Below are positions 1-64,000 of a DNA stretch of 64,000 nucleotides, in pieces. How positions within the stretch are numbered: the first letter of the stretch is position 1; every line of letters starts with the position of its first letter. The notes under the pieces are model-generated. The model had not been told where the DNA came from and did not search any database. It saw nothing but the letters and a program-made list of their open reading frames with translations. Location: contig JBGVCF010000009.1 in assembly GCA_045226315.1 (NCBI GenBank), forward strand, positions 16,684-80,683. Reading direction: 5' to 3'. Made by a program: the position numbers and the translations under genes. This DNA is from Candidatus Cryptobacteroides sp. (GTDB lineage Bacteria; Bacteroidota; Bacteroidia; Bacteroidales; UBA932).

Positions 1-2082
1 TCCACTCCGCAAACCTATCGGCTTGGTCGGCTCAAGCCGGGAAAACACGTGCTCACCCTGTGCGTGGACAACGGCGGAGGCGTGCCGCAGGGCGTCATCC
101 GCAGTTCACACCTGTATTCGGAAGATACGCAGACCAACTGGAACGGAATCATCGGCCGGATGGAACTCAGACCCGTATCGGCCCGGGAAACAGTAATTAG
201 CGCCCCTCTCCCCCGCTTGGAGGTTATTGATGGTCAGTTCTTTGCGGGCGGACATCCAGTATTCCTGCGGGGCAAACACGACGCCTGTGTCTTCCCCCTG
301 ACGGGGCATACGCCCATGGATAAGGAGTCCTGGCTCCGATATTTCGGCATTTGCCAGGAATATGGTATCAACCACGTCCGTTTCCACTCCTGGTGCCCGC
401 CGGAAGCCGCCTTTGCCGCGGCCGACGAACTGGGCATCTACCTGCAGCCCGAACTCCCCTTCTGGGGCCGGCTGGAAGGAGACGAGCTCATTAAATTCCT
501 TAGAAAAGAGGGACTCAATATTGTCCGCACCTACGGCCACCATCCTTCTTTCGCGCTCTTCTCACTGGGCAATGAGTTATCCGGAGAGATCCCGGTAATG
601 CAGGAACTGGTGGAAACCTTCAGAAAAGAAGCACCGCAGATCCTCTATACCAACGGTACCAATGCTTTCCTGGGCTATCAAGGCTATGTCCAGGGAACGG
701 ACTTCCTGGCCACCTGCCGTACAGGCGGAGAGGCCTACGGCCAGTTCAACACCCATGTGCGCAGCTCCTTTGCCTTCTGCGACGCCTTAGAGGGCGGTAT
801 CCTGAACCACTTCCACCCTGGAACACGGATGAATTTCGCCGAAGCGGTGAAGGCCTCCCCCGTCCCGGTCATCAGCCATGAGACCGGACAGTTCCAGGCC
901 TATCCGGACTATGCCGAAATAGACAAATACACTGGGCCACTGGTGCCGCGTAACCTGATGGAGTTCCGCCAGCGCCTGGAAACGGCGGGAATGGCCGGCC
1001 AGGCCGGAGATTTCCACCGCGCATCGGCCGCCTGGGCCGCGCAGTTATATAAGGCCGATATTGAAATGTGCCTCCGAACGCCGGGATTGGGCGGGTTCCA
1101 GTTACTAGACCTGCAGGACTATCCTGGTCAGGGATCGGCCTATGTGGGTATTCTTGACGCCTTCATGGATAGCAAGGGGGCGGTGGAACCCGCCGACTGG
1201 CACGGCTGGTGCAGCGACATCGTTCCCCTGGCGGAATTCGACAAGTATTGCTGGAGCGCGGACGAAACGTTCCAAGCCGATATAAAACTGTCAAAATACA
1301 GCCAGGAAATAGTTTCCGGCATCGCATGGTCACTCACTTCGGGCCAGCAGGAAATCCAAACCGGACGGGCCGAATGCCCCGAAGGGGAAGGTCTGCTGAC
1401 CATCGGCACCATTGCCATCGGCCTGTCTAACATTCACGCACCTGCGCGCTTGGAATTGACGGTACAGGCCCAAACGGAAAACGGCGTCCGGCAGAATCAC
1501 TGGCCCATCTGGGTCTATCCGGCCGATAACACTCCCGACAAAAGCGGCATCCTCATAGTCCGGACACTGGACAACGCTACTTTGCAGGCCCTCCGGGACG
1601 GCGCTTCCGTACTGCTGATGCCGTCCGACACTTCCAACACGGTGGGCGGGCTTTTCCAAACCGATTACTGGAACTTCCGCATGTTCCGGGACATCTGCGA
1701 AAGCATGGGTAAACCGGTCTCTCCCGGCACGCTGGGCCTGCTCATGAACCCGTCGCACCCGCTGTTCCGCTCGTTCCCTACGGAAGAGCAAACCTCCTGG
1801 CAGTGGTTCCCGATGGTCAAGGCATCGCACCCCATCATCCTGGATGAAATGGACGGATATCGGCCCATTGTCCAGGTCATCGACAATGTGGAACGGAACC
1901 ATCGCCTGGGCCTGGTCTTCGAATTCAAGCTGGGGGAAGGCCGCCTGTTGGTCTGTGCCGCCAATTTGGAGCAAGTGACGGCCTGGCCCGAGGGACGCCA
2001 GTTTTACAGCGCCCTGCTGGACTACATGCGCTCGCCGGACTTTGCGCCCACCACAGAATTACCCCGAAATATATTTAACTAA
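1..2082 (+). CDS. Glycoside hydrolase family 2 (beta-galactosidase/mannosidase-like), 5' truncated by window edge
   Basis: Frame is open from base 1 (STPQTYRLG...). GH2 TIM-barrel motifs NHVRFHSWCPP, GIYLQPE and SLGNEL (acid/base Glu), plus SHETGQ. Confidence 0.8.
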   Translation, partial: STPQTYRLGRLKPGKHVLTLCVDNGGGVPQGVIRSSHLYSEDTQTNWNGIIGRMELRPVSARETVISAPLPRLEVIDGQFFAGGHPVFLRGKHDACVFPLTGHTPMDKESWLRYFGICQEYGINHVRFHSWCPPEAAFAAADELGIYLQPELPFWGRLEGDELIKFLRKEGLNIVRTYGHHPSFALFSLGNELSGEIPVMQELVETFRKEAPQILYTNGTNAFLGYQGYVQGTDFLATCRTGGEAYGQFNTHVRSSFAFCDALEGGILNHFHPGTRMNFAEAVKASPVPVISHETGQFQAYPDYAEIDKYTGPLVPRNLMEFRQRLETAGMAGQAGDFHRASAAWAAQLYKADIEMCLRTPGLGGFQLLDLQDYPGQGSAYVGILDAFMDSKGAVEPADWHGWCSDIVPLAEFDKYCWSADETFQADIKLSKYSQEIVSGIAWSLTSGQQEIQTGRAECPEGEGLLTIGTIAIGLSNIHAPARLELTVQAQTENGVRQNHWPIWVYPADNTPDKSGILIVRTLDNATLQALRDGASVLLMPSDTSNTVGGLFQTDYWNFRMFRDICESMGKPVSPGTLGLLMNPSHPLFRSFPTEEQTSWQWFPMVKASHPIILDEMDGYRPIVQVIDNVERNHRLGLVFEFKLGEGRLLVCAANLEQVTAWPEGRQFYSALLDYMRSPDFAPTTELPRNIFN

Positions 2083-2092
2083 CCCCATAACT

Positions 2093-3607
2093 ATGAACAA
2101 AAACATTGAGCTGAACCCCAACGAGGTAGTAGCTTTCCTGGAAAAATCCCCGGAAGAATTCACCCGGGAAGACATCCTGAACTTTATCTGCGAGAAAGGC
2201 ATCCGCATGATTGATTTCATGTATCCCGCCGAAGACGGACGAGTAAAGACCCTTAATTTCACCGTAAATAACCTCGCCTACGCCGAAACCATCCTCACGG
2301 AAGGCGAACGAGTAGACGGCTCCAGCCTCTTCCCTTCCTTCATCGAAGCCGGCAACAGCGACCTCTACGTGATTCCCCGTTACCGCACCGCCTTCGTGGA
2401 TCCGTTCAACGAGATTCCCACCATTTGCTTCCTCTGCAGCTTCTTCAATAAGGATGGACAGCCCTTCGACTGCGCGCCCCACGCCACGCTCATGCGGGCC
2501 GAAAAAGCCTTTGAGGAAAGTACCGGCCTGCAATTCGAGGCCATGGGAGAATTGGAATACTATGTGATTTGCGAAGAGGATTCCCTTTTCCCTGCCACGG
2601 ACCAGAAGGGCTACCACGAAAGCGAGCCCTTTGCCAAACTGAACGACTTCCGCCGCGCCTGCATGGACCACGTGGCCAAGACCGGCGGCCAGATCAAGTA
2701 CGGCCACAGCGAAGTGGGCAACTTCACCCTGGACGGCAAGGTGTACGAGCAGAACGAGATAGAATTCCTGCCCAACCCGGTGGAAACCGCAGCCGACCAG
2801 CTCCTGCTGGCCAAATGGGTGATCCGCAACCTGGCCTACCGTAACGGTCTGGATGTCTCCTTCGCCCCCAAGATTACCACCGGCAAGGCCGGAAGCGGCA
2901 TGCACATCCACATGCGTCTCATGAAGGACGGTCACAACGTCACATTGGGGGCCGATGGAAAGCTCTCCGAAGAAGCCCGCGCAGCCATCGCCGGCCTGAT
3001 GACCCTGGCTCCGTCCATCACGGCTTTCGGCAACAAGAACCCCACTTCCTACTTCCGTCTGGTCCCCCACCAGGAAGCGCCCACCAACGTATGTTGGGGC
3101 GACTGCAACCGTAGCGCCCTGGTCCGCGTTCCCCTTGGTTGGAGCAGCGGAACCGACATGTGCTCTGCCGCCAACCCCCTGGAACAGCAGGCCGACCACG
3201 ACACCACCGGCAAGCAAACCTTTGAGATGCGCAGCCCGGACTGCAGCGCCGACATTTACCAGCTCATGGCCGGTTTGTGCGTTGCAGCCCGCAAGGGATT
3301 GGAGATGCCGCGCGAGCAAGCCCTGAAATTGGCCGCCGAGACCTACGTGGATATGGACATCCATAAAAAGGAGAACGCTGCCCGTCTTGCCACCCTGGCT
3401 CAGCTGCCCACGTGTTGCACGGAATCTGCTAAATGCCTGGAAAACGACCGTACCATATATGAGGAGGCCGATGTCTTCCGTCCCAGGATGATAGATGGCA
3501 TCCTGAAAGCCCTGAGGGCACACAATGACGCAGACCTTCGCTACGAAGCCCGCAATGACACCAAGCTTATGCGCCGTCTAGTGGCTCAGTATTTCTATTG
3601 CGGTTAG
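2093..3607 (+). CDS. glnA: Glutamine synthetase (type I-like, Bacteroidales form)
   Basis: DGSS, ELEYY, HSEVG, QNEIEF, GSGMHIH, RLVPHQEAP, NRSALVRVP and EMRSPD motifs. ATG at 2093 follows an A/C-rich initiation region. Confidence 0.9.
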   Translation: MNKNIELNPNEVVAFLEKSPEEFTREDILNFICEKGIRMIDFMYPAEDGRVKTLNFTVNNLAYAETILTEGERVDGSSLFPSFIEAGNSDLYVIPRYRTAFVDPFNEIPTICFLCSFFNKDGQPFDCAPHATLMRAEKAFEESTGLQFEAMGELEYYVICEEDSLFPATDQKGYHESEPFAKLNDFRRACMDHVAKTGGQIKYGHSEVGNFTLDGKVYEQNEIEFLPNPVETAADQLLLAKWVIRNLAYRNGLDVSFAPKITTGKAGSGMHIHMRLMKDGHNVTLGADGKLSEEARAAIAGLMTLAPSITAFGNKNPTSYFRLVPHQEAPTNVCWGDCNRSALVRVPLGWSSGTDMCSAANPLEQQADHDTTGKQTFEMRSPDCSADIYQLMAGLCVAARKGLEMPREQALKLAAETYVDMDIHKKENAARLATLAQLPTCCTESAKCLENDRTIYEEADVFRPRMIDGILKALRAHNDADLRYEARNDTKLMRRLVAQYFYCG

Positions 3608-3634
3608 GACTAATTATCCCTTCTCATACTGCTT

Positions 3635-3674
3635 AAAAATTCACCGGCCTCTCACATCACTGCGGGAGGCCGGT
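3635..3674. terminator. Intrinsic terminator hairpin between convergent glnA and pcrA; U-tract on the minus strand
   Basis: ACCGGCCTC...GGGAGGCCGGT at 3643-3674. The minus strand continues GAATTTTT. Confidence 0.75.
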
Positions 3675-3706
3675 TACTTAACCTAAACTTAAACTATGAA
3701 AAACTT
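3635..3706 (-). ncRNA. Candidate ~70-nt sRNA with its own promoter and terminator
   Basis: Minus-strand GTTG-N20-TATATTTG promoter (3743-3712), then GAAGTTTTTCATAGTTTAAGTTTAGGTTAAG, then the terminator. No minus-strand ORF. Confidence 0.55.
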
Positions 3707-3742
3707 CGCTACAAATATAGTCCAAAGAATTCTATAATACAA

Positions 3743-6097
3743 CTATTTGTGACGAATTTTTGCAAATTTTAAAAGCAATAATTTTTCGCCATACTTTTCG
3801 AAGAGAATTTTTGCCTTTAAATCTGGAACCCTTCCGCTGATTTCAAGGACTTTTCCTGCCCCAAAACGATTGTGTTCAATCTGGTCTCCAACACGGAAGC
3901 TGGACATGGGATCCGGCACGAAATTCGGGTCGATGATCGGAGGCCTGTCTTCCACCACAGGTCGGGAGACCGTTGCTGGAGTATCGGCCTGCTTTTTTGT
4001 GTAGGCAGGCATGTCCCGTCCTCCTATCTGAGATCGTACTGCCTGAGGCCTGCCCCACCGGAAGCCGCCAAAGTCCAAGTCATTATCAGCAGCCCTTTCC
4101 AAATCGGCCTTCAGAATGGGCTTGTCCAAGTATTGAGGCGCCAGTTCCCGCAGGAAACGACTGGGCGAATTGGATTCGTGCTTGCCGTTGCGCATGCGGG
4201 TCTCGGCATAAGAGAGCGACACCGCCCGTTTGGCCCGGGTAAGGGCCACATAGAATAACCGGCGTTCCTCCTCCAACTCTTGCGGAGTCTCCATCCAGCC
4301 ACCGGAGGGAAACAGGTTCTCCTCCATGCCGGCCACAAATACATAGGGGAACTCCAGGCCTTTGGCCGTATGGACCGTCATCAGGGCCACTTTATTGGAG
4401 GTCTCGTCCTCTGCCACATCTACATTGGCCAGCAACGAAACATTTTCCAGATAATCGGCCAGGGTTACCTGCGGTTTTTCGTCGATGGCATCGGCCTCCA
4501 CTTCCTCCATGTAGGCTTTCACACTGTTCAGCAGTTCTTCTACGTTGGCGAAGCGGGACTGTCCCTCTACCGAAGTATCGGCCTTGTAGAACAGATATAT
4601 GCCGCTTTCGCGTGCCAGGGACATGGCAACGTCGTAGGCATCGCCGTGAGCAGCTTCTGCAGCCGCATTTTCCATCAGCGTGCAGAAAGCGCGGATTTTC
4701 TGGACCGCGGCGTTCCGGAGACCAAAGCGCTCCAGGTCCGGCAGGGACGCAGCCTCATAGAGTGAGACGCGGGACGCGAGCGCCGCCTGCGAGAGCGCCT
4801 GGATGGAAGTGTCGCCAATGCCACGGGCAGGTTTGTTCACCACCCGCTTGAAAGATTCATCGTCCTTGAGGTTCACGGCCAGTTTGAAATAGGCCATCAC
4901 ATCCTTTACCTCGGCCCGTTCAAAGAAGGAGTTGCCGGAGTAAATCATATAAGGGATATTCCGTCGGCGCAGCTGCTCTTCCAGGGCTCGGGATTGGGCG
5001 TTGGTGCGGTACAGGATGGCGAAATCCTCGTATTCTGCCTGTTCCAAGCGCATACGCGTTAGGATGGCCGATGCAATTTGCAAGGCTTCTTCCTGTTCCG
5101 TGTAGGAGCGGACCAGGTGGATCACCTCCCCTTTTTCGCCCATGGAGACGCACTGTTTGGGGATGCGGCCTTCGTTATGGGCGATGAGAGAATTGGCCGC
5201 GTTCACGATGGTCTGGGTGCTTCGGTAGTTCCTTTCCAGCCGGAACAGCCGTGTGCCCGGGAAGTCTTTCTGGAAGTTCAAGATATTCTGGATCTGAGCA
5301 CCCCGGAAGCCATAGATGGACTGGGAATCGTCCCCTACTACGCAAATGTTCTGATGACCGCCAGCCAGCTTCTTCAGAATCACATACTGAGCCAGGTTGG
5401 TATCCTGATACTCGTCTACCAGGATGTAGCTGAAACGGCCGGAAATATCGGCCAGTGCTTCCGGGCTCTGACGCAGTAAGATATTCAGATACAGGAGGAT
5501 ATCGTCGAAGTCCATCACCCCCGACTGCCGGCACAACTCGCAATAGCGGGCATAGATACGGTAAATCTCCGGCTTCTTCTTGCGGGCATCGCTTTCGCGG
5601 AAACCGCCGGCCCCGTTCATATAAGGCGTTGGAGTTACTAAGTCGTTCTTGGCTTTGGAAATCTGGGAGAGTACCTCCTTGGGCTTATACAGTTTGTCGT
5701 CCAGCTCCAATTGCTTGATAACCGTCTTGACGGCGCTCACTGAATCGGCCGTGTCGTAGATGGTGAAGGTGGCAGGAAAGCCGATGAGGGAAGCATAATC
5801 CCGGAGGAAGCGGATGAAAATGGAGTGGAACGTACCCATCCAGAGCCGGCGTGCCTGCCGCTCCCCTACCATCAAGGCAATCCTTTCCTTCATTTCACCG
5901 GCCGCTTTTTTGGTAAAAGTAAGGGCCAGGATCCGCTCCGGAGGGACCCCTTTTTCAATCAGATATGCAATTCTGGAGGTTAAAACGCGGGTCTTTCCCG
6001 ACCCTGCTCCCGCCACGATGAGTACAGGGCCTTCCGTACAGGTAACAGCCCTTTGCTGCTCTTCATTCAGCTCGCTCAAAATCTCACTCATGTCCAC
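3743..6097 (-). CDS. pcrA: UvrD/PcrA-family ATP-dependent DNA helicase
   Basis: AGAGSGKT Walker A, LTFTKKAA, VDEYQDTN, VGDDSQSIYGFRGA, LERNYRST, MTVHTAKGLEF and the C-terminal Tudor-like tail. Confidence 0.93.
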   Translation of the reverse strand: MDMSEILSELNEEQQRAVTCTEGPVLIVAGAGSGKTRVLTSRIAYLIEKGVPPERILALTFTKKAAGEMKERIALMVGERQARRLWMGTFHSIFIRFLRDYASLIGFPATFTIYDTADSVSAVKTVIKQLELDDKLYKPKEVLSQISKAKNDLVTPTPYMNGAGGFRESDARKKKPEIYRIYARYCELCRQSGVMDFDDILLYLNILLRQSPEALADISGRFSYILVDEYQDTNLAQYVILKKLAGGHQNICVVGDDSQSIYGFRGAQIQNILNFQKDFPGTRLFRLERNYRSTQTIVNAANSLIAHNEGRIPKQCVSMGEKGEVIHLVRSYTEQEEALQIASAILTRMRLEQAEYEDFAILYRTNAQSRALEEQLRRRNIPYMIYSGNSFFERAEVKDVMAYFKLAVNLKDDESFKRVVNKPARGIGDTSIQALSQAALASRVSLYEAASLPDLERFGLRNAAVQKIRAFCTLMENAAAEAAHGDAYDVAMSLARESGIYLFYKADTSVEGQSRFANVEELLNSVKAYMEEVEADAIDEKPQVTLADYLENVSLLANVDVAEDETSNKVALMTVHTAKGLEFPYVFVAGMEENLFPSGGWMETPQELEEERRLFYVALTRAKRAVSLSYAETRMRNGKHESNSPSRFLRELAPQYLDKPILKADLERAADNDLDFGGFRWGRPQAVRSQIGGRDMPAYTKKQADTPATVSRPVVEDRPPIIDPNFVPDPMSSFRVGDQIEHNRFGAGKVLEISGRVPDLKAKILFEKYGEKLLLLKFAKIRHK

Positions 6098-6131
6098 CCA
6101 TATTTATAACGCGAAATTAGTAAAAATTTCG

Positions 6132-6139
6132 TAACTTCG
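6132..6139 (+). promoter_or_regulatory. Probable -7 box of the nqr promoter
   Basis: TAACTTCG, one mismatch from the Bacteroidetes TAnnTTTG consensus, 38 nt before nqrA. Confidence 0.5.
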
Positions 6140-6176
6140 CGAAGTATTTTTGCAAATACACAAAACCATATCAATA

Positions 6177-7502
6177 ATGTCAAACAATCTCGATTTGAAA
6201 AAGGGCCTCAACATCCCCGTGAAGGGTGCTGCAGCCCCGGAAGTCATCCAAACCGTGAGTCCTGACATCGTTGCCGTCAAACCCACCGACTTCAAGGGCC
6301 TGGTGCCCCGCTTGCTGGTGAAGGAAGGCGACATCGTTAAGGCAGGTTCCCCCGTGATGGCCGACAAACAACGTCCGGAGATTCTTCTGACCTCGCCCGT
6401 CAGCGGCACGGTTCAGCAGGTCGTCCGCGGCGAAAAGAGAAAATTGCTGGCAGTTGTCGTGAAGGCCGATGCCAAGCAGGAGTACGTGGACTTCGGTACC
6501 AAGGCTCCCGCATCGGCGGCTGAGACCAAAGACCTCCTCCTGAAGAGCGGCCTCTGGGGCGCTCTCATCCAGCGTCCTTATGGCGTGATGGCAGGTCCCC
6601 AAGACACGCCCAAGGCAATTTTCGTCTCCTCCTTCTGCACGGCGCCTCTGGCCGCAGACTTCGAATTCGCCCTGGGAGATTCCCTCAAGGATATCCAGGC
6701 TGGTATCGATGCCCTGGCCAAGATCGCTCCGGTCCATGTATCCGTGAAAAAGGGTGCCAACACCTTTGCCCAGCTGAAAAACGCCACGCTGCACACTGTC
6801 AGCGGTCCTCATCCGGCCGGAAATGTCGGCGTTCAGATCAGCCACATCGCCCCTATCATGAAAGGCGATTTGGTGTGGACCCTGTCCCTGCTGCACCTGG
6901 CTGCTATCGGCCATGTGATCAACACCGGCAAACTGGAACTCACGCGCAAGGTGGCCGTTACCGGCCCCGCCGCTCCCAAGACCGGCTATGTGCAGTGCCT
7001 CCCCGGCACTCCCGTGAAAGCCATCACGGCTGCCGATAAGGATGTACGCATCATCGGCGGTAACGTCCTCACCGGTGAAACCCTGGGCGCCGAAGGTTAT
7101 CTGGGCTTCTTCCAGAACCAGCTCACCCTCCTCCGCGAAGGTTATGATCGCGAATGGTTCGGTTGGGCCAAGCCCCTCCGTCCCAAGGTGTTCAGCAGCT
7201 CCTGGTGCTACTTCTCCTGGCTCACCCCCAAGAAGCAGTACGACATGGACACCAACCTGCACGGCGGTCCCCGCGCCTTCGTGGAAACCAAATGCTTCGA
7301 GGATGTCACCCCTATGGACATCTTCCCCATCTACCTCATCAAGGCCTGCCTGGCCGGTGACATCGAAAAGATGGAGAAATTCGGCATTTACGAAGTCCTT
7401 CCCGAAGACCTCGCCCTGTGCGACTTTGTAGACCCTTCCAAGAACGAGATCCAGGCCATTATCCAAAAGGGTATCGACCTCATGATCAAAGAAATGGCAT
7501 AA
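6177..7502 (+). CDS. nqrA: Na+-translocating NADH:quinone reductase subunit A
   Basis: LKKGLNIP N-terminus, GPHPAGNVG, GNVLTG and EDLALCDFVDPSK. First of six contiguous nqr genes. Confidence 0.95.
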   Translation: MSNNLDLKKGLNIPVKGAAAPEVIQTVSPDIVAVKPTDFKGLVPRLLVKEGDIVKAGSPVMADKQRPEILLTSPVSGTVQQVVRGEKRKLLAVVVKADAKQEYVDFGTKAPASAAETKDLLLKSGLWGALIQRPYGVMAGPQDTPKAIFVSSFCTAPLAADFEFALGDSLKDIQAGIDALAKIAPVHVSVKKGANTFAQLKNATLHTVSGPHPAGNVGVQISHIAPIMKGDLVWTLSLLHLAAIGHVINTGKLELTRKVAVTGPAAPKTGYVQCLPGTPVKAITAADKDVRIIGGNVLTGETLGAEGYLGFFQNQLTLLREGYDREWFGWAKPLRPKVFSSSWCYFSWLTPKKQYDMDTNLHGGPRAFVETKCFEDVTPMDIFPIYLIKACLAGDIEKMEKFGIYEVLPEDLALCDFVDPSKNEIQAIIQKGIDLMIKEMA

Positions 7503-7505
7503 GCT

Positions 7506-8660
7506 ATGGCAGACGAAAAGAAACCTGGCCTTTTTGAGAAAGGCGGCAAGCTGTACTGGCTTCACTCTTCTATTGACGCTTTCGACACCTTCCTGCGTGT
7601 TCCCGGCACCGTTTCCACAAAGGGTGCCCACGTACGCGACGGCATCGACCTGAAGCGTGTGATGATCATGGTTGTGATCGCACTGGTTCCCGCGGCCCTC
7701 TTCGGCATGTACAACGTGGGTTACCAGACTTCTACCCTGTACGGACTGAACTGGGGTTTCTGGAACATGTTCTTGTATGGACTGCTCCGGATGCTCCCGC
7801 TGTTCGTGGTTGCTTATGCAGTGGGCCTTGCCATTGAATTCGGCAGCGCCCAGATCCGCGGCGAAGAAGTGAACGAGGGATACCTCGTCACGGGCTTCCT
7901 GATTCCGCTCATCGTCCCGGTGGATGTTCCGCTGTGGATGCTGGCCCTGGCCGTTGCCTTCAGCGTCATCTTCGTGAAAGAGGTCTTCGGCGGCACCGGC
8001 ATGAATATCTGGAATCCTGCCCTGGTGGCCCGCGCCTTCCTGTTCTTCTCTTATCCTTCCAGCATGTCCGGCTCCAGCGTTTGGGTTTCCAAGACCTGGG
8101 TCCCTGCCCTTAAGGACGTGGATGCCATCAGCGCCGCCACGCCGCTGGCCATCGCCCACGACGGTGCCTTCGACGCCGCTACGGGTGCCGTGGGCCAGTA
8201 TTCCTTCATGGACATGGTCTGGGGCTTCATCCCCGGCAGCACCGGTGAAACCAGCGTGATCGCCATCCTCATCGGCGCCTGCATCCTGGTCTGGACCGGC
8301 GTAGCCTCCTGGAAGATCATGGTAAGCTCCATCGCCGGCGGCCTCCTCGTGGGCTGGCTGGGCCAACTGGCCGGTGCTACGGCAGTGCCCTGCTATTATC
8401 AGCTGGTCATGGGCGGCTTCCTCTTCGGCTCCGTCTTCATGGCCACCGACCCTGTTACCGCCGCTCAGACGGAAACAGGCAAGTGGATTTACGGCTTCCT
8501 GGTAGGTGCCCTGGCCGTGGTGGTGCGTCTGTGGAACCCCGGTTACATGGAAGGCATGATGCTGGCCATCCTGCTCATGAACACCATGGCTCCGCTCATC
8601 GACCACTGCGTAGTAAGCACACACACCAGCCGCCGTGCCAAAAAAGCTTTAACCGCCTAA
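7506..8660 (+). CDS. nqrB: Na+-NQR subunit B
   Basis: HVRDGIDLKRVM, KEVFGGTGMNIWNPAL, AISAATPL (FMN-Thr), FIPGSTGETS and MATDPV. Confidence 0.95.
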   Translation: MADEKKPGLFEKGGKLYWLHSSIDAFDTFLRVPGTVSTKGAHVRDGIDLKRVMIMVVIALVPAALFGMYNVGYQTSTLYGLNWGFWNMFLYGLLRMLPLFVVAYAVGLAIEFGSAQIRGEEVNEGYLVTGFLIPLIVPVDVPLWMLALAVAFSVIFVKEVFGGTGMNIWNPALVARAFLFFSYPSSMSGSSVWVSKTWVPALKDVDAISAATPLAIAHDGAFDAATGAVGQYSFMDMVWGFIPGSTGETSVIAILIGACILVWTGVASWKIMVSSIAGGLLVGWLGQLAGATAVPCYYQLVMGGFLFGSVFMATDPVTAAQTETGKWIYGFLVGALAVVVRLWNPGYMEGMMLAILLMNTMAPLIDHCVVSTHTSRRAKKALTA

Positions 8661-8672
8661 AGGAACTGCGCT

Positions 8673-9500
8673 ATGAATACCAATAACAACGTATATACCG
8701 TTATCTACACCACTGTTATCGTGGTGCTGGTAGCTGCACTCCTTGCCTTCGTATCCCAGAGCCTCAAGGCCAAGCAGGATGCCAACGAAAAGGCGGAAAC
8801 CATCTCCCAGATGCTCACCAGCGCCCAGTACGGCACCAAGGCCGAACTTGACAAACTGGGCAACGCCGCCAAACTGGACAAATATGCCCAGGAAATCGAG
8901 AAGGCGTTCGTAATCAATCTGAACGGAGAGGTAGTGAGAGAGCTGGAAGGCATTGAAGTCTACAGCCCCAAACAGCTCAAACGCGAGAACTACAACATCA
9001 AGGGCGGCCCCAACAAGACGGCCGAACCCGAACTTCCCGTGTTCATCTTCAAGAACGGCCGCACGGTGGTACCCATCTACGGCGCCGGCCTGTGGGGTCC
9101 CATCTGGGGATACATTTCCTTCGAAAACGGCACAGCCACCATCACCGGCGCATACTTCGACCACGAATCCGAGACCGCCGGCCTGGGTGCCAAGATTAAG
9201 GACGATCCTTCCTTCCAAGCCGAATTCGTGGGCGAGGTAGCCGATTTCGGCCAACCCAACGTCATTGACATCGTGAAGGGCGGAGCCCCCAAGGACGCCG
9301 AAGGCAAGTCTGTGGTGGACAATAAGGTAGACGCCATCACCGGTGCCACCATGACTTCCCAGGGCCTTGATGCCGCTATCGACACCTGGCTTGCCGCCTA
9401 TGCCAAGTACTTCGAAGCCCAGGAGAAATCCTGCAAGAAGTCCTGCTGCGAAGGCGAAAAAGCCCATGATTGCGAAGAACACAAATGTGAGGAGGAATAA
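8673..9500 (+). CDS. nqrC: Na+-NQR subunit C with a Cys/His/Glu-rich tail
   Basis: GAGLWGPIWG, DHESETAGLGA and VDAITGATMTS (FMN-Thr). Confidence 0.93.
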   Translation: MNTNNNVYTVIYTTVIVVLVAALLAFVSQSLKAKQDANEKAETISQMLTSAQYGTKAELDKLGNAAKLDKYAQEIEKAFVINLNGEVVRELEGIEVYSPKQLKRENYNIKGGPNKTAEPELPVFIFKNGRTVVPIYGAGLWGPIWGYISFENGTATITGAYFDHESETAGLGAKIKDDPSFQAEFVGEVADFGQPNVIDIVKGGAPKDAEGKSVVDNKVDAITGATMTSQGLDAAIDTWLAAYAKYFEAQEKSCKKSCCEGEKAHDCEEHKCEEE

Positions 9501-9503
9501 GCC

Positions 9504-10118
9504 ATGGATGCAAAACTGAAAGAAACCATTCTGAACCCCATTTTCAAGGGGAATCCCATTACCGTCCTGGTGCTGGGTATCTGCTCTTCGCTGGCGGTTA
9601 CCGTCACCTTGAAGGGTGCCTTGGTGATGACGCTTTCCGTGATTGTGGTCTGCGGCATTTCCAGCCTCATCCTCTCGCTCCTGAGAAACACCATTCCCGG
9701 CCGCGTACGTATCATCGTCCAGCTGGTTGTGGTGGCCATGATGGTAATCCTGGTGGACCAGGTCCTCAAGAGTTTCGAAGCCACCTACGCCATTGATAAA
9801 CAGCTGTCCGTCTATATCGGCCTTATCATTACCAACTGTATCGTGATGGGCCGCATCGAGGCTTTCGCCCTGGGCAATAAGCCCTGGCCCAGCTTCCTGG
9901 ACGGTGTGGCCAACGGCGCCGGCTACGGCCTCATCCTCCTCATCGTTGCCTTCTTCCGCGAGCTTCTTGGCAGCGGAACCCTGTTCGGCATCGACATCCT
10001 GAACCGCTTTGGTTATGTTCCCAACAACCTGGTGATCCTGCCGCCCTTCGCCCTCATCCTCCTGGGATGCATCGTGTGGGTGCAGCGCTCTGTCCAGAAA
10101 GACTTGCAAGAAAAATAA
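9504..10118 (+). CDS. nqrD: Na+-NQR subunit D
   Basis: NPITVLVLGICSSLAVT and GLIITNCIVMGRIEAFA. Confidence 0.95.
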   Translation: MDAKLKETILNPIFKGNPITVLVLGICSSLAVTVTLKGALVMTLSVIVVCGISSLILSLLRNTIPGRVRIIVQLVVVAMMVILVDQVLKSFEATYAIDKQLSVYIGLIITNCIVMGRIEAFALGNKPWPSFLDGVANGAGYGLILLIVAFFRELLGSGTLFGIDILNRFGYVPNNLVILPPFALILLGCIVWVQRSVQKDLQEK

Positions 10119-10130
10119 CCCCGACGCCTT

Positions 10131-10727
10131 ATGGAATATCTTAGCTTATTCGTCAAGTCCATCTTTGTGGACAACATGATCTTCGCTTACTTCCTGGGAA
10201 TGTGCTCATTCCTGGCAGTATCGAAGAATGTGAAGACAGCTGCTGGCCTGGGTGTCGCGGTCATCTTCGTGTTGCTGGTCACTCTCCCCATCAACTACCT
10301 GCTCAACACCTATGTGCTGGCACCCGACGCCCTGATCGAAGGAGTGGATCTGAGCTTCCTCAGCTTCATCGTCTTCATCGCCGTCATCGCCGCCATCGTG
10401 CAGATCGTAGAAATGGTGGTGGAGAAATTCTCTCCCGAACTCTATTCCGCGCTGGGTATCTTCCTGCCGCTCATCGCCGTGAACTGCGCCATCCTGGGCG
10501 GTTCCCTGTTCATGCAGCAGAAAGACTTCCTGAACATCGGCGAGGCAACCGTATATGCCTTGGGTTCCGGTATCGGCTGGTTCCTGGCTATCGTGGCCCT
10601 GGCCGCCATCCGCGAGAAGATGAGCTACTCCAACGTCCCGGCCGCACTGAAAGGCCTGGGTATCACCTTTATCACCGTGGGTCTGATGGGCCTTGCCTTC
10701 ATGACCTTCATGGGCATTGCACTGTAA
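10131..10727 (+). CDS. nqrE: Na+-NQR subunit E
   Basis: [24 protein letters not shown] and LKGLGITFI. Confidence 0.95.
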
Positions 10728-10740
10728 GGAGGACGAAACT

Positions 10741-12015
10741 ATGGGTAATACAATTCTTTTCTCCATCATCGTCATTACAGTAGTGACCCTGATTCTGGTG
10801 GCCCTCCTGCTGGTCATCAAGGCCGCCGTCACCCCGTCCGGCACCGTCAAGATCAACATCAACAACGGTACCAAGGAACTGGAAGTGACTCCCGGCAGCG
10901 ACGTTATGCACACCCTGGCCGATCACGGCATCTTCCTCCCCTCCGCCTGCGGCGGTAAGGCCAACTGCGGCCAGTGCAAACTGCAGGTGCTGGAAGGCGG
11001 CGGAACCATCCTTCCCACTGAAACGGGCTTCTTCTCCCGCAAGCAGATCAAGGAAGGCTGGCGCCTGGGCTGCCAGGTAAAGGTGAAGGACAACATCCAG
11101 ATTGCCGTTCCGGAGAGCGCCCTCAGCGTGAAGAAGCTGGAGTGCGAGGTTATCTCCAACGAGAATGTGGCCACCTTCATCAAGGAATTCACCGTGAAAC
11201 TTCCGGAAGGCGAGCACATCGACTTCAAGTCCGGCGAGTACATCCAGATCGACATTCCCGAATATGAGGCCGACTTCTCCGACATGGGCGTGGCCGATAT
11301 CTACAAGGGCGACTGGGACAAGTACGGCATCACCGGCCTGAAGTTCAAGAACACCGTGCCCACCATCCGCGCTTATTCCATGGCTTCGTATCCGGCCGAG
11401 AAAGACCTCATCAAGCTGAACGTGCGTATCGCAACCCCTCCGTTCGACCGTACCCAGCCTAAGGGCGTCTTCAAGTTCGTGCCGGGCGTGCCTCCGGGCA
11501 TTGCTTCCACCTATGTGTTCTCCCGTAAGCCGGGCGACAAAGTGTGGATCAGCGGCCCTTACGGTGAGTTCCTCCTGCCCAAGGACGATCCCGACAGCCA
11601 GGAATATGTGTTCGTGGGCGGCGGCGCCGGTATGGCTCCCCTCCGCAGCCACATCATGCACCTGTTCAAGACCCTCAAGACCAAGAAGGAAGTGCACTTC
11701 TTCTATGGCGCCCGCGCCCTGGTGGAAGCCTTCTATCTGGAGGATTTCGCCGAAATCGAGAAAGATTTCCCGAACTTCCACTTCCATCTGGCCCTGGACC
11801 GGCCGGACCCGGCCGCCGATGCCGCCGGTGTGAAGTACACCCCCGGTTTCGTGCACAACGTGATGAACGAGACCTACCTCAAGGACCACGAGGCCCCCGA
11901 GGATATCAAGTACTTCATGTGCGGTCCGCCCATGATGACCAAGTGCGTCTGCGACCTTCTGGACAGCCTGGGCGTTGCCCCTGAGAGCATCCTCTTCGAC
12001 AACTTCGGCGGTTAG
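10741..12015 (+). CDS. nqrF: Na+-NQR subunit F
   Basis: 2Fe-2S motif SACGGKANCGQC, RLGCQVKV, RAYSMASYP, GGGAGMAPLRS and MCGPPMM. Confidence 0.95.
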   Translation: MGNTILFSIIVITVVTLILVALLLVIKAAVTPSGTVKININNGTKELEVTPGSDVMHTLADHGIFLPSACGGKANCGQCKLQVLEGGGTILPTETGFFSRKQIKEGWRLGCQVKVKDNIQIAVPESALSVKKLECEVISNENVATFIKEFTVKLPEGEHIDFKSGEYIQIDIPEYEADFSDMGVADIYKGDWDKYGITGLKFKNTVPTIRAYSMASYPAEKDLIKLNVRIATPPFDRTQPKGVFKFVPGVPPGIASTYVFSRKPGDKVWISGPYGEFLLPKDDPDSQEYVFVGGGAGMAPLRSHIMHLFKTLKTKKEVHFFYGARALVEAFYLEDFAEIEKDFPNFHFHLALDRPDPAADAAGVKYTPGFVHNVMNETYLKDHEAPEDIKYFMCGPPMMTKCVCDLLDSLGVAPESILFDNFGG

Positions 12016-12069
12016 TCCAAGGCCACAAAACATCGTAAGAAAGTGTATTTTTTCTTACGATTCCCATTC

Positions 12070-12120
12070 AGAAAAAGTGTTGTTTCACGGAGAATCACCT
12101 GAAACAACACTTTCTTTTTT
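12070..12120 (+). terminator. Terminator of the nqr operon
   Basis: AAGTGTTGTTTCA...TGAAACAACACTT hairpin followed by a T run. Confidence 0.7.
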
Positions 12121-12126
12121 ACGATG

Positions 12127-12159
12127 CTTGGAGAAGTGGTGACGCCTGTTTTAGCTTTG
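12127..12159 (+). promoter_or_regulatory. sigmaA promoter of the pilin-like pair
   Basis: CTTG (12127-12130)-N21-TAGCTTTG (12152-12159). Confidence 0.6.
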
Positions 12160-12182
12160 CCTGCAGACAAAGCATAATAGCC

Positions 12183-13187
12183 ATGACACGAAGCAAAAAA
12201 ACAGGCCGGTTCATAACTATATCACGACACCATTTCTACGGGCGTTTCGCTCGCTGCGCCTCTGCGGCATCATTGGCTGCTTTCCTGCAGTCGCCGGCCT
12301 TTTTTACTTCGTGTACGCACGAAATATTGCCGCCCGCCTCAAAGGCCGTCCTCATCTCCCTGGACACCAAGAGTCCGGTTCCGGAGGCCGTAGACCTGTT
12401 CTTCTTCGATACCGTGGGCGTGCAGTTGCTGGATTCCTACCAGCAGGTCACCGACCTGCAGCAAACCCTTTACGGGCTTTCGGGTACAGGCGCCAAACGC
12501 CTCGTCGCCCTGTCCGGTAAAGCGGGTGAAGTGGAAGACTGGGGACGGATCCGCACCTATGGCGACCTTTGCAAACACAGCTTTTCCCTGGAACGGGATT
12601 CGGCCCGTTCTCCCCTATTATATGGTATGCTCCTGCTGCCCGACGGCGCATCCCGCCAGGCCGTGATGGAGCTGCATACCATGCTCAGCGCTATCCGGAT
12701 CCGTTCCGTCTCCTGTGATTTCCTTGGAACACCCTACGTAGGAGGTACCTTTTTAAATCAACAGCTCTTTCTTACCTATGCGGGGTCAGAATGCCTTCCG
12801 CTGGAAGCAGGAGACGGAGGTCCGGTTTCCTGGATGAATCCCGGATACCTGGACAGCGTGGCTGTCCGGCAGCTGCCGGAGCCGGAAATGCTGTGGCAGG
12901 ACGGATGTGGGGAAATCGGCCTTCAGCGCATCTACCCGGAGAAAACCTTTTACTGCTACCCCGGTACTCGAACGCACCTGGTGCTGGCGGGAACTATCGG
13001 CCCCATTACCTGTTACTATCCCATTCCTTTAGGGGAACTGAAACCGGACACCTGTTTAGAACTGGACATATCACTGCGCCGGATGGGATCTCCCAGTCCC
13101 GACATCCCCACGGTGAGCGGTGCCTTTGTCCTGGAAACCCAAACGCTCCCCTGGGAAGAGCGGGAGCCTTATACGGTTACGTACTAA
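12183..13187 (+). CDS. Putative lipoprotein, type V fimbrial (FimB/Mfa2-like) subunit
   Basis: Lipobox FTSC, then TK/S and DLFFFD. C-terminal ...LPWEEREPYTVTY resembles a donor strand. Confidence 0.5.
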   Translation: MTRSKKTGRFITISRHHFYGRFARCASAASLAAFLQSPAFFTSCTHEILPPASKAVLISLDTKSPVPEAVDLFFFDTVGVQLLDSYQQVTDLQQTLYGLSGTGAKRLVALSGKAGEVEDWGRIRTYGDLCKHSFSLERDSARSPLLYGMLLLPDGASRQAVMELHTMLSAIRIRSVSCDFLGTPYVGGTFLNQQLFLTYAGSECLPLEAGDGGPVSWMNPGYLDSVAVRQLPEPEMLWQDGCGEIGLQRIYPEKTFYCYPGTRTHLVLAGTIGPITCYYPIPLGELKPDTCLELDISLRRMGSPSPDIPTVSGAFVLETQTLPWEEREPYTVTY

Positions 13188-13190
13188 AAC

Positions 13191-14453
13191 ATGAAGAGAA
13201 CCTGTATCCTACTGTTGTTCCTGGTCGCGTGCACGCGGATGACAACGCCCGACAAGCGCATCAATTCAACCATTTGTTTAACCACCGGTGCTGCCATCAC
13301 GCGTGCCGTTGACCCGGACGAAACCCTGATTACAGACTACAACCTTCTCATTTTCAATTCCTTCGGAATATTGGAAGAAAAAGTGTTCTTAACCCGCAGG
13401 CAATTGGTCATGGAAGACGGGAAGGTCTATCACCGCACACGTCTGCTGCAGGATGTCCCCTACACCATCCTGGCCGCCGCCAACCTGGGTTACGAACTCC
13501 CCTGCCGTTCGCTGGAAGAAGCACTCTCTTACCGCTATCCCATGGCCTATCCCGACGAATTCACCCCGGGCATGCCCATGGCCGCCCACCTGGACAACGT
13601 GGTATTGGGCACGAAAGGAATGGTGGAACTCCCCCTGGAGCGGCTCATGGCACGGATTGAACTGCGCATAGACCGGCGTGCCCTGAGCCAGGAGGTCCAG
13701 TTCACCGTGCGGGAGGTCCGGGTAGGTGGCTGTCCCAACTCCGTGCTGCTGTTCGGAACCAGCAAGGCCGAAAGTGCGGCGCAGGTTTTCAGCAGCGGCT
13801 ATACGAAAAACTGGTCGCAGGTGGCGGCCCTGAACCAGGACGAAACCGTGGGAATGAGCGGCCCCGTTAGCGTTTATTTGCTGGAAAACGCCCAGGGAGA
13901 CCTTCTGGAACACGTTACCACCGACAGCGGGAAAGTATTCACCGACAGCCGATATCAGGAAGTTTGCTCTTATATAGAACTCAAGGCCGAATACCATTCT
14001 CCCTCGTTCCATTCCCGGGCAGGAGAATACCTCATCTACCGTTTCTATCTGGGTGAGAACCTGAACAACTTCGACGTTTTCAGGAATGTCCGATACAGGA
14101 TTACCGTCCGGCCGGAAGGCGACGGGCTGAAAGAAGACAGTTGGCGCGTAGATAAGGGCGGCCTGGAGGGACAAACCCGCTTCAACCTTCATCCGGCCGC
14201 CTACAACGAATGCCGTTCCGGTGAGGATTTCCACCTCTGGTGCGAAGTGGAACCGCCAGGAACTCCCATGTACATAGAGCCTCTGGCCCACGACGACGAC
14301 CCAAGGGTAGCCGAGCTATACAGCTATACAGTGGACCCGGACGGGAACGGACTCACCATCCACACGTGGAAGGGCGGATCGGCCGTGGTGTACTTCCAGG
14401 CCGGTCCTCCGGTGAACCGGGATACGCTGGCAATGTTGGTTATTGATCCTTGA
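13191..14453 (+). CDS. Lipoprotein, type V pilin-like (DUF4906-like)
   Basis: Lipobox LVAC, TR/A site, ETLITDYNLLIF, VYLLENAQG and YRFYLGENLNNFDVFRNVRYRITV. Confidence 0.55.
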   Translation: MKRTCILLLFLVACTRMTTPDKRINSTICLTTGAAITRAVDPDETLITDYNLLIFNSFGILEEKVFLTRRQLVMEDGKVYHRTRLLQDVPYTILAAANLGYELPCRSLEEALSYRYPMAYPDEFTPGMPMAAHLDNVVLGTKGMVELPLERLMARIELRIDRRALSQEVQFTVREVRVGGCPNSVLLFGTSKAESAAQVFSSGYTKNWSQVAALNQDETVGMSGPVSVYLLENAQGDLLEHVTTDSGKVFTDSRYQEVCSYIELKAEYHSPSFHSRAGEYLIYRFYLGENLNNFDVFRNVRYRITVRPEGDGLKEDSWRVDKGGLEGQTRFNLHPAAYNECRSGEDFHLWCEVEPPGTPMYIEPLAHDDDPRVAELYSYTVDPDGNGLTIHTWKGGSAVVYFQAGPPVNRDTLAMLVIDP

Positions 14454-15357
14454 GGTGCGCCACACAGAGGCGGAGAGAATCCAGCCAATAAGGGATTTGC
14501 AGGCCGAAGCCGGCTTTCACCAGGCTTTTGTCCAAGACGGAATAGGCCGGCCGATGCACCTTGGACGGGAATTCGTTGCTGTGGCAGGGCTGGATGTCGC
14601 AGGCCGTATGACCGGCACAGGCCGCTATGGCTTTGGCAAAGTCGTACCAGGAGCAGACGCCCTCATTGGTAAAATGGTAAATATGAGATTCTTCGCTTCG
14701 CTCAGAATGACAAGAAGGCCCGGAATGCAAGATGGACACGATAGCTTCCGCGAGGTCGCCGGCGTAGGTGGGCGTACCCACTTGGTCGAACACCACTTTC
14801 AGACTGGGTTTTTCGGCGGTAAGGCGCAGCATGGTCTTTACGAAATTCTTTCCGTATTCGCTGTACAACCACGCTGTACGCAGAATGATGTAACGGACAC
14901 CGCTGCGAAGGATGGCCTCCTCCCCTTGTAACTTGGTACGGCCGTATACGCCCAGCGGCGCCGGGCACTGCGACTCAGAAATAGGAGTATTAAGCACCTC
15001 TGCACCAAATACATAGTCGGTTGAGATATGCAGCAGTAAGCCATTCACTTCCCGCATGGCCACAGCCAGATTCTCCACGGCCTTGGCATTCAGGAGCTCC
15101 GCCAGTTCAGGATTGTCTTCGGCTCCATCCACGTTAGTATATGCAGCGCAGTTCACGATGCAATCCACCTGCTCCCGGGCCACCATTTTTCTAACAGAAG
15201 CCAGATCCGTGATATCCAGTTCCTCTACGTCAGTGTAAACCACCTGGAGATTCTTCACTTCGTTCAGAATGACAGTTTTGTCATCCTGAGCCTTGGCGAA
15301 GGATCTCCTAAGGCTCATGCCTAACTGGCCGTTGGCGCCGGTTACCAGGATCTTCAT
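14440..15357 (-). CDS. rfbD: dTDP-4-dehydrorhamnose reductase carrying two REP-derived insertions
   Basis: ILVTGANGQLG, NCAAYTNVD, HISTDYVF, YGRTK, RTAWLY and DQVGTPTYA. Confidence 0.93.
   Translation of the reverse strand: MKILVTGANGQLGMSLRRSFAKAQDDKTVILNEVKNLQVVYTDVEELDITDLASVRKMVAREQVDCIVNCAAYTNVDGAEDNPELAELLNAKAVENLAVAMREVNGLLLHISTDYVFGAEVLNTPISESQCPAPLGVYGRTKLQGEEAILRSGVRYIILRTAWLYSEYGKNFVKTMLRLTAEKPSLKVVFDQVGTPTYAGDLAEAIVSILHSGPSCHSERSEESHIYHFTNEGVCSWYDFAKAIAACAGHTACDIQPCHSNEFPSKVHRPAYSVLDKSLVKAGFGLQIPYWLDSLRLCVAHLKDQ
14685..14712 (-). repeat. REP-like palindromic unit inside rfbD (encodes CHSERSEES)
   Basis: Minus strand TGTCATTCTGAGCGAAGCGAAGAATCTC. Matches the 15247-15274 copy at 26/28 positions. 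Confidence 0.85.
15247..15307. repeat. Inverted REP doublet inside rfbD (encodes RSFAKAQDDKTVILNEVKNL)
   Basis: GAGATTCTTCACTTCGTTCAGAATGACA-gttt-TGTCATCCTGAGCCTTGGCGAAGGATCTC. Confidence 0.85.
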
Positions 15358-15932
15358 AGGGCGTAATAATCTATGTTATAGTCAAATAAGCCATCGGCCT
15401 CGTTTAACGGGAGGTGATGCTTGTCTTTCTCCGACAAGAGGATATCGGCCTTGGGGAGTCCCCAGTCGATGCCAAGGGTAGGATCGTCCCAGGCGATGGC
15501 CCCTTCCGCCGAAGGTTCATAGAGATTGTCGCACTTGTACTGGAATACGGCTTCTTCGCTCAGGACGGAAAAGCCATGCGCGAAGCCTCGAGGAATAAAG
15601 AAGAGCCGATGATTCTGGTCCGACAGTTCGCAGGCCACATACTTGCCGAAAGTGGGAGATCCCACGCGGATATCTACGGCTATGTCCAACACGCGGCCGC
15701 TGACCACACGCACCAGCTTGCTCTGGGTATATTTCCCCTTCTGGAAATGCAGCCCCCGGAGCACCCCATAACGGCTTTTGCTCTCGTTGTCCTGCACAAA
15801 TCGGATAGGACGCACGGCGGCATCGAAGTCCCGCTGGGACCAGGATTCCATGAAATAGCCCCGCGCATCTCCGAACACTTTAGGTTCGATGATGAAGACA
15901 CCCGGGATAAATGTTTCAACGACGTTAATCAT
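15354..15932 (-). CDS. rfbC: dTDP-4-dehydrorhamnose 3,5-epimerase
   Basis: [27 protein letters not shown] and PRGFAHGF. Confidence 0.95.
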
Positions 15933-16830
15933 AATTGGCAGGACCGTTTTTCTCTGCTTCTTCGGCTACTTTAAGCAGGTATTGTCCGTACTGGTTCTTG
16001 GCCATGGGAGCGGCCACGGCACGCACCTGAGCCGGTGTGACCCATCCTTTTTGCAGGCCGATAGCTTCCAGACAGGCCACCTTCAGGCCTTGCCGCTTCT
16101 CAATGGTCTCAATGTAGATGGAGGCTTCGGCCAGGGAATCGTGCGTTCCAGTATCCAGCCAGGCAAAACCGCGACCCAGCGTCTGGACCTTGAGTTCCCC
16201 AGCCTGCAGGAAGACCTGGTTTACCGTGGTGATTTCCAGTTCTCCCCGGGCCGACGGCTTAATGTGACGGGCCACATCCACCACCTTGTTGGGATAGAAA
16301 TACAAACCCACCACAGCATAATTGCTCTTGGGATGGACCGGCTTTTCTTCGATGGAAAGGCAATTGCCATCCTTGTCGAATTCGGCCACGCCATATCTCT
16401 CGGGGTCACTCACCCAATAGCCGAACACGGTGGCCTTGGATTCTTCTTCGGCCGTACGGACGGCTTCGCGCAGCAAGCCGCTGAATCCCGCACCATGGAA
16501 GATATTGTCGCCCAGTACCAGGCAGGCGCTGTCGTTGCCGATAAAATCGGCCCCTATGATGAAAGCCTGCGCCAGACCGTCCGGAGAGGGTTGTTCGGCA
16601 TAGGATAAATGGATGCCGAAGTCTGATCCGTCGCCCAACAGGCGTTGGAAACCGGGTAAATCCTGCGGTGTAGAAATAATGAGGATATCCCTGATTCCTG
16701 CCAGCATGAGCACGCTCACGGGATAATATACCATGGGCTTGTCATAGATGGGAAGCAACTGCTTTGAAACCCCTTTGGTGATGGGGTACAGACGGGTGCC
16801 GGAACCACCGGCGAGTACTATTCCTTTCAT
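15925..16830 (-). CDS. rfbA: Glucose-1-phosphate thymidylyltransferase
   Basis: [38 protein letters not shown] and WLDTGT. Confidence 0.96.
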
Positions 16831-16891
16831 TGTAACGCAAAAGTACTGATAAATTTTAGAAAAACCGCCTTTTTTTTTACCTTTGCGCCTC

Positions 16892-17935
16892 ATGAGGACC
16901 CTTGTTTTCGACTGTGAACAGTTGCGGAAGCCCTTTACCGGCTTCCACAGTTACTGTAGCAACCTGGCCCGCGCCCTGGTGAAACAGGCGCCCTCGGATG
17001 GCCCCCGGCTATCCCTCTATGTTCCAGAGACTTTCGAAGGCAGTTTCGGTCCGTCGGTGGACTATCTGCCCTGGCAATCCTCCCACAAGTTCTATCTGCC
17101 GGTCCCGGATAATACCGCTCTATGGCACTGTTCCAGTCAGCAGTCCAAGTATTGGCCCAGTTCCCGCCGTATTCCGGTACTCGTCACCATCCACGACGTG
17201 AACTTCATGCACATGCAGGAGCCGGCCCTCAGGCGGGCCCATCACAGGATGCTATACCAGCAGGCTATCCGCCGCGCCACGCGCATCGTCACCATCTCGG
17301 AATCGGCCAAGAGGGATATCCTGGCCCACTTCGATACCCACGGGAAACCCGTGGATGTGGTATACAACGGAACCGAGGCTTGCCCCGCCAACGTACAGGC
17401 GCCCGCCGTAATTCCTGACCGGCCTTTTCTTCTGAATATCAACCGTATCTGCCGCAACAAAAACGTGCATGTGCTCCCGGCCCTGCTGGTCGGCAACGAT
17501 CTTGATCTTCTCATCGCCGGCCCTGTGGAAGACAAGGCCTATGCAGAAGAGATTCTCCGGGAAGCGCGCCGCTGGAAGGTGGAAGAGCGCGTCAAGTTCA
17601 TCGGCCCGGTGCATACCGCCGAAAAACACTGGTACATGCAACACTGCGAGGCATTTCTCTTCCCTTCCCTGGCCGAAGGTTTCGGCCTGCCGGTGCTGGA
17701 GGCCCTGCAGTATTACAAGCCTGTCTTTTGCTCGGACCGCACTTCACTGCCCGAAGTAGGCGGTGATTGCGTTTTTTATTTCGACCACCTATTCCAGCCC
17801 GACGCCATGCAGGCCCTTTTGGAACAAGGTTTGCAGGCAAATCTGTCCCGGACGGCCATTGATGCCCATTTATCCCGCTTTACCTGGGACAAGGCCGCCA
17901 GCGCATATTGGAAGATTTATCAAGAAATGATTTAG
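16892..17935 (+). CDS. GT4-family glycosyltransferase
   Basis: VTIHD, VVYNG and [23 protein letters not shown] promoter box at 16878-16885. Confidence 0.88.
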
Positions 17936-17936
17936 C

Positions 17937-18539
17937 ATGAAGCCCTCCGATTTCAACCGGCTGTTCGACAGCGTCATCGCCGATTATCATACCACCGACA
18001 ACATCGACACGCCCTGCCCCAATCCTTATGAGAAAGGCTCCCTGGCATTCCTGCTCTATCAGAAATGCTGGATTGACACCGTTCAGTGGCACCTGGAAGA
18101 CATCATCCGGGATCCGGACATCCAGCCGGTGGAAGCCCTGGCCATCAAGCGCCGTATCGACAAGTCCAACCAGGACCGCACCGACATGGTGGAATACATC
18201 GACTCTTATTATCTGCAGTTGTTCCAGGATGTTACACCCAAGGCCGATGCCCGCGTGAACACGGAAACCCCCGCCTGGGCCATTGACCGTCTCTCCATCC
18301 TGGCGCTGAAAATCTACCACATGCAGGCCGAGGCCACGCGTCCCGATGCATCGGCCGAACACCGCGCCCGTTGCGCAGCGAAACTGCAGGTGTTGCTTAC
18401 CCAGCGGGAAGACCTTACGCAGTCCATCACCGAACTGCTGGAAGACCTCTCCGCCGGCACCAAGCGCATGAAGGTGTACAAACAGATGAAGATGTATAAC
18501 GACACCGACACCAATCCGGTGCTATACGCCAAGAAGTAA
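17937..18539 (+). CDS. DUF4254 domain protein
   Basis: IDTVQWHLEDIIR, KRRIDKSNQDRTD, ETPAWAIDRLSIL and KQMKMYND. Sits in the usual position beside GT9. Confidence 0.8.
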   Translation: MKPSDFNRLFDSVIADYHTTDNIDTPCPNPYEKGSLAFLLYQKCWIDTVQWHLEDIIRDPDIQPVEALAIKRRIDKSNQDRTDMVEYIDSYYLQLFQDVTPKADARVNTETPAWAIDRLSILALKIYHMQAEATRPDASAEHRARCAAKLQVLLTQREDLTQSITELLEDLSAGTKRMKVYKQMKMYNDTDTNPVLYAKK

Positions 18540-19549
18540 TGGCCCGCATGCTCATTCTCCGGAGCGCCGGAATCGGCGACGTAGCCATGCTGGTCCATGC
18601 AGTACGGGCTTTGCGCCAAACCTATCCGGATCTGGAAATCGTCATTGCCACCAAGCCGCGCATGCCGGCCTTCTTCACCGGCATTAAAGGGCTGCAATTC
18701 ATTGAAATCAAAGGCTTTCGCCAGCTATTGAAGGATATCCGCGCTGCGCAGCCAGACTGCGTGGCCGACCTGCGCAACGAGTTTCGCGGCAAGCTGGTGC
18801 GCCTGGTCATGGGCCTCAGGGGCGTCCCCTGCGCCAAATATCGGCAACGCTACGCCCAGCGCCGTCCCCTGCTGCGTCCCCGCAACAAACAACTTGTCTG
18901 GCTGGAGAATAACGTGCTGCGCTTCTGCGATGTTTTCGCCGAATTGGGTTATCCCGTAGAACCGCCGGCACTCGCCCGCTGGGAAGCACCCCTGCCCGCC
19001 GTTTTCGGCGAAAAGACAGGCCGATGGGCCGGCTACGCGCCCTTCGCCGCCTCGGAGCTAAAGATCTATCCGGAGCCCCAGCGTACAGAACTGGTGAAAG
19101 CACTGGCCGCCCGCTTTGACAAGGTGTTCCTTTTCTCAGGCGGCGGTGAAGAATTGGCCTTCTGCCAGCGCATGGCATCGGCCTGCCCCAACGTGGTTCC
19201 CGTCTTCAAGAAAACCGACCTGGCCGGCGAAGTGTCCCTAATGGCCCGGCTGGACGTGATTATCACCATGGATTCCTCGGCCATGCACATGGCGTCGCTG
19301 GCCGGAGCACCCTTGCTGGCTATTTGGGGTTCCACGCATCCCGCCGTGGGCTATTCGGCCTGGGGAGCCGATCCCACCCGCAATTACCTCCAGTTGGACC
19401 TCCCCTGCCGCCCTTGCAGCGTGTACGGCGAAGGAAAATGCCGCCTGGGAGGCTGTCCCTGTCTGAGGGACATCTCCGTAGAAAGTATTCTGGCTAAGGT
19501 GGAAAGCCTTATAGCAGATGCTGGAAACGGTCCGGAATCCGGACAATGA
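18539..19549 (+). CDS. GT9-family (heptosyltransferase-like) glycosyltransferase
   Basis: RSAGIGDVAM, ITMDSSAMHMASL, IWGSTHP and CRPCSVYG. Confidence 0.88.
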   Translation: MARMLILRSAGIGDVAMLVHAVRALRQTYPDLEIVIATKPRMPAFFTGIKGLQFIEIKGFRQLLKDIRAAQPDCVADLRNEFRGKLVRLVMGLRGVPCAKYRQRYAQRRPLLRPRNKQLVWLENNVLRFCDVFAELGYPVEPPALARWEAPLPAVFGEKTGRWAGYAPFAASELKIYPEPQRTELVKALAARFDKVFLFSGGGEELAFCQRMASACPNVVPVFKKTDLAGEVSLMARLDVIITMDSSAMHMASLAGAPLLAIWGSTHPAVGYSAWGADPTRNYLQLDLPCRPCSVYGEGKCRLGGCPCLRDISVESILAKVESLIADAGNGPESGQ

Positions 19550-20345
19550 TTTTCAAGCCCAACATACCCGGTTTATTCCAGGCATACGGCGGACGTAATA
19601 TGCCCTGACAATGTCGGGCCCAACGCGTCCAGCGTTTGAAGTTCCTGGCTCTCAAGTGGGTAACCAGCCGGATGGTGCGGGAACGTTTCTTCAAATGACG
19701 CTCCCAGCCCAAAGCCAGGCGGTCCTGATCCTGGAAACGCGCCTCAATGCGTCCCATGTCAAAATACCCTAGATGGAATAGGTATAAATCCTTAACAATA
19801 TGGAAGTTGCGCCCGCGTACGCGGTGGAAGCCGCTCCCCCATTCCAGGGGTTCCGCCAGGATACAGGCCTTGGTATAGCGCGTGCCCAGCTGGGCATAAT
19901 GCCTTTGGCACAGGAAAGGCTCCGTCTCATGGATGTCATCCTCCTCCCCCAGTTTCTGTCCCACATCCAGGCCCAGCGCTGAAGCACAGACCCGGATGTC
20001 CAGGCCGGACAGGAAGGCCGGCAGGTTTTTCCCCAGTTCCGGATCCGGGACCAGGAATTCATCGGCATCCGTGCCAATCACCAGTTCATACCCGGCGGCG
20101 AACAATTCGGCCGCCTTGGCGCTTAAAACCGCCACCCGGCCTTTGTCGTTGGAGACCACATCCGTACCCACTTTGGGTAGGCAGACGCTGTGGGTTCCTT
20201 CACAGAAAGGAGGATTGGACTGGTCCAGGCCGTCGAAAAAAATATACAGGTTCTCTTTTCCCAACTGTCCACCATAATATTCCACCCACTTGCGCAGGTA
20301 GAAGTCGTCGTTGCGGACCATGGTAAGGGCAGCTATCCGCTTCAT
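19509..20345 (-). CDS. GT-A fold glycosyltransferase (family 2-like)
   Basis: LTMVRND, DGLD, DADEFL and GFH motifs. Confidence 0.7.
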   Translation of the reverse strand: MKRIAALTMVRNDDFYLRKWVEYYGGQLGKENLYIFFDGLDQSNPPFCEGTHSVCLPKVGTDVVSNDKGRVAVLSAKAAELFAAGYELVIGTDADEFLVPDPELGKNLPAFLSGLDIRVCASALGLDVGQKLGEEDDIHETEPFLCQRHYAQLGTRYTKACILAEPLEWGSGFHRVRGRNFHIVKDLYLFHLGYFDMGRIEARFQDQDRLALGWERHLKKRSRTIRLVTHLRARNFKRWTRWARHCQGILRPPYAWNKPGMLGLKIIVRIPDRFQHLL

Positions 20346-23134
20346 ACGCGCAGATATTGGGCTGTGAACGTATCTCCCTCGGCCATCAGGCGTTCCGGCG
20401 TTCCGGCAAACACCACTTCCCCGCCCTTGTCGCCGGCGTCCGGTCCCAGGTCGATCACCCAGTCGGCGCTGCGGATTACATCCAGGTTGTGTTCCACCAC
20501 AATCACCGTGTGTCCCTTGCCGATGAGCACGTCAAATGCCCGCAGGAGTTTTTCTACATCGTAGAAATGCAGGCCGGTGGTGGGTTCGTCGAAGATGAAC
20601 AGGATACGCTCCCTGCCTCCTTCGGCCAGCGAGAGGAAATAGGCCAGCTTGATTCGCTGGCTTTCGCCGCCGGAAAGCGTGCTGGAAGGCTGCCCCAGCT
20701 TGATATAACCCAGGCCCACATCCACCAGGGGCTGGAGTTTGTCGGCAATGGTCTGGGCGGCTGATTCCTTCTGCGCCCGGAAGAAAGCAATGGCCTGGTC
20801 CACGCTCATATTCAGGATATCGTCCACGTTCAGGCCCTGGTAACGCACTTCCAGGATTTCAGGCTTGAAGCGCTTGCCGCCGCAGCTTTCGCACACCATG
20901 GTGACATCGGCCATGAATTGCATGCCGATTTTCACAAAGCCGTCGCCCTGGCATTCCGGGCAGCGTCCGCCGTCCTGGTTGAAGGAGAAGTAACTGGGTG
21001 TAAAGCCGTTAATCCGGGCATATTGTTGGTCGCTCAGGAGCTTGCGGATATCGTCGTATACTTTTAAATAGGTAACGGCGTTGGAGCGGGAACTCCGGCC
21101 GATGGGATTCTGGTCCACATATTCCACCCGGGAGATGCGGTTCAGGTTGCCGGCCAGTCCCTTGAAGGTACCGGGAAGGTCGCCTGTCTCGTTCAGGAGC
21201 CGATGCATGGCCGGATACAGGATGTCGCCTACCAGGGAGCTCTTTCCGCTACCGGAAACGCCGGTAACCACCGTAAAGGCATTCAGCGGGAACTGTACAT
21301 CAATGTCCTTGAGGTTGTTCTGCATGGCCCCCTGCACGGTGATGGAATACTGCCAGGGGTTCTTCTCCCGCACATATTGCTTGCGGATACCCGCCAGATA
21401 TTGCAGCGTCAGAGAACGTTCGGTCGCCCCGGACACCTTCGAAGGATCTCCCTGGAACACTACCTCGCCGCCGTTCACGCCGGCCTTAGGTCCCAGGTCT
21501 ATCAGGCAGTCCGCCGCCCGGATAATCTCCGCATCGTGCTCCACTACCACCACAGTATTGCCAATGTCGCGCAGGCGTTTGAGCACGGCAATGAGCCGGT
21601 CCGTATCCCTGGGATGCAGGCCGATGGAAGGTTCGTCCAGAATGTATAGGGAACCCACCAGGGAGCTGCCCAGGGCCGTTACCAGGTTCACCCGCTGGCT
21701 TTCACCGCCGGAAAGTGTATTCATGGTACGGCTCAGCGTAAGATAACCCAGGCCGACGTCCTGGATACACTGCAGGCGGTACTGGATTTCCTCGATGGCC
21801 TTCCCCGCAATCTCTCCTTCATAAGCCGTTAATTCACAATGCTGGAACCACACCAGCAGTTCATCCACTGTCATGGACAGAAGATCGTGGATGGTCTTGC
21901 CGGAAATTCTCACATACAGGGCTTCCGGGCGCAGACGGCTGCCGCCGCAGGCATGGCAGGTGGTGCGGCCGGAATATCGGCTTAGCATGTATTTGTACTG
22001 CACCTTGTAGCGGTTGCTCTCCACCCATTCGAAAAACTCGTTGATGCCCACGATGGTGGATTCATCACCCTGAACGGAACGGGCTTCCCAAAGGATGTGT
22101 TTCTGCTCCGGCGTAAGCTTACAATAAGGTTCAAAGATGGGGATGCCGTATTTCTCCGAGTTTCTCACCACCTGGTCCTTGAACCAGCCCATTTTGTCGC
22201 CGCGCCAGCAGGCAATGGCGCCATCGTAGATGTTCTTGGTCTTGTCCGGCACCACCAGGTCTTCGCTCACGCCCACAATCTTACCCAGGCCACCGCATAC
22301 GGGGCACGCGCCCAGCGGACTGTTGAAGGAGAACAAATATTCGTCCGGCTGCCGGAACGTCATTCCGTCCCGCTCAAATCTAGAGCAGAAGTGCACCAGT
22401 CCGGAAGGGCAGTAAAGCGCCATGTCGCCGCCGCCTTTGTCGAAGGCGGCCTGGATGGAACTGTGCAGACGGGTGCGCAGGTCTTCGTCCAACGGACCGG
22501 TGGTCTTCACGCGGTCCACCAGCAGCATCAATCCGGCGGGATAGTGGCCGTCCAACCGCATGACTTCCTCAATGGGGTAAATCTTGCTTTCGGCCGGAGA
22601 AAAAAGGCGGCCGTACCCTTCTTCTTTTAGGGCCAGCATCAGCTCCACCTTGTCCTCGCGCGTGTCCCAATGTAAATCGGCCAGGATATAATAGGCGCCC
22701 GGAGCCGACAAGGCTTCCAGGACGTCCTGCACCGTATGGGCCCTCACCTCTTCCCCGCTCACGGGCGAATATGTGCGGCCGATACGGGCGAAGAGGATGC
22801 GCAGATAGTCGTAGATTTCCGTAGTGGTGGCCACTGTGGAACGGGGATTCCGGATGTTCACGCGCTGCTCGATGGCGATAGCCGGCGGAATGCCCTCGAT
22901 ATTTTCCACGTCCGGTTTCACCATGCGGCCCAGGAACTGGCGGGCATAGGACGAAAGGCTCTCCGCGAAGCGGCGCTGCCCTTCGGCAAAGAGCGTGTCA
23001 AATGCCAGGGAGCTCTTCCCGCTGCCGGAAACGCCGGTAATTACAACCAGCCGGTTACGGGGAATCTCCACCGTAATGTCCTTCAGGTTGTTTACACGGG
23101 CCTTTTTGACCAGGATATTTCCTTCTGCGGGCAT
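20342..23134 (-). CDS. uvrA: Excinuclease ABC subunit A
   Basis: Two ABC modules (GVSGSGKS twice, LSGGESQR twice, DEPS/DEPT) and Zn fingers CPVCGG, CHACGG, CPECQG and CESCGG. Confidence 0.93.
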
Positions 23135-23138
23135 AGCG

Positions 23139-23765
23139 CTATGAAACGATTTCCAATTGTTCCGGCGGAATATAGGACGTGGCCACGGCTATGACGCCTT
23201 CGATGCACACCAGCAGCCGACGGTCGCGGCGGATGCGCTTGATGTAGCCTTCGGCGCCTTTCATCGGCCCGGAAGTCACCCGCACGCGCGATCCTTCTTT
23301 ATAACGCGTGATATCGTCATCGGCAAAGAATTCCAAACCTCCGGCGCCGGATTCCACCACCAGACGGAACTGTTCCATCTGTTTTGCAGGGATGGTGGCG
23401 AAGGTTGAGAAATCGGGCGTCTTGTACACGAAACCTCCCTTGATATGGTTCAGGAGGCCGGGTTCCCGGAGCTGGGTGTCGATTTCCTTGATCTGGGTTT
23501 CGGTGGCCTGTACAAAGACAAGCGAGGTTACCAGCGGTTTTCGCGCATAAATGATGGCGCCCTCCACAATATAGCGATGGTCTTTGGGGGCCGATACATC
23601 GGCCAGCTTCCTACGCGCTGCCAGGTGGGCCGCCCCTTTCAGGCGAACAGGTTGAACTGCCAGATAGGTTTCCATGCCCCGCTGCTGCAACAGGCTTTCC
23701 ATTTCGAAAACCTTGTTGTAGAACACTTTCAGCGCATACCAGTGCTGGAGCGGAGCCTCTTCCAT
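23139..23765 (-). CDS. UpxY/NusG-family transcription antiterminator
   Basis: WYALKV NGN start, [21 protein letters not shown] motif [13 protein letters not shown] and RRLLVCIEG. Confidence 0.82.
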
Positions 23766-23951
23766 GGATAAACAGATTAGTGAATAGCAAAAGTACGATT
23801 AATTTTCTGATTTTTGGCATTCTTTCGGCCAATTTGGCAAGCGAACCTGCCAGGTTGTCCGTTTTTTTCGCGTTTTTGGCCCTTGGTCCCGGATTTGTCT
23901 TATCCAACAGCGGAAAGTTAAACGTTAAAAAAAGAATAGGAGGTTTTAATT

Positions 23952-24377
23952 ATGTTACCTGTAAGACACAATCAGAATTGGATGCCCGACATCTTCAACG
24001 ATTTCTTTGACAATACCTGGATGGAACGCCCGAAAGCCACGGCCCCGGCCATCAACGTCCTGGAAACCCCTGAGGCCTATCAGCTGGAGCTCGCCGCTCC
24101 CGGCATGACCAAGGCCGATTTCGATATCCATCTGGACGAAGAAGGCGATCTGGTGATCAAGATGGAAAAGAAAGGCTGCGAGAACGAACAGAAGAAAGGC
24201 CACTATGTGCGCCGCGAATTCTCCTACACCAAGTTCCAGCAGACCATGCTCCTTCCCGACGATACCAATCGCGAAGCCATCAGCGCCAAGGTAGAGGACG
24301 GCGTACTCACCGTGAACCTGCCCAAGGTGAAGAAGGTGGAAGTGGAAAAAGCCAAAAAACAGATTACTATTGAGTAA
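23952..24377 (+). CDS. Hsp20/alpha-crystallin small heat-shock protein
   Basis: PAINVLE, ELAAPG, RREFSYTKF and DGVLTVNLPK. Confidence 0.92.
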   Translation: MLPVRHNQNWMPDIFNDFFDNTWMERPKATAPAINVLETPEAYQLELAAPGMTKADFDIHLDEEGDLVIKMEKKGCENEQKKGHYVRREFSYTKFQQTMLLPDDTNREAISAKVEDGVLTVNLPKVKKVEVEKAKKQITIE

Positions 24378-24402
24378 TTTTTTGAAAAAGTTTCAGGAAC
24401 CC

Positions 24403-24433
24403 CTTGCAGATTCAAAAATAGTTTGTACCTTTG
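24403..24433 (+). promoter_or_regulatory. sigmaA promoter of tRNA-Asp
   Basis: CTTG-N19-TACCTTTG. Confidence 0.75.
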
Positions 24434-24464
24434 TAATCCCGAAAGGGAAGTTCACTGAAAACTT

Positions 24465-24539
24465 GGTGCGGTAGTTCAGTCGGTTTAGAATACCGGCCTG
24501 TCACGCCGGGGGTCGCGAGTTCGAGCCTCGTCCGCACCG
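24465..24539 (+). tRNA. tRNA-Asp(GTC)
   Basis: Acceptor stem GGTGCGG/CCGCACC, anticodon arm CCGGC-ctGTCac-GCCGG and T loop GTTCGAG. CCA is not encoded. Confidence 0.96.
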
Positions 24540-24540
24540 C

Positions 24541-24584
24541 AAGAATGGAGTTTGACCATCTGGTCAGACTCCATTCTTTGTTTT
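24541..24584. terminator. Bidirectional terminator (tRNA-Asp / NSS transporter)
   Basis: AAGAATGGAGTTTGACCA-tc-TGGTCAGACTCCATTCTT, then TGTTTTG. Confidence 0.85.
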
Positions 24585-24617
24585 GTGGCAGAAGGCCAAT
24601 TATGATATAATAGATAT

Positions 24618-25985
24618 TTATTCGTGAATCTGGAAAATAGCGATGGCGAGGAGGGCTGCGGGCGCTACAAACCGGATAAGGAAGAGGATGGTCTTGAGCA
24701 GCCAGGCGGGAACGGGATGAGTTCCGCCGTTGGTGAGCTCATCAAACACCACCGCCTTACCCAGCTTCCACCCTGCAAAGATAACAATCAGCAGTCCGCC
24801 AATGAGCATTAGGAAGTCGGCCGAGATGAAATCGAATAAGTCGAAGATGGTTTTGCCCAGAATCTTCCAGTTGCTAAGCGGACCCATAGACAGGGAGCAG
24901 AGGCAGCCCAGGATCCAGATAAAGACGAAGGACACAATCACGGCCGCCTTGCGCTTCATCTTGAACTCCTCAATGCAGAAGGCCACAACCACTTCCAGCA
25001 TGGAAATGGATGAGGTGAGGGCGGCCAGCAGCAGCGCTACAAAGAAGAAGATGGCAATCACGCCACCCAGCGGCATCTGGCTGAAAATGTGCGGGAGCGT
25101 GACAAACACCAGGTCGGGACCTTCGCCGGGGCTGATGCCGAAGGCGAACACGGCCGGCATGATGGCGCAGCCGGCAATGATGGCGAAGAGCGTATCGGCC
25201 ACGGCCGTCTGTGAACTCAGCGAGATGATGTTGGCGTCTTTCTTCACGTAGGACCCGTAGGTGACCACCATGCAGGACCCCAGCGACAGCGAGAAGAAAG
25301 CCTGTCCCAGGGCTGCCAGGAAGGTTTGAGACGTCACTTTGGACCAATCCGGCTGGAACAGGAACTTGAGTCCGGGGCCGCTGCCGGGAAGGGTCATGGA
25401 ACGGACGGCAATGCCGATGATGATGAGAAACAGCAGCGGCATCATCACCTTGGAGAACTTTTCAATGCCATTCTGCACGCCGGCCACGACAACTCCGGCC
25501 GTCAGGGCCAGGAAGATGGTGTGGCAGAGGATAGGCAGCCAGACAGAGGAGGAGAAAGAAGAGAACATGGTCTTCAAGCTCTCCGGATCTCCTTCAGTAA
25601 AGTCGAAGCAGGCAGACTTGAAAAGGTATTCCGTGCACCAGCCACCCACCACCGAGTAAAACGAGAGGATGAAGACGCAGCAGATGACGCCCAGGACACC
25701 CACAATGCCCCAGTGGGTGCCAGGGGCCAGTTTTTGGAAAGCTTCGCGGGCGCTGGCCTGTCCCCTTCGGCCGATGATGAATTCGGCCAGCATCACCGGC
25801 AGGCCGGCCAGGATGACAAATCCCAGGTAGATGAGGATGAAGGCGGCACCGCCGTTTTCACCTACCAGGTAAGGGAAACGCCAGAGGTTCCCCAGTCCAA
25901 CGGCCGATCCGGCCATAGCGACCAGTACACCGAATGAACTGGCGAACGAATCGCGCTTTGCGGGTTGATGGATTGCGTTTTTCAT
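24618..25985 (-). CDS. Sodium-dependent transporter, NSS/SNF family
   Basis: GSAVGLGNLWRFPY, GGAAF, ALGQAFFSLSLG and LFFVALLLAALTSSIS. Confidence 0.93.
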   Translation of the reverse strand: MKNAIHQPAKRDSFASSFGVLVAMAGSAVGLGNLWRFPYLVGENGGAAFILIYLGFVILAGLPVMLAEFIIGRRGQASAREAFQKLAPGTHWGIVGVLGVICCVFILSFYSVVGGWCTEYLFKSACFDFTEGDPESLKTMFSSFSSSVWLPILCHTIFLALTAGVVVAGVQNGIEKFSKVMMPLLFLIIIGIAVRSMTLPGSGPGLKFLFQPDWSKVTSQTFLAALGQAFFSLSLGSCMVVTYGSYVKKDANIISLSSQTAVADTLFAIIAGCAIMPAVFAFGISPGEGPDLVFVTLPHIFSQMPLGGVIAIFFFVALLLAALTSSISMLEVVVAFCIEEFKMKRKAAVIVSFVFIWILGCLCSLSMGPLSNWKILGKTIFDLFDFISADFLMLIGGLLIVIFAGWKLGKAVVFDELTNGGTHPVPAWLLKTILFLIRFVAPAALLAIAIFQIHE

Positions 25986-26000
25986 AGGTACTATAGTATT

Positions 26001-26075
26001 TTAGCTGTTGCAGAGAAAACTCTCAGAAATCAATCTGACGGAGAAGGTCTCCGGGGCAACATAGTTCTCTTTCAT
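26001..26075 (-). CDS. Unannotated 24-aa peptide MKENYVAPETFSVRLISESFLCNS
   Basis: Read by hand on the minus strand: ATG at 26075 after an A-rich initiation region (CGAAAAA), TAA at 26003-26001, 15 nt before the transporter ATG. Confidence 0.6.
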   Translation of the reverse strand: MKENYVAPETFSVRLISESFLCNS

Positions 26076-26128
26076 TTTTTCGTTTTACAAATTCTGACGA
26101 TATTCTGCGGGGAAGCGCGAATGGCCAG

Positions 26129-26977
26129 TTATTTTAACATTTTCTTGGCAAGCAGCCCCAGGAAGAACCGCTCCGAGACGGAAAGTGTCTGCACCATTCC
26201 CAGGAAGATGATGTCCAGGGCAGCGTATTTACGGCAGTCCTTGAGGAATGCATCCATATTGTCAGGGCCGTTGTATTCTTTGGCGAACGCATTCCAGAAC
26301 TGAACCAGTTGTTTGTCGCTCATATGGGCGATTGCCTGCACGCGATCCTTTTTACCGAAAATGTTGCAGAACAGGAAAAAGTGCCCCAGGTCGAATTGCG
26401 GGATGCCGTGGGAGGCGCGGCCCAGGTCTATCCAATAAGGCTTTTCATCGGCCAGGATGAGGTTTCCCATCTGGAGGTCTCCGTGCAGAAGATGGTCGCT
26501 TTCGGGAATGGACTTCACGAACTCGATGAGCCGATCCTTTGCCTTCCCACTGATCAAAGTGGTGTTCACTGCCGCTTTCAGCATCACCTCTTTTTGGGAC
26601 GGAATCCACTGGCTGTCATTTACCTTCACGGAATGGAAAGATTTGAGGAGCTGCGCCATCTGGATGGCGTGGGCATCGATGGAGGAAGGATCGTCGGCGC
26701 AAAGACGGGAGAAAGATTTCTTGCCGATGATGTTCTGGCACTTAATACCGTAATTCTCCCCTACTTTCACAATTTCGTACATCTCGGGACAAGGGACGCC
26801 GGCATCAAAGACGGCCTTCGCTGTATAATACTCCTCTTGGATGGTTTTTTCAGTTGTGTCAAGGGTGTTGACTTTCAGCAGAACACCAGGTTCGGCATCA
26901 TTTACATAAGCGGCGCCATTACCGCCCTCGCCCACCTGTTTCCAGGCGGAAAGGTCAATTTGGGGATAAGTTTTCAT
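26129..26977 (-). CDS. APH/choline-kinase-like phosphotransferase (TIGR02172-like)
   Basis: GEGGNG loop, LLKV, Brenner motif HGDLQMGN and IDLG. Confidence 0.75.
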   Translation of the reverse strand: MKTYPQIDLSAWKQVGEGGNGAAYVNDAEPGVLLKVNTLDTTEKTIQEEYYTAKAVFDAGVPCPEMYEIVKVGENYGIKCQNIIGKKSFSRLCADDPSSIDAHAIQMAQLLKSFHSVKVNDSQWIPSQKEVMLKAAVNTTLISGKAKDRLIEFVKSIPESDHLLHGDLQMGNLILADEKPYWIDLGRASHGIPQFDLGHFFLFCNIFGKKDRVQAIAHMSDKQLVQFWNAFAKEYNGPDNMDAFLKDCRKYAALDIIFLGMVQTLSVSERFFLGLLAKKMLK

Positions 26978-26998
26978 TTTAAAAATATATATTCTTTG

Positions 26999-28372
26999 TT
27001 AAGCGTTTACGGGTTTCAGATGCTTTTTCCTCACGTGGATGTAGATGAGTCCCTGAATCAGGATGCAGAGGGAGTAGACGCCATCGGCCGTCCAGCAGAG
27101 GGCCATATCGGATTTAAGGATGCCGATGATGATGGTGCAATAAACGGCATAGATGGCCAGGGCCACCACGTCGAAGCGAAGGCATACCTTGGTGTCTCCC
27201 GTTCCGGCCACTGACTGCAGATATACATTCCACGGCAGCGTTACGAGGGTTGCCGCGCACATCACCCAGAGCGTAGGAACGGAACCCTGAATCAGGGAAG
27301 GGATATCAGTGAACAGGCCGATGATCATGTGCGGGCAAAGGGCGAAGAAAGCCAGCAGCGGCAGCATGGTCAAAGAGCAGAGCAGAATCACCCGGCGCAT
27401 GACGGGAACCACGCCCTCCGGGTGGCCTTCTCCTATGATATTGCTCACCAGTGAGGCCGATGTAGAGGCAAACGCCGCCGAGAAAACAAACGGCACTTCG
27501 GAAATGCTCCGGACGATGTTGGCAATGGCCAGTTGCTCTTCACCCAGGTGCTCGATAAAGAGGAAGAAAAGCAGCCACACGGAGACATTCAGCACATACT
27601 CGACCATCACCCACGAGGCAGTGGCGAACGTATGCTTGAGTTCCTTCCAAACGGGTTTGACAGGCTTCTGCAGGGCATATTTCTTATCGGCCGTGATGGC
27701 GGTCCAAATCACGAAGAATAAAAATGAAATGCCCTCCGAGATAGTGGAGGCCAAGGCTGCGCCCTTGATGCCCATGGCCGGCAGGCCTGCATGGCCGAAG
27801 ATGAGGATCCAGTCCAGCAGGATATTGCTGGCTACCAACACTATGGAATTCCAGGTGAGGCAGGCTGTATTCCAGGTCCCTACGTAGAAAGCACGGTACA
27901 GCGCTGTCATGAAGGCAAAGAACAGCCCCGGGACACGCCAGTCCACATAGACGATGGCCGCTTCATATATGTTCTCCGATTTCAGCAGTGACTGAAGAAT
28001 AGGCGGAGACAGGAAGTATGACAGAACCATGGTCACCAGCGATAGCGCCGCCAGAAACCAGACTCCCTGCCAGAAGACACGTCCGATGGAATCAAAACCT
28101 TTCCCGTTCTTTTCGTAAGCCTCTCCGTTGCGCCGGCCGATGATGATCTGAACACCGATGGAGAAACCGAAGCCCAGCATGTACAGGATGTTGAAGTATA
28201 CGCCTGCAACAGCAGAGGCACCCAGTTCAACCTCCCCCACACGGCCCAGGAAGGCTGTATCGGTCATCCCCAGCAGCTCTTCCATTACAAGAGCCACCAG
28301 GATGGGGAAAGTGATCCTCCAGATAGACTTGTAAGAATAACGTTTCGGAAGTCTATATGACAATTCTGACAT
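26999..28372 (-). CDS. MATE-family efflux transporter
   Basis: TDTAFLGRVG, NILLDWILIFG and GIKGAALAS, with about 12 hydrophobic segments. Confidence 0.92.
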   Translation of the reverse strand: MSELSYRLPKRYSYKSIWRITFPILVALVMEELLGMTDTAFLGRVGEVELGASAVAGVYFNILYMLGFGFSIGVQIIIGRRNGEAYEKNGKGFDSIGRVFWQGVWFLAALSLVTMVLSYFLSPPILQSLLKSENIYEAAIVYVDWRVPGLFFAFMTALYRAFYVGTWNTACLTWNSIVLVASNILLDWILIFGHAGLPAMGIKGAALASTISEGISFLFFVIWTAITADKKYALQKPVKPVWKELKHTFATASWVMVEYVLNVSVWLLFFLFIEHLGEEQLAIANIVRSISEVPFVFSAAFASTSASLVSNIIGEGHPEGVVPVMRRVILLCSLTMLPLLAFFALCPHMIIGLFTDIPSLIQGSVPTLWVMCAATLVTLPWNVYLQSVAGTGDTKVCLRFDVVALAIYAVYCTIIIGILKSDMALCWTADGVYSLCILIQGLIYIHVRKKHLKPVNA

Positions 28373-28476
28373 GTATTGATTCCATTTAGGCTATAGCAAA
28401 TATATGAATTATTTTGTAACTTCTTTTCCCATTTTTTCTTAATTTTGTGTTTTAATAAACACTAAACACTTACTAA

Positions 28477-29598
28477 GTGAACAACAGATCGTTTTCAAGC
28501 AGGTTGAGTTGGAGGATCATCCGTACTGTTTCGGCCATTTTCCTCGCTTCTTTCATCATTATTGGGCTTGTTTTCCAATATGTCATCACCAATGAAAACC
28601 GAAGTTCGGCCTCGCTGATACTAATCCTGAGCCTACTGCTTGTGGGCATCGTAGGTTTGGTTATCGTGTTTTTCGTCTGCCGCCGCGAGATTCGCCGGAT
28701 GACGCGTCCTATCACGGAACTTTCGGTATCGGCCCTGAATATGGCCAAGGGTAACTTCAAGGCCAAATTGCCGGAAATCAGCAGCAAGGATGAGATGCTG
28801 CGCCTGAGAGACAGCTTCATTTTCCTCCAGAACTCCATCTCTGATTATATCGGCCAGCTCAAGACCACCAAGAGCGACAACGAACGCATGGAGTCGGAAC
28901 TCAACGTGGCCCGCACTATCCAGATGGGCATGCTCAGCACCAACTTCCCGCCGCAGCTCCATGCCATGCTGAAACCCGCCAAGGAAGTGGGCGGAGACCT
29001 TTACGACTTTATCCGCAAGGGCGACGTGCTTCATTTCGCCGTGGGCGATGTCAGCGGCAAGGGTGTTCCTGCTTCGCTGGTGATGTCCATCACCCGTGCC
29101 ATGCTACATTTCGTAGCCACCCTGGACCTGCCGCTCAATGAATCTGTCAGCCGTATTAACAATAGCGTGGCCGATTCCAACAGTAACGACATGTTTGTCA
29201 CCCTCTTCATCGGCCGCATCAATCTGAAGACGCTCCAGATGGACTACTGCAATGCCGGTCACAATCCGCCGGTCCTCATTCTGCCCGATGGGAAGCCTCA
29301 ATTCCTCCCGGTCAAAAGCAATCTGGCAGCAGGCTTCCTGGAGCAGTTCCCCTACGAGGACGAACACATCGACCTTGTGCCGGGCACCCGTCTTGTGGCC
29401 TACACCGACGGCGTCACCGAAGCAGAGAATAGCCGCCTGGAACTTTACGGAGAAGACAGGCTCATGGAGGACATCGCGCAACTTAAGGCCGATATGGATG
29501 AGAAAACCGTTGTGGATCACATCTATCACTCTGTGAAAGCCTTCACTGGCAATCACCCGCAAAGCGATGACATCACGATAATGAGCATTAAGGTATGA
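28477..29598 (+). CDS. Membrane PP2C/SpoIIE phosphatase with HAMP domain
   Basis: GTG start, two TM helices and HAMP, then EVGGDLYD, AVGDVSGKG, NAGHNPP, YTDGVTEA and QSDDIT. Confidence 0.88.
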   Translation: MNNRSFSSRLSWRIIRTVSAIFLASFIIIGLVFQYVITNENRSSASLILILSLLLVGIVGLVIVFFVCRREIRRMTRPITELSVSALNMAKGNFKAKLPEISSKDEMLRLRDSFIFLQNSISDYIGQLKTTKSDNERMESELNVARTIQMGMLSTNFPPQLHAMLKPAKEVGGDLYDFIRKGDVLHFAVGDVSGKGVPASLVMSITRAMLHFVATLDLPLNESVSRINNSVADSNSNDMFVTLFIGRINLKTLQMDYCNAGHNPPVLILPDGKPQFLPVKSNLAAGFLEQFPYEDEHIDLVPGTRLVAYTDGVTEAENSRLELYGEDRLMEDIAQLKADMDEKTVVDHIYHSVKAFTGNHPQSDDITIMSIKV

Positions 29599-30533
29599 AA
29601 TACATCTATATCATCAATGGACGGGCCGACAAAGCTCCCCAATACCAGGAGTTCTTCGAGCAACTGAAGGAAATCTCTCACCCGCACGAGGTTTACACCA
29701 CCCTGGGTGAAGGAGATGCCACGCGCTATGTCCGCCTCTACTGCGACCTTCATCCGGAGGAAGAGGTTTGCTTTGTGGCCTGCGGTGGCAACGGTATTAT
29801 CAACGGCGTCGCTTCCGGTCTGGTAGGCTACATGTATTCCGATGATCCGCTAGCCAGGGAATGCGATAACAAAACCATCGCCATCCTTTATTTCGCCGGA
29901 GCAACGGAGGATTTCATCATCAACTTCCCCGGTCGCAACTTCCGCAGCGTAAAGGAAATGCTGGCGGGTACCGTAACCCCCACGGACGTTATCCAGGTCA
30001 ATGACAGCTACTGCCTCAACGTCTGTAACATCGGCTTTAATTCCAAGGTGGCATCCCGTGCCAACGAGCTTGTCGCCAAGGGAAAATCGGCCCACGAAGC
30101 CTACACGCGGGGTGTGATCAATGCCATCCTTACCAGCCGTTTCAACCGCATTAAGATTACGGCCGACGGCGAACGCATAGCCCGCGGCCCCATGGTACTC
30201 TGCACTGTGGCCAACGGACAGCGCGTGGGTGGCGAATTCAACTGCGCACCTAACGCGAAGGTGGACGACGGCCTTATGGATGTGTGTTACTTCCGCGCCA
30301 TGAGCCTCCTCCGGCTCCTGTTGCTGATTCCCCTCTACCGCAGTGGTCAGCACATCGGCAGCCGCCCCGGCAAGAACAAAGTTCTGTACCGTCAGGCCCG
30401 CGAGGTGGTTATCAGCAGCAAGGATCTCATTGACATCTATCTGGATGGCGAACAGCTCCCCGGCTCCCAATTCCATCTCAAGATACTGCCGGGAGCGCTG
30501 CCCCTCCGCCTGCCCAAAGCGGAATCAGTTTAA
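29595..30533 (+). CDS. Diacylglycerol-kinase/YegS-family protein with degenerate motifs
   Basis: IING, VACGGNG, NVCNIGFNS, ANGQRVGG, APNAKVDDGLMDV and YLDGE. Confidence 0.75.
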   Translation: MKYIYIINGRADKAPQYQEFFEQLKEISHPHEVYTTLGEGDATRYVRLYCDLHPEEEVCFVACGGNGIINGVASGLVGYMYSDDPLARECDNKTIAILYFAGATEDFIINFPGRNFRSVKEMLAGTVTPTDVIQVNDSYCLNVCNIGFNSKVASRANELVAKGKSAHEAYTRGVINAILTSRFNRIKITADGERIARGPMVLCTVANGQRVGGEFNCAPNAKVDDGLMDVCYFRAMSLLRLLLLIPLYRSGQHIGSRPGKNKVLYRQAREVVISSKDLIDIYLDGEQLPGSQFHLKILPGALPLRLPKAESV

Positions 30534-30738
30534 ACCCTGGACGCCCTATTACTCCATGATCAACGGTCTGATTACCGAAATTGGCTCTTCCCTGTCACAC
30601 GGAGCGGTGGTGGCGCGCGAATATGGTCTCCCCACCATCGTCAATGTAAAAGGAGCCACCCAACTGTTGAAAAATGGGGACCACATTGTGATGAATGCCA
30701 CAAAAGGTACCATTATCAAAAAAGCCCGGCCAATATAG
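30534..30738 (+). pseudogene. 3' remnant of a PEP-utilising enzyme (phospho-His swivel domain)
   Basis: WTPYYSMINGLITEIGSSLSHGAVVAREYGLPTIV...GD...NATKG. The N-terminal part of the domain is absent. In-frame ATG at 30556. Confidence 0.75.
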
Positions 30739-30744
30739 CCGGGC
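30723..30744. terminator. Hairpin between convergent units
   Basis: GCCCGGC-caatata-GCCGGGC. Confidence 0.5.
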
Positions 30745-30764
30745 TCTAATGAAATAGCAATAGC

Positions 30765-31172
30765 TTAGTAAGTTACAACGGGTTCCAGTTCCTTGGCAAG
30801 GTCGATGTACTTCTGGATTTCTTTCTCCACGGGAGTACGCTTGCAAAGGTGCTTGGCCTCGTTTACCTCCAGCATCTTGGCGGCCAGGTTGGCGGCGTTG
30901 CGGTTGCGGAGTTCCTTCACGGTGTCCACACCGGCGGCTTCCAGCAGTTCGGAGAACTGAGGGCCTACACCCTTGATGCGGAAAAGATCGGCGTGATTGA
31001 CCCAGGTGAGGATGAGATCGCCGCGAATACCGGTTTTCTCTTCCAGAGCCTTGCGGCCCTTAGGGCAAGCGCCGGCCTCCAGGAGCTGAGGAACGGTTTC
31101 GATGCCAACAGCAATCAGTTTTTCGGCGTAAACAGGGCCGATACCTTGGATGTCGATGATTTTATAAGCCAT
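30765..31172 (-). CDS. DUF4332 domain protein (helix-hairpin-helix)
   Basis: IQGIGP, WVNHADLFRIKGVGPQFSELLEAAGVDTV and LAKELEPVVTY. Confidence 0.85.
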   Translation of the reverse strand: MAYKIIDIQGIGPVYAEKLIAVGIETVPQLLEAGACPKGRKALEEKTGIRGDLILTWVNHADLFRIKGVGPQFSELLEAAGVDTVKELRNRNAANLAAKMLEVNEAKHLCKRTPVEKEIQKYIDLAKELEPVVTY

Positions 31173-31281
31173 AGTATTTATTAATTAAAGGGTTATTTGT
31201 CGCTTTTCATCTTCAAAGATAAAAAAAATCGAGGAAAAAAGAAAATATTTTCATATATTTGTCCCGAGCGCGCAAAAAATT

Positions 31282-31743
31282 ATGGAATACCTGCCGTTGG
31301 ACAGCGAAAAGATTTATTTCTCTTCCGACTTATTAACACTGGACTGTGAAGATGGCCCGGTCACGCTCAGTTTAACGGAATGGCTCCATAAAGACCCGGT
31401 TCGCATCCACCGGATGATCGTCAAGGAAAAAGTCCTTCAGGTGGACCAGATGGAAGTGTTTGCTCCGCTGGTCTCCAAGCTCAGGAGAGCGGACTATGAG
31501 TACTACAAACGGATTACCGGTCTCAAGATGATCATCGACTTCCCCGGCTACAGTTCGGAAATCGAGGCCCGTATTCCCTACGACACCGATCCCATCGCTT
31601 TCTATAAATGGTGGCGCAAAGGCAAGAACGAACACCGCGTGTACCTCTCGCCCGCCTACCAATTCAAACTTTTCCAGAAAGTGTCCAAGATGGAACCCAA
31701 GGTCATGCTCAAAAAGGACATCGACTACGTAAAAAATTTCTAA
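31282..31743 (+). CDS. Hypothetical protein, 153 aa
   Basis: Host-like codon usage, TATATTTG promoter box just upstream, 4 nt before the RluA-family gene. No family recognised. Confidence 0.75.
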   Translation: MEYLPLDSEKIYFSSDLLTLDCEDGPVTLSLTEWLHKDPVRIHRMIVKEKVLQVDQMEVFAPLVSKLRRADYEYYKRITGLKMIIDFPGYSSEIEARIPYDTDPIAFYKWWRKGKNEHRVYLSPAYQFKLFQKVSKMEPKVMLKKDIDYVKNF

Positions 31744-31747
31744 TCCC

Positions 31748-32713
31748 ATGAAAATAGCAGTCCCCCGTGACGGCGCCCTTCTTGCGTCCCTATTCGAACT
31801 GCTACCCCAACAATCCCGCACCAGCGTCAAGAACATGCTCTCCAAGGGGCAGGTGGTGGTGAACGGGAAAAGTGTTACCGCGTTCGATTATCCGCTGAAA
31901 AAAGGCGACACCCTGGAAATCCTGCCCAAAGGCATCTCCATTGCCCGCGCCACCCGCACGGACGCCCGTGAGCAGGTGGAAAAGGCCGGCGTGAAAATTC
32001 TGTTCGAGGATGAGCATTATCTGGTAGTGGATAAACCATCCGGTATGCTCAGCGTATCTACGGCCCGAGGCAGTTCGGCCAAAAGCGGTCACAAGGAAAC
32101 CACCTTGTACGCCATCCTGAACGCCTATGTGAAGGTGAACAAGCGGATGGAGCGCAAGGAGGACCTCCTGAGCGGACGTGAACCGGACCGCAGCACGGCC
32201 AAGATATGGATTGTGCATCGTCTGGACAAGGGTACCTCCGGCGCCGTGATTTTCGCCAAGGACGAGCGAGCCAAAGACCTCCTGCAAAGCAAATGGAAGG
32301 AACTGGTGGCCGAACGGACCTATATCGCCTGGCTGGAAGGCAACGTGGAAAAAGACAGCGGAGCCGTGCAAAGCTGGCTGGTGGAGAGCCCCAAATCGCT
32401 CAAGATGTACTCCAGTCCCATCGAGGTAAAAGACGGCCAACTGGCCATTACGCATTATAAAGTCCTGCAACGCACCCGTCATTACACCCAGGCCGCTTTC
32501 TCCCTGGAGACGGGACGGAAGAACCAGATCCGCGTCCACGCGGCCGATCTGGGCCATCCCGTAGCCGGCGACGAAAAATACGGCGCACAAACCGACCCCA
32601 TCCATCGGCTGGCCCTTCACGCCGCCACACTGGTGTTCCGCAACCCCTATAGCCAGAAAATGGTACGCTGCAACTCTCCCCTCCCCGAATCCTTTGAACG
32701 ATTTGTAAGATGA
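31748..32713 (+). CDS. RluA-family pseudouridine synthase
   Basis: S4-like N-terminus, VDKPSGML, VHRLDKGTSG, ETGRKNQIRVH and GDEKYG. Confidence 0.92.
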   Translation: MKIAVPRDGALLASLFELLPQQSRTSVKNMLSKGQVVVNGKSVTAFDYPLKKGDTLEILPKGISIARATRTDAREQVEKAGVKILFEDEHYLVVDKPSGMLSVSTARGSSAKSGHKETTLYAILNAYVKVNKRMERKEDLLSGREPDRSTAKIWIVHRLDKGTSGAVIFAKDERAKDLLQSKWKELVAERTYIAWLEGNVEKDSGAVQSWLVESPKSLKMYSSPIEVKDGQLAITHYKVLQRTRHYTQAAFSLETGRKNQIRVHAADLGHPVAGDEKYGAQTDPIHRLALHAATLVFRNPYSQKMVRCNSPLPESFERFVR

Positions 32714-33579
32714 ACACCCCCACTGTCATAGCCCCCGAAAACCCTAAAGCCGCCGTGGTCCTGGTCCATGGCATGGCCGAGCATCAAAAACGCTACTTCC
32801 CTTTCATGACCTGGCTTTCGGAGCAAGGTTTCGCCTGTGTCATCAACGATTTACGTGGACATGGTGCCGACTGCCCCAAAGAAGACCTGGGTTTCTTCGG
32901 CAAGAAAGGTGACAAACAACTGGTGGAAGACACGCGGGAACTGGTGCTATGGACGCGCGGGCAGTATCCTGGCTGCAAGGTTTTCCTCTTCGGCCATAGC
33001 ATGGGCTCGCTCATCGTGCGCTGCTTTATCAAAAAGTATGATGCCGATATCGATGGCCTGGTGGTATGCGGCAGTCCCTCCAAGAATGCGGCCGCCGGTG
33101 TCGGCAAGCTGCTGGCGGGCTGTATCGGCCTGTTCAAAGGGGAGCATTACCGGCCGGAAATGATGGAGAAAATCTCCACCGGTGCCTATAACAAGAAATT
33201 CGCCGAAGAAGGGCTGGAAAACGCCTGGCTTTCCACCAACAAGGCCAATGTCATGGCCTACAACAACGACCCTCTCTGCGGTTTCCGCTTCACGGCCAAC
33301 GGCTACAAGGGGCTTATGGGCCTGATGGAAGAGTGCTACGACCCCGATGACTGGACCGTGGCCCAGCCTGCCCTTCCCATACACTTTATCGCCGGCGGCG
33401 ATGACCCTTGCATTGCCTCAGTGAAAAAATTCTCGGAGGCGGTCAGTTTCCTGCGCAAACGTGGCTATCAGACAGTTACCAGCCAGGTCTATCCCGGCCT
33501 GCGCCACGAAATCCTGAATGAACTGGGCAAGGAAGCCATCTGGCGCGACGTATTCTCCATCCTCCAATCCTGGGTATGA
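32710..33579 (+). CDS. Alpha/beta hydrolase (lysophospholipase-like)
   Basis: VHGMAEH, DLRGHG, GHSMGS nucleophile elbow and RHEILNE. Confidence 0.9.
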   Translation: MNTPTVIAPENPKAAVVLVHGMAEHQKRYFPFMTWLSEQGFACVINDLRGHGADCPKEDLGFFGKKGDKQLVEDTRELVLWTRGQYPGCKVFLFGHSMGSLIVRCFIKKYDADIDGLVVCGSPSKNAAAGVGKLLAGCIGLFKGEHYRPEMMEKISTGAYNKKFAEEGLENAWLSTNKANVMAYNNDPLCGFRFTANGYKGLMGLMEECYDPDDWTVAQPALPIHFIAGGDDPCIASVKKFSEAVSFLRKRGYQTVTSQVYPGLRHEILNELGKEAIWRDVFSILQSWV

Positions 33580-34292
33580 GTGCCTTTGCCCGCACGGAAC
33601 GCCTGCTGGGGGCCGATGGTCTCCAAAAGCTGTCTGACGCCCGTGTCATCCTCTTGGGCGTAGGCGGCGTAGGCGGTTGGTGCGCAGAGGCTCTGGTACG
33701 CAGCGGTCTGGGACATCTTACCCTGGTGGATCCAGACCTGGTGGATGTGACCAACATCAACCGGCAGCTCCCCGCCACCACCCGTACGGTGGGCCAGCCA
33801 AAAGTAGAAGTATTGAAGGAAAGATTATTGGAAATCAATCCTTTATGCGATATAACGGCCTTACAAGCGCGCTATGAAAAAGGGGCCGATTTCGATCTGG
33901 CATCCTACGATTGTATCATCGACGCCATTGATTCCCTCACCGATAAAGCCAACCTGATCCTGGAGGCATCGGCCTGTCCCGGAGCCTTTTTCTCCTCCAT
34001 GGGCGCCGCCTGCAAGATGGATCCCACCAAGGTGCGCGTGGCCGAATTCTTCCAGGTGCGCGGCTGTCCGCTGGGTGCAGCGCTCCGCAAACGGTTAAGA
34101 AAAAACGGCACGCTGCCCGCGAAGCCGTTCCTGTGTGTCTATGACGAAGAAGTGCTGCCCAATCTGGGACCTGAACAGGACCCCGGCCCGGGGAAAGCCA
34201 TAGCCAACGGAACCCTGGCGCCCGTCACGGGCATCTTCGGCTTCACGCTGGCCGGACTGGTCATTCAGCACATCGTGGGCAAATCCCCTTAA
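33576..34292 (+). CDS. tcdA: ThiF-family tRNA threonylcarbamoyladenosine dehydratase
   Basis: GVGGVGGW, VDVTNINRQ, DAIDS and SSMGAACK. Confidence 0.85.
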   Translation: MSAFARTERLLGADGLQKLSDARVILLGVGGVGGWCAEALVRSGLGHLTLVDPDLVDVTNINRQLPATTRTVGQPKVEVLKERLLEINPLCDITALQARYEKGADFDLASYDCIIDAIDSLTDKANLILEASACPGAFFSSMGAACKMDPTKVRVAEFFQVRGCPLGAALRKRLRKNGTLPAKPFLCVYDEEVLPNLGPEQDPGPGKAIANGTLAPVTGIFGFTLAGLVIQHIVGKSP

Positions 34293-34662
34293 GCAGATAA
34301 CTGGATTCCTCTACCTGATACCCTTCCGGTGCCTGCACCGGAGGGATTGGCGTACCCTCCAGGCAATAGGTGTTGTGGCATTTGACACAATAAAAGTGGA
34401 CGTGAAGGTCGTCGTCGTGGTCGGCGTGCATGCTGTGGCAGAGCTCATAGCGCACAGGATCACCCTCCAGCATGTGAACCAGATGGGCCGACCGGAAAGC
34501 CGTGAGCGCACGGAACACACCGCTCTTGTCGATGGTGTCCAGCCGCTCTTCCAGCTCCATCAGGGACAAGGGACGGCCGGCCTCTTCCAAGGCACGGGCG
34601 ATGCGAAGACGATTGGCCGTAATCTTCACGCCATGCTGTTCCAGCAACTGCTCCAGATTCAT
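34261..34662 (-). CDS. Fur-family transcriptional regulator
   Basis: GVKITANR, IDKSGVFRAL, HVHFYCVKC and CPRC. Confidence 0.88.
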   Translation of the reverse strand: MNLEQLLEQHGVKITANRLRIARALEEAGRPLSLMELEERLDTIDKSGVFRALTAFRSAHLVHMLEGDPVRYELCHSMHADHDDDLHVHFYCVKCHNTYCLEGTPIPPVQAPEGYQVEESSYLLKGICPRCAE

Positions 34663-35849
34663 AGGAGTTCCTCCAAAACGGCCTTCCAGTGCCCTGGAAG
34701 GATGATATGGTGGTTGCCGATAGGACAGGTCAGGAAATACCGGGCATCTTCCGGCTTGAGCTGCAGCATCACCTGCGTACGGCACAGATTGTCTTCGTAC
34801 TGGTTATACAGCAGTTCCCCTTCGGCCACAAAGTGACGGTCCAGTTTGCCGGACAGTTTAAACACTGTCACCGGACCTTCCGGCAGTTCGCCGTGGATAC
34901 CCACGCCAATGCCGGACTCGAAATGAGTATCGTACTGCCATTTCCCCACCATGTTGAACGGAACGGTGCAATGGGCGAAAAGCATCTGGCCCGTTTCTAT
35001 GTCAATCCGGGCGGGATTGGCCTGGAAGCCCGAAAAACCGGTCACAGCCTGAGCCACCATCATGGATAGAAGCGCCGGGACATCGCCTTCGCAGGATACT
35101 GGTAGGCCATCCGCGTTGAAGGAAGCCAGTGCCAGGCAGCCGGTATTGCCCACCGCCGTTAGCAAATCGAAGCAGCGAAGCGTAAAGGCCGATAATCCAT
35201 GCCGCTCCACCAGCTTTTCCAGCGCATGGTAAATCTGGGTAGCGCCGGGATAGGCCTTGCGGACGGCCGGAGCCATGGGTTCATCGGCCGGAGCCTCGTT
35301 TTGCTGTGCCCGGGGGATTTCCAGCAGCAACTCTTCCATGGGGATTTCTACCAGAGAAGCCCCCAACTTGTCCTTGATGGCCATGGGATCGGCCTGGCTG
35401 GCGATGAGCCAGTCCGAGGGCTGCCCCACCACGCCGATACGGGCACCCTGCAGTTTAGCACGGGCCTGGGATACCAGTTCCAACGTTTGGATTCGTTCCT
35501 GCAGATAGGCGGGGCTGCCGTGCAACACCTCGCCCTTAAGTCCCTGCTGCTGCAGATAGGAAAGGATCTCCAGCGAAGCCGCCAGGGAGTTGCTCTTTCC
35601 AGAAGTGAGCAGATAGAAACGGCCGATTCCGCGCGCCCGCATTTCGGGAAGCAGGCCCTTGAAAATGCCTTCTGCGCCACCGGTGCGCACATAAATCAGG
35701 TCCAGCGTATGGGTGCCGAAGTCTGAGAAATCGGCCCCTTTATACAAAAAACCTCCCTCGGGGAAAACCCCCTTCAGGAAGGTATCGCTGAGCCGGGAAA
35801 CGGATTGCTCATCGTGCAAGCCGGAGGTGATGGTATAAATTGCAATCAT
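34659..35849 (-). CDS. L-fucose/L-arabinose isomerase-like protein
   Basis: TLRCFDLL, GCLA, SCEGD and FAHCTVP, with a C-terminal region typical of FucI-like proteins. Confidence 0.6.
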   Translation of the reverse strand: MIAIYTITSGLHDEQSVSRLSDTFLKGVFPEGGFLYKGADFSDFGTHTLDLIYVRTGGAEGIFKGLLPEMRARGIGRFYLLTSGKSNSLAASLEILSYLQQQGLKGEVLHGSPAYLQERIQTLELVSQARAKLQGARIGVVGQPSDWLIASQADPMAIKDKLGASLVEIPMEELLLEIPRAQQNEAPADEPMAPAVRKAYPGATQIYHALEKLVERHGLSAFTLRCFDLLTAVGNTGCLALASFNADGLPVSCEGDVPALLSMMVAQAVTGFSGFQANPARIDIETGQMLFAHCTVPFNMVGKWQYDTHFESGIGVGIHGELPEGPVTVFKLSGKLDRHFVAEGELLYNQYEDNLCRTQVMLQLKPEDARYFLTCPIGNHHIILPGHWKAVLEELL

Positions 35850-35875
35850 GAAAAAGATTTCTTACCTTTGTGCCC

Positions 35876-35972
35876 GGGAAAGTCTTACACGACCAGCTCC
35901 CTCTGAACTCCCCCAGGACAGGAATGTAGCAAGGGTAGGAGGTCGTAGCGGTGCGATGTAAGGGGCTTTCCC
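35876..35972 (+). ncRNA. ffs: SRP (4.5S) RNA
   Basis: Terminal stem GGGAAAGTC/GGCTTTCCC and domain IV CAGG-ACA-GGAA-TGT-AGCA. TTG-N20-TACCTTTG promoter (35840-35870) upstream, T7 tract downstream. Confidence 0.9.
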
Positions 35973-35977
35973 TTTTT

Positions 35978-36460
35978 TTATTCCATTTTGAGGCTGTCGA
36001 AGATGAAGGGCAGGATGTCGTCTACGCTGTAGAACTTACGGATACGTTTACTCCCCACCCAAATGGTCTTTAGCGGCCTTCCATGACGTTTCTGGGTTTC
36101 CGCCATTACCTGACGGCAGGCACCGCAAGGCGAAGCCGGGCTTTCGCAAAGCACGCCCTTGTCGCTTCCGGCAATGGCCAGGGTATCGGCCGCCAAATCC
36201 GGATAATTGGCACCGGCATAGAACAGAACCGTACGCTCCGCGCACAGTCCCGAAGGATAGGCGGCATTTTCCTGATTGGCACCCTTGATGATGGTACCGT
36301 CTTCCAGGCGCAAAGCTGCACCCACCTGAAAATGGGAATACGGGGAATAGGAGCCCTTCTGCGCCTCCAGGGCCAGGGTCACCAACTGCTGGTCTTCCGC
36401 GCTCATTTCCTGGACGGAAGCAAATTCCTCATAGTCGATGGAAAATCTCTTTTTACTCAT
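35978..36460 (-). CDS. cdd: Cytidine deaminase
   Basis: SYSPYSHFQVGAA, NQENAAYPSGLCAER and PCGACRQ. Confidence 0.93.
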   Translation of the reverse strand: MSKKRFSIDYEEFASVQEMSAEDQQLVTLALEAQKGSYSPYSHFQVGAALRLEDGTIIKGANQENAAYPSGLCAERTVLFYAGANYPDLAADTLAIAGSDKGVLCESPASPCGACRQVMAETQKRHGRPLKTIWVGSKRIRKFYSVDDILPFIFDSLKME

Positions 36461-36484
36461 GAACGCAATATAGTCAAATATTTC

Positions 36485-37486
36485 CTAATCTCCAAGCGTG
36501 GCCACCATCACGGCCTTGATGGTGTGCAGGCGGTTTTCGGCCTCGTCAAAGACAATGCTCTGCGGGCCTTCGAACACTTCTTCCGTCACCTCCAGGCCAT
36601 CCAGGCCGAATTTCTGATACAGTTCCTCCCCTACCTTGGTTTCGCGGTTGTGGTAGGCCGGCAGGCAATGCATGAACTTGCAGGCAGGATTTCCGGTACG
36701 GGCCATCAGGGAGGCATTCACCTGATAAGGCATCAGCAGGCCGATGCGTTCTTTCCAAACATTCTCAGGCTCTCCCATGGACACCCAGATATCCGTGTAC
36801 ACAAAGTCGCAGTCCTTCACACCTTCATCCACGTTGTCCGTGACGGTGATGCGGGCACCGGTCTGCGCCGCTATCTTTTGGCATTCCTCCTGGAGCCAGG
36901 CCGACGGCTGAAGTTCCTTGGGCGCCACCATGCGCACATCCATCCCCATTTTGGCGCCGCCCACCAGCAGCGAGTTACCCATGTTGAAACGGGCATCGCC
37001 CAGATAGGCGTAGCGGATCTGTTCCAGAGGTTTGGTACTATGCTCGGTCATGGTGAGGAAATCGGCCAGAATCTGTGTGGGATGGGCTTCATCGGTGAGG
37101 CCGTTCCAGACAGGGACCCCAGCAAAACGAGACAACTCCTCCACCGTTGTCTGGGCGAATCCACGATACTCGATGCCGTCGAACATGCGTCCCAGCACAC
37201 GCGCAGTGTCCTTCATGGACTCCTTGATGCCGATCTGGGAACCCGTGGGGCCCAGGTAGGTCACATGGGCGCCCTGGTCGTGGGCTGCAGTCTCAAAGGC
37301 GCAACGGGTGCGCGTGGAAGTCTTTTCGAAAATAAGGGCGATGTTCCGCCCCCGGAGATGTTGTACTTCCGTACCTGTTTTCTTAGCGTGCTTAAGGTCC
37401 CGTGCAAGGTCCAACAGATAACGGAGCTCCTCCGGACTAAAATCCAGCAGCTTCAGGAAACTGCGGTTTTTCAATGCGTTTTCCAT
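36485..37486 (-). CDS. argF: Ornithine carbamoyltransferase (canonical type)
   Basis: [32 protein letters not shown] and HCLP. Confidence 0.93.
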
Positions 37487-37488
37487 GA

Positions 37489-38403
37489 TTAATCTCTTAT
37501 TAAAGGAAGCGTAGAGCAGCGTAGAAGGCCGCCCATCTTGGATATTTCCCTATATGGAACGGTCTCCACCGTCATACCCCATTTGTCACGCAGATGGTGG
37601 ATGAGACGGGAGAAATGTTCCTCCACAACCACTATGTCCTCACTGATGGAAAAGATGTTGGAGTACATGGCATACATTTCTTCCGTAGTGAGTTCGAAGA
37701 CATTTTCTGCCCCGAAAATATCTATAAGGTGACCGGCGTCACGCGGATTCATGAATCCCCGCCGGTAAATGATGGCCTTGTCCCGTCCCACGGGCATAAA
37801 AGTACAGTCCAGGTGCAGGATGCCCTCGTAAGGATCCGTATCGCTTTTTAACAGATTCAGCGGCAGAATGGTCCGTTCCGGAAAAATCATGCGAAGATAA
37901 TCTACGGCCAGCCGGTTGGTACGCGCCGTCTTCACCTGTGCATAATCCGGAAAATTATACTGCCCCAGAAAGATATACTGCTTGTACAGAATCACATCAC
38001 CGCCTTCCACGTGGACAGACTCCGGCAGATTATAGATTTGTTTATAATGGATTTGCCGATAGATATCTTCGTAGGCGTCGATTTCTTCCTGGCGTTCCGG
38101 AATGATGTTGGAGACGATGATCTTGTCATCGATTACGAATCCCACGTCCCGGGAAAAAACCTGATTACAGTTCTTCACCAGCCGGGGACGATACACATCC
38201 ACATCGTACTTCTTAAGGATAGATTCGAAAGCACACATCTCACGAACCATATCCTCTTCAAGCGGATAGACACCATGCAAAACCGATTCATAGGACTTAC
38301 TGTCGAAGGTCTGATCCAGTGAAGGGGTGGCTCCCGACGAAATGGGAAGTCCCAGGACAACCGCCCTTAAACGTCCCGTTTCAGATGTGATGTGCAAATT
38401 CAT
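37489..38403 (-). CDS. Amidinotransferase/arginine-deiminase-family protein
   Basis: [22 protein letters not shown] and [10 protein letters not shown]. Confidence 0.85.
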
Positions 38404-40367
38404 AAAGTATTCACATCCAGCACTTCATACACGGAGTTGTTGCTCTTGTACTCGGGAACTATCTGCTTCATCTTACGCACCGTCTCCATATTGTCGAAGC
38501 GCTTGGAAATGTCTACCAGTTCGTCGATTGCGCGGCTTACGTCTTCGTAATCATATTCGCGCACCTGAGCGATGCGGATTTTTTCGTGGAAGGTGGGCTT
38601 GGTATTTTCCAGCTCATTCAATACTTCCTCGTAGAGTTTCTCCCCTTCCCGCAAGCCGGTATATTCAATTTTCACGTCCTTGGCACCGGAGAGGGCAATC
38701 ATGCGTTTGGCAAGGTCGGCGATCTTTACCGGCTGCCCCATGTCAAAGACGAAAATCTCACCACCATTGCCTTTGGTGCCGGCTTCCAGTACCAGTTTGC
38801 AGGCTTCCGGAATGAGCATGAAGAAACGGACGATATTCTCGTCGGTTACCGTAACAGGACCGCCGTTTTTAATCTGCTCCTTGAACAGCGGAATCACACT
38901 GCCGTTACTGCCCAGCACATTACCGAAGCGGGTGGTAACAAACTGGGTATAGTCGACCGACTTGCCTTTGGAGGCTTCCAGCGCTTCCATCTTCAGTTTG
39001 CGGTCCAGACTCTGTACGTAAATCTCGCATATGCGCTTGCTGCAGCCCATCACATTGGTAGGATTCACGGCTTTGTCGGTGGAGATCATCACGAACTTCT
39101 TCACACCATACTTGACGCTCATGTCGGCGATGACCTTGGTGCCATAAATGTTGTTAAGCACAGCCTCGCTGGGGTTGTCCTCCATCATGGGCACATGTTT
39201 GTAGGCGGCCGCATGGAATACATAATCCGGACGGAAATCCTGGAAAATAAACTCCATACGCGTGCGGCGGCTGATACTGGTGACCACTACCTCGCAGGGA
39301 ACCTGGGGGAAATCCCGTGCCATCATCAGGCGGACGTCGTGTTGGGGTGTTTCGGCCTGGTCCAACAGCATCATCTTCTCCGGGCCGAACCGTGCCACCT
39401 GCCGTACGATTTCCATGCCGATGGAACCGGCCGAACCCGTAATAAGGACCCGTTTACCAGCTAATTGCTGTCCCACGGAGTTCATATCTACCCGGATCTC
39501 CGAACGCGGCAGCAAATCCTCCACGCTCACCTCCTGTAAGGGTATTTTTTCTACCTGAAGTTCTCCGTCCTTCACGCTGGCCTCCGTGGCCTCATGTGCC
39601 ATGTACATCTTGACGCCATTGGCAATCATGATATCCTGCACTTTCTGGTTGCCCCGGAATTCATTCACACGGAACGGACTTACCAGCAGGGCTTGGATGC
39701 GCAGCTTCTTGATAACTGCCTCCAGGTCGTCGTCCAGCGTATACACGGGAACGCCCAGTAACTTCATGTTCTTGATACGGTGTTCATGTGAGATGAAACC
39801 TCTGATGTCAAACTCCGGAGACCGCTGGGTTCGGATATTCTTGGCCAGGCCCACACCGCCGGTAAGTGCACCGTAAATCAGGGCCCGTTTGGCCTGGGAA
39901 TCGGTGTTAGTGGCGTCGAAAAGGAATTTCACCGAAACCCTCAGGCCCCACATCAGCAGCGTGGACAACAAGAAAACAACCAAGGTAAGAAGAGGTTCCA
40001 ACGCCACCAACATGCTCACATCCAACTTTCTGAGCACAAGGGAAACCAGCAGCACAATAACCAGGGATAGTCCATTGGCGTAGGTAAGTTTCATCAGGTC
40101 TACGAAACTGGAGTAACGCAGCACCCCTGAATAAGTCCTGAAAACGCGAGCTCCAATCCAACTGATGGCAGCATACATAAGAGCAGTGTAAAATACTGCC
40201 TCCCAGTGCGCCAAAAAGCTTTGCGTCTTATATGTTATCCAAAAAGTAAATACACAGCAGAGGAATACAATAAAGGAATCCGCTAAAAGGATAGCCCAAT
40301 ATGGCAGGACCCGTTTACTGAAATACCAGGCCGAGAAACGGCGGATGATATCTTTGTTCTGACTCAT
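38400..40367 (-). CDS. CapD/PglF-like UDP-sugar 4,6-dehydratase
   Basis: N-terminal TM segments, ITGSAGSIG, HAAAYKHVP, STDKAVNP, RFGNVLGSNGSV and GLREGEKLYEE. Confidence 0.92.
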   Translation of the reverse strand: MSQNKDIIRRFSAWYFSKRVLPYWAILLADSFIVFLCCVFTFWITYKTQSFLAHWEAVFYTALMYAAISWIGARVFRTYSGVLRYSSFVDLMKLTYANGLSLVIVLLVSLVLRKLDVSMLVALEPLLTLVVFLLSTLLMWGLRVSVKFLFDATNTDSQAKRALIYGALTGGVGLAKNIRTQRSPEFDIRGFISHEHRIKNMKLLGVPVYTLDDDLEAVIKKLRIQALLVSPFRVNEFRGNQKVQDIMIANGVKMYMAHEATEASVKDGELQVEKIPLQEVSVEDLLPRSEIRVDMNSVGQQLAGKRVLITGSAGSIGMEIVRQVARFGPEKMMLLDQAETPQHDVRLMMARDFPQVPCEVVVTSISRRTRMEFIFQDFRPDYVFHAAAYKHVPMMEDNPSEAVLNNIYGTKVIADMSVKYGVKKFVMISTDKAVNPTNVMGCSKRICEIYVQSLDRKLKMEALEASKGKSVDYTQFVTTRFGNVLGSNGSVIPLFKEQIKNGGPVTVTDENIVRFFMLIPEACKLVLEAGTKGNGGEIFVFDMGQPVKIADLAKRMIALSGAKDVKIEYTGLREGEKLYEEVLNELENTKPTFHEKIRIAQVREYDYEDVSRAIDELVDISKRFDNMETVRKMKQIVPEYKSNNSVYEVLDVNTL

Positions 40368-40431
40368 AGGTTAAGGCTTAGGATACAAAGATAATCATTC
40401 TTTTTGAGTGGAGCAACACCCCCCGGGTATC

Positions 40432-41076
40432 TTATACCCGCGGACCAAAAATATCGGTGCCGATGCGCACCATCGTGGCCCCGTGACGGACAGCCAGAGG
40501 CCAGTCCCCGGACATGCCGATGGACAACTCCGTAAAATCGGGGAAACCCATAGCCTGAATCTTCCGGAACAGCGCCTCAATCCGCTCGAAATCCCTTTCC
40601 ACCACGCTCATATCCTCCGTATTAGTGGCCATTCCCATAAGTCCCCTGATTCGTACTGCCGGAGATGACTCTCCGGCCATAATGTCTAGGATTTCGGCCT
40701 CTGTGAAACCCTGTTTGGTCTGCTCGGCGCCTAAGTGGAGTTCCAGAAGGACGTCTACAGTTCGGTTGTAGGCCAGGGCCCAGGACTTGATGGCCTCCAA
40801 CAGATGAAGGGAATCAACCGACTGAACCAGAGAAACATAAGGAAGAACCAGTTTCAGCTTGTTGGTTTGCAGATGGCCGATAAAATGCCATTGAACATCG
40901 GCCGGCATTTGGGGAACTTTGGCTGCCAGTTCCTGCGGGCGGCTTTCGGCAAAAACCCGCTGTCCGGCGGCATAAGCCTCCATAATTTGTTCAACAGGGT
41001 GGAATTTGGAAACTGCCACCAGTTGAACACCTGATGGCAGTTTCTTTAGAATAGACTGTAAATTACTGGCAATCAT
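40432..41076 (-). CDS. yggS: PLP homeostasis protein
   Basis: LVAVSKF, WHFIGHLQTNK, GLMGM, SIGMSGD and VRIGTDIFG. ATG overlaps the yidC stop. Confidence 0.93.
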   Translation of the reverse strand: MIASNLQSILKKLPSGVQLVAVSKFHPVEQIMEAYAAGQRVFAESRPQELAAKVPQMPADVQWHFIGHLQTNKLKLVLPYVSLVQSVDSLHLLEAIKSWALAYNRTVDVLLELHLGAEQTKQGFTEAEILDIMAGESSPAVRIRGLMGMATNTEDMSVVERDFERIEALFRKIQAMGFPDFTELSIGMSGDWPLAVRHGATMVRIGTDIFGPRV

Positions 41077-42971
41077 TAGCGTTTCTTGCCTCTTTGCTTC
41101 TCCATTTCTCGCTGCATCTTCTGGGCTTCTTCCAGACGCTGCTGCCACTTGCTCTTGGGCGCGGGCTTGTTCTCTTTTTCGGCGGCCTCCACCTTGGCAA
41201 TCACGTCCTTGGGATCCACAATCCACTTGCGGATGACCCAGGTTTCCACCATGGTAATGAGGTTGCTGAGCAGATAATAATAGCTAAGACCCGAAGACAG
41301 GTTGTTACAGATGAAGAACATCATGATGGGCATCATGTACAGGCTCATGGCCTGCATCATCTTGGCGTTGGGGTCGTTTCCGGCTGTTGTCTGCTGCTGC
41401 ATGATCTTGGAGTAGAAGAACATGGAAACGGCCATCAGGAGCGCGAAGAGCGAGATATGGTCCATGCCCAGGATGCTGGTGTTCCAATGGATGATATCGT
41501 CGTAGGCGCTCAGGTCCTCGGCCCAGAGGAAAGGCTGCTGACGCAGTTCAATGGAAGCCGGGAAGAAGCGGAACATAGCCCAGAGGATAGGCATCTGCAG
41601 CAGCATGGGCAGACAACCGCCCATGGGCGAAACGCCGGCCTTCTTGTACAGGGCCATAGTCTCCTGCTGCTTCTTCATGGCGTCCTCCTGCTTGGGATAC
41701 TTGGCGTTGATCTTCTCCATATAAGGCTTCAGCGCCTGCATCTTGGCCGACGAAGAGTAGCTCTTGTAGGCGAAAGGCAGCACGACGATCTTGATGAAGA
41801 TGGTCATGAGCAGGATGATGATGCCGAAATTGGAGATGGCGCGGTGCAGCCAGTCGAACAGCGGGATAATCACGTATTTGGTGAAGACGCCGATGACCTT
41901 ACCACCCAGAGGAATCACCTTCTCATAGGCATGTCCGTAGGCTTTCAGGCCACGGTAGCTGTTGGGGCCGAAATAGAACTCGAAGGGCACCTGGATGTTC
42001 TCGCCGGGGGTAATATCGGCCCGCATGGCGGCCTTGCAATGCATGAGGTCTTTGTCGCCCTTGGGCAGGAAGTCGATGGAGAACTCTCCGTAACTGAAGT
42101 TCTTGGGAGCACGCATGATGGCGCTGAAGAACTGCTGCTGGAAAGCGAACCATTCGATGTTGTTGTTGAAACGCTTCTCTCCCCTGCGGCCGTTGCCAAT
42201 GCTGGCGGGCTTGTTGTCGTCCGGGAAATAGTAGTTCAGGCGGGAGTACTGGGTTTCGTTCTTGTATCCCTTCTCCATGCGGGGAATCACAGCGTCGAAG
42301 TCTACGTCCATGCTGCCCACGTTGCGGGGAATCAAATTCCCCATTCCCACCAGCGAAACGGTTTCGTTCACCGAATAGGAATCCTGGACCAAGGTGTACT
42401 TCTGCTCAATGTAACCGCCATTGGCGAAAGGCAGGCGCATTACCACGGTGCTGTCCGTGGAGGCCTCGGCCACATACTGGAAGGTGAATTTCCTAGTGTC
42501 GATGGCCGTGGGCGCATACACCACGAATCCCAGTTGTGACTGATCAGCCTGCAAAAGATACAACGGTTCCTTGCCATAAGTAAGGTAATCCTTCACCCTC
42601 ACCGAGTACGGCTGGCCGCCCCGGGTGGTGAAGACTACTTCCAGTTTGCTGTTTTCCAGCGTAACCAATTGGGCATCGGCCCGGGCTGCGCTGTTCAGGA
42701 GGGAATCCGAATACACGGGTGCCACCGGTGCCGTAGCGGCAGGTGAGGCCGTGCTGACTGCAACGGCTGCATCTGCAGCGGCAGCAGCTTCCGGATGTTC
42801 CGCACGCCAGATGCTGTCCTGCTGCCACTGGGCATAGGCCTCCGCGGCGGCGATGGAATCCAGCTGTGCCTGATACTCCTGTTGTTTCTTAACCTGACGG
42901 CTCTGATACCCGAAGAACCCCATCATGATGAGGAAGATCAGGACAAAGCCGATGATCGAATTCTTATCCAT
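41076..42971 (-). CDS. yidC: Membrane protein insertase
   Basis: MDKNSIIGF, FYFGPN, NFGIIILLMT, MGGCLPMLLQMP and FLWAEDLS. Confidence 0.95.
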   Translation of the reverse strand: MDKNSIIGFVLIFLIMMGFFGYQSRQVKKQQEYQAQLDSIAAAEAYAQWQQDSIWRAEHPEAAAAADAAVAVSTASPAATAPVAPVYSDSLLNSAARADAQLVTLENSKLEVVFTTRGGQPYSVRVKDYLTYGKEPLYLLQADQSQLGFVVYAPTAIDTRKFTFQYVAEASTDSTVVMRLPFANGGYIEQKYTLVQDSYSVNETVSLVGMGNLIPRNVGSMDVDFDAVIPRMEKGYKNETQYSRLNYYFPDDNKPASIGNGRRGEKRFNNNIEWFAFQQQFFSAIMRAPKNFSYGEFSIDFLPKGDKDLMHCKAAMRADITPGENIQVPFEFYFGPNSYRGLKAYGHAYEKVIPLGGKVIGVFTKYVIIPLFDWLHRAISNFGIIILLMTIFIKIVVLPFAYKSYSSSAKMQALKPYMEKINAKYPKQEDAMKKQQETMALYKKAGVSPMGGCLPMLLQMPILWAMFRFFPASIELRQQPFLWAEDLSAYDDIIHWNTSILGMDHISLFALLMAVSMFFYSKIMQQQTTAGNDPNAKMMQAMSLYMMPIMMFFICNNLSSGLSYYYLLSNLITMVETWVIRKWIVDPKDVIAKVEAAEKENKPAPKSKWQQRLEEAQKMQREMEKQRGKKR

Positions 42972-42977
42972 AGGCCG

Positions 42978-44837
42978 TTATTCCTGCACCTCCTCTGCTT
43001 CCTTCGCACGGATCTGGGCTTTCAGCTCTTCCAGCTTGGCCTTGGCGGAGTCGATGCGCTGCTGCATCTGGGCCTTGAGCAATTCGGCGCCCTTGGACAG
43101 GCCGAAGAAGCCGATATTGTTCTCATAGGTCTGGATTTCCTGCTGGAGCTGATTGAACTGCTCCTTCAGGCGGTCTACCTCACTGACGGGACGGCGCTGG
43201 CCCCCTTCACGACGGCCTGCATCGCGGCGGCCACGGCCACCGAAGCCCGGGAATTTCTCTTCCATGGCCTCCTTATAAGCAGCCTGGACGGCATCCTTCT
43301 CCTTGAACGGAACAAAGCCGATGGCATTCCAGCGTTCGGCGAAGTCTTTGCGGGCCTGCTCATCCTTTTCGGCATCCGGGACATAGGCATGGATTTCGGC
43401 GATGAGGGCCTTCTTGGCAGCCAGGTTGGCCGACAGGTTGCCGGGACCCGGACGGTTGTCGCGGGCGGTGAAGAAGGCGTCGCAGGCAGCGCGGAAACGC
43501 TTCCAGATTTGCTCGCTCTTCTTGCGCGGGACGGCACCGATTTCCTTCCACTGCTTCTGGAGTTCGATCAGGCGGTCACCGGTGGCCTTCCAATCCGTGC
43601 TGTCCTTCAGGGATTCGGCTTCCTCGATGATGGCCATCTTCTTGGCCAGGTTCTCGTTCATGCTGTCCTTGAACTCCGTGAAGGAGGCACGCTTGCGCTC
43701 GAAGAATTGGTCGCAGGCGGCGCGGAAACGCTCATAGATCTTCTGGTTATCCTTGCGGGTGGCAAAGCCGATAGTGCGCCACTTGGCCTGGATTTCTTCA
43801 ATCTCCTTGCTGAGGGCGTTCCACTGCGTGGAAGAAGTAACCTCCTTGGCGGCGATTTCCTCTACCTGTTCGCACAGGGCGGTTTTGGCAGCCAGATTCT
43901 CCACCTGCTGAGCTTTCAGGCCCTCGAAGTGGGACTGGTAGCGTTTATTGATGACGGAAGTGGCAGCGCGGAAACGCTCCCAGATGGCGTCGCGGTATTC
44001 CTTGGCCACGGGGCCCAGGTCTTTCCACTGTTCGTGCAGTTTCTGGAGCTCCTTGAAGGCTTCCACCACATCCTCGTCCTGGGCCAGGGCCTCTGCCGTT
44101 TCGCAGAAAACGGTCTTGGCTTCCAGATTCTTCTTGAAATCGAGGTCGCGCAGTTCGCGGTTGATGTCTACAAGATCGTAGAACTTAGTCACATACAACT
44201 GATAGGTATCGTTGACATCGCGGAAGCTCTGCTGGGGAACAGGGCCGATTTCGCGCCACTGGTTCTGGATTTCGCGGAACTTGGGGAAGGCGTCCTTCAT
44301 ATCGCCGGGTTCCTCCACCAGGGCCTTCAACTGTTCGATGATGGCCTGCTTCTTGGCCAGGTTCTCTTCCCGCTGAGCATCCTGCTCGCGGTTGAAGGCG
44401 GCGCGCTCCTTCTTATATTCCAGGTACAGCTCCTTGAAGCCGGCCTCGATGGCGGCGAAGGGGCTCACGGGGCCGCTCTGCATGGGAACGGTGGCCTCAT
44501 CTACGCTGGTATTCTCGTCCGGCTCTTCCACGGTAGCGTCTTCGCCGGCTTCGGCCTTCTCCTTGGAAAGCCTTTTATAGAAAGCGGATTTAATGGACTC
44601 CGCCTCCTTGGACCGCTTCATGCGGTCTTCACCTTCTTTCAATTCCTGGAACAGCTGGGATAACTCTGCTAGGGTTTTCTCCGAAAAGTTCACCACGGCT
44701 TCCTTCACTTCCTCCACCACTTCTTCCACTTTATCGGCCACGGTTTCCACTGTTTCTTCCACTACGGGGGCTTTCTGTTCCTCTTGGGCTACATCTGCGG
44801 GTTCTACATTTACCACAGGCTTCATTTCTTCACTCAT
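42978..44837 (-). CDS. DUF349 domain protein
   Basis: Repeated ENLAKK...Q..W..IG.VP/IW.RF..ACD.FF helical units. Confidence 0.85.
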   Translation of the reverse strand: MSEEMKPVVNVEPADVAQEEQKAPVVEETVETVADKVEEVVEEVKEAVVNFSEKTLAELSQLFQELKEGEDRMKRSKEAESIKSAFYKRLSKEKAEAGEDATVEEPDENTSVDEATVPMQSGPVSPFAAIEAGFKELYLEYKKERAAFNREQDAQREENLAKKQAIIEQLKALVEEPGDMKDAFPKFREIQNQWREIGPVPQQSFRDVNDTYQLYVTKFYDLVDINRELRDLDFKKNLEAKTVFCETAEALAQDEDVVEAFKELQKLHEQWKDLGPVAKEYRDAIWERFRAATSVINKRYQSHFEGLKAQQVENLAAKTALCEQVEEIAAKEVTSSTQWNALSKEIEEIQAKWRTIGFATRKDNQKIYERFRAACDQFFERKRASFTEFKDSMNENLAKKMAIIEEAESLKDSTDWKATGDRLIELQKQWKEIGAVPRKKSEQIWKRFRAACDAFFTARDNRPGPGNLSANLAAKKALIAEIHAYVPDAEKDEQARKDFAERWNAIGFVPFKEKDAVQAAYKEAMEEKFPGFGGRGRRDAGRREGGQRRPVSEVDRLKEQFNQLQQEIQTYENNIGFFGLSKGAELLKAQMQQRIDSAKAKLEELKAQIRAKEAEEVQE

Positions 44838-44925
44838 AAGTTTGTACTATAAGGTTTAACAATAACCCACAAATATAAGAATATTCCACGAAAAAACGCT
44901 ATTTTTGCAACACAATTATATCGTC

Positions 44926-45603
44926 ATGCTCAGAATAGACATCATCAGCGTAGTCCCTGAACTGCTGGAAAGTCCGCTCAGTTATTCCATTCCCGGCCGC
45001 GCCGTCAAAAAAGGCCTGGCCGAAATCCACGTGCACGACCTTCGCCAATACGGCCTGGGCAGCCGCCAGACAGTGGACGACTATTCCTACGGCGGCGACG
45101 CCGGCATGGTGATGATGGTGGAACCCGTATTCAACTGCATCCGGGACCTCCAGGCCCAGCGCACCTACGACGAAGTGATCTACATGGCCCCGGACGGGGA
45201 AATCCTTACCCAAAGCATCGCCAACGAGCTCTCCCTCAAAGGCAACATCATCATCCTCTGCGGCCATTACAAGGGCATCGACGAGCGCATCCGCGAGCAC
45301 CTGATCACCCGCGAGATTTCCGTGGGCGACTTCGTGGTGAGCGGCGGAGAGATTCCTGCCGCCCTCCTGGCCGACAGCATCATCCGCCTCCTGCCTGGCG
45401 TGCTCACCGACGAAACATCGGCCCTGAGCGACTCCTTCCAGGACGGACTGGTCTCCCCGCCCGTGTACACGCGCCCGGCTTCTTTCAATGGTTGGGATGT
45501 CCCGGAGGTACTGCTTTCCGGCAACCCCAAACTCATCCGCGCCTGGCAGGACGAACAAGCCATCCAGCGCACCCGGCAACGCCGGCCCGAACTTTTGAAA
45601 TAA
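44926..45603 (+). CDS. trmD: tRNA (guanine37-N1)-methyltransferase
   Basis: DDYSYGGDAGM, LCGHYKGIDER, SVGDFVVSGGE, YTRP and VPEVLLSGN. Confidence 0.96.
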   Translation: MLRIDIISVVPELLESPLSYSIPGRAVKKGLAEIHVHDLRQYGLGSRQTVDDYSYGGDAGMVMMVEPVFNCIRDLQAQRTYDEVIYMAPDGEILTQSIANELSLKGNIIILCGHYKGIDERIREHLITREISVGDFVVSGGEIPAALLADSIIRLLPGVLTDETSALSDSFQDGLVSPPVYTRPASFNGWDVPEVLLSGNPKLIRAWQDEQAIQRTRQRRPELLK

Positions 45604-45612
45604 CTATCCCTC

Positions 45613-46830
45613 ATGCGTTCTCTCCAAGAGCTATACAAGATTGGGAAAGGTCCGTCCTCTTCCCACACCATGGGCCCCAACAAGGCTGCTACCATTTTCG
45701 CCGAACGCCACGGCACGGACACCGCCCGTTTTGAAGTCACCCTCTATGGTTCCCTGGCCGCCACCGGCAAGGGCCACATGACCGACGTGGCTATCCTGGA
45801 AGTGCTGGAACCGCTGGCCCCCACCACCATTTTATGGGAGCCCACCGTCTTTCCCGACTACCATCCCAACGGCATGCTCTTCAAGGCCTTCCGGGCCGAT
45901 GGATCCCTGGCCGAATCCTGGACCGTCTATTCCATTGGCGGCGGCGCCCTTTCCGAAGGGCCCGGCAAGGAGATGAGCCAGTCCGGCGAGGTATACGACA
46001 TGAATACCCTCACCGAGATTATTCAGTGGTGTGAGAGGAACGGCCGCAGCTTCTGGGAATACGTGGAAATGAGCGAAGGCTCCGCCATCTGGGACTATCT
46101 CATGGAAGTCTGGGAAGCCATGAAAGCCTCCGTGGAGCGCGGTTTGGAAACCGAAGGCCGCCTGCCCGGCCCCCTGAACCTGTCCCGCAAAGCCGGCGTG
46201 TATCACGTAAAAGCGCAGGGTTACCAGCCCAACCTCCGTTCCAGAGGCCTGGTATTCGCCTATGCCTTGGCCGTAAGTGAGGAGAACGCCTCCGGCGGTA
46301 CCATCGTCACAGCACCCACCTGCGGCTCCAGCGGCGTCATCCCCGGCGTGCTGTATCACCTGTCCCACGGCCATGCCTTCAGCGACCGCAAAGTACTGCA
46401 TGCCCTGGCCACGGCCGGCATCGTGGGCAACGTAGTCAAGCAGAACGCCTCCATCTCCGGGGCCGATGTAGGCTGCCAAGGCGAAGTGGGCGTGGCCTGT
46501 GCCATGGCATCGGCCGCCGCCTGCCAGCTGTTCGGCGGCAGCCCTTTCCAGATTGAATATGCGGCCGAAATGGGCCTGGAGCACCACCTGGGCATGACCT
46601 GCGACCCCATCTGCGGCCTGGTGCAGATTCCCTGCATCGAGCGCAACGCCTTTGCCGCCACCCGCGCCCTGGACGCCAATATCTATTCCACCTTCTCCGA
46701 CGGACGTCACCGCATCTCCTTCGACCATGTGGTGGAAGTGATGAAGCAAACCGGAAAAGACCTTCCTTCCCTTTATAAGGAAACTTCGGCCGGCGGTCTG
46801 GCCCTTCACTACGAACTCAAACAGGAGTAA
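45613..46830 (+). CDS. sdaA: L-serine ammonia-lyase (Fe-S, fused)
   Basis: GKGPSSSHTMGP, APTCGSSG, GCQGEVG and GMTCDPICGLVQIPCIERN. Confidence 0.93.
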   Translation: MRSLQELYKIGKGPSSSHTMGPNKAATIFAERHGTDTARFEVTLYGSLAATGKGHMTDVAILEVLEPLAPTTILWEPTVFPDYHPNGMLFKAFRADGSLAESWTVYSIGGGALSEGPGKEMSQSGEVYDMNTLTEIIQWCERNGRSFWEYVEMSEGSAIWDYLMEVWEAMKASVERGLETEGRLPGPLNLSRKAGVYHVKAQGYQPNLRSRGLVFAYALAVSEENASGGTIVTAPTCGSSGVIPGVLYHLSHGHAFSDRKVLHALATAGIVGNVVKQNASISGADVGCQGEVGVACAMASAAACQLFGGSPFQIEYAAEMGLEHHLGMTCDPICGLVQIPCIERNAFAATRALDANIYSTFSDGRHRISFDHVVEVMKQTGKDLPSLYKETSAGGLALHYELKQE

Positions 46831-46862
46831 AAATAAAGAGCTCGCATCCCTGCGAGCTCTTT
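46830..46862. terminator. Intrinsic terminator with the best U-tract on the minus strand
   Basis: AAAGAGCTCGCA-tccc-TGCGAGCTCTTT. The minus strand continues ATTTTT. Confidence 0.85.
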
Positions 46863-46935
46863 ACTTGGTTAGTTAGTAGTGTATTCTTACCTTAAAAGAA
46901 GAAGGTTAATTAGTTGGTTAGAAGATACGTTTTTC
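46830..46935 (-). ncRNA. Candidate ~100-nt sRNA with repeated YTAACY motifs
   Basis: Consensus TTTG-N19-TATCTTTG promoter (46971-46941), no ATG before the terminator. Confidence 0.6.
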
Positions 46936-47005
46936 TGAGACAAAGATAAACAAAGTTTTTAAACCTGCAAAATTTTTTAAACTTTTCATTATTAAATAAA
47001 TTATT

Positions 47006-49192
47006 TTAAAAACTAAGGGAGAGCTTTATCATAAAATTACATGGAGCCTGAGGGTACACCCCGATTCCCGTAACAATTTGCCCAGTAGACGCATCGTAGC
47101 TTTCCCAACGCCAGCCGGATGCATAATAGAGCCGGTTGAATAAATTGTTCACATAAGCGGTAATACCCACCTGCTTCCCGCCCCACGCAAAAGTATGCCC
47201 AAGAGCAAGATTGGCCACCCAATAGGCCGGAATGGCCATTTCGGCCCGCATGGAGTTGTCCAGGAATTGCTTTCCCACGTACTTCGCATCCAATGTCACC
47301 TGACCGCCCTTCCAAGGGAGCACTGTCAGACGCGCCATGCCGATGAGTGACGGCGACATAAGCATGGTGGTCTTTCCGTAATGGACGGCATGCGTGCCGG
47401 AGTAATCAGAATAAGGTATATAGGAAGTATAATCGGCGATCTGGTTCAGTGAAAGGGTGGCATTGCCGTCCAGCCGCAACCAGCGCAGGGGTTCCCAGCC
47501 CAAACACAGTTCCACGCCACGGCGCCAGGCCCGGGGCACATTCTCCTTGATGGCATAACCGCTGGAAGACAAGCGTCCGGTCTCCAACAGCATGTCCCAG
47601 TATTCCATCAGATACAGATTGGCCGATGCAGAAAAACGCCCGGAGGTAAACGCGTAGCCCGCCTCCACGTCCAGCATCCGCTCCGGTGAAATAGGTGATG
47701 CCTCCCCTTTCACGTTGTCCTTGATATCCCCACGCCCTGGTTCGCGGTGTCCCAGCGCCACCGAAGCATACAGCTTATGCCGCTCCCATGCCGCGGTAAT
47801 TCCGGCCCGGGGATTGAAGAAATTCCAGTCCCGTTTATAGGAAAGTTTGTCGGCCTCGACCCCGCCATACTCCAGCCAGTCGTCGTCCGTCCCTTCCAGT
47901 TTGTAGTCCAGACCGCGGTATTGCAAATCGGCATAGGCAGTGAGCCAGTCCAAAGGCTTGTATTCGGCCCGCGCAAAAACCGAGAAATCCAGTTTCAAGG
48001 CCGAATTGTCGTACCATTTCAGTTGGTCATAGGGATAATCGGCCCCCAACTGCTTGGCCCAAAGCACCTTCCCGTTGTGGAAGCCCAGATAGCCGCTTTC
48101 GCTCATGCCAGCCGATGCATTCCACTTTCCACGCGTATATTTCACCTGCGCCTGGCCCACCAGCAGATTATTTTCCATGCGCTTCTGGTAGGTGAGGTCG
48201 CTTCGGCCCAACTCTTTAGGAAAGCCGTAGTTCACCAGCTTCTTATTCACCTTATAGTATTCGTCGTAGCCGTTCCCATAGGTATAGTTGGCCGTGACCG
48301 TCAGATACAGTCCTTGGGTAAATGCGTGGGTATAATTGGCTTGCAGATGATGCTGGACATAATTGTCCGTCTGGTTGTCGTAATAATAAACATTGCCTTT
48401 CTCATCGTAATACTCCCCCGCTCCATTGTACCGACGGTCTTTGTAATACTGCTCCAATTCGATGCCGTCCCATGTAATGCCGCTGCGCTGCTTGCCCATG
48501 AGCCAGGTGAGCCGTACGGAATTGCGCCGGCCCAGCCACCCCAGCGTCACGAAGGCCGAATGGGAGCGCACGAACGCATTGCGGATATAGCCGTCGGTGC
48601 TGCCGTAGGAATAGGCCGCTGTCCCGTACCAGCCCTTCTTGCTACGGCCCGTAGAGCCACTCACCGTGGTGATGAAGGTATTGTAAGAGCCCGCGCTGAT
48701 ATCGGCCGATACCCAAGGTTCCGGACTCACGAAGGCGGTATTCATGTTGATGCTGGCTCCGAACGCGCCGGCCCCGTTGGCGCTGGTACCCAATCCGCGC
48801 TGCACCTGTACGCTGGAAATCAGGCTGCTTAGGGAAGGGATGTTCACCCAGAACACCTCCTGGCTTTCCGCATCGTTGAGTGTGATGCCGTTCAGGGTCA
48901 CGTTGATCTGGGAGCCCTTGCTGCCCCGGATGGTCATGGCCGAATTCCCCAGTCCGGTACCGCCCTCATTGTAAGTGACCACGGAAGGCAGCAGGTTCAA
49001 AGCCATGGGCAGCGAATGCATGGGATTCGCCTTCCGAAGGGCCTCTTTGCCCACATTTTCATAACTGACCGGGGTGTTGCTGCCGGCACGTGAGGCCGAT
49101 ACAACCACGGAGTCCAGACGCTCCGTTTTCTCCTGTGCTGCGGCACAGAGTGACAGTGCACACAGCACTGCCGATAAGACAATCTTTTTCAT
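47006..49192 (-). CDS. TonB-dependent receptor, probably thiamine uptake
   Basis: Signal peptide ending AAA/Q, TonB-box-like DSVVVSA, plug motifs (RG, NGITLND) and C-terminal Phe. Lies directly under the TPP riboswitch. Confidence 0.88.
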   Translation of the reverse strand: MKKIVLSAVLCALSLCAAAQEKTERLDSVVVSASRAGSNTPVSYENVGKEALRKANPMHSLPMALNLLPSVVTYNEGGTGLGNSAMTIRGSKGSQINVTLNGITLNDAESQEVFWVNIPSLSSLISSVQVQRGLGTSANGAGAFGASINMNTAFVSPEPWVSADISAGSYNTFITTVSGSTGRSKKGWYGTAAYSYGSTDGYIRNAFVRSHSAFVTLGWLGRRNSVRLTWLMGKQRSGITWDGIELEQYYKDRRYNGAGEYYDEKGNVYYYDNQTDNYVQHHLQANYTHAFTQGLYLTVTANYTYGNGYDEYYKVNKKLVNYGFPKELGRSDLTYQKRMENNLLVGQAQVKYTRGKWNASAGMSESGYLGFHNGKVLWAKQLGADYPYDQLKWYDNSALKLDFSVFARAEYKPLDWLTAYADLQYRGLDYKLEGTDDDWLEYGGVEADKLSYKRDWNFFNPRAGITAAWERHKLYASVALGHREPGRGDIKDNVKGEASPISPERMLDVEAGYAFTSGRFSASANLYLMEYWDMLLETGRLSSSGYAIKENVPRAWRRGVELCLGWEPLRWLRLDGNATLSLNQIADYTSYIPYSDYSGTHAVHYGKTTMLMSPSLIGMARLTVLPWKGGQVTLDAKYVGKQFLDNSMRAEMAIPAYWVANLALGHTFAWGGKQVGITAYVNNLFNRLYYASGWRWESYDASTGQIVTGIGVYPQAPCNFMIKLSLSF

Positions 49193-49275
49193 TTCCTTAC
49201 GACGGTATCAACCGTATCAAGTTCAAAGGGTATAATCTCAGAATCTTCAATAACGAAAGATTCACCCCTAATTAT
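49193..49275 (-). promoter_or_regulatory. TPP riboswitch
   Basis: AGGGGTG...CTGAGA-TTATACCC-TTTGAACTTGAT-ACGG-TTGAT-ACCG-TCGTAAGGAA. Confidence 0.9.
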
Positions 49276-49306
49276 TATTCTTTTTATTGCATAAGGGTAT
49301 ATGCCC

Positions 49307-50056
49307 TCATTTCTTTATAAGTTCTATTTGGTACAGGCGGGGCCAGTTTTTGCCGGTCAGGTAAATGTGGCCTTCGGCGTCAAGGGCAATGCCGTTGAGC
49401 ACATCTGTATCGGGTTTCCGATGTTTGGCGGGCAGTAGACCTTTGCAATCGATGAGGCCTTCTACTTTGCCGTTATCCGGATTGATAATCACTATGGAAT
49501 CCGTGGTGTACAGGTTGGCCCAGATTTTTCCGTCTATCCATTCCAGTTCGTTCAGGTTCCTCACGGGCCGACCGTTCAGGGTAACCGGCTGGCGGCGCTG
49601 AACTTTCATATCCTTGTCCAAGAAATACAGCGTAGCGCTTCCGTCGCTGGCAATGAGCTGCTTACCGTCGGTGGTGAGGCCCCAGCCTTCGCGGGGATAG
49701 GACACCGTGGACTGGTAGGTTAGCGTGGTGGGATCGTAGCGAAAGGCCACCTTGTTGGTCCAGGTGAGCACGTATAAAGTGCCGTCCAGGATTACGGATC
49801 CCTCGCCGAAATACTTCTTATTCAGCCTTTTTTCGGCCTTGGGCTCCCCTGTGGCAAGGTCTACGGTGCGGATGCAGCTTTCGCCGTACTGGCCGGTGGT
49901 CTCGTACAGGGTGCCGTCATGGAAAAATAGCCCCTGGGTATAGGCATCGGTGCGGTGCGGGTATTCCCGTACCACCTTCACCGTATACTCCTTAACCTGC
50001 GCATTTGTGCAGGCGCAAAGAAGCAGGCCTAACAGCAAGAGCGGCAGTTTCCTCAT
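49307..50056 (-). CDS. Glutaminyl-peptide cyclotransferase (beta-propeller type I)
   Basis: YTQGL, ETTGQYG, FGEGS, EGWGL, SDGS, NELE, WAN and VLNGIA. Confidence 0.9.
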   Translation of the reverse strand: MRKLPLLLLGLLLCACTNAQVKEYTVKVVREYPHRTDAYTQGLFFHDGTLYETTGQYGESCIRTVDLATGEPKAEKRLNKKYFGEGSVILDGTLYVLTWTNKVAFRYDPTTLTYQSTVSYPREGWGLTTDGKQLIASDGSATLYFLDKDMKVQRRQPVTLNGRPVRNLNELEWIDGKIWANLYTTDSIVIINPDNGKVEGLIDCKGLLPAKHRKPDTDVLNGIALDAEGHIYLTGKNWPRLYQIELIKK

Positions 50057-51525
50057 ACTTTCTTGATCTTACGGACGGGATCGCAGGTGAGGCCGATTCC
50101 CAGTTTCTTGAACGTTTTGCGGTCCACCTCGCTGAGCATCACGGTGGAATGCACCTGGGCGCCGTCCAGTTTGGGCAGTTGCTCAAGGGCCAAACGGCAG
50201 TTTTCATCCAGCCGGCCCATCATGGAAATGGCCACCAGTACCTCGTCCGTATGAAGACGCGGATTGTGGCCGTGCAGATATTCCACCTTCAGTTTCTGGA
50301 TGGGCTGTATCATGGTTTGCGGAATGAGCTTCACATTGTGGGCAATGCCCGCCAAATGCTTCAAGGCATTCAAAAGCAGTGCCGCGCTGGGACCCAGCAG
50401 CGGGCTGGTCTCACCGGTAAGGATGGTGCCATCGGCCAATTCGATGGCGGCGGTGGCCTTCTGGGCCTTTTCCAGCCGCTCGCGGGCAGCCACCACGCAC
50501 TTGCGGTCCTGGACAGTGAGCTTGGCCCGCTTCAGCAGCAGGGCCAGTTTGTTCACCTCGCTTTCCGTGGCCTTGCCATCGGCAAAATTGCAGAGGGAGG
50601 TAAAATAGCGACGGATGATTTCCTGGAGGGAGGCCTGGCGGCATACTTCGTCGTCGCTGATGCAATAGCCGATCATGTTCACACCCATGTCGGTGGGCGA
50701 TTTGTACGGGGCCTCTCCGTAGATATTCTCGAAGATGGCGTTCATCACCGGGAAAATCTCTATGTCGCGGTTGTAGTTCACGGCCGTTTCCCCGTAGGCG
50801 TCCAGGTGGAAGGGGTCGATCATGTTCACGTCTTCCAAATCGGCCGTAGCTGCTTCGTAGGCGATGTTCACAGGGTGTGTAAGAGGCATGTTCCACACCG
50901 GGAAGGTCTCGAATTTGGCATAGCCGGCCTTCACGCCGCGTCGGTTCTCCTGATAGAGTTGGCTCAAGCACACGGCCATTTTACCGCTGCCGGGGCCGGG
51001 GGCCGTGACCACGATGAGGGATTTGGTGGTTTCCACAAAGTCGTTCTTGCCGAAACCTTCGTCCGAATCGATTAGTGCCACGTTGTTGGGATAGCCCTCG
51101 ATGGTGTAATGGTAATAGACGCGGATACCCATCTTTTCCAGGCGTTTGCGATAGGCCACGGCGCTGGCCTGGCCGTTGAAATGGGTAATCACCACACTGT
51201 TCACGCAAAGATCCCGTTCCAGGAATTCGTCCCGCAGGCGCAACACGTCCATATCGTAGGTGATGCCTAGATCGGCCCGCATTTTATTCTTCTCGATGTC
51301 CACGGCGCTGATGACGATGATAATCTCCATGTCGTCCTTCAACTGCATGAGCATCTGGAGCTTACTGTCGGGTTCGAAGCCCGGGAGCACACGGCTGGCG
51401 TGGTAGTCGTCGAACAGTTTGCCGCCGAATTCCATATACAATTTGTCACCAAAGGCGGCGATGCGCTCCTTGATGTGCTCCGACTGGATTTTGAGGTATT
51501 TTGCGTTGTCGAACCCGTATTTCAT
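50053..51525 (-). CDS. DUF1846 domain protein
   Basis: MEFGGKLFDDYHASRVLPGF, TAPGPGSGKMA, YAKFETFP and SPTDMGVN. Confidence 0.88.
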   Translation of the reverse strand: MKYGFDNAKYLKIQSEHIKERIAAFGDKLYMEFGGKLFDDYHASRVLPGFEPDSKLQMLMQLKDDMEIIIVISAVDIEKNKMRADLGITYDMDVLRLRDEFLERDLCVNSVVITHFNGQASAVAYRKRLEKMGIRVYYHYTIEGYPNNVALIDSDEGFGKNDFVETTKSLIVVTAPGPGSGKMAVCLSQLYQENRRGVKAGYAKFETFPVWNMPLTHPVNIAYEAATADLEDVNMIDPFHLDAYGETAVNYNRDIEIFPVMNAIFENIYGEAPYKSPTDMGVNMIGYCISDDEVCRQASLQEIIRRYFTSLCNFADGKATESEVNKLALLLKRAKLTVQDRKCVVAARERLEKAQKATAAIELADGTILTGETSPLLGPSAALLLNALKHLAGIAHNVKLIPQTMIQPIQKLKVEYLHGHNPRLHTDEVLVAISMMGRLDENCRLALEQLPKLDGAQVHSTVMLSEVDRKTFKKLGIGLTCDPVRKIKKV

Positions 51526-51624
51526 ATGCGCGAATGTGTTGTGGTAAATACGGGATACAAAAGTAGGCATTTTTTCTCAGAATTGCAGAAAAAAATGCCG
51601 ATATTTGTGCAAATTGACTTCGCT

Positions 51625-53355
51625 ATGAGTGGCTCTCTCCTCCTATCGCTTCTGCTTCAGGTTTTTCTTCCCAAAATGGTGGAGATTCCAGCCGGGTCTT
51701 TTACCATGGGAACGGCCCAGCCGCCCATGGAAGATTGGGACGAAGCCCCCGCCCGCTGCGTTTCGGTCCAGGCTTTCCGGATTAGCGCCACGGAAATCAC
51801 CAATGCCCAGTACGAAGCCTTCGATCCTTCTCACCGCAGTTTGCGGGGGTACCAAGGTTTTTCCAAGGCCGATGACGAGGCCGTGGTGATGGTCTCCTGG
51901 GAAGAGGCCACGGCCTACTGTCAATGGCTCTCCCAGCGCACCGGGCAGCTTTTCCGCCTGCCCACCGAGGCCGAATGGGAGTATGCTTGCCGGGCCGGCA
52001 CGGAATCGGACTACAATACAGGTGACACCTTCCCGGAAAGCCAGTGGAAAGTACAGAAGAATACCCGCTACAAAGAGCCTGTTTCCTTGCAAGTAGCTCA
52101 GTTTGAGCCCAATGCGTGGGGCCTGTACGACATGCACGGCAACGTGGAGGAATGGTGTCTGGATGCCGTTTCCTCCTCCCCGGCCTCAACCGGGGATCTC
52201 CGAGCCGTCCGCGGCGGCAGCCACAACACCCCGGTCCGGTACCTTCGCAGCGCCAACCGCAGCGCCTCCGTTCCGGCCGACCGCTCCGTCCTCTTGGGCT
52301 TCCGTGTGGTGGAAGGACCCACAAGCACCGAATCGGCCCCCTCCGTGCCTGTAGCGCCGCTGTTCGAAGAGCCGCTACCCTATGTATTGCAACCGGAGGA
52401 TGGCGTGACGCCCTTTTATGCGCATAACCACCAGCCGGCCGTCACCTGGACACCGGACGGTGACCTCCTGGCCATCTGGTTCTCCACGGATGCAGAGGCC
52501 GGCCGCGAGATGGTCGTACTCCAGTCCCGTTTCCATGAAGGCCGATGGTCCCCCGCCTCGCTCTTCTACAAGGTTCCGGACCGGAACATGACCGGCAGTG
52601 CCCTGCTCACCATGGATGGAAGAATCCTTCATTTCCAGGGAATCGGCGATGCCGGGGAATGGAAAGACCTGGCACTGGGCATGCGCGAAAGCCAGGACGG
52701 TGGCTGCACCTGGACAGCAACCCGCCTCATTGAGCCGGAACATGAGGTGCGGCATCAGGTGATTGCCGGTCCCATCGTTACAAAAGACGGACGTATCCTC
52801 CTGTGCTGCGATGCCGGACCGGGCGGACAAGACGGCACTTCCCTGCATGTTTCGCGGGATGGCGGCCTTACTTGGGAAGATACCGGCAGCACCATCGCAG
52901 GTATCCATGCGGGCATCGTGGAGCGGAAAGACGGCTCGCTCATGGCTTTCGGCCGGGGCAATGCCATCGCCGGCCAGATGCCCTGCAGCATCTCCCGGGA
53001 CGGCGGTTATACCTGGGACTTTTCCGCCACGGATTTCCCTCCTATCGGCAGTGGCCAGCGTCTGGTACTCAAGCGTTTGCAGGAAGGTCCGCTGATGCTT
53101 TGCTCCTTCGGCCCGGACGGTCTGTATGTAGCGTTGAGCTACGATGAAGGCGTTAACTGGCCTGTGAAAAAGCTCCTCACCGACGGGAAGACACGCGTGC
53201 TGGACGGCGGTGCCTGGACCGGCACCTTCACCCTGGACGCCACCCATGCCGAACCCAAAGGCTATCTGGCCTGCACCCAGAGCCCGGACGGTGTGATCCA
53301 CCTCCTTAGTTCCCGCGTCCATTACCGCTTTAACTTGGCCTGGATTCAGCAGTAG
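51625..53355 (+). CDS. SUMF1/FGE-domain plus BNR (sialidase-like) fusion protein
   Basis: TEITNAQY, RLPTEAEWEYACRAG, NAWGLYDMHGNVEEW and GFRVV, then Asp boxes SQDGGCTW, SRDGGLTW, SRDGGYTW and SYDEGVNW. Confidence 0.8.
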   Translation: MSGSLLLSLLLQVFLPKMVEIPAGSFTMGTAQPPMEDWDEAPARCVSVQAFRISATEITNAQYEAFDPSHRSLRGYQGFSKADDEAVVMVSWEEATAYCQWLSQRTGQLFRLPTEAEWEYACRAGTESDYNTGDTFPESQWKVQKNTRYKEPVSLQVAQFEPNAWGLYDMHGNVEEWCLDAVSSSPASTGDLRAVRGGSHNTPVRYLRSANRSASVPADRSVLLGFRVVEGPTSTESAPSVPVAPLFEEPLPYVLQPEDGVTPFYAHNHQPAVTWTPDGDLLAIWFSTDAEAGREMVVLQSRFHEGRWSPASLFYKVPDRNMTGSALLTMDGRILHFQGIGDAGEWKDLALGMRESQDGGCTWTATRLIEPEHEVRHQVIAGPIVTKDGRILLCCDAGPGGQDGTSLHVSRDGGLTWEDTGSTIAGIHAGIVERKDGSLMAFGRGNAIAGQMPCSISRDGGYTWDFSATDFPPIGSGQRLVLKRLQEGPLMLCSFGPDGLYVALSYDEGVNWPVKKLLTDGKTRVLDGGAWTGTFTLDATHAEPKGYLACTQSPDGVIHLLSSRVHYRFNLAWIQQ

Positions 53356-53414
53356 GAATATCGGCAACTATTTCGTACATTTGCAGGATTGAAAATATCT
53401 AACACACAATATCT

Positions 53415-54752
53415 ATGGTAAAAATTGACGTGAAAGGCTGCGAATCCTTCGTGGACAGCGCCCTGTACAATGAGTATGTAAACAAAGCCCTGAACGCTTT
53501 CGATGTACTGGAAAGCGAAAAAGGCGCCGGCAACGACTTCCTGGGTTGGAAGCACATCGCCTCCACCATGCCGGAAAGCACCCTGGCCGACATCGAAGCC
53601 ATCAAGGCCGCATGGGAGAAGAAAGGCGTGGACCTGGTCATCGCCATCGGCATCGGCGGCAGCTATCTGGGCGCCAAGTGCGTGATCGAAGCCCTGAGCC
53701 ACAATTTTGCCAAGCAGCTCAAGAAGAAGGAAGCCGCCGAAGTAGTGTTCGCCGGCAACAACCTCTCCGAGGAATACCTGGCCGAACTCATGGATCTGGC
53801 GGCCGAACGCAACGTGGCCTGCATCGTCATCTCCAAGAGCGGCACCACCACCGAACCCGCCGTGGTCTTCCGCGTGGTGAAGCAGTTCATCGAAAGCCAT
53901 TACGGCAAGAAGGAAGCCTCCGATAGGATCGTGGCCATCACCGACGCCAAGAAGGGCGCCCTCAAGACCCTGGCCACGCAGGAAGGCTACAAGACCTTCG
54001 TGGTTCCGGACAACGTAGGCGGCCGATTCAGCGTCTTCACTCCGGTGGGCCTGCTGCCCATCGCCGTGGCCGGCATGGACATCCGCGCCCTCATCGACGG
54101 CGTCAAAAAGGCCGAAAAAGCCCTGGCCGTGAAGAGCGCCGAGAATCCTGCAGTAGTGTATGCCGCCATGCGCAACCTCCTGTTCAAGGAATACGGTAAA
54201 AGCGTCGAAATCCTGGTAAACTACAATCCCAAGCTCACTTATGTGGCCGAATGGTGGAAGCAGCTCTACGGAGAATCCGAGGGTAAAGACGGCACCGGCA
54301 TCTACCCCGCCAGCGTGAACAACACGGCCGATCTTCACTCCATGGGCCAGTTCATCCAGGAAGGCACCCGCATCATGTTCGAGACCGTCCTGCACGTGGA
54401 TAACGCCCGCCGCAGCGTGGTGATTGAAAGCGACAGCCAGAACCTGGACCAACTGAACTATCTGGCCGGCAAGCACGTGGAGCATTGCAACCACATGGCC
54501 GAACTGGGCACCCGCATCGCCCACATCGACGGTGGCGTACCCCAGATCCAGATCGGCATCGAAACCCTGGACGTCAAGCGTCTGGGCGAAGTCCTGTACT
54601 TCTTTGAATTCGCCTGCGGCATCAGCGCCTACACCCTGGGAGTGAATCCTTTCAACCAGCCCGGCGTGGAAGCCTACAAGAAGAACATGTTCGCCCTCCT
54701 GGAGAAGCCCGGCTACGAAGAAGCCACCAAGGCCATCAAGGAGCGCCTGTAA
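53415..54752 (+). CDS. pgi: Glucose-6-phosphate isomerase
   Basis: GIGGSYLG, SKSGTT, VGGRFSV, QLYGESEGK and NPFNQPGVEAYK. Confidence 0.96.
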   Translation: MVKIDVKGCESFVDSALYNEYVNKALNAFDVLESEKGAGNDFLGWKHIASTMPESTLADIEAIKAAWEKKGVDLVIAIGIGGSYLGAKCVIEALSHNFAKQLKKKEAAEVVFAGNNLSEEYLAELMDLAAERNVACIVISKSGTTTEPAVVFRVVKQFIESHYGKKEASDRIVAITDAKKGALKTLATQEGYKTFVVPDNVGGRFSVFTPVGLLPIAVAGMDIRALIDGVKKAEKALAVKSAENPAVVYAAMRNLLFKEYGKSVEILVNYNPKLTYVAEWWKQLYGESEGKDGTGIYPASVNNTADLHSMGQFIQEGTRIMFETVLHVDNARRSVVIESDSQNLDQLNYLAGKHVEHCNHMAELGTRIAHIDGGVPQIQIGIETLDVKRLGEVLYFFEFACGISAYTLGVNPFNQPGVEAYKKNMFALLEKPGYEEATKAIKERL

Positions 54753-54771
54753 ATCCAAGTTCTTAAAAATG

Positions 54772-54806
54772 AAAGACATCGGCCTTCAAAGGTCGATGTC
54801 TTTTTT
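54772..54806. terminator. Bidirectional terminator pgi / rnpB
   Basis: AAAGACATCGGCC-ttcaaa-GGTCGATGTCTTT plus a T run. Confidence 0.85.
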
Positions 54807-54807
54807 G

Positions 54808-55142
54808 TGGTGGGGCAGTAAGCCGCTTTCTGTTTTTAAACCTGTCATTTATCTTCGCAACCTACCCCCCGGCATCGGACGGGCCGCCCTCATCTGCCGG
54901 TATATTTGGTCTTGCAGGCCCGTCGGCGTACCCGCGGCATGTCGCCATGCAACGTCGTGGGCTCTTACCCCGCGTTTTCACCCTTACCGGAAAAATCCGG
55001 CGGTTATTCTCTGTTACGCCGATTGAAGATTACTCCCCACTGTGCTTTCCACAGACGGGTGCCCTTTCCTGTGCGGACTTTCCTCAGCTGCACTTCCTGA
55101 TAACGGGGGCCCGGCAGTGCAGCCGCGACAAGTCGTCCCACC
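54808..55142 (-). ncRNA. rnpB: RNase P RNA (type A)
   Basis: GAGGAAAGTCC and ACAGAAAGCGGCTTAC P4 signatures and P1 GGTGGG/CCCCACC. TACCTTTG promoter box at 55168-55161. Confidence 0.93.
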
Positions 55143-55172
55143 ATACCTATTTTAGGACTGCAAAGGTAAGAA

Positions 55173-55835
55173 TTATTTCTTAAACCATGCAAGACTCTGC
55201 TGGCAGAGGGCTGAGATGGAGGCCCAGTTGCCGGAGGCGATCACGTCCTTGGGGAAGAGCTTGGAGCCCATGCCCACGGCGGTGACGCCGCTTTTGGCCC
55301 AGGCAGTAAGGTTCTCCTCGGTGGGTTCCACGGCGCCGGTGCACATGATCATTGCCCAGGGCAGCGGGCCCAGGATGTTCTTCACGAAGGAAGGACCGCC
55401 CACATTGCCAGCCGGGAACACCTTCACCAGGTCGCAGCCCAGTTCCTGTGCCTTCACAATTTCCGTCACGGTGCCGCAGCCGGGGCTGTAGGGCACGCCA
55501 CGCCGGTTGGCCAGTTTCACCACTTCCTCCACCATACAGGGAGATACCAGGAAATCGGCCCCCATCTGCAGGTAGATGGCGGCGGTGGGCGCATCCAGGA
55601 TGGTGCCGGCACCCAGGGCCATCTCCGGGCATTCGGCCCGTACGAAAGCCATCACTTCCTTGAACACTTCGTTGGCGCCGTCGCCGCGGTTGGTGAACTC
55701 GAACGCACGGATACCGCCATCGTAGCAGGCCTTCACCACCTTCTTGGTAATGTCTGCATCCTTGTTGTAGAATACCGGCACGATTCCGGTCTTCCGAATG
55801 ATACTGATGGTATCGATTTTATTGAACTTTGCCAT
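55173..55835 (-). CDS. eda: KDPG/KHG aldolase
   Basis: FEFTNRG, GAGTILD, PGCGTVTE, VKVFPA and MCTGAV. Confidence 0.92.
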   Translation of the reverse strand: MAKFNKIDTISIIRKTGIVPVFYNKDADITKKVVKACYDGGIRAFEFTNRGDGANEVFKEVMAFVRAECPEMALGAGTILDAPTAAIYLQMGADFLVSPCMVEEVVKLANRRGVPYSPGCGTVTEIVKAQELGCDLVKVFPAGNVGGPSFVKNILGPLPWAMIMCTGAVEPTEENLTAWAKSGVTAVGMGSKLFPKDVIASGNWASISALCQQSLAWFKK

Positions 55836-55839
55836 ATTC

Positions 55840-56877
55840 TTATCTGCTTACACGGCCGGAACCGCCGCCTTTGATGAGACCTTCTACTTCGGCAACCGTT
55901 ACGCGGTTGTAATCGCCCAGGATGGTGTGCTTGAGGCAGGATGCCGCCGCAGCGAACTCGATGGCTTCCTGGTCGGTTTCATAGGCCAGCAGGCCGTACA
56001 GGAGGCCGCCCATGAAGGAATCGCCGCCACCTACGCGGTCCACGATATGGGTGATGTCGTAGCGCTTGCTCTGCCAAAGGGTCTTGCCGTCGTACAGCAC
56101 GCCGCCCCAGGTATTGTGGTTGGCGTTGATGGAACCACGCAGGGTCACGGCCACCTTCTTGCAACGCGGGAACTTGGCCATAAGCTGTTCTCCCACGCTG
56201 ATGAAGATACGCTGGTCAATCTCACCGCCGGTCTTTTCGGCGTCGAAGCCTTCGGGCTTGATGCCGAACTCTTTCTCGGCGTCTTCCTCGTTGCCAAGGA
56301 TCAGGTCACAGCCTTCCACCAGGGCGGGCATCACTTCGGCCGCCGTCTTGCCGTATTTCCACAGCTTCTTGCGGTAATTGAGGTCGCAGGACACCTTCAC
56401 GCCCATCTCGTTGGCCACCTTGATGGCTTCCAGGCAGGCATCGGCCGCACCCTGGCTCAAAGCGGGCGTAATGCCGGTCCAGTGGAACCAATCGGCCCCC
56501 TGCAGCACCTTGCGCCAGTCTACCATGCCGGGCAGGATTTCGGAGATGGCCGAATGGGCGCGGTCGTACACCACCTTGGAGCCGCGCGCCACGGCGCCGG
56601 TTTCCAGGTAATAGATGCCCACGCGGTCGCCGCCATAGACCACGCCGTCCAGGTTCACGCCCAGGCCTTTCAGCTCGGCGGTACACATGTCGGCGATGTC
56701 GTTCTTGGGAAGACGGGTAACAAAATGAGCGTCAATGCCATAGTTAGCAAGCGAGACAGCCACGTTGGCCTCGCCGCCACCGAAAGTGGCATCGAACTGA
56801 TGGGCCTGCGAAAAACGCTGATAGCCCGGGGTGGAAAGGCGAAGCATCACTTCGCCGAAGGTTACTACTTTTGCCAT
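55840..56877 (-). CDS. kdgK: 2-keto-3-deoxygluconate kinase (PfkB family)
   Basis: TFGEVMLRLS, GGGEANVA, SCDLNYRKKLW and DRVGGGDSF. Confidence 0.92.
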   Translation of the reverse strand: MAKVVTFGEVMLRLSTPGYQRFSQAHQFDATFGGGEANVAVSLANYGIDAHFVTRLPKNDIADMCTAELKGLGVNLDGVVYGGDRVGIYYLETGAVARGSKVVYDRAHSAISEILPGMVDWRKVLQGADWFHWTGITPALSQGAADACLEAIKVANEMGVKVSCDLNYRKKLWKYGKTAAEVMPALVEGCDLILGNEEDAEKEFGIKPEGFDAEKTGGEIDQRIFISVGEQLMAKFPRCKKVAVTLRGSINANHNTWGGVLYDGKTLWQSKRYDITHIVDRVGGGDSFMGGLLYGLLAYETDQEAIEFAAAASCLKHTILGDYNRVTVAEVEGLIKGGGSGRVSR

Positions 56878-56895
56878 AGTGTCAAATATTTGAAA

Positions 56896-57813
56896 TTATC
56901 TCATTTCAGTGTAAGGAATCTTGTCCATGTCACCATAGTCCAGGTTCTCACCGGCCATGCCCCAGATGAACATATAGTTGGAGGTACCTGCAGCGGCGTG
57001 GATGCTCCATTCGGGGCTCATGATGGCCTGCTCGTTGGCCAGCCAGACGACGCGCTCCTGCTGGGGTTCACCCATGAGGTGGCAGATCATGTTGCCTTCT
57101 GTAACGTTGAAGTAGAAGTAGGCCTCGATGCGGCGGGCATGGGTGTGGGCCGGCATGGTGTTCCAGACGGAACCGGGTTTGAGCTCGGTAAGGCCCATCT
57201 GCAACTGGCAGGGTCCCTCTTCCAGTACATTGTTCACAATGAGCTGGTTAATCACGCGGTCATTGGAGTCTTCCATCTTGCCGGCGGCGAAAGAATTGGC
57301 CTTCAATGAGCCCTTACGGCCATCGATGGTAATGAGCTGCGTCTTGTAGGCCTTGTGAGCGGTAGCGCTGTTCAGATAGAACTTGGCGGGATGGGCCGCG
57401 TCCTTGCTGCGGAAGGTCACTTTCTCGTTGCCACGGCCCACGTACAGGGCCTCCTTGAATTTCAGGATATACTCCTTCCCGTTTACCGTCACAATGCCGG
57501 GGCCGCCGATGTTGATCACACCCAGTTCACGGCTGAACAGGAAATAAGGGGCCTTCAGCGGATCGATGGTTTCCAGCGTCAATTCCTTGGTGGCAGGGAA
57601 AGCGCCGCCGAAGATAAAGCGGTCATAGAGGGAATAAGTGAGGCGGATTTCATCGGCCACCATCACCTCCGGCATCATGAAACGGGAGCGGAGGGTTTCG
57701 GTATCGTAGCCTTTCACATCGGCAGGATGGCAGGCCGTCTGAATGGAATACTTGGTTTGTGCGCTCATAGCGATGGTGCAAAATACAATAGCTAAGCTAA
57801 TTAACTTTTTCAT
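56896..57813 (-). CDS. kduI: 4-deoxy-L-threo-5-hexosulose-uronate ketol-isomerase with signal-peptide-like N-terminus
   Basis: [44 protein letters not shown] and WGMAGEN. Confidence 0.92.
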
Positions 57814-59188
57814 AGGATGCTTTGATAATTCTTCTGCGGTTAAAGATGGCCAGAACAGTGGTGCCCGCCACAAGGATGGCACTGCCCACCAGTTTGAAGT
57901 CGTGAACCAGGTGGAAGATGACCCAGGAGAAGAGGCTGGAAGCGAAGTCCAGCGCTCCGCCCTGGAAACCCTCCGGGATGGCTACGGCGGCATCACCGGT
58001 ACGGGCATACACGTCCTGCGCCGCCTGGGTGAAGTACGGTGCAAGGTCGGTCACGAAGTACAGGCCCACGGTAAGGGCTACCAGGCCGACGAGGAAGGTC
58101 TTCACCACATTCCCTTTGGTAACGGGCAAAACGGCCGGGAATACATAGAACATACCGGCCAGCGAAGCCAGCGGCAGGAATTCATTGCCGGGCAGCACCA
58201 CCGCCAGCACCAGCGTCACCGGAATGAGCAGCAGCGAAACCACCAGGGTGGTGGGATGGCCGATGACCAGTGCCGGGCTCATGCCGATATTGATACCGGC
58301 CGAGTTCTTGAACTTTCTGGAAACCAGTTCCTTGGTAGCTTCTGCAATGGGCTTGAGGCCTTCGATGAACAGGCCGGTGATGCGCGGGATAAGCTCCATC
58401 ACGGCACCCATCTTGATGCCCAGACCCAAGATGGCGGGGATGTGGTCCACAATCTCAGACCATGAAGGATAACTGAGACAGCCGATACCTATGCCCACGA
58501 TGACACCCAGGAAGAGAGGCTCTCCCAGCAGGCCGAATTTCTTCTTCAGTCCCTCCGCATCGATGTCCAGTTTGTTGAAACCGGGAATCTTGTCCAGGCA
58601 CCAGTTGATGCCTTCGGCAAAGGGGACGAATCCCTGGACAAAAGGCTGCGGAATAGAGATGCTGTCCATGTCCTTGTAGTAGGCCTGGAACTTTTTGGTG
58701 GTGAGGTCGGCCATCACCAGGGTGATGATAAAGCAGATGATAGCGGCAAAGAAGCCGTACCAGATGCTGTCTGTGGCAAAATAAACCACCGCACCGATAA
58801 AAGCATAGTGCCAGTAGTTCCACAGGTCTATGTTGATGGTATTGGTGGCCTTCACCAGCAGGAGGACAATATTGATGGCCAGACAGACGGGGATGATAAA
58901 GGCCCCCACCGTGGTATTATAGGCCACGGAAGCAGCTGCAGGCCATCCCATATCGAAGATGCCCAGCTGGAGATTGTATATCTCCGTTACCGACTTGAGC
59001 GGACCGCCCAGCGACGAGGTAAGCAGGGCCGTCACCACGCTCAGGCCCACGAAACCCACGCCCACCAGCAAGCCGCTCTTAAGTGCCTTCCCCGGCTTGA
59101 TGCCGATACAGATACCCAGGATAAAGAACAAAATGGGCATCATTACAGCGGCACCCAGGCCGATGATATAACTGAAAACCTGTTCCAT
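57797..59188 (-). CDS. PTS IIC, galactitol (GatC) family, orphan
   Basis: [29 protein letters not shown] and [12 protein letters not shown]. Confidence 0.85.
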
Positions 59189-59988
59189 TATTTAGGCTGT
59201 TTACCAATATAGGCCAGAATACCGCCATCTACATAGAGGATGTGGCCGTTCACGGCGTCAGAAGCCTTGGAGGCCAGGAAAACGGCCGGTCCGGCGAGTT
59301 CGTCGGGATCCAGCCAACGGCCTGCGGGCGTCTTGGCACAGATGAAACTGTCGAAGGGATGGCGGCTGCCATCGGCCTGCTTCTCCCGCAGCGGAGCGGT
59401 TTGGGGCGTAGCAATATAACCGGGGCCAATGGCGTTGCACTGGATATTGTATTCGCCGTACTCGGAGCAAATGTTGCGTGTGAGCATCTTGAGACCACCC
59501 TTGGCGGCGGCATAGGCACTCACGGTCTCGCGGCCCAGTTCGCTCATCATGGAGCAGATATTGATGATCTTGCCTTCCCGGCGCTCCATCATCTCGGGGA
59601 CCACGGCGGCAGCGCAGATATACGGGCCCACCAGGTCTACGTCAATCACCTGCTGGAATTCGGCCCGGGTCATCTCATGCATCGGGATGCGCTTGATGAT
59701 ACCGGCGTTGTTCACCAGGATATCGATCTGGCCGATCTCCCGGTGAATCCTGTCCACCAATTCCTTTACAGCCACCTCATCCGTGACATTGCACACATAG
59801 CCGTGCACATTGGTGATTCCGGCGGCTTTGTAAGCCTCCAGGCCCTTTTCCATGGATGCCTGGTTGGACGTATTGAAGATAATGTTCTCCACGCCGGCCT
59901 CCACGAAAGCCTTGGCAATGGCGAAGCCGATACCATAAGCCGCACCGGTAACCCATGCATTCTTACCTTTTAAAGAGAAAATATCCAT
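59188..59988 (-). CDS. kduD: SDR oxidoreductase, KduD/gluconate 5-dehydrogenase type
   Basis: TGAAYGIG, NNAGI, SMMSELG, YAAAKGG and IGPGYIATPQT. Confidence 0.8.
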   Translation of the reverse strand: MDIFSLKGKNAWVTGAAYGIGFAIAKAFVEAGVENIIFNTSNQASMEKGLEAYKAAGITNVHGYVCNVTDEVAVKELVDRIHREIGQIDILVNNAGIIKRIPMHEMTRAEFQQVIDVDLVGPYICAAAVVPEMMERREGKIINICSMMSELGRETVSAYAAAKGGLKMLTRNICSEYGEYNIQCNAIGPGYIATPQTAPLREKQADGSRHPFDSFICAKTPAGRWLDPDELAGPAVFLASKASDAVNGHILYVDGGILAYIGKQPK

Positions 59989-59998
59989 ATGCTGATAC

Positions 59999-61663
59999 TT
60001 AATTAATAGTCAAATCCTGTATTTCCAGCCATCCTGCATCGTTCTTACGGGCAGGACGATTGCAATAAAATCCAAATTTAGCACCGATCCATAACTCAGG
60101 ACGGGCCATGAAACTTTGCGGAACGCGCATCCATTTTTTGCCGCCGTCCACACTGTAACTGAACTGACACTGCGGCTGCGGAACATTTCCAGCACGCTCA
60201 AGCGGTTTCACCTCCAGACGCACACGCACCGTGGCGCGTCTGTAAGAAGGATACTTGACCAAGGGCACATTCTGTGATTCATGCCGATGGTCGATCTCTA
60301 CGGCCTCCCACGGAACGGCGCACAGAGGAAGAATCGCTTCTGACGCGCCCTCGGAGGCTTTTTCACAAAGAACATATTGCAGTTGGACACCTTCAGGAGT
60401 ATCCTGTAACTGCAAGGCAGCATAGCTGTTGCCGGTAACTGCAAAGCCGGCCGTTTCTCCATGCTGTTCCAGTTGCGGATTGGGCATGAAAGTCAGGATA
60501 GCCTCTACGGTGAATGCTTCGGCCGGGAACTTCTGTGAGAGCAGATTAGGGCAGTTCCAAAGTCCGCTGGCCCCATGCTCCACACTATATAGCCTGAATC
60601 CTCCGTCCGGCAAAGCCTGATGCCAATAGGGACTGGGAACAGCCGGATACTGCCAGGCCAAATCCAAACCATAAGGGCCGATCCCCTGCCCCGTTTCGGG
60701 GCCTTTTTTCGTAGTCACTGGCGCACGCCAAGCAGCCACAGGCAGCCCTATGCCATCGCCGTCGGGGTCTTCGCCGATTATCGGCCAGCCATCGGCCTGC
60801 CAAACCATGGGCTGCAGATGGACAATCCGGCCATAGGCGCCTTTGTCCTGGAAATGCAGGAACCAGTCCTCCCCGTGGGGGGTCGAAACCCATGCACCCT
60901 GATGCGGCCCGTTGATGGTCCCGGACGCCCAGGCCATTACCACGCGTTCCTCATAGGGCCCGGCCAGGGATTTGCCCCTTAAAACACTTTGCCAGCCGGT
61001 TGCTACGCCACCAGCCGGAGCAAAAATATAGTACCACTCCCCTCTCTTGTACACCTTGGGCCCCTCGATGGTGGGCTGGGTCAGGTGTCCGTCATAAATA
61101 ATCTGCGAAGGACCTGTCACGGCCGATGCATCGGCATTGAGCGGGGCCAGGAAGAGAACGCTCTTGAGTCCGGCCCTGGAGCCTGCGCAGCCATGGATCA
61201 GCCACACGCTTCCATCCTGGTCCCAGAAAGGACAGGGGTCGATGAAGCCTTTTGCCTCAACCACCCAGACGGGTGCCGTCCACGGTCCACGGGGATCCTG
61301 GCTGCGTACCATAAAGATTCCCCTGTCGGGGTCTCCGCAAAAAATGTAAAACCAGCCGTCGTGATAGCGGATGGAAGGGGCCCAAACCCCTTTCCCGTGC
61401 GCCACCGGCTGATCAAAGGCAGGATAATCCTGCAAAGCATAGGCGATCAAGGTCCAGTGGACCAGATCTGTAGAATGCAGGATGGGCAGACCCGGCATAC
61501 AGTTGAAGGAGGAGGCCGTCATATAATAATCCTCCCCTACCCGGCATACATCCGGGTCGCTGTAGTCGGAATGAAGCACCGGATTGGTATAGCGCTGCCC
61601 TGCTGCCGCCCACGAAAGGCAGCAGAGCAGGACAACGCTCAAACCTATCCGAATGCGGTTCAT
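59999..61663 (-). CDS. GH43 glycoside hydrolase with C-terminal beta-sandwich
   Basis: Signal peptide AAG/Q, YSDPDV, WAPS, IDPCPF, EGPK and HQG. Confidence 0.88.
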   Translation of the reverse strand: MNRIRIGLSVVLLCCLSWAAAGQRYTNPVLHSDYSDPDVCRVGEDYYMTASSFNCMPGLPILHSTDLVHWTLIAYALQDYPAFDQPVAHGKGVWAPSIRYHDGWFYIFCGDPDRGIFMVRSQDPRGPWTAPVWVVEAKGFIDPCPFWDQDGSVWLIHGCAGSRAGLKSVLFLAPLNADASAVTGPSQIIYDGHLTQPTIEGPKVYKRGEWYYIFAPAGGVATGWQSVLRGKSLAGPYEERVVMAWASGTINGPHQGAWVSTPHGEDWFLHFQDKGAYGRIVHLQPMVWQADGWPIIGEDPDGDGIGLPVAAWRAPVTTKKGPETGQGIGPYGLDLAWQYPAVPSPYWHQALPDGGFRLYSVEHGASGLWNCPNLLSQKFPAEAFTVEAILTFMPNPQLEQHGETAGFAVTGNSYAALQLQDTPEGVQLQYVLCEKASEGASEAILPLCAVPWEAVEIDHRHESQNVPLVKYPSYRRATVRVRLEVKPLERAGNVPQPQCQFSYSVDGGKKWMRVPQSFMARPELWIGAKFGFYCNRPARKNDAGWLEIQDLTIN

Positions 61664-61664
61664 A

Positions 61665-63119
61665 CTAGACCTCTACGGGTTTATACTTGGGAACCAGGGC
61701 CTTCATGATGGTCCAACCGATCAGGTAGGCCAGGCCGCAGAAGCAGAACATGATGAAGTAACCGGCCGGCTTGCCTTCGAAACCCATGAAGTGGAAGGCG
61801 GCACCCTGCCCTTGGGCATAGGTGAAGAGGTTACCGGCCACTTTCTGGATAATCATGGAGCCGATACCGCCCGCCATGGCACCGATGCCCGTGACGGAAG
61901 CGATGGTGCTCTTGGGGAACATGTCACCCACGGTAGAGAAGATATTGGCGCTCCAGGCCTGGTGTCCCGCACCGGCGATACCGATGAGGATGGCCGGCCA
62001 CCAGGGGCTGTAGGCACCCAGAGGCTGGGCGGCCAGGGCCACCAGCGGGAAGAAGGCGAAGATGAGCATGGCCAGCATACGGCCGCTGTAAGGGTTCATT
62101 CCCTTCTTCTCCACGAAGAGCTTGGGCAGATAACCGCCGAACAGGGAAATCACCGTCACAATGGCGTAGAGGGTGAAAATGAGGCCCTGACCCAGCGGGG
62201 AGCTGGCCGGCGCATTGAACTGGTCCTGGAAATAGGCCGGAGCCCAGAACAGGAAGAACCACCACACACCGTCGGTAAGGAATTTACCCACGATGAAGCT
62301 CCAGGTCTGTTTGAACTTGAAGCACTGCATGAACGGAATGGATTTCTCCTCTTCAGCTGCTTTCGCAGCGGCGGCAGCTTCTTCTTCGGCATCGTCCTGG
62401 TGAATGTATTCCAGTTCGGCCTGGTTCACGTGCTTGCTCTTTTCAGGCTTATCGTACATGTACTGCCAGAAGAACATCCACAGGAAGCCCAGGGCACCAA
62501 TGATGATGAAAGCCATCTCCCAGCCGTAATGCTTGGCAAGCGGCGGGATCAGAAGCGGAGCGGCCAGGGCGCCCACGGAGGCACCGGCATTGAAGATGGA
62601 CGTAGCAAAAGCGCGGTCCTTTTTGGGGAAATATTCGGCCGTGGTCTTGATGGCGGCCGGGAAGTTGCCGCTCTCACCCAGCGCCAGGATACCCCGGCAC
62701 AACAGGAAGAGGTAAACACTGATCGTTGAAATGGTCAGCGCCAGTTCAGAACCAGCTTCCACAGCCCGCAGGGCCTCCATAGACTCAAGTTCGTCAATGA
62801 ACCAGGTGGAGGCAATGCCGCATGCGGCATGCATCACGGCACCCCCAGACCATACGCCGATGGCGATCAGGTAACCCTTCTTGGTGCCCATCCAGTCCAC
62901 GAACTTGCCGGCGAACAGACAGGCAATGGCGTAGAAGATGGAGAACAGGGACGTGATGGTACCGTAGTGGGCATCGGTCCAGTGGAATTCGGGAGCGATG
63001 AACTCCTTATAGGTAAGGGACAGTACCTGGCGGTCCAGGTAGTTCACAGTGGTGGCCACAAACAGCAGGGTGCAAATCCACCACCGCCAGTTGGTCATTA
63101 ATTTCTTCTGAGTGGACAT
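61665..63119 (-). CDS. MFS hexuronate transporter (ExuT-like)
   Basis: NYLDRQVLS, GESGNFPAA, FNAGASVG and HQAWSANIF. Confidence 0.88.
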   Translation of the reverse strand: MSTQKKLMTNWRWWICTLLFVATTVNYLDRQVLSLTYKEFIAPEFHWTDAHYGTITSLFSIFYAIACLFAGKFVDWMGTKKGYLIAIGVWSGGAVMHAACGIASTWFIDELESMEALRAVEAGSELALTISTISVYLFLLCRGILALGESGNFPAAIKTTAEYFPKKDRAFATSIFNAGASVGALAAPLLIPPLAKHYGWEMAFIIIGALGFLWMFFWQYMYDKPEKSKHVNQAELEYIHQDDAEEEAAAAAKAAEEEKSIPFMQCFKFKQTWSFIVGKFLTDGVWWFFLFWAPAYFQDQFNAPASSPLGQGLIFTLYAIVTVISLFGGYLPKLFVEKKGMNPYSGRMLAMLIFAFFPLVALAAQPLGAYSPWWPAILIGIAGAGHQAWSANIFSTVGDMFPKSTIASVTGIGAMAGGIGSMIIQKVAGNLFTYAQGQGAAFHFMGFEGKPAGYFIMFCFCGLAYLIGWTIMKALVPKYKPVEV

Positions 63120-63124
63120 AAGTC

Positions 63125-64000
63125 TTAGATAATGGATTTAACAGCTTCGCGCATGCCTTTTTCCTGAATCAGGGCCAGGTCCTTGATGAGGAGGTCGGTG
63201 AGACCGGGAATGGCATTGAGGTCTTCGCCCCAGATGAAGTTATCGGCCAGGACGCCCTTGGCAACAGCGGTTACGTCGCCGGTGGCCCAAAGGTCCTTCA
63301 GAAGTTGCATGATCTTCGGGTCGTCGTTGGGAACGATTTCGTCGTCGCCGCGCTTGCCGCCCTTATAGTAGGTGCAGATACCGGCCAGGCCCAGGACAAG
63401 GCCCTGCGGGAGTTCGCCCTTACGCTCCAGATAGGTCTTGAGGCCGGGCAGGTCGCGGGTCTTGAACTTGGGGAAGGAGTTGAGCATGATGCTGGTGACG
63501 AAGTGCTTCACAAACGGGTTGCGGAAGCGCTCCAGCACATCGCCGGCAAACTGCAGGAGTTCCTCCTTGGGCAGGTTCAGGGTGGGCAGGAGCTCATCGT
63601 ACATGACCTTCTTCACAAACTGGCCGATTTCAGGGTCTTCGCAGCATTCCTTAACGGTATTCAGGCCGGAAAGATAACCCACGGGGCTCAGGACGGTGTG
63701 GGGGCCATTCAGGAGCGTTACTTTACGCTCGTGGTAAGGAGCCTCGGACGGGACGAAGAGCACGTGCAGACCGGCTTGGTCGGCCGGGAATTCGGCGGCC
63801 ACTTCCTTCGGGGCTTCAATTACCCACAGGTGGAAGATTTCGGCCTTGTCCAGCAGATGGTCGTCGTAGCCGGCGCGCTCGCACAGCTGGGCGGCGGTAT
63901 CGCGCGGATAACCGGGCACAATGCGGTCCACCAGCGTGCTGTATACGCCGCAGGCGGTCTCGAACCACTCGCTGAATTCTGCGCCCAGGTTCCACAGCTG
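63125..64000 (-). CDS. uxaB: Tagaturonate reductase (altronate oxidoreductase), 5' end beyond the window
   Basis: STLVDRIVPGYP, WVIE, RKVTLLNGPHT, RFRNPFVKH and SIMLNS. Confidence 0.9.
   Translation of the reverse strand, partial: QLWNLGAEFSEWFETACGVYSTLVDRIVPGYPRDTAAQLCERAGYDDHLLDKAEIFHLWVIEAPKEVAAEFPADQAGLHVLFVPSEAPYHERKVTLLNGPHTVLSPVGYLSGLNTVKECCEDPEIGQFVKKVMYDELLPTLNLPKEELLQFAGDVLERFRNPFVKHFVTSIMLNSFPKFKTRDLPGLKTYLERKGELPQGLVLGLAGICTYYKGGKRGDDEIVPNDDPKIMQLLKDLWATGDVTAVAKGVLADNFIWGEDLNAIPGLTDLLIKDLALIQEKGMREAVKSII

Follow-up and report, generated by a model that had tools for sequence, protein, structure and literature searches.

The rfbD gene and its repeat units

The window, i.e., the whole stretch of DNA analysed, comprises 64,000 nucleotides from Candidatus Cryptobacteroides sp. 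and includes an rfbA-rfbC-rfbD run in which rfbD is the last gene (Table 1). This arrangement is common to all the related contigs fetched, and rfbD is present as a single copy in the genome (one profile match). Three short repeat units can be found in frame within rfbD, A and B forming a head-to-head doublet and C standing alone, at the positions described in an earlier reading of the letters without database searches (the sequence-only reading). The doublet begins four residues after the GxxGxxG motif and is read in frame as RRSFAKAQDDKTVILNEVKNLQ. Unit A has an ATCCT/AGGAT stem around the centre GCC-TT-GGC, and unit B an ATTCT/AGAAT stem around AC-GAA-GT. The 26-nt core of unit C is identical to the commonest variant in the genome (27 copies), and that of unit B to the second commonest (14 copies).

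Table 1. Positions of rfbD, its repeat units and the neighbouring genes in the window
Feature	Position	Strand	Remarks
Host gene rfbD/rmlD (dTDP-4-dehydrorhamnose reductase)	14440..15357	-	intact 305-aa ORF
Unit A of the doublet, TGTCATCCTGAGCCTTGGCGAAGGATCTCC	15279..15308	+	antisense to rfbD, encodes RSFAKAQDD
Doublet spacer GTTT	15275..15278	.	4 nt, between the two tags
Unit B of the doublet, TGTCATTCTGAACGAAGTGAAGAATCTCC	15246..15274	-	sense to rfbD, encodes VILNEVKNL
Single unit C, TGTCATTCTGAGCGAAGCGAAGAATCTC	14685..14712	-	sense to rfbD, encodes CHSERSEES
rfbC and rfbA	15354-15932 and 15925-16893	-	upstream of rfbD; stop/start codons overlap

RfbD scores 282.7 bits against TIGR01214 (cut-off 224), and its AlphaFold model has a pLDDT of 87.9 and a pTM of 0.89; as judged from this model, the protein with its inserts is still a recognisable, well-folding RmlD. 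Residues 18-25, encoded by unit A, fall in helix alpha-1 (H11-25), the end of which would now be supplied by the repeat. Residues 27-34 (unit B) are modelled as a disordered loop with a pLDDT below 50, and residues 214-221 (unit C) are likewise below 50. Insertion into rfbD would be tolerated in that two surface loops hold the inserts and that a unit is open in four of the six reading frames.

A family of tagged hairpins in the genome

The pattern TGTCATYCTGAR has three matches in the window where 0.02 are expected, a number reached by none of 100 shuffles, and 97 matches in the 2.31-Mb genome, where the reversed control pattern has none. About 100 full units can be recognised, so that the further copies which the sequence-only reading had proposed to count are indeed present. 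All of them open with TGTC followed by AT(T/C)CT. Head-to-head doublets number 29 (58 units); their spacers are mostly 2-6 nt long, 2 and 4 nt being the commonest. All but one of the 29 pair two different stem types. A doublet that combines an ATCCT-stem with an ATTCT-stem arm looks like the form in which the family spreads. Neither target-site duplications nor any other direct mark of transposition were seen.

Regarding the fold, each unit consists of an outer stem ATYCT/AGRAT, a constant 2+2 mismatch and an inner stem, in rfbD GC/GC, AC/GT or GCC/GGC. The mismatch is TC/TC on the strand used by the sequence-only reading and GA/GA on the TGTCAT strand, on which the tandem G-A/G-A mismatches stay constant while at least eight complementary inner-stem types occur. 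When pairs are counted directly on the unit sequences, 58 units have T:A and 42 have C:G as the variable outer pair, and none of the 100 is mismatched there, which bears out the earlier claim of a fold kept through compensatory changes. Predicted energies are less telling: 86 nt over the doublet (15235-15320) fold at -14 kcal/mol, only moderately better than shuffles (z = -2.6), and with standard DNA parameters single units show no gain in stability over shuffles (z of about 0 to +0.8). It is thus covariation, and not calculated stability, that supports the hairpin.

Units are frequent inside genes. ORFs of at least 120 aa contain 51 of the 100 units, and between 35 and 48 (36-49% of about 100) lie within genes, 35 being the number that Pfam places well inside real genes; three probable false units of the relaxed scan (C19:31918, C32:54085 and C20:13844) are left out of these intragenic counts. 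The hosts include IleS, MnmG and DnaX. An abundant family of tagged, bulged hairpins that enters coding sequence, as had been proposed from the rfbD units, is thereby confirmed. A truncation of SufD by a doublet (C26:67086-67736) was considered and dropped: it cannot be called a disruption because sufC is followed immediately by the start of the 216-aa ORF, in which the doublet lies close to the N-terminal end.

Their presence in essential genes, where they are transcribed and translated, and the contribution of unit A to helix alpha-1 of RmlD could suggest that the repeat is kept for the peptide module it encodes or for a role as RNA, e.g., as an mRNA hairpin affecting translation or stability. 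The same DNA, however, gives four unrelated peptides (CHSERSEES, VILSEAKNL, EILRFAQND and RFFASLRMT), 27 of the intragenic units being sense and 21 antisense, in four frames, and about half of the copies lie between genes. Disorder is predicted for the encoded loops, an Rfam E-value scan of window positions 13000-18000 and of the nuclease locus described below returned only chance-level matches, and the stable G-A geometry exists on one strand only, yet mRNAs carry both orientations. Such a role is hardly credible.

A candidate partner nuclease

The absence of a mobiliser from the window had been pointed out from the sequence; a candidate partner is located on another contig, C42. It is a small GIY-YIG gene (C42:26396-26707, hereafter ssn) for a 104-aa protein with no other domain, which matches PF01541 with 65.7 bits over profile positions 1-75 of 78. 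UvrC and this ORF are the only GIY-YIG genes in the genome. Units at C42:26391(+) and 26751(-) bracket the gene in inverted orientation with their tags outward, the left unit encoding the C-terminus of the protein, so that the genome's only small GIY-YIG gene lies between two inverted units, an arrangement which the sequence-only reading had suggested looking for. Both flanking units are of the ATTCT-stem type. Only four heads-outward pairs within 600 nt exist in the genome, and the pair around ssn is the only one enclosing just one small gene.

The nuclease alignment has Y8, Y19 and E66 as invariant residues, spaced like Y6, Y17 and E64 of SsnA, mutation of which abolished activity (PMC11893778). 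A search from a 5-sequence alignment yielded 591 relatives, the best 80 of which share 51-70% identity and come from more than 10 phyla. At 24 of these best 80 loci, tagged hairpins are found heads-outward on both sides, many reading TGTCATTCCCGCGAACGCGGGAATCCA, which is essentially the core of the NTS published for Neisseria, and 17 of the 80 match the literal SRM pattern. Among solved structures, 1ZG2 (UPF0213; E = 1.9e-5) was the one relative found. Literature searches that combined GIY-YIG with REP, Bacteroidetes or COG2827 turned up no pertinent work. By its sequence, the 104-aa protein is probably an Ssn-type single-domain GIY-YIG nuclease and the putative partner of the units.

Mobilisation by an HUH enzyme of the RAYT type, a Y1 transposase, as for REP/REPIN elements in Pseudomonas and E. 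coli, had been the earlier suggestion. Seven Y1_Tnp-like proteins of about 310 aa are indeed encoded in the genome, at least one with an HUH-like motif (DHIHCVLLV), and doublets as the apparent mobile form recall REPINs. However, no unit is found within about 1.5 kb of any of these seven genes, the units end in a TGTC tag where GTAG would be expected, and the gene that they do bracket encodes a GIY-YIG nuclease; nor was any associated transposase found for CGTC REPs by Di Nocera et al. (PMC3733652). The RAYT proposal is accordingly abandoned as very improbable.

With a probability of roughly 80%, the feature of about 70 nt in rfbD is, on sequence grounds, a head-to-head doublet of a TGTC-tagged repeat of the Ssn/SRM system (Chenal et al., 2025, Nat Commun 16:2388, PMC11893778), which belongs to the CGTC REP superfamily; the CGTC-tagged REP superfamily and the Ssn-related motifs (SRM) are the same thing. 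Several points speak against this assignment. The published SRM pattern is unmatched by all 100 units, the stem is interrupted here by G-A mismatches, and in Neisseria a change of palindrome sequence with the structure kept abolished SsnA activity (PMC11893778). A single ssn with ATTCT-stem flanks would have to serve both the ATTCT-stem (58) and the ATCCT-stem (42) units. The shuffle-like energies of single hairpins, the lack of a transposition signature and a congener with many units but no detected ssn (G010, see below) also count against it.

Age and conservation of the rfbD inserts

Relatives display a series of rfbD alleles with the full doublet, a tag-less remnant or an empty site; empty and partial alleles, which the earlier reading had proposed to seek, thus exist in close relatives. 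A simple model of gain was rejected: the tag-less alleles keep the 3' end of unit B and are therefore deletion products of a doublet. The closest alleles differ by deletion of the tag-bearing centre, not by a new insertion. Altogether the indels among these natural alleles are deletions and duplications, the latter in tandem, clustered at, or just 5' of, the tags and centred on them.

The same doublet occurs at the same position in orthologues with only 66-72% DNA identity and is therefore not recent; from these comparisons, the rfbD inserts appear to be old. The description of the family as active or recently active consequently finds no support in the rfbD doublet, and its companion claim, entry into coding sequence, stands. 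DNA identity is higher in the units than in the rest of rfbD, 93% vs 72% in one comparison and 90% vs 66% in another (Fisher p of about 1e-5 to 1e-6), and at third codon positions it reaches 86% in the units vs 52% in the gene. Conservation beyond that of the gene points to selection on the DNA itself or to units being overwritten time and again by copies of others; the excess could also stem from separate insertions into one site at later dates.

Excess conservation of this kind would also be expected of functional sites, and it could be argued that units and nuclease form a domesticated host system, e.g., for ssDNA restriction and the control of recombination or transformation as shown for NTS/SsnA in Neisseria, the function of which keeps the copies. 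SsnA lowers the integration of NTS-bearing DNA (Chenal et al., PMC11893778). This proposal overlaps with the Ssn/SRM explanation, the sole difference being why copies persist. The group is not known to be naturally competent. Species of one genus are very unlike in the number of copies and the mix of families (see below), and most of them are without the nuclease gene; the occurrence of over a third of the units inside genes, in both orientations and four frames, looks like tolerated insertion, not purposeful placement. Domestication is thus a serious contender, yet an unlikely one; the repeats look selfish.

Variation within the genus

Across congeners, copy number ranges from 0 to 151 in three sub-families, with very different composition. 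In three of them (G002, G012 and G021), the ssn homologues are flanked on both sides, in the same inverted arrangement, by a different variant, TGTCATTTCGAG, of which these genomes hold 151, 84 and 20 copies, respectively, and the present genome none. Within the genus, nuclease and repeat therefore vary together. Most congeners lack ssn, and in one (G010; genome 91% complete) 42 and 43 units of two families are found with ssn not detected.

Two loops of RfbD and one of IleS are occupied by different sub-families depending on the lineage, the IleS unit belonging to the family which dominates that genome; in another lineage, a CCTC-tagged variant occupies the same rfbD loop. The nearest congeners lack the doublet in MnmG, which by this comparison is a lineage-specific gain.

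The genus amounts to a natural experiment, with 0 to 151 copies, three sub-families, and the nuclease present or absent, and in public metagenomes single-copy genes come in graded alleles, from the full doublet through a tag-less remnant to an empty site. Taken together, genus variation and allele series make the mode of spread and decay of CGTC-class REPs testable by comparison.

Possible mode of spread

By analogy with the characterised enzymes of Neisseria and Wolbachia, the nuclease of the Ssn/SRM system would bind the hairpin of the TGTCAT strand in single-stranded DNA and then nick it a few bases 5' of the tag. The rfbD indels would then centre on the tags as on the expected position of the cut. 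Cleavage, the way in which units spread and a connection of cuts with indels are inferred, whereas anatomy, copy numbers, covariation, the linkage of nuclease and repeat, the share of intragenic units, the allele series and the excess conservation are shown directly.

A homing-like gene conversion can be put forward tentatively, at rather less than even odds: an Ssn nick 5' of the tag would be repaired by copying from other units, and intragenic units would not be passive relics. Gene conversion of this type would explain why units are 90-93% identical across lineages in which rfbD is only 66-72% identical, why sub-families are swapped in the same RfbD and IleS loops with the IleS family being the genome's dominant one, and why deletions and tandem duplications cluster at tags. 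The persistence of tag-less remnants and the behaviour of the heterotypic head-to-head doublet as the spreading unit would be explained as well. If true, REP-type repeats could be spread and refreshed by a nuclease with no transposase, and surface loops of essential enzymes would be continually rewritten.

Comparison with known systems

The repeat class was already published in 2013 and the nuclease partner in 2025, and in-frame REP dimers were known before. Less expected are the failure of the SRM pattern, the better conservation of old units than of their gene, the deletions which remove tags and the swaps of sub-family.

NTS/SRM repeats and Ssn nucleases share with the present system a GIY-YIG protein of about 100 aa that has one domain and identically spaced catalytic residues, a nuclease gene between inverted, oriented hairpin repeats, a (C/T)GTCAT tag followed by an AT-initiated palindrome and a short tail, and about 100 copies per genome; NTS-like units, moreover, flank close homologues of the 104-aa protein. 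The published stem is a continuous 8-bp one, whereas here 5 bp, a tandem G-A mismatch and 2-3 bp follow each other, the long type having a second G-A block. The published pattern, HGTCWYN(0-2)YYVSBRHN(0-5)WNVSBRGN(0-2)RNCYNB, matches none of the 100 units because the G-A-interrupted stem breaks it, though the HGTCWY tag is present; its 18 scattered matches in the genome look like chance. Whole sub-families are thus missed by this search pattern. Units are intragenic in 36-49% of cases here vs 2% reported for N. meningitidis (PMC11893778). The host also differs, being an uncultured gut Bacteroidales, and the string "Bacteroid" is absent from the main text of PMC11893778.

The CGTC-tagged REP superfamily comprises the families CGTC-1 to -4, among them dRS3 of Neisseria and RPE-4/RPE-6 of Rickettsia (Di Nocera, De Gregorio & Rocco, 2013, PMC3733652), and the same paper includes TGTC variants, Bacteroidetes, head-to-head dimers and in-frame intragenic dimers. 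Likenesses are numerous: a terminal unpaired CGTC/TGTC/CCTC tag, a stem beginning with AT, an unpaired 3-nt tail, the predominance of head-to-head dimers with tail-to-tail ones rare, in-frame intragenic dimers encoding 20-30 aa, presence in Bacteroidetes, and no attached tyrosine transposase. Published stems are of 8-9 bp, with loops of 4-5 nt and a CCA tail; the present units are similar in span but have an interrupted stem, a loop that is mostly GAA (3 nt) and a TCC/TGT tail, and their doublets pair two stem types in 28 of 29 cases.

REP/REPIN elements with RAYT (REPtron) resemble the present system in their short hairpins, in inverted doublets as the likely mobile form and in a single-copy enzyme gene bracketed by repeats. 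They differ in the enzyme, an HUH Y1 transposase vs the GIY-YIG nuclease found here, and in the tag, GTAG vs TGTC; RAYT is not associated with the units here.

Rickettsia palindromic elements (RPE), in the account of Ogata et al. (2000) as cited in PMC3733652, lie in frame in protein genes. On this indirect account, the likenesses are in-frame palindromic repeats in many housekeeping genes, surface-exposed segments in proteins apparently still functional, and a presence or absence that varies among related lineages. Phylum and lifestyle differ from those of the present host. RPE-1 is also longer, at about 100-150 bp. With these units, Bacteroidales join Rickettsia as bacteria whose essential enzymes routinely gain peptides from such repeats, a point relevant to annotation and to the reading of "insertions" in protein alignments. 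What distinguishes the present family from RPE is that a candidate partner nuclease is encoded in the same genome and that its inserts are shown to be better conserved as DNA than the gene they sit in.

Repeat Units in rfbD

The three hairpin units in rfbD (rmlD) most probably belong to an Ssn/SRM-type, CGTC-class REP family whose candidate nuclease gene lies elsewhere in the genome. The inverted doublet (units A and B) and third unit (C) described by the sequence-only reading are all present and in frame, encoding RRSFAKAQDDKTVILNEVKNLQ and CHSERSEES. The gene is single-copy by whole-genome search of the studied genome (G000), and its product passes the NCBIfam equivalog TIGR01214 (282.7 bits, cut-off 224). 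Shortly after the GANGQLG motif, the TGTC tags of units A and B face each other across GTTT. The tag pattern has three matches in the window, where 0.02 would be expected, and the 86-nt segment that contains the doublet has a folding energy of -14 kcal/mol (z = -2.6).

An AlphaFold2 model of RfbD from a 62-sequence alignment (pLDDT 87.9, pTM 0.89) is confident throughout except at residues 27-34, the unit B peptide, and 214-221, where the unit C insert begins; its helix 11-25 takes in the unit A peptide RSFAKAQD. On this basis, the inserts are predicted to fill two surface loops, one of them now completing helix alpha-1 of the Rossmann fold. A convergent gene, lipoprotein-like at its N-terminus and matching DUF4906 faintly in relatives, shares 14 nt with the 3' end of rfbD, an arrangement kept in all related contigs fetched.

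Coordinates of the features discussed (C, contig of the studied genome; L, locus)
Feature	Location	Position	Strand	Description
rfbD/rmlD	window	14440-15357	minus	305-aa ORF
Unit A	window	15279-15308	plus	TGTCATCCTGAGCCTTGGCGAAGGATCTCC
Unit B	window	15246-15274	minus	TGTCATTCTGAACGAAGTGAAGAATCTCC
Unit C	window	14685-14712	minus	TGTCATTCTGAGCGAAGCGAAGAATCTC
Doublet-spanning stretch	window	15235-15320		86 nt
Convergent gene	window	13191-14453	plus	420 aa
10-mer GTCATCGGCC	window	51867, 58258	minus	
Small GIY-YIG gene	C42	26396-26707		104 aa
Left flanking unit	C42	26391	plus	
Right flanking unit	C42	26751	minus	
Y1_Tnp-like L001	C21	41751		
Y1_Tnp-like L002	C16	11036		
Y1_Tnp-like L003	C19	64225		
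Y1_Tnp-like L004	C37	63017		
Y1_Tnp-like L005	C31	64393		
Y1_Tnp-like L006	C40	462		
Y1_Tnp-like L007	C31	88137		
Citrate-lyase-ligase/CitG fusion (L063)	C4	24486-26699		737 aa
SufBD-family gene (L053)	C26	67086-67736		216 aa
Partial head duplication	C20	10467-10486		
Partial head duplication	C41	17191-17214		
rfbD of relative P0100	L184	301-1395		

The Repeat Family in the Genome

The family is abundant, with 97 matches to TGTCATYCTGAR in the G000 assembly (2.31 Mb, 42 contigs) and none to a reversed control pattern; a relaxed scan returns about 100 full units. In this assembly the window corresponds to C9:16684-80683. Read on the TGTCAT strand, a unit consists of the tag TGTC, an outer stem AT(T/C)CT, G-A, an inner stem-loop, G-A, AG(A/G)AT and a tail (C-TCC or C-TGT). 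At the variable outer-stem position, 58 units have T:A and 42 have C:G, and none of the 100 is mismatched. Inner stems are GC/GC, AC/GT, GT/AC, AT/AT, GCC/GGC, GGC/GCC, GCT/AGC or GGCC/GGCC, with a loop that is mostly GAA, and a long type carries an extra G-A/G-A block. Under standard DNA energy parameters, which give no credit to sheared G-A pairs or to the GCGAAGC mini-hairpin, single-unit hairpins are not more stable than shuffles, so that the support for the fold comes from covariation, itself largely between sub-families.

Head-to-head doublets (29, with spacers mostly of 2-6 nt) account for 58 units, the other 42 being single. An ATCCT-stem arm is joined to an ATTCT-stem arm in 28 of the 29, against about 49% under random pairing. 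One doublet peptide, RSFVASAPQDD(N/S)C..CHSERSEESP, is shared by IleS, MnmG, a YfhO-like protein and SufD, which suggests that units spread as doublets. Partial head duplications of units can also be found (two sites). A separate 10-mer, GTCATCGGCC, is found 109 times in G000, where base composition predicts about 5. No longer consensus surrounds it, the 3-nt periodicity of its flanks places most copies inside genes, and it resembles over-represented words of the uptake-sequence or Chi kind.

The intragenic fraction of units is very high. ORFs of 120 aa or longer hold 51 of the 100 units when at least 8 codons are required on each side; 48 (about 49%) remain after removal of three doubtful units, and 35 (about 36%) lie well inside Pfam-supported genes. 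Units are read in sense (27) or antisense (21), yielding four different peptides. Hosts that Pfam supports as real genes include IleS, MnmG, DnaX, RsmE, a SpoU methylase and a protein of the TsaB/TsaD type (translation, tRNA/rRNA modification and replication), CarA, a class A PBP, an aminotransferase and altronate dehydratase (metabolism and cell wall), as well as GH2 and GH3 enzymes, the protease inhibitor alpha-2-macroglobulin and a citrate-lyase-ligase/CitG fusion with four units. The latter, the most unit-laden gene of G000, carries two singles and a doublet (32-nt spacer), all in frame. The SufBD-family protein encoded after sufC covers profile positions 93-230 of 232 and has a doublet at residues 13-33, which might be connected with its missing N-terminal half.

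A Candidate Partner Nuclease

Mobilisation by RAYT/HUH enzymes, proposed by the sequence-only reading, is not supported: not one of the seven genes (about 310 aa each) detected in G000 by a Pfam Y1_Tnp search has a unit close by, and the RAYT model is rejected on that ground. The seven are paralogous, with weak matches to Y1_Tnp (PF01797) and the HUH-like motif DHIHCVLLV in at least one. The gene that units do bracket is of the GIY-YIG type, the other partner which that reading had named. Besides UvrC, a Pfam GIY-YIG search of G000 finds this one small gene alone, flanked on both sides by units with tags outward, the left one encoding the last residues of the protein. Y8, Y19 and E66 are invariant in the alignment, with the spacing of SsnA Y6, Y17 and E64.

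Homologues in the genus are found only in G002, G012 and G021 (65-69% identity), bracketed alike but by another variant, TGTCATTTCGAG...GAGAAATC, present in 151, 84 and 20 copies, respectively, and 0 in G000. Among species-representative genomes, 591 relatives were confirmed, the top one in a Candidatus Cryptobacteroides MAG. The best 80 of the 591 (51-70% identity) span Bacteroidota, Firmicutes, several Proteobacteria classes, Actinobacteria, Acidobacteria, Patescibacteria, Cyanobacteria, Spirochaetes and others, and at 24 of these 80 loci the gene is flanked on either side by tagged hairpins with their heads outward, many of them (T/C)GTCATTCCCGCGAACGCGGGAATCCA.

Sub-family copies in genomes of the genus
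Genome	TGTCATYCTGAR	TGTCATTTCGAS	YGTCATTCCCGG
G000	97	0	0
G002	69	151	5
G010	42	43	3
G021	33	20	1
G050	19	1	31
G007	10	19	37
G012	6	84	

History of the Insertion Sites

The rfbD units are absent from same-genus orthologues at 49-62% identity. In a metagenome-derived protein database, relatives 62-98% identical, whose genes have the same neighbours, include full, partial and empty alleles, as the empty-site comparison proposed earlier had anticipated. At site 1 (the doublet loop), the full doublet is found in the studied protein, P0001-P0003 and distant clades such as P0021-P0034, P0039-P0047 and P0083/P0100; a tag-less remnant, RSFAKAQD-FQ, in P0004, P0005, P0008 and P0012-P0017; other partial forms in P0006-P0007, P0009-P0011 and P0018-P0020; and an empty site in P0031, P0033 and P0037. 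The remnant DNA equals the doublet minus 33 nt spanning both tags and, since the last bases of unit B are still there, it is a deletion product. P0010 lacks 21 nt spanning both tags. Site 2 (the unit C loop) reads CHSERSEE, the shorter SERSEE or is empty (RILETPQEG), the shorter form being the full one minus 18 nt between two CATTC repeats, with the tag gone. Other lineages have partial duplications of the tag-proximal part of the unit, or 21-nt tandem repeats of it. Both loops can expand (L184, L181 with P0023, L183 with P0106) by partial head duplications or by 3-5 copies of the 21-nt repeat (SQDDRPS), giving a 364-aa protein.

In a maximum-likelihood tree of rfbD with both sites masked, doublet, remnant and empty alleles are interleaved. 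Other sub-families sit in the same two loops in some lineages, namely VMPGSDRAS/AGQAGND (from TGTCATGCCCGG...), HPGLDPGS (from CCTCATCCCGGG...) and HSGLDPES; the DNA-level check covered two of these three.

The units are more identical than the rest of rfbD. Against P0023, the three units are 93% identical and the rest 72% (third codon positions, 86 and 52%); against P0100, 90 and 66% (79 and 42%), with Fisher p of about 1e-5 to 1e-6 over all positions and, at third positions, of 3e-4 to 6e-4. Three readings follow, which these data do not separate: constraint on the unit DNA, homogenisation with other units as templates, or re-insertion once the genes had diverged.

Regarding other hosts, the IleS loop is empty (LVPDGSE) in 27 congeners and holds a doublet in G000. 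In G010 (C77, L187) it has at least one forward unit, the sequence after TGTCATTCTGAGC being a run of N, and in G050 another family, CGTCATTCCCGGCTCCGACCGGGAATCTCC, with head duplication. G050 carries 31 copies of the latter family and G000 none; the family of the rfbD units numbers 97 in G000 and 19 in G050. The MnmG doublet is found only in G000, the nearest relatives (82-89% flank identity) being empty, and is a lineage-specific gain. It sits in a linker after VPRGT that is hypervariable in the genus (orthologues L215-L244), with 1-85 extra residues unrelated to repeats in most species.

An active element entering coding sequence, as earlier suggested, stands for the family, given the MnmG gain and the genome-specific expansions; the rfbD doublet itself is old. 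Deletions and duplications cluster at the tags, which fits the published SsnA cut site and may reflect cutting by the nuclease. Nuclease-triggered copying might both maintain and exchange units in fixed, permissive loops, a tentative mechanism that is less likely than not.

Comparison With Known Systems

The repeat class, the nuclease and the occurrence in coding sequence are already published (Di Nocera et al., 2013, PMC3733652; Chenal et al., 2025, PMC11893778). Chenal et al. (2025) defined NTS (CGTCATTCCCGCGMAVGCGGGAATCYRG) and a broader class of SRM motifs, both of which flank homologues of ssnA; the products are GIY-YIG proteins with a single domain, assigned to CDD family cd10448. For SsnA, hairpin binding was limited to one strand and to single-stranded DNA, with the cut placed a few bases upstream of the hairpin, and Y6A, Y17A and E64A abolished cutting (Chenal et al., 2025). 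CGTC-tagged REPs, including TGTC and CCTC tag variants, are reported in Bacteroidetes with no transposase associated; head-to-head dimers predominate, and some dimers, Rickettsia RPE-4 and RPE-6 among them, lie in frame within genes and encode 20-30 aa (Di Nocera et al., 2013). While the system itself is known, the genus offers a tractable comparative handle on the spread and decay of such repeats. The stems in G000 are G-A-interrupted and missed by the published SRM pattern, which literally matches 0 of 100 units. The G000 family further differs in its heterotypic doublets, in unit DNA more conserved than the host gene, and in an intragenic fraction of about 36-49%, against 2% of NTS in N. 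meningitidis (Chenal et al., 2025).

Follow-up and report, generated by a model that had tools for sequence, protein, structure and literature searches.

A GatC-family permease without PTS partners, paired with an exported KduI, as a probable DKII carrier in Bacteroidales

A PTS-uncoupled EIIC homologue of the GatC family probably serves as an inner-membrane carrier in a module of two genes whose other product is an exported KduI, and would import DKII (2,5-diketo-3-deoxygluconate). The permease gene, hereafter IIC, lies in a 64,000-nucleotide stretch of DNA from Candidatus Cryptobacteroides sp., the whole of which is called the window. When Bacteroidales degrade pectin, heparin, chondroitin or hyaluronan, unsaturated uronates are set free in the periplasm, and no transporter that brings DHU (DKI) into the cytoplasm is assigned in the searchable literature. 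The original prediction held that IIC had been repurposed as a non-phosphorylating carrier. It is supported by all in silico tests; we infer that IIC transports at all, and likewise what it carries, in which direction and with what energy coupling. The features of the operon are as follows.

55173-55835, minus strand: Eda, KDPG/KHG aldolase (NF005499, 322 bits, cut-off 275)
55840-56877, minus strand: KdgK-like PfkB kinase (PF00294, 121.6 bits; KDG kinase models matched)
56896-57813, minus strand: KduI (NF002091, 376 bits; PDB 9KD0, 548 bits)
57760-57813, minus strand: predicted Sec (SPase I) signal peptide of KduI, cut before Q, conserved in character
57797-59188, minus strand: GatC-family PTS EIIC homologue without PTS partners (PF03611, 257 bits; 9U82, 248 bits)
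59188-59988, minus strand: DhuD-type short-chain dehydrogenase (SDR), 266 aa, without a signal peptide (NF005488, 457 bits)
59999-61663, minus strand: GH43 glycoside hydrolase with a signal peptide (PF04616, 235 bits; N-terminus MNRIRIGLSVVLLCCLSWAAAGQ)
61665-63119, minus strand: ExuT-like MFS hexuronate transporter (PF07690, 163.6 bits; TIGR00893, 170 bits)
63125-64000, minus strand: 3' part of the tagaturonate reductase gene uxaB, which crosses the window end (NF002969, 318.6 bits on the fragment; complete gene at C9:79808-81247)

The IIC reading frame encodes a full-length protein of 463 aa. PF03611 (EIIC-GAT) is the sole Pfam family that it matches (3.9e-76, profile positions 1-386 of 394), and its nearest solved structure, GatC of L. 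grimontii (9U82), aligns over residues 3-411. On TIGR00827, the galactitol-specific IIC model, it scores 359.9 bits, below the cut-off of 542.2. The gene overlaps the upstream SDR gene by 1 nt at 59188 (a TAATG junction), and the KduI start codon at 57813 lies inside IIC, whose stop codon occupies 57797-57799, giving an overlap of 17 nt. The full length of the permease and both overlaps were thereby borne out, and the kinase and separate MFS transporter noted in the operon were both recovered by profile matches on the same strand. A PF03611 search of all 2.31 Mb of the genome, which is 99.2% complete, found this one EIIC-GAT gene. Its clade spans 65-100% identity across several families and occurs in at least 557 species genomes, including Phocaeicola vulgatus and P. 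plebeius.

The genome encodes no recognisable phosphoryl-transfer partner for this permease. No EI match above cut-off was found in the genome; TIGR01417 gave just one frame below cut-off, of 910 aa, which we take to be pyruvate phosphate dikinase. Across the genome, the HPr model PF00381 returned chance matches of about 15 bits, and neither EIIA_2 (PF00359) nor PTS_IIB (PF02302) matched at E ≤ 0.1. A tblastn search of the genome with the IIB, IIA, HPr and EI of the nearest PTS-linked relatives found nothing, and none of the 80 clade loci contains PTS phosphoryl-transfer genes. Hidden PTS components were considered and ruled out by these four family searches and the tblastn search. The absence of IIA, IIB, HPr and EI that had been noted for the operon and window thus extends to the whole genome, and the proposed check for ptsI, ptsH and gatA/B, run with profiles and tblastn, found none. 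Because EI, HPr, EIIA and EIIB are all missing from the genome, the permease is unable to work as a PTS.

Five genomic contexts of the closest relatives outside the clade (39-44% identity) were examined; four show PTS_IIB directly upstream, and one (P0137) was uninformative. In one relative, genes for IIA, HPr and EI lie close by as well. As a clue to the substrate these relatives were rejected, since they belong to ordinary PTS operons of the polyol/sugar-alcohol type, without kdu genes.

The downstream gene product exceeds the NF002091 cut-off of 250 bits for KduI (EC 5.3.1.17), and its metal ligands, H-x-H-x4-E...H, are invariant among 77 exported and 18 cytoplasmic KduI sequences. It is the only KduI in this genome. 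A Sec-type signal peptide of 18-22 aa precedes all 78 IIC-linked KduI proteins compared, each with an MKK or MKR n-region and a hydrophobic core, and 77 of them end in A↓Q; the KduI proteins of loci L012-L015 also carry one. These peptides are conserved in character and not in sequence, and the A↓Q pattern recurs in other exported proteins of this genome. The chain of PDB 9KD0, which is about 83% identical, starts at the predicted mature Q. KduI proteins of genomes without IIC start 2-6 residues ahead of the conserved YExRY..HP motif (18 inspected), and the stop-to-stop frames of the remainder leave no room for a signal peptide. A start-codon artefact was rejected on a comparison of 82 IIC-linked with 18 IIC-less N-termini, from which the predicted signal peptide emerges as genuine. 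A periplasmic location is thus predicted for this KduI, whereas characterised cytoplasmic members have no such peptide.

The pairing of the two genes was followed in 301 evenly sampled Bacteroidales genomes, five of them IIC-positive, and in a further set of 80 related loci. In 78 of the 80 loci the next gene downstream of IIC, on the same strand, is KduI; in the other two, the contig ends before the KduI position. The same arrangement occurs in four genomes from other families. Within the 301-genome sample, signal peptides occur on all five IIC-linked KduI proteins and on none of the IIC-less ones, so the phylogenetic profile suggested as a check gave a perfect association in this sample. Four of the five IIC-positive genomes (G000, G252, G161 and G020) have no KduI other than the exported one, and a cytoplasmic reductase in these genomes would therefore obtain DKII only from outside. 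The fifth, G216, and B. thetaiotaomicron have a cytoplasmic KduI as well (in the latter kduI1, BT3231), and the route is not obligatory everywhere. The KduI of locus L014 is IIC-linked and nested in the cytoplasmic clade, yet signal-bearing; its signal peptide therefore appears to have been gained independently.

The predicted substrate cavity is remodelled in the clade. A mafft alignment was read at the cavity residues described for L. grimontii GatC (LgGatC; preprint 10.1101/2025.04.02.646771). LgGatC Asp296 is replaced by Ser (Ser304 here) in 84/84 clade members, and the same position is Asp in 91 of 104 other GatC-like proteins. The HP2 motif H-G-T-S has become Q-P-F-C/V, while residues Trp83, Asn125, Trp127 and His128, the pivot glycines and the elevator core are retained. 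A clade-specific insertion precedes HP4, owing to which the alignment is unreliable around LgGatC Asp399. The loss of a carboxylate from the cavity fits an anionic substrate; the D296S change is suggestive, not diagnostic, and no compensating cationic residue was identified in the IIC cavity.

The gene upstream of IIC had been named kduD. The SDR with its 1-nt overlap is indeed present, but its identity as KduD did not hold. Its best model is NF005488, 'gluconate 5-dehydrogenase', above cut-off, and its scores on two KduD models, 230 and 207 bits, fall short of their cut-offs; the reductase is therefore DhuD-type and not canonical KduD. Its best PDB matches are 9KD1 and 3CXR, followed by 4Z9X, another 'gluconate 5-dehydrogenase'. 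KduD and DhuD act on unphosphorylated DKII. For the PDB entries 9KCZ, 9KD0, 9KD1 and 9KD2, no associated paper was found in the searchable literature. A pectin PUL on the same contig encodes GH28 and GH105/88 proteins with lipoprotein signal peptides, a CE8 protein with a signal peptide and a 591-aa lipoprotein in which Pfam matched an fn3 domain only and which, read from its motifs, may be PL1-like. The lipoprotein GH105/GH88 gene lies ~20 kb upstream of the module.

It is proposed that this lipoprotein GH105/GH88 would trim pectin lyase products in the periplasm to unsaturated galacturonate, which would open to DHU. Sec-exported KduI would convert DHU into DKII, still in the periplasm, and IIC would move DKII over the inner membrane without phosphorylation. 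In the cytoplasm, the NAD(P)H-dependent DhuD-type SDR would reduce DKII to KDG, KdgK would phosphorylate KDG with ATP and Eda would cleave the product. It is pathway logic that points to DKII, over DHU or KDG, as the substrate. As this substrate is an anion, cation symport is favoured, or a uniport pulled by cytoplasmic reduction and phosphorylation.

A probable counterpart of the module is known from Bacteroides. On homogalacturonan, RG-I, RG-II and other glycans, expression of BT4106 (KduI) and BT4107 (EIIC) of B. thetaiotaomicron rises together, by a factor of at least 10 (PMC3243724, Table S1). Their row in that table has 13 cells where the header has 15 columns, so that the columns of the last three inductions are ambiguous, and induction by GAG is not firmly claimed here. 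The predicted KdgR regulon includes BT4106 (kduI2), BT4107 and the hexuronate MFS transporter BT4105 (PMC3878776, supplement). For the orphan GatC homologues of Bacteroides (TC 4.A.5.1.4), a role as secondary carriers has been predicted, and the IIC genes were described by Zafar and Saier as monocistronic (PMC6281302). The present data contradict the monocistronic call, and the annotation is unsettled. Contigs from rumen metatranscriptomes, which can include DNA, span the SDR/IIC, IIC/KduI and KduI/KdgK junctions.

TC 4.A.5.1.4/BT4107 ('sgcC') resembles the window permease in being the one IIC of a Bacteroidales genome that lacks a PTS and in adjoining a kduI2-type gene among hexuronate genes. 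The order IIC-KduI-MFS, as in BT4107-BT4105, recurs in Bacteroides spp. (loci L102, L109 and L115) and in Phocaeicola loci, and a control search with PF03611 gave a match in B. thetaiotaomicron. Judged by this match and by the identical gene order in those three Bacteroides loci, BT4107 is probably an orthologue. What differs from the published account is that the pairing with an exported KduI is here invariant and that DKII is proposed as the substrate. A search of the available literature found no functional study of BT4106/BT4107, TC 4.A.5.1.4 or a periplasmic KduI, and no account of the coupling to an exported KduI, of the IIC substrate or of a route that joins a periplasmic isomerase to IIC uptake. 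The claim of an undescribed route therefore stands for that combination, but the orphan-carrier idea and the placement in the KdgR regulon had already been published.

Other known systems share parts of this arrangement. GatC of E. coli and L. grimontii (TC 4.A.5; 9U82, 9U84, 9U8E and 9U8H) belongs to the same Pfam family, and an elevator-type fold is expected for IIC from this relationship. Xylose uptake by E. coli GatC is on record (preprint 10.1101/2025.04.02.646771) and may be taken as a precedent for a non-canonical substrate. Unlike GatC, the window permease lacks GatA, GatB, EI and HPr, falls below the TIGR00827 cut-off, has Ser in place of Asp296 and sits among genes of uronate catabolism and not of galactitol. 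In Dickeya dadantii, KdgT is a KDG/DKI/DKII permease, and DKI is formed inside the cytoplasm, where KduI is located too. KdgT does the job proposed for IIC, ketodeoxyuronate uptake for KduD, KdgK and Eda, but is of an unrelated protein family (IIC matched PF03611 alone), and the likeness is confined to the proposed function.

The canonical clusters of cytoplasmic KduI with KduD or DhuD (types A and E; PMC12838403) encode the same two enzymatic steps with the same metal ligands. They differ from the module described here, which has the order SDR-IIC-KduI, a signal-bearing KduI and a proposed membrane step between isomerase and reductase. In IIC-less Bacteroidales, kduI-SDR-DUF4861 clusters are found. 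IIC homologues of the SgaT/UlaA type are reportedly present in PTS-less organisms according to surveys by the Saier laboratory; the idea of AG-superfamily IICs as secondary carriers is the same, and the subfamily is different. To our knowledge, neither a substrate nor a conserved partner enzyme has been suggested for them.

Several other readings of these data were weighed. IIC might be a PTS-independent carrier of DHU/DKI, of KDG or of all three compounds, with exported KduI playing a separate periplasmic role such as removal of DHU, a reactive aldehyde. Linkage to kdu genes does not discriminate among these keto-acids, and the cytoplasmic KduI of B. thetaiotaomicron and G216 would need imported DHU. 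Imported DHU would, however, be a dead end in the four of five IIC-positive genomes whose sole KduI is exported, and the strict pairing of IIC with a signal-bearing KduI, together with the independent gain of a signal peptide, would be hard to explain; this reading is considered unlikely. It is less probable still, indeed very improbable, that the signal-like N-terminus goes unused and that translation from an internal start yields a cytoplasmic KduI, with IIC importing DHU. The window (at 57768) and its closest relatives have an in-frame ATG three codons ahead of the cleavage site, which could yield a minor cytoplasmic KduI isoform; the product in the window, MSAQTKY..., has an ordinary-looking KduI N-terminus, and Ravcheev et al. 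labelled KduI2 cytoplasmic (PMC3878776, supplement). Against this, a Met near the cleavage site is missing in most relatives, the 19-22 upstream codons stay open and the n-region, h-region and A↓Q features are kept despite divergence in 78/78 loci, IIC-less KduI is never so extended and the 9KD0 construct begins at the mature Q.

Continued group translocation through an unrecognised phosphoryl donor, for example KdgK docking in the place of EIIB, would suit the intact elevator core and pivot glycines and the position of KdgK after KduI in the window and many relatives. It is given only the slimmest chance, because the genome has no homologue of a PTS phosphocarrier, the IIC-KduI pair is followed by an MFS gene and not KdgK in Phocaeicola and Bacteroides loci, and the established substrate of the SDR is unphosphorylated DKII. 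That IIC, as an orphan part of a multi-protein system, is a decaying relic or a sensor with no transport role in the pathway is scarcely credible for a gene whose frame is intact, whose cavity aromatic and polar residues are conserved, whose sequence holds 65-100% identity across several families and at least 557 species genomes, and which is transcribed in vivo and inducible in B. thetaiotaomicron.

The preferred reading, DKII import by IIC, leads to a broader proposal to which about even chances are given: a new topology in which DHU is isomerised in the periplasm and DKII is the species that crosses the membrane, through an IIC turned anion carrier. The ancestor of IIC would have been a group translocator of neutral polyols, converted through the Asp-to-Ser change in the cavity and the remodelling of HP2. 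Dependence between the partners would have been so tight that a cytoplasmic-type KduI recruited beside IIC gained a signal peptide independently.

If true, the proposal would assign a widespread gene its role as a transporter together with a substrate, provide a natural case of a PTS EIIC that carries a defined substrate on its own, and show a pathway step moved across the membrane. It would also improve metabolic models of pectin and GAG fermentation in gut and rumen. For Bacteroidales of the gut and rumen, the module suggests an unreported route by which degradation products of pectin and of host glycans would be imported.

The GatC-family PTS EIIC homologue (IIC) lies in a tight minus-strand gene run, with the transcription order UxaB, MFS, GH43, SDR, EIIC-GAT, KduI, KdgK-like and Eda:

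63125 to past the window end, minus strand, UxaB
61665-63119, minus strand, ExuT-like MFS
59999-61663, minus strand, GH43
59188-59988, minus strand, SDR (NF005488)
57797-59188, minus strand, EIIC-GAT protein (PF03611)
56896-57813, minus strand, KduI
55840-56877, minus strand, KdgK-like PfkB kinase
55173-55835, minus strand, Eda

IIC is complete at 463 aa and covers profile positions 1-386 of 394 of PF03611 (257 bits); its score on the galactitol-specific model TIGR00827, 359.9 bits, lies under the curated cut-off of 542.2. SDR and IIC overlap by one base at their stop-start junction (TAATG), and KduI, with its ATG at 57813, overlaps 17 nt of the IIC 3′ end. Re-reading the sequence reproduced the coordinates and both overlaps of the original prediction, and the separate ExuT-like MFS and KdgK that it reported are present. 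The neighbouring gene, which it called kduD, encodes an SDR that scores below the cut-offs of KduD models and above that of NF005488 'gluconate 5-dehydrogenase'. Among solved structures it is closest to 9KD1 and 3CXR, then to 4Z9X 'gluconate 5-dehydrogenase'. The SDR is thus a predicted DhuD-type reductase, the type typical of Bacteroidota kduI-dhuD clusters (PMC12838403). Rumen metatranscriptome contigs, which may contain DNA, align to the window with zero or few mismatches and span three gene junctions: IIC/KduI (57407-58412; X3 record 3, 0 mismatches), SDR/IIC (X4 record 14 and X7 record 31) and KduI/KdgK (X3 record 1).

The window corresponds to C9:16684-80683 (C9, the contig) in a 99.2%-complete genome of 2.31 Mb with a single EIIC-GAT gene. 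The sole EI match in this genome is below cut-off, within a 910-aa frame taken to be pyruvate phosphate dikinase. HPr (PF00381) gave only two chance-level matches of ~15 bits, and EIIA_2 (PF00359) and PTS_IIB (PF02302) gave zero matches in the genome at E≤0.1. Furthermore, tblastn with IIB, IIA, HPr and EI queries from the closest PTS-linked relatives found nothing, whether genome-wide or across 80 related loci. Family searches and tblastn therefore extend to the whole genome the original observation of a full-length, orphan IIC between the SDR and KduI. As EI, HPr, EIIA_2 and PTS_IIB are absent from the genome, IIC could not operate as a PTS permease, and its function is very likely PTS-independent.

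Searched against 1.84 billion cluster representatives, IIC has a single full-length 50%-identity cluster to itself (P0123, 72% identity), beyond which comes a gap, with identity at 40% or less. Genomic context was examined for five of the next-nearest relatives; PTS_IIB lies directly upstream in 4/5 contexts (protein clusters P0139, P0141, P0143, P0144 and P0148 among them; 39-44% identity), with IIA, HPr and EI likewise nearby in one of them, and the remaining context, that of P0137, is uninformative. The identity gap and the PTS_IIB genes beside these relatives indicate that the Bacteroidales IICs form a compact lineage that descends from genuine PTS permeases. This lineage is abundant, in at least 557 species-level genomes, and its carriers include Phocaeicola vulgatus ATCC 8482, P. 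plebeius DSM 17135, P. coprophilus, P. sartorii, several Bacteroides species and many rumen MAGs, Candidatus Cryptobacteroides among them. Its distribution is patchy: 5 of 301 genomes in an even sample of the order carry IIC, and two other genomes of the window's genus are without it. Three loci filed under Christensenella sp. (L089), Treponemataceae (L095) and Firmicutes CAG:460 (L096) have IICs 76-78% identical and a Bacteroidales-type SDR, DUF4861, KduI arrangement, most likely reflecting binning contamination rather than transfer.

In 78 of the 80 related loci the gene immediately after IIC, in the same orientation, is KduI; the contigs of the other two end earlier. The positions of SDR, KdgK, Eda and MFS differ from locus to locus, leaving IIC plus KduI as the conserved core. 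All 78 IIC-linked KduI proteins have a 19-22-residue N-terminal extension with an MKK or MKR n-region and a hydrophobic core, terminating in Ala-Gln in 77, and the same extension occurs in four more genomes from other families. The extensions are highly divergent in sequence on mature proteins that are 65-100% identical, the hallmark of a working signal peptide. Signal peptides of other proteins exported in the window's genome also end in A|Q, which matches the Bacteroidetes signal peptidase I 'Q-rule'. The chain of PDB 9KD0, a KduI with ~83% identity to the mature protein of the window, starts exactly at the predicted mature Gln, which suggests that the depositors took off the signal peptide; no paper describing 9KD0 was found in the literature searched.

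An in-frame ATG at 57766-57768, three codons ahead of the predicted cleavage site (IAMSA|Q), is kept in the rumen subclade and not elsewhere, and could give a minor cytoplasmic isoform. All 77 members of the exported clade have Cys at mature residue 9 (about 57733-57735; QTAC[HN]P), where cytoplasmic KduI has Ser, Ala or Thr; this Cys may be an adaptation to the periplasm. In Bacteroides rodentium JCM 16496 (L111), the KduI downstream of IIC aligns in two pieces without a readable N-terminus and the MFS gene is also split; these could be frameshifts, sequencing errors or pseudogenes. Between SDR and IIC, 19 of the 80 related loci carry a DUF4861 lipoprotein gene (PF16153, 260-360 bits; for example L056:6822-7997, L090:6648-7925 and L101:6759-7994), with none in the window's genome. 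DUF4861 is a second extracytoplasmic protein tied to kdu genes.

KduI is present in 80 of the 301 sampled genomes, and in all five that carry IIC a signal-bearing KduI adjoins it. Among 18 N-termini read from IIC-less genomes, including all with unusually long open frames, none has a signal peptide, and Met lies 2-6 residues before the motif Y-E-x-R-Y..HP.D.K.YDT; the other IIC-less KduI genes have 278-298-codon stop-to-stop frames, with no space for one. The association of IIC with signal-bearing KduI, which the original prediction named as a check, is thus complete within this sample. Genomes without IIC, including a congener of the window's organism, have a kduI-SDR-DUF4861 arrangement. In a KduI tree, 77 of 78 exported proteins are one clade. 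The remaining protein (L014:10030-10938, genome G216) nests within the cytoplasmic clade with support 1.0 and has a 22-aa signal peptide, its mature start QKNNYEVRYA resembling the cytoplasmic start MKTNYELRYA. The signal peptide here was apparently gained independently, or its 5′ end was kept after gene replacement; G216 also has a second KduI without a signal peptide. That a cytoplasmic-type KduI behind IIC bears its own signal peptide argues for a functional requirement, not shared ancestry alone. Both KduI groups keep the catalytic metal ligands without exception, so exported KduI should be active.

Four genomes (G000, G252, G161 and G020) have no KduI other than the exported one. The reductase SDR is placed in the cytoplasm by its lack of a signal peptide and its NAD(P)H requirement, so the KduI product 2,5-diketo-3-deoxygluconate (DKII) must cross the inner membrane, and the only transporter invariably linked to exported KduI is IIC. 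It is proposed that exported KduI would isomerise DHU to DKII in the periplasm, and that DKII would be taken up by IIC and then reduced by the cytoplasmic SDR. Saturated galacturonate would be handled by the ExuT-like MFS with UxaB and UxaA. An anionic substrate would favour cation symport, or uniport drawn inward by cytoplasmic reduction and phosphorylation.

A source of periplasmic DHU is the pectin PUL directly upstream on the same contig. It comprises a LacI-type regulator (assigned only from a helix-turn-helix-like N-terminus), GH28 and a GH105/GH88-family hydrolase (both with lipoprotein signal peptides), a CE8/GDSL esterase with a signal peptide, a 591-aa lipoprotein, putative SusD and SusC (two ORFs placed by position only) and UxaA. 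The 591-aa lipoprotein, whose sole Pfam match is an fn3 domain, is read from sequence motifs as a putative PL1-like pectate lyase. Between uxaA and the putative SusD ORF sits a 1723-aa lipoprotein (C9:84308-89479, beyond the window) with several repeated modules, beta-helix-like by eye. The altronate dehydratase gene uxaA, just upstream of the IIC operon, carries in-frame one copy of a REP-like unit translating as CHSERSEES (C9:82472, about 1.8 kb past the window end), of which 44 copies in this reading frame occur genome-wide.

Cavity residues are listed for L. grimontii GatC, a solved galactitol EIIC whose cavity is negatively charged (preprint 10.1101/2025.04.02.646771). In an alignment of 84 clade members and 104 other GatC-like proteins, the clade retains W83, N125, W127, H128 and both pivot glycines. 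D296 in HP3 is Asp in 91/104 outgroup sequences and Ser in 84/84 clade members, and HP2 reads Q-P-F-C/V in place of H-G-T-S; clade-specific features are N91 near HP1 and an insertion ahead of HP4. Loss of a cavity carboxylate would be expected for a switch from a neutral polyol to a carboxylic acid substrate, and is circumstantial evidence for one; no compensating positive residue was identified in the alignment. Every in-silico test named with the original prediction agreed with its interpretation. IIC is probably a carrier for a uronate-derived keto-acid, and DKII is the favoured, though less certain, identity of that substrate.

Zafar and Saier reported a single GatC homologue (TC 4.A.5.1.4) in 5/7 Bacteroides strains, stated that it cannot work by a PTS mechanism and suggested that it may instead act as a secondary carrier (PMC6281302). 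They described its genes as monocistronic (PMC6281302), which the gene-run data here contradict. Ravcheev et al. placed BT4105 (hexT), BT4106 (kduI2, labelled cytoplasmic) and BT4107 ('sgcC') of B. thetaiotaomicron in a predicted KdgR regulon (PMC3878776, supplement). BT4106 and BT4107 are induced together, at least 10-fold, on homogalacturonan, RG-I, RG-II and other glycans, and also on three further glycans whose columns are ambiguous in Table S1 (PMC3243724). Xylose uptake reported for E. coli GatC (preprint 10.1101/2025.04.02.646771) is taken, by analogy, as precedent for GatC transport of something other than its PTS substrate. The literature searched contained no paper giving the IIC substrate, KduI2 export, or periplasmic isomerisation followed by IIC uptake. 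The route was originally called undescribed; this stands for the exported-KduI route, but not for the orphan IICs or the secondary-carrier idea, which were already published. IIC thus belongs to an already catalogued orphan group, and what is new here is its obligate pairing with exported KduI and the implied substrate, which would be DKII.
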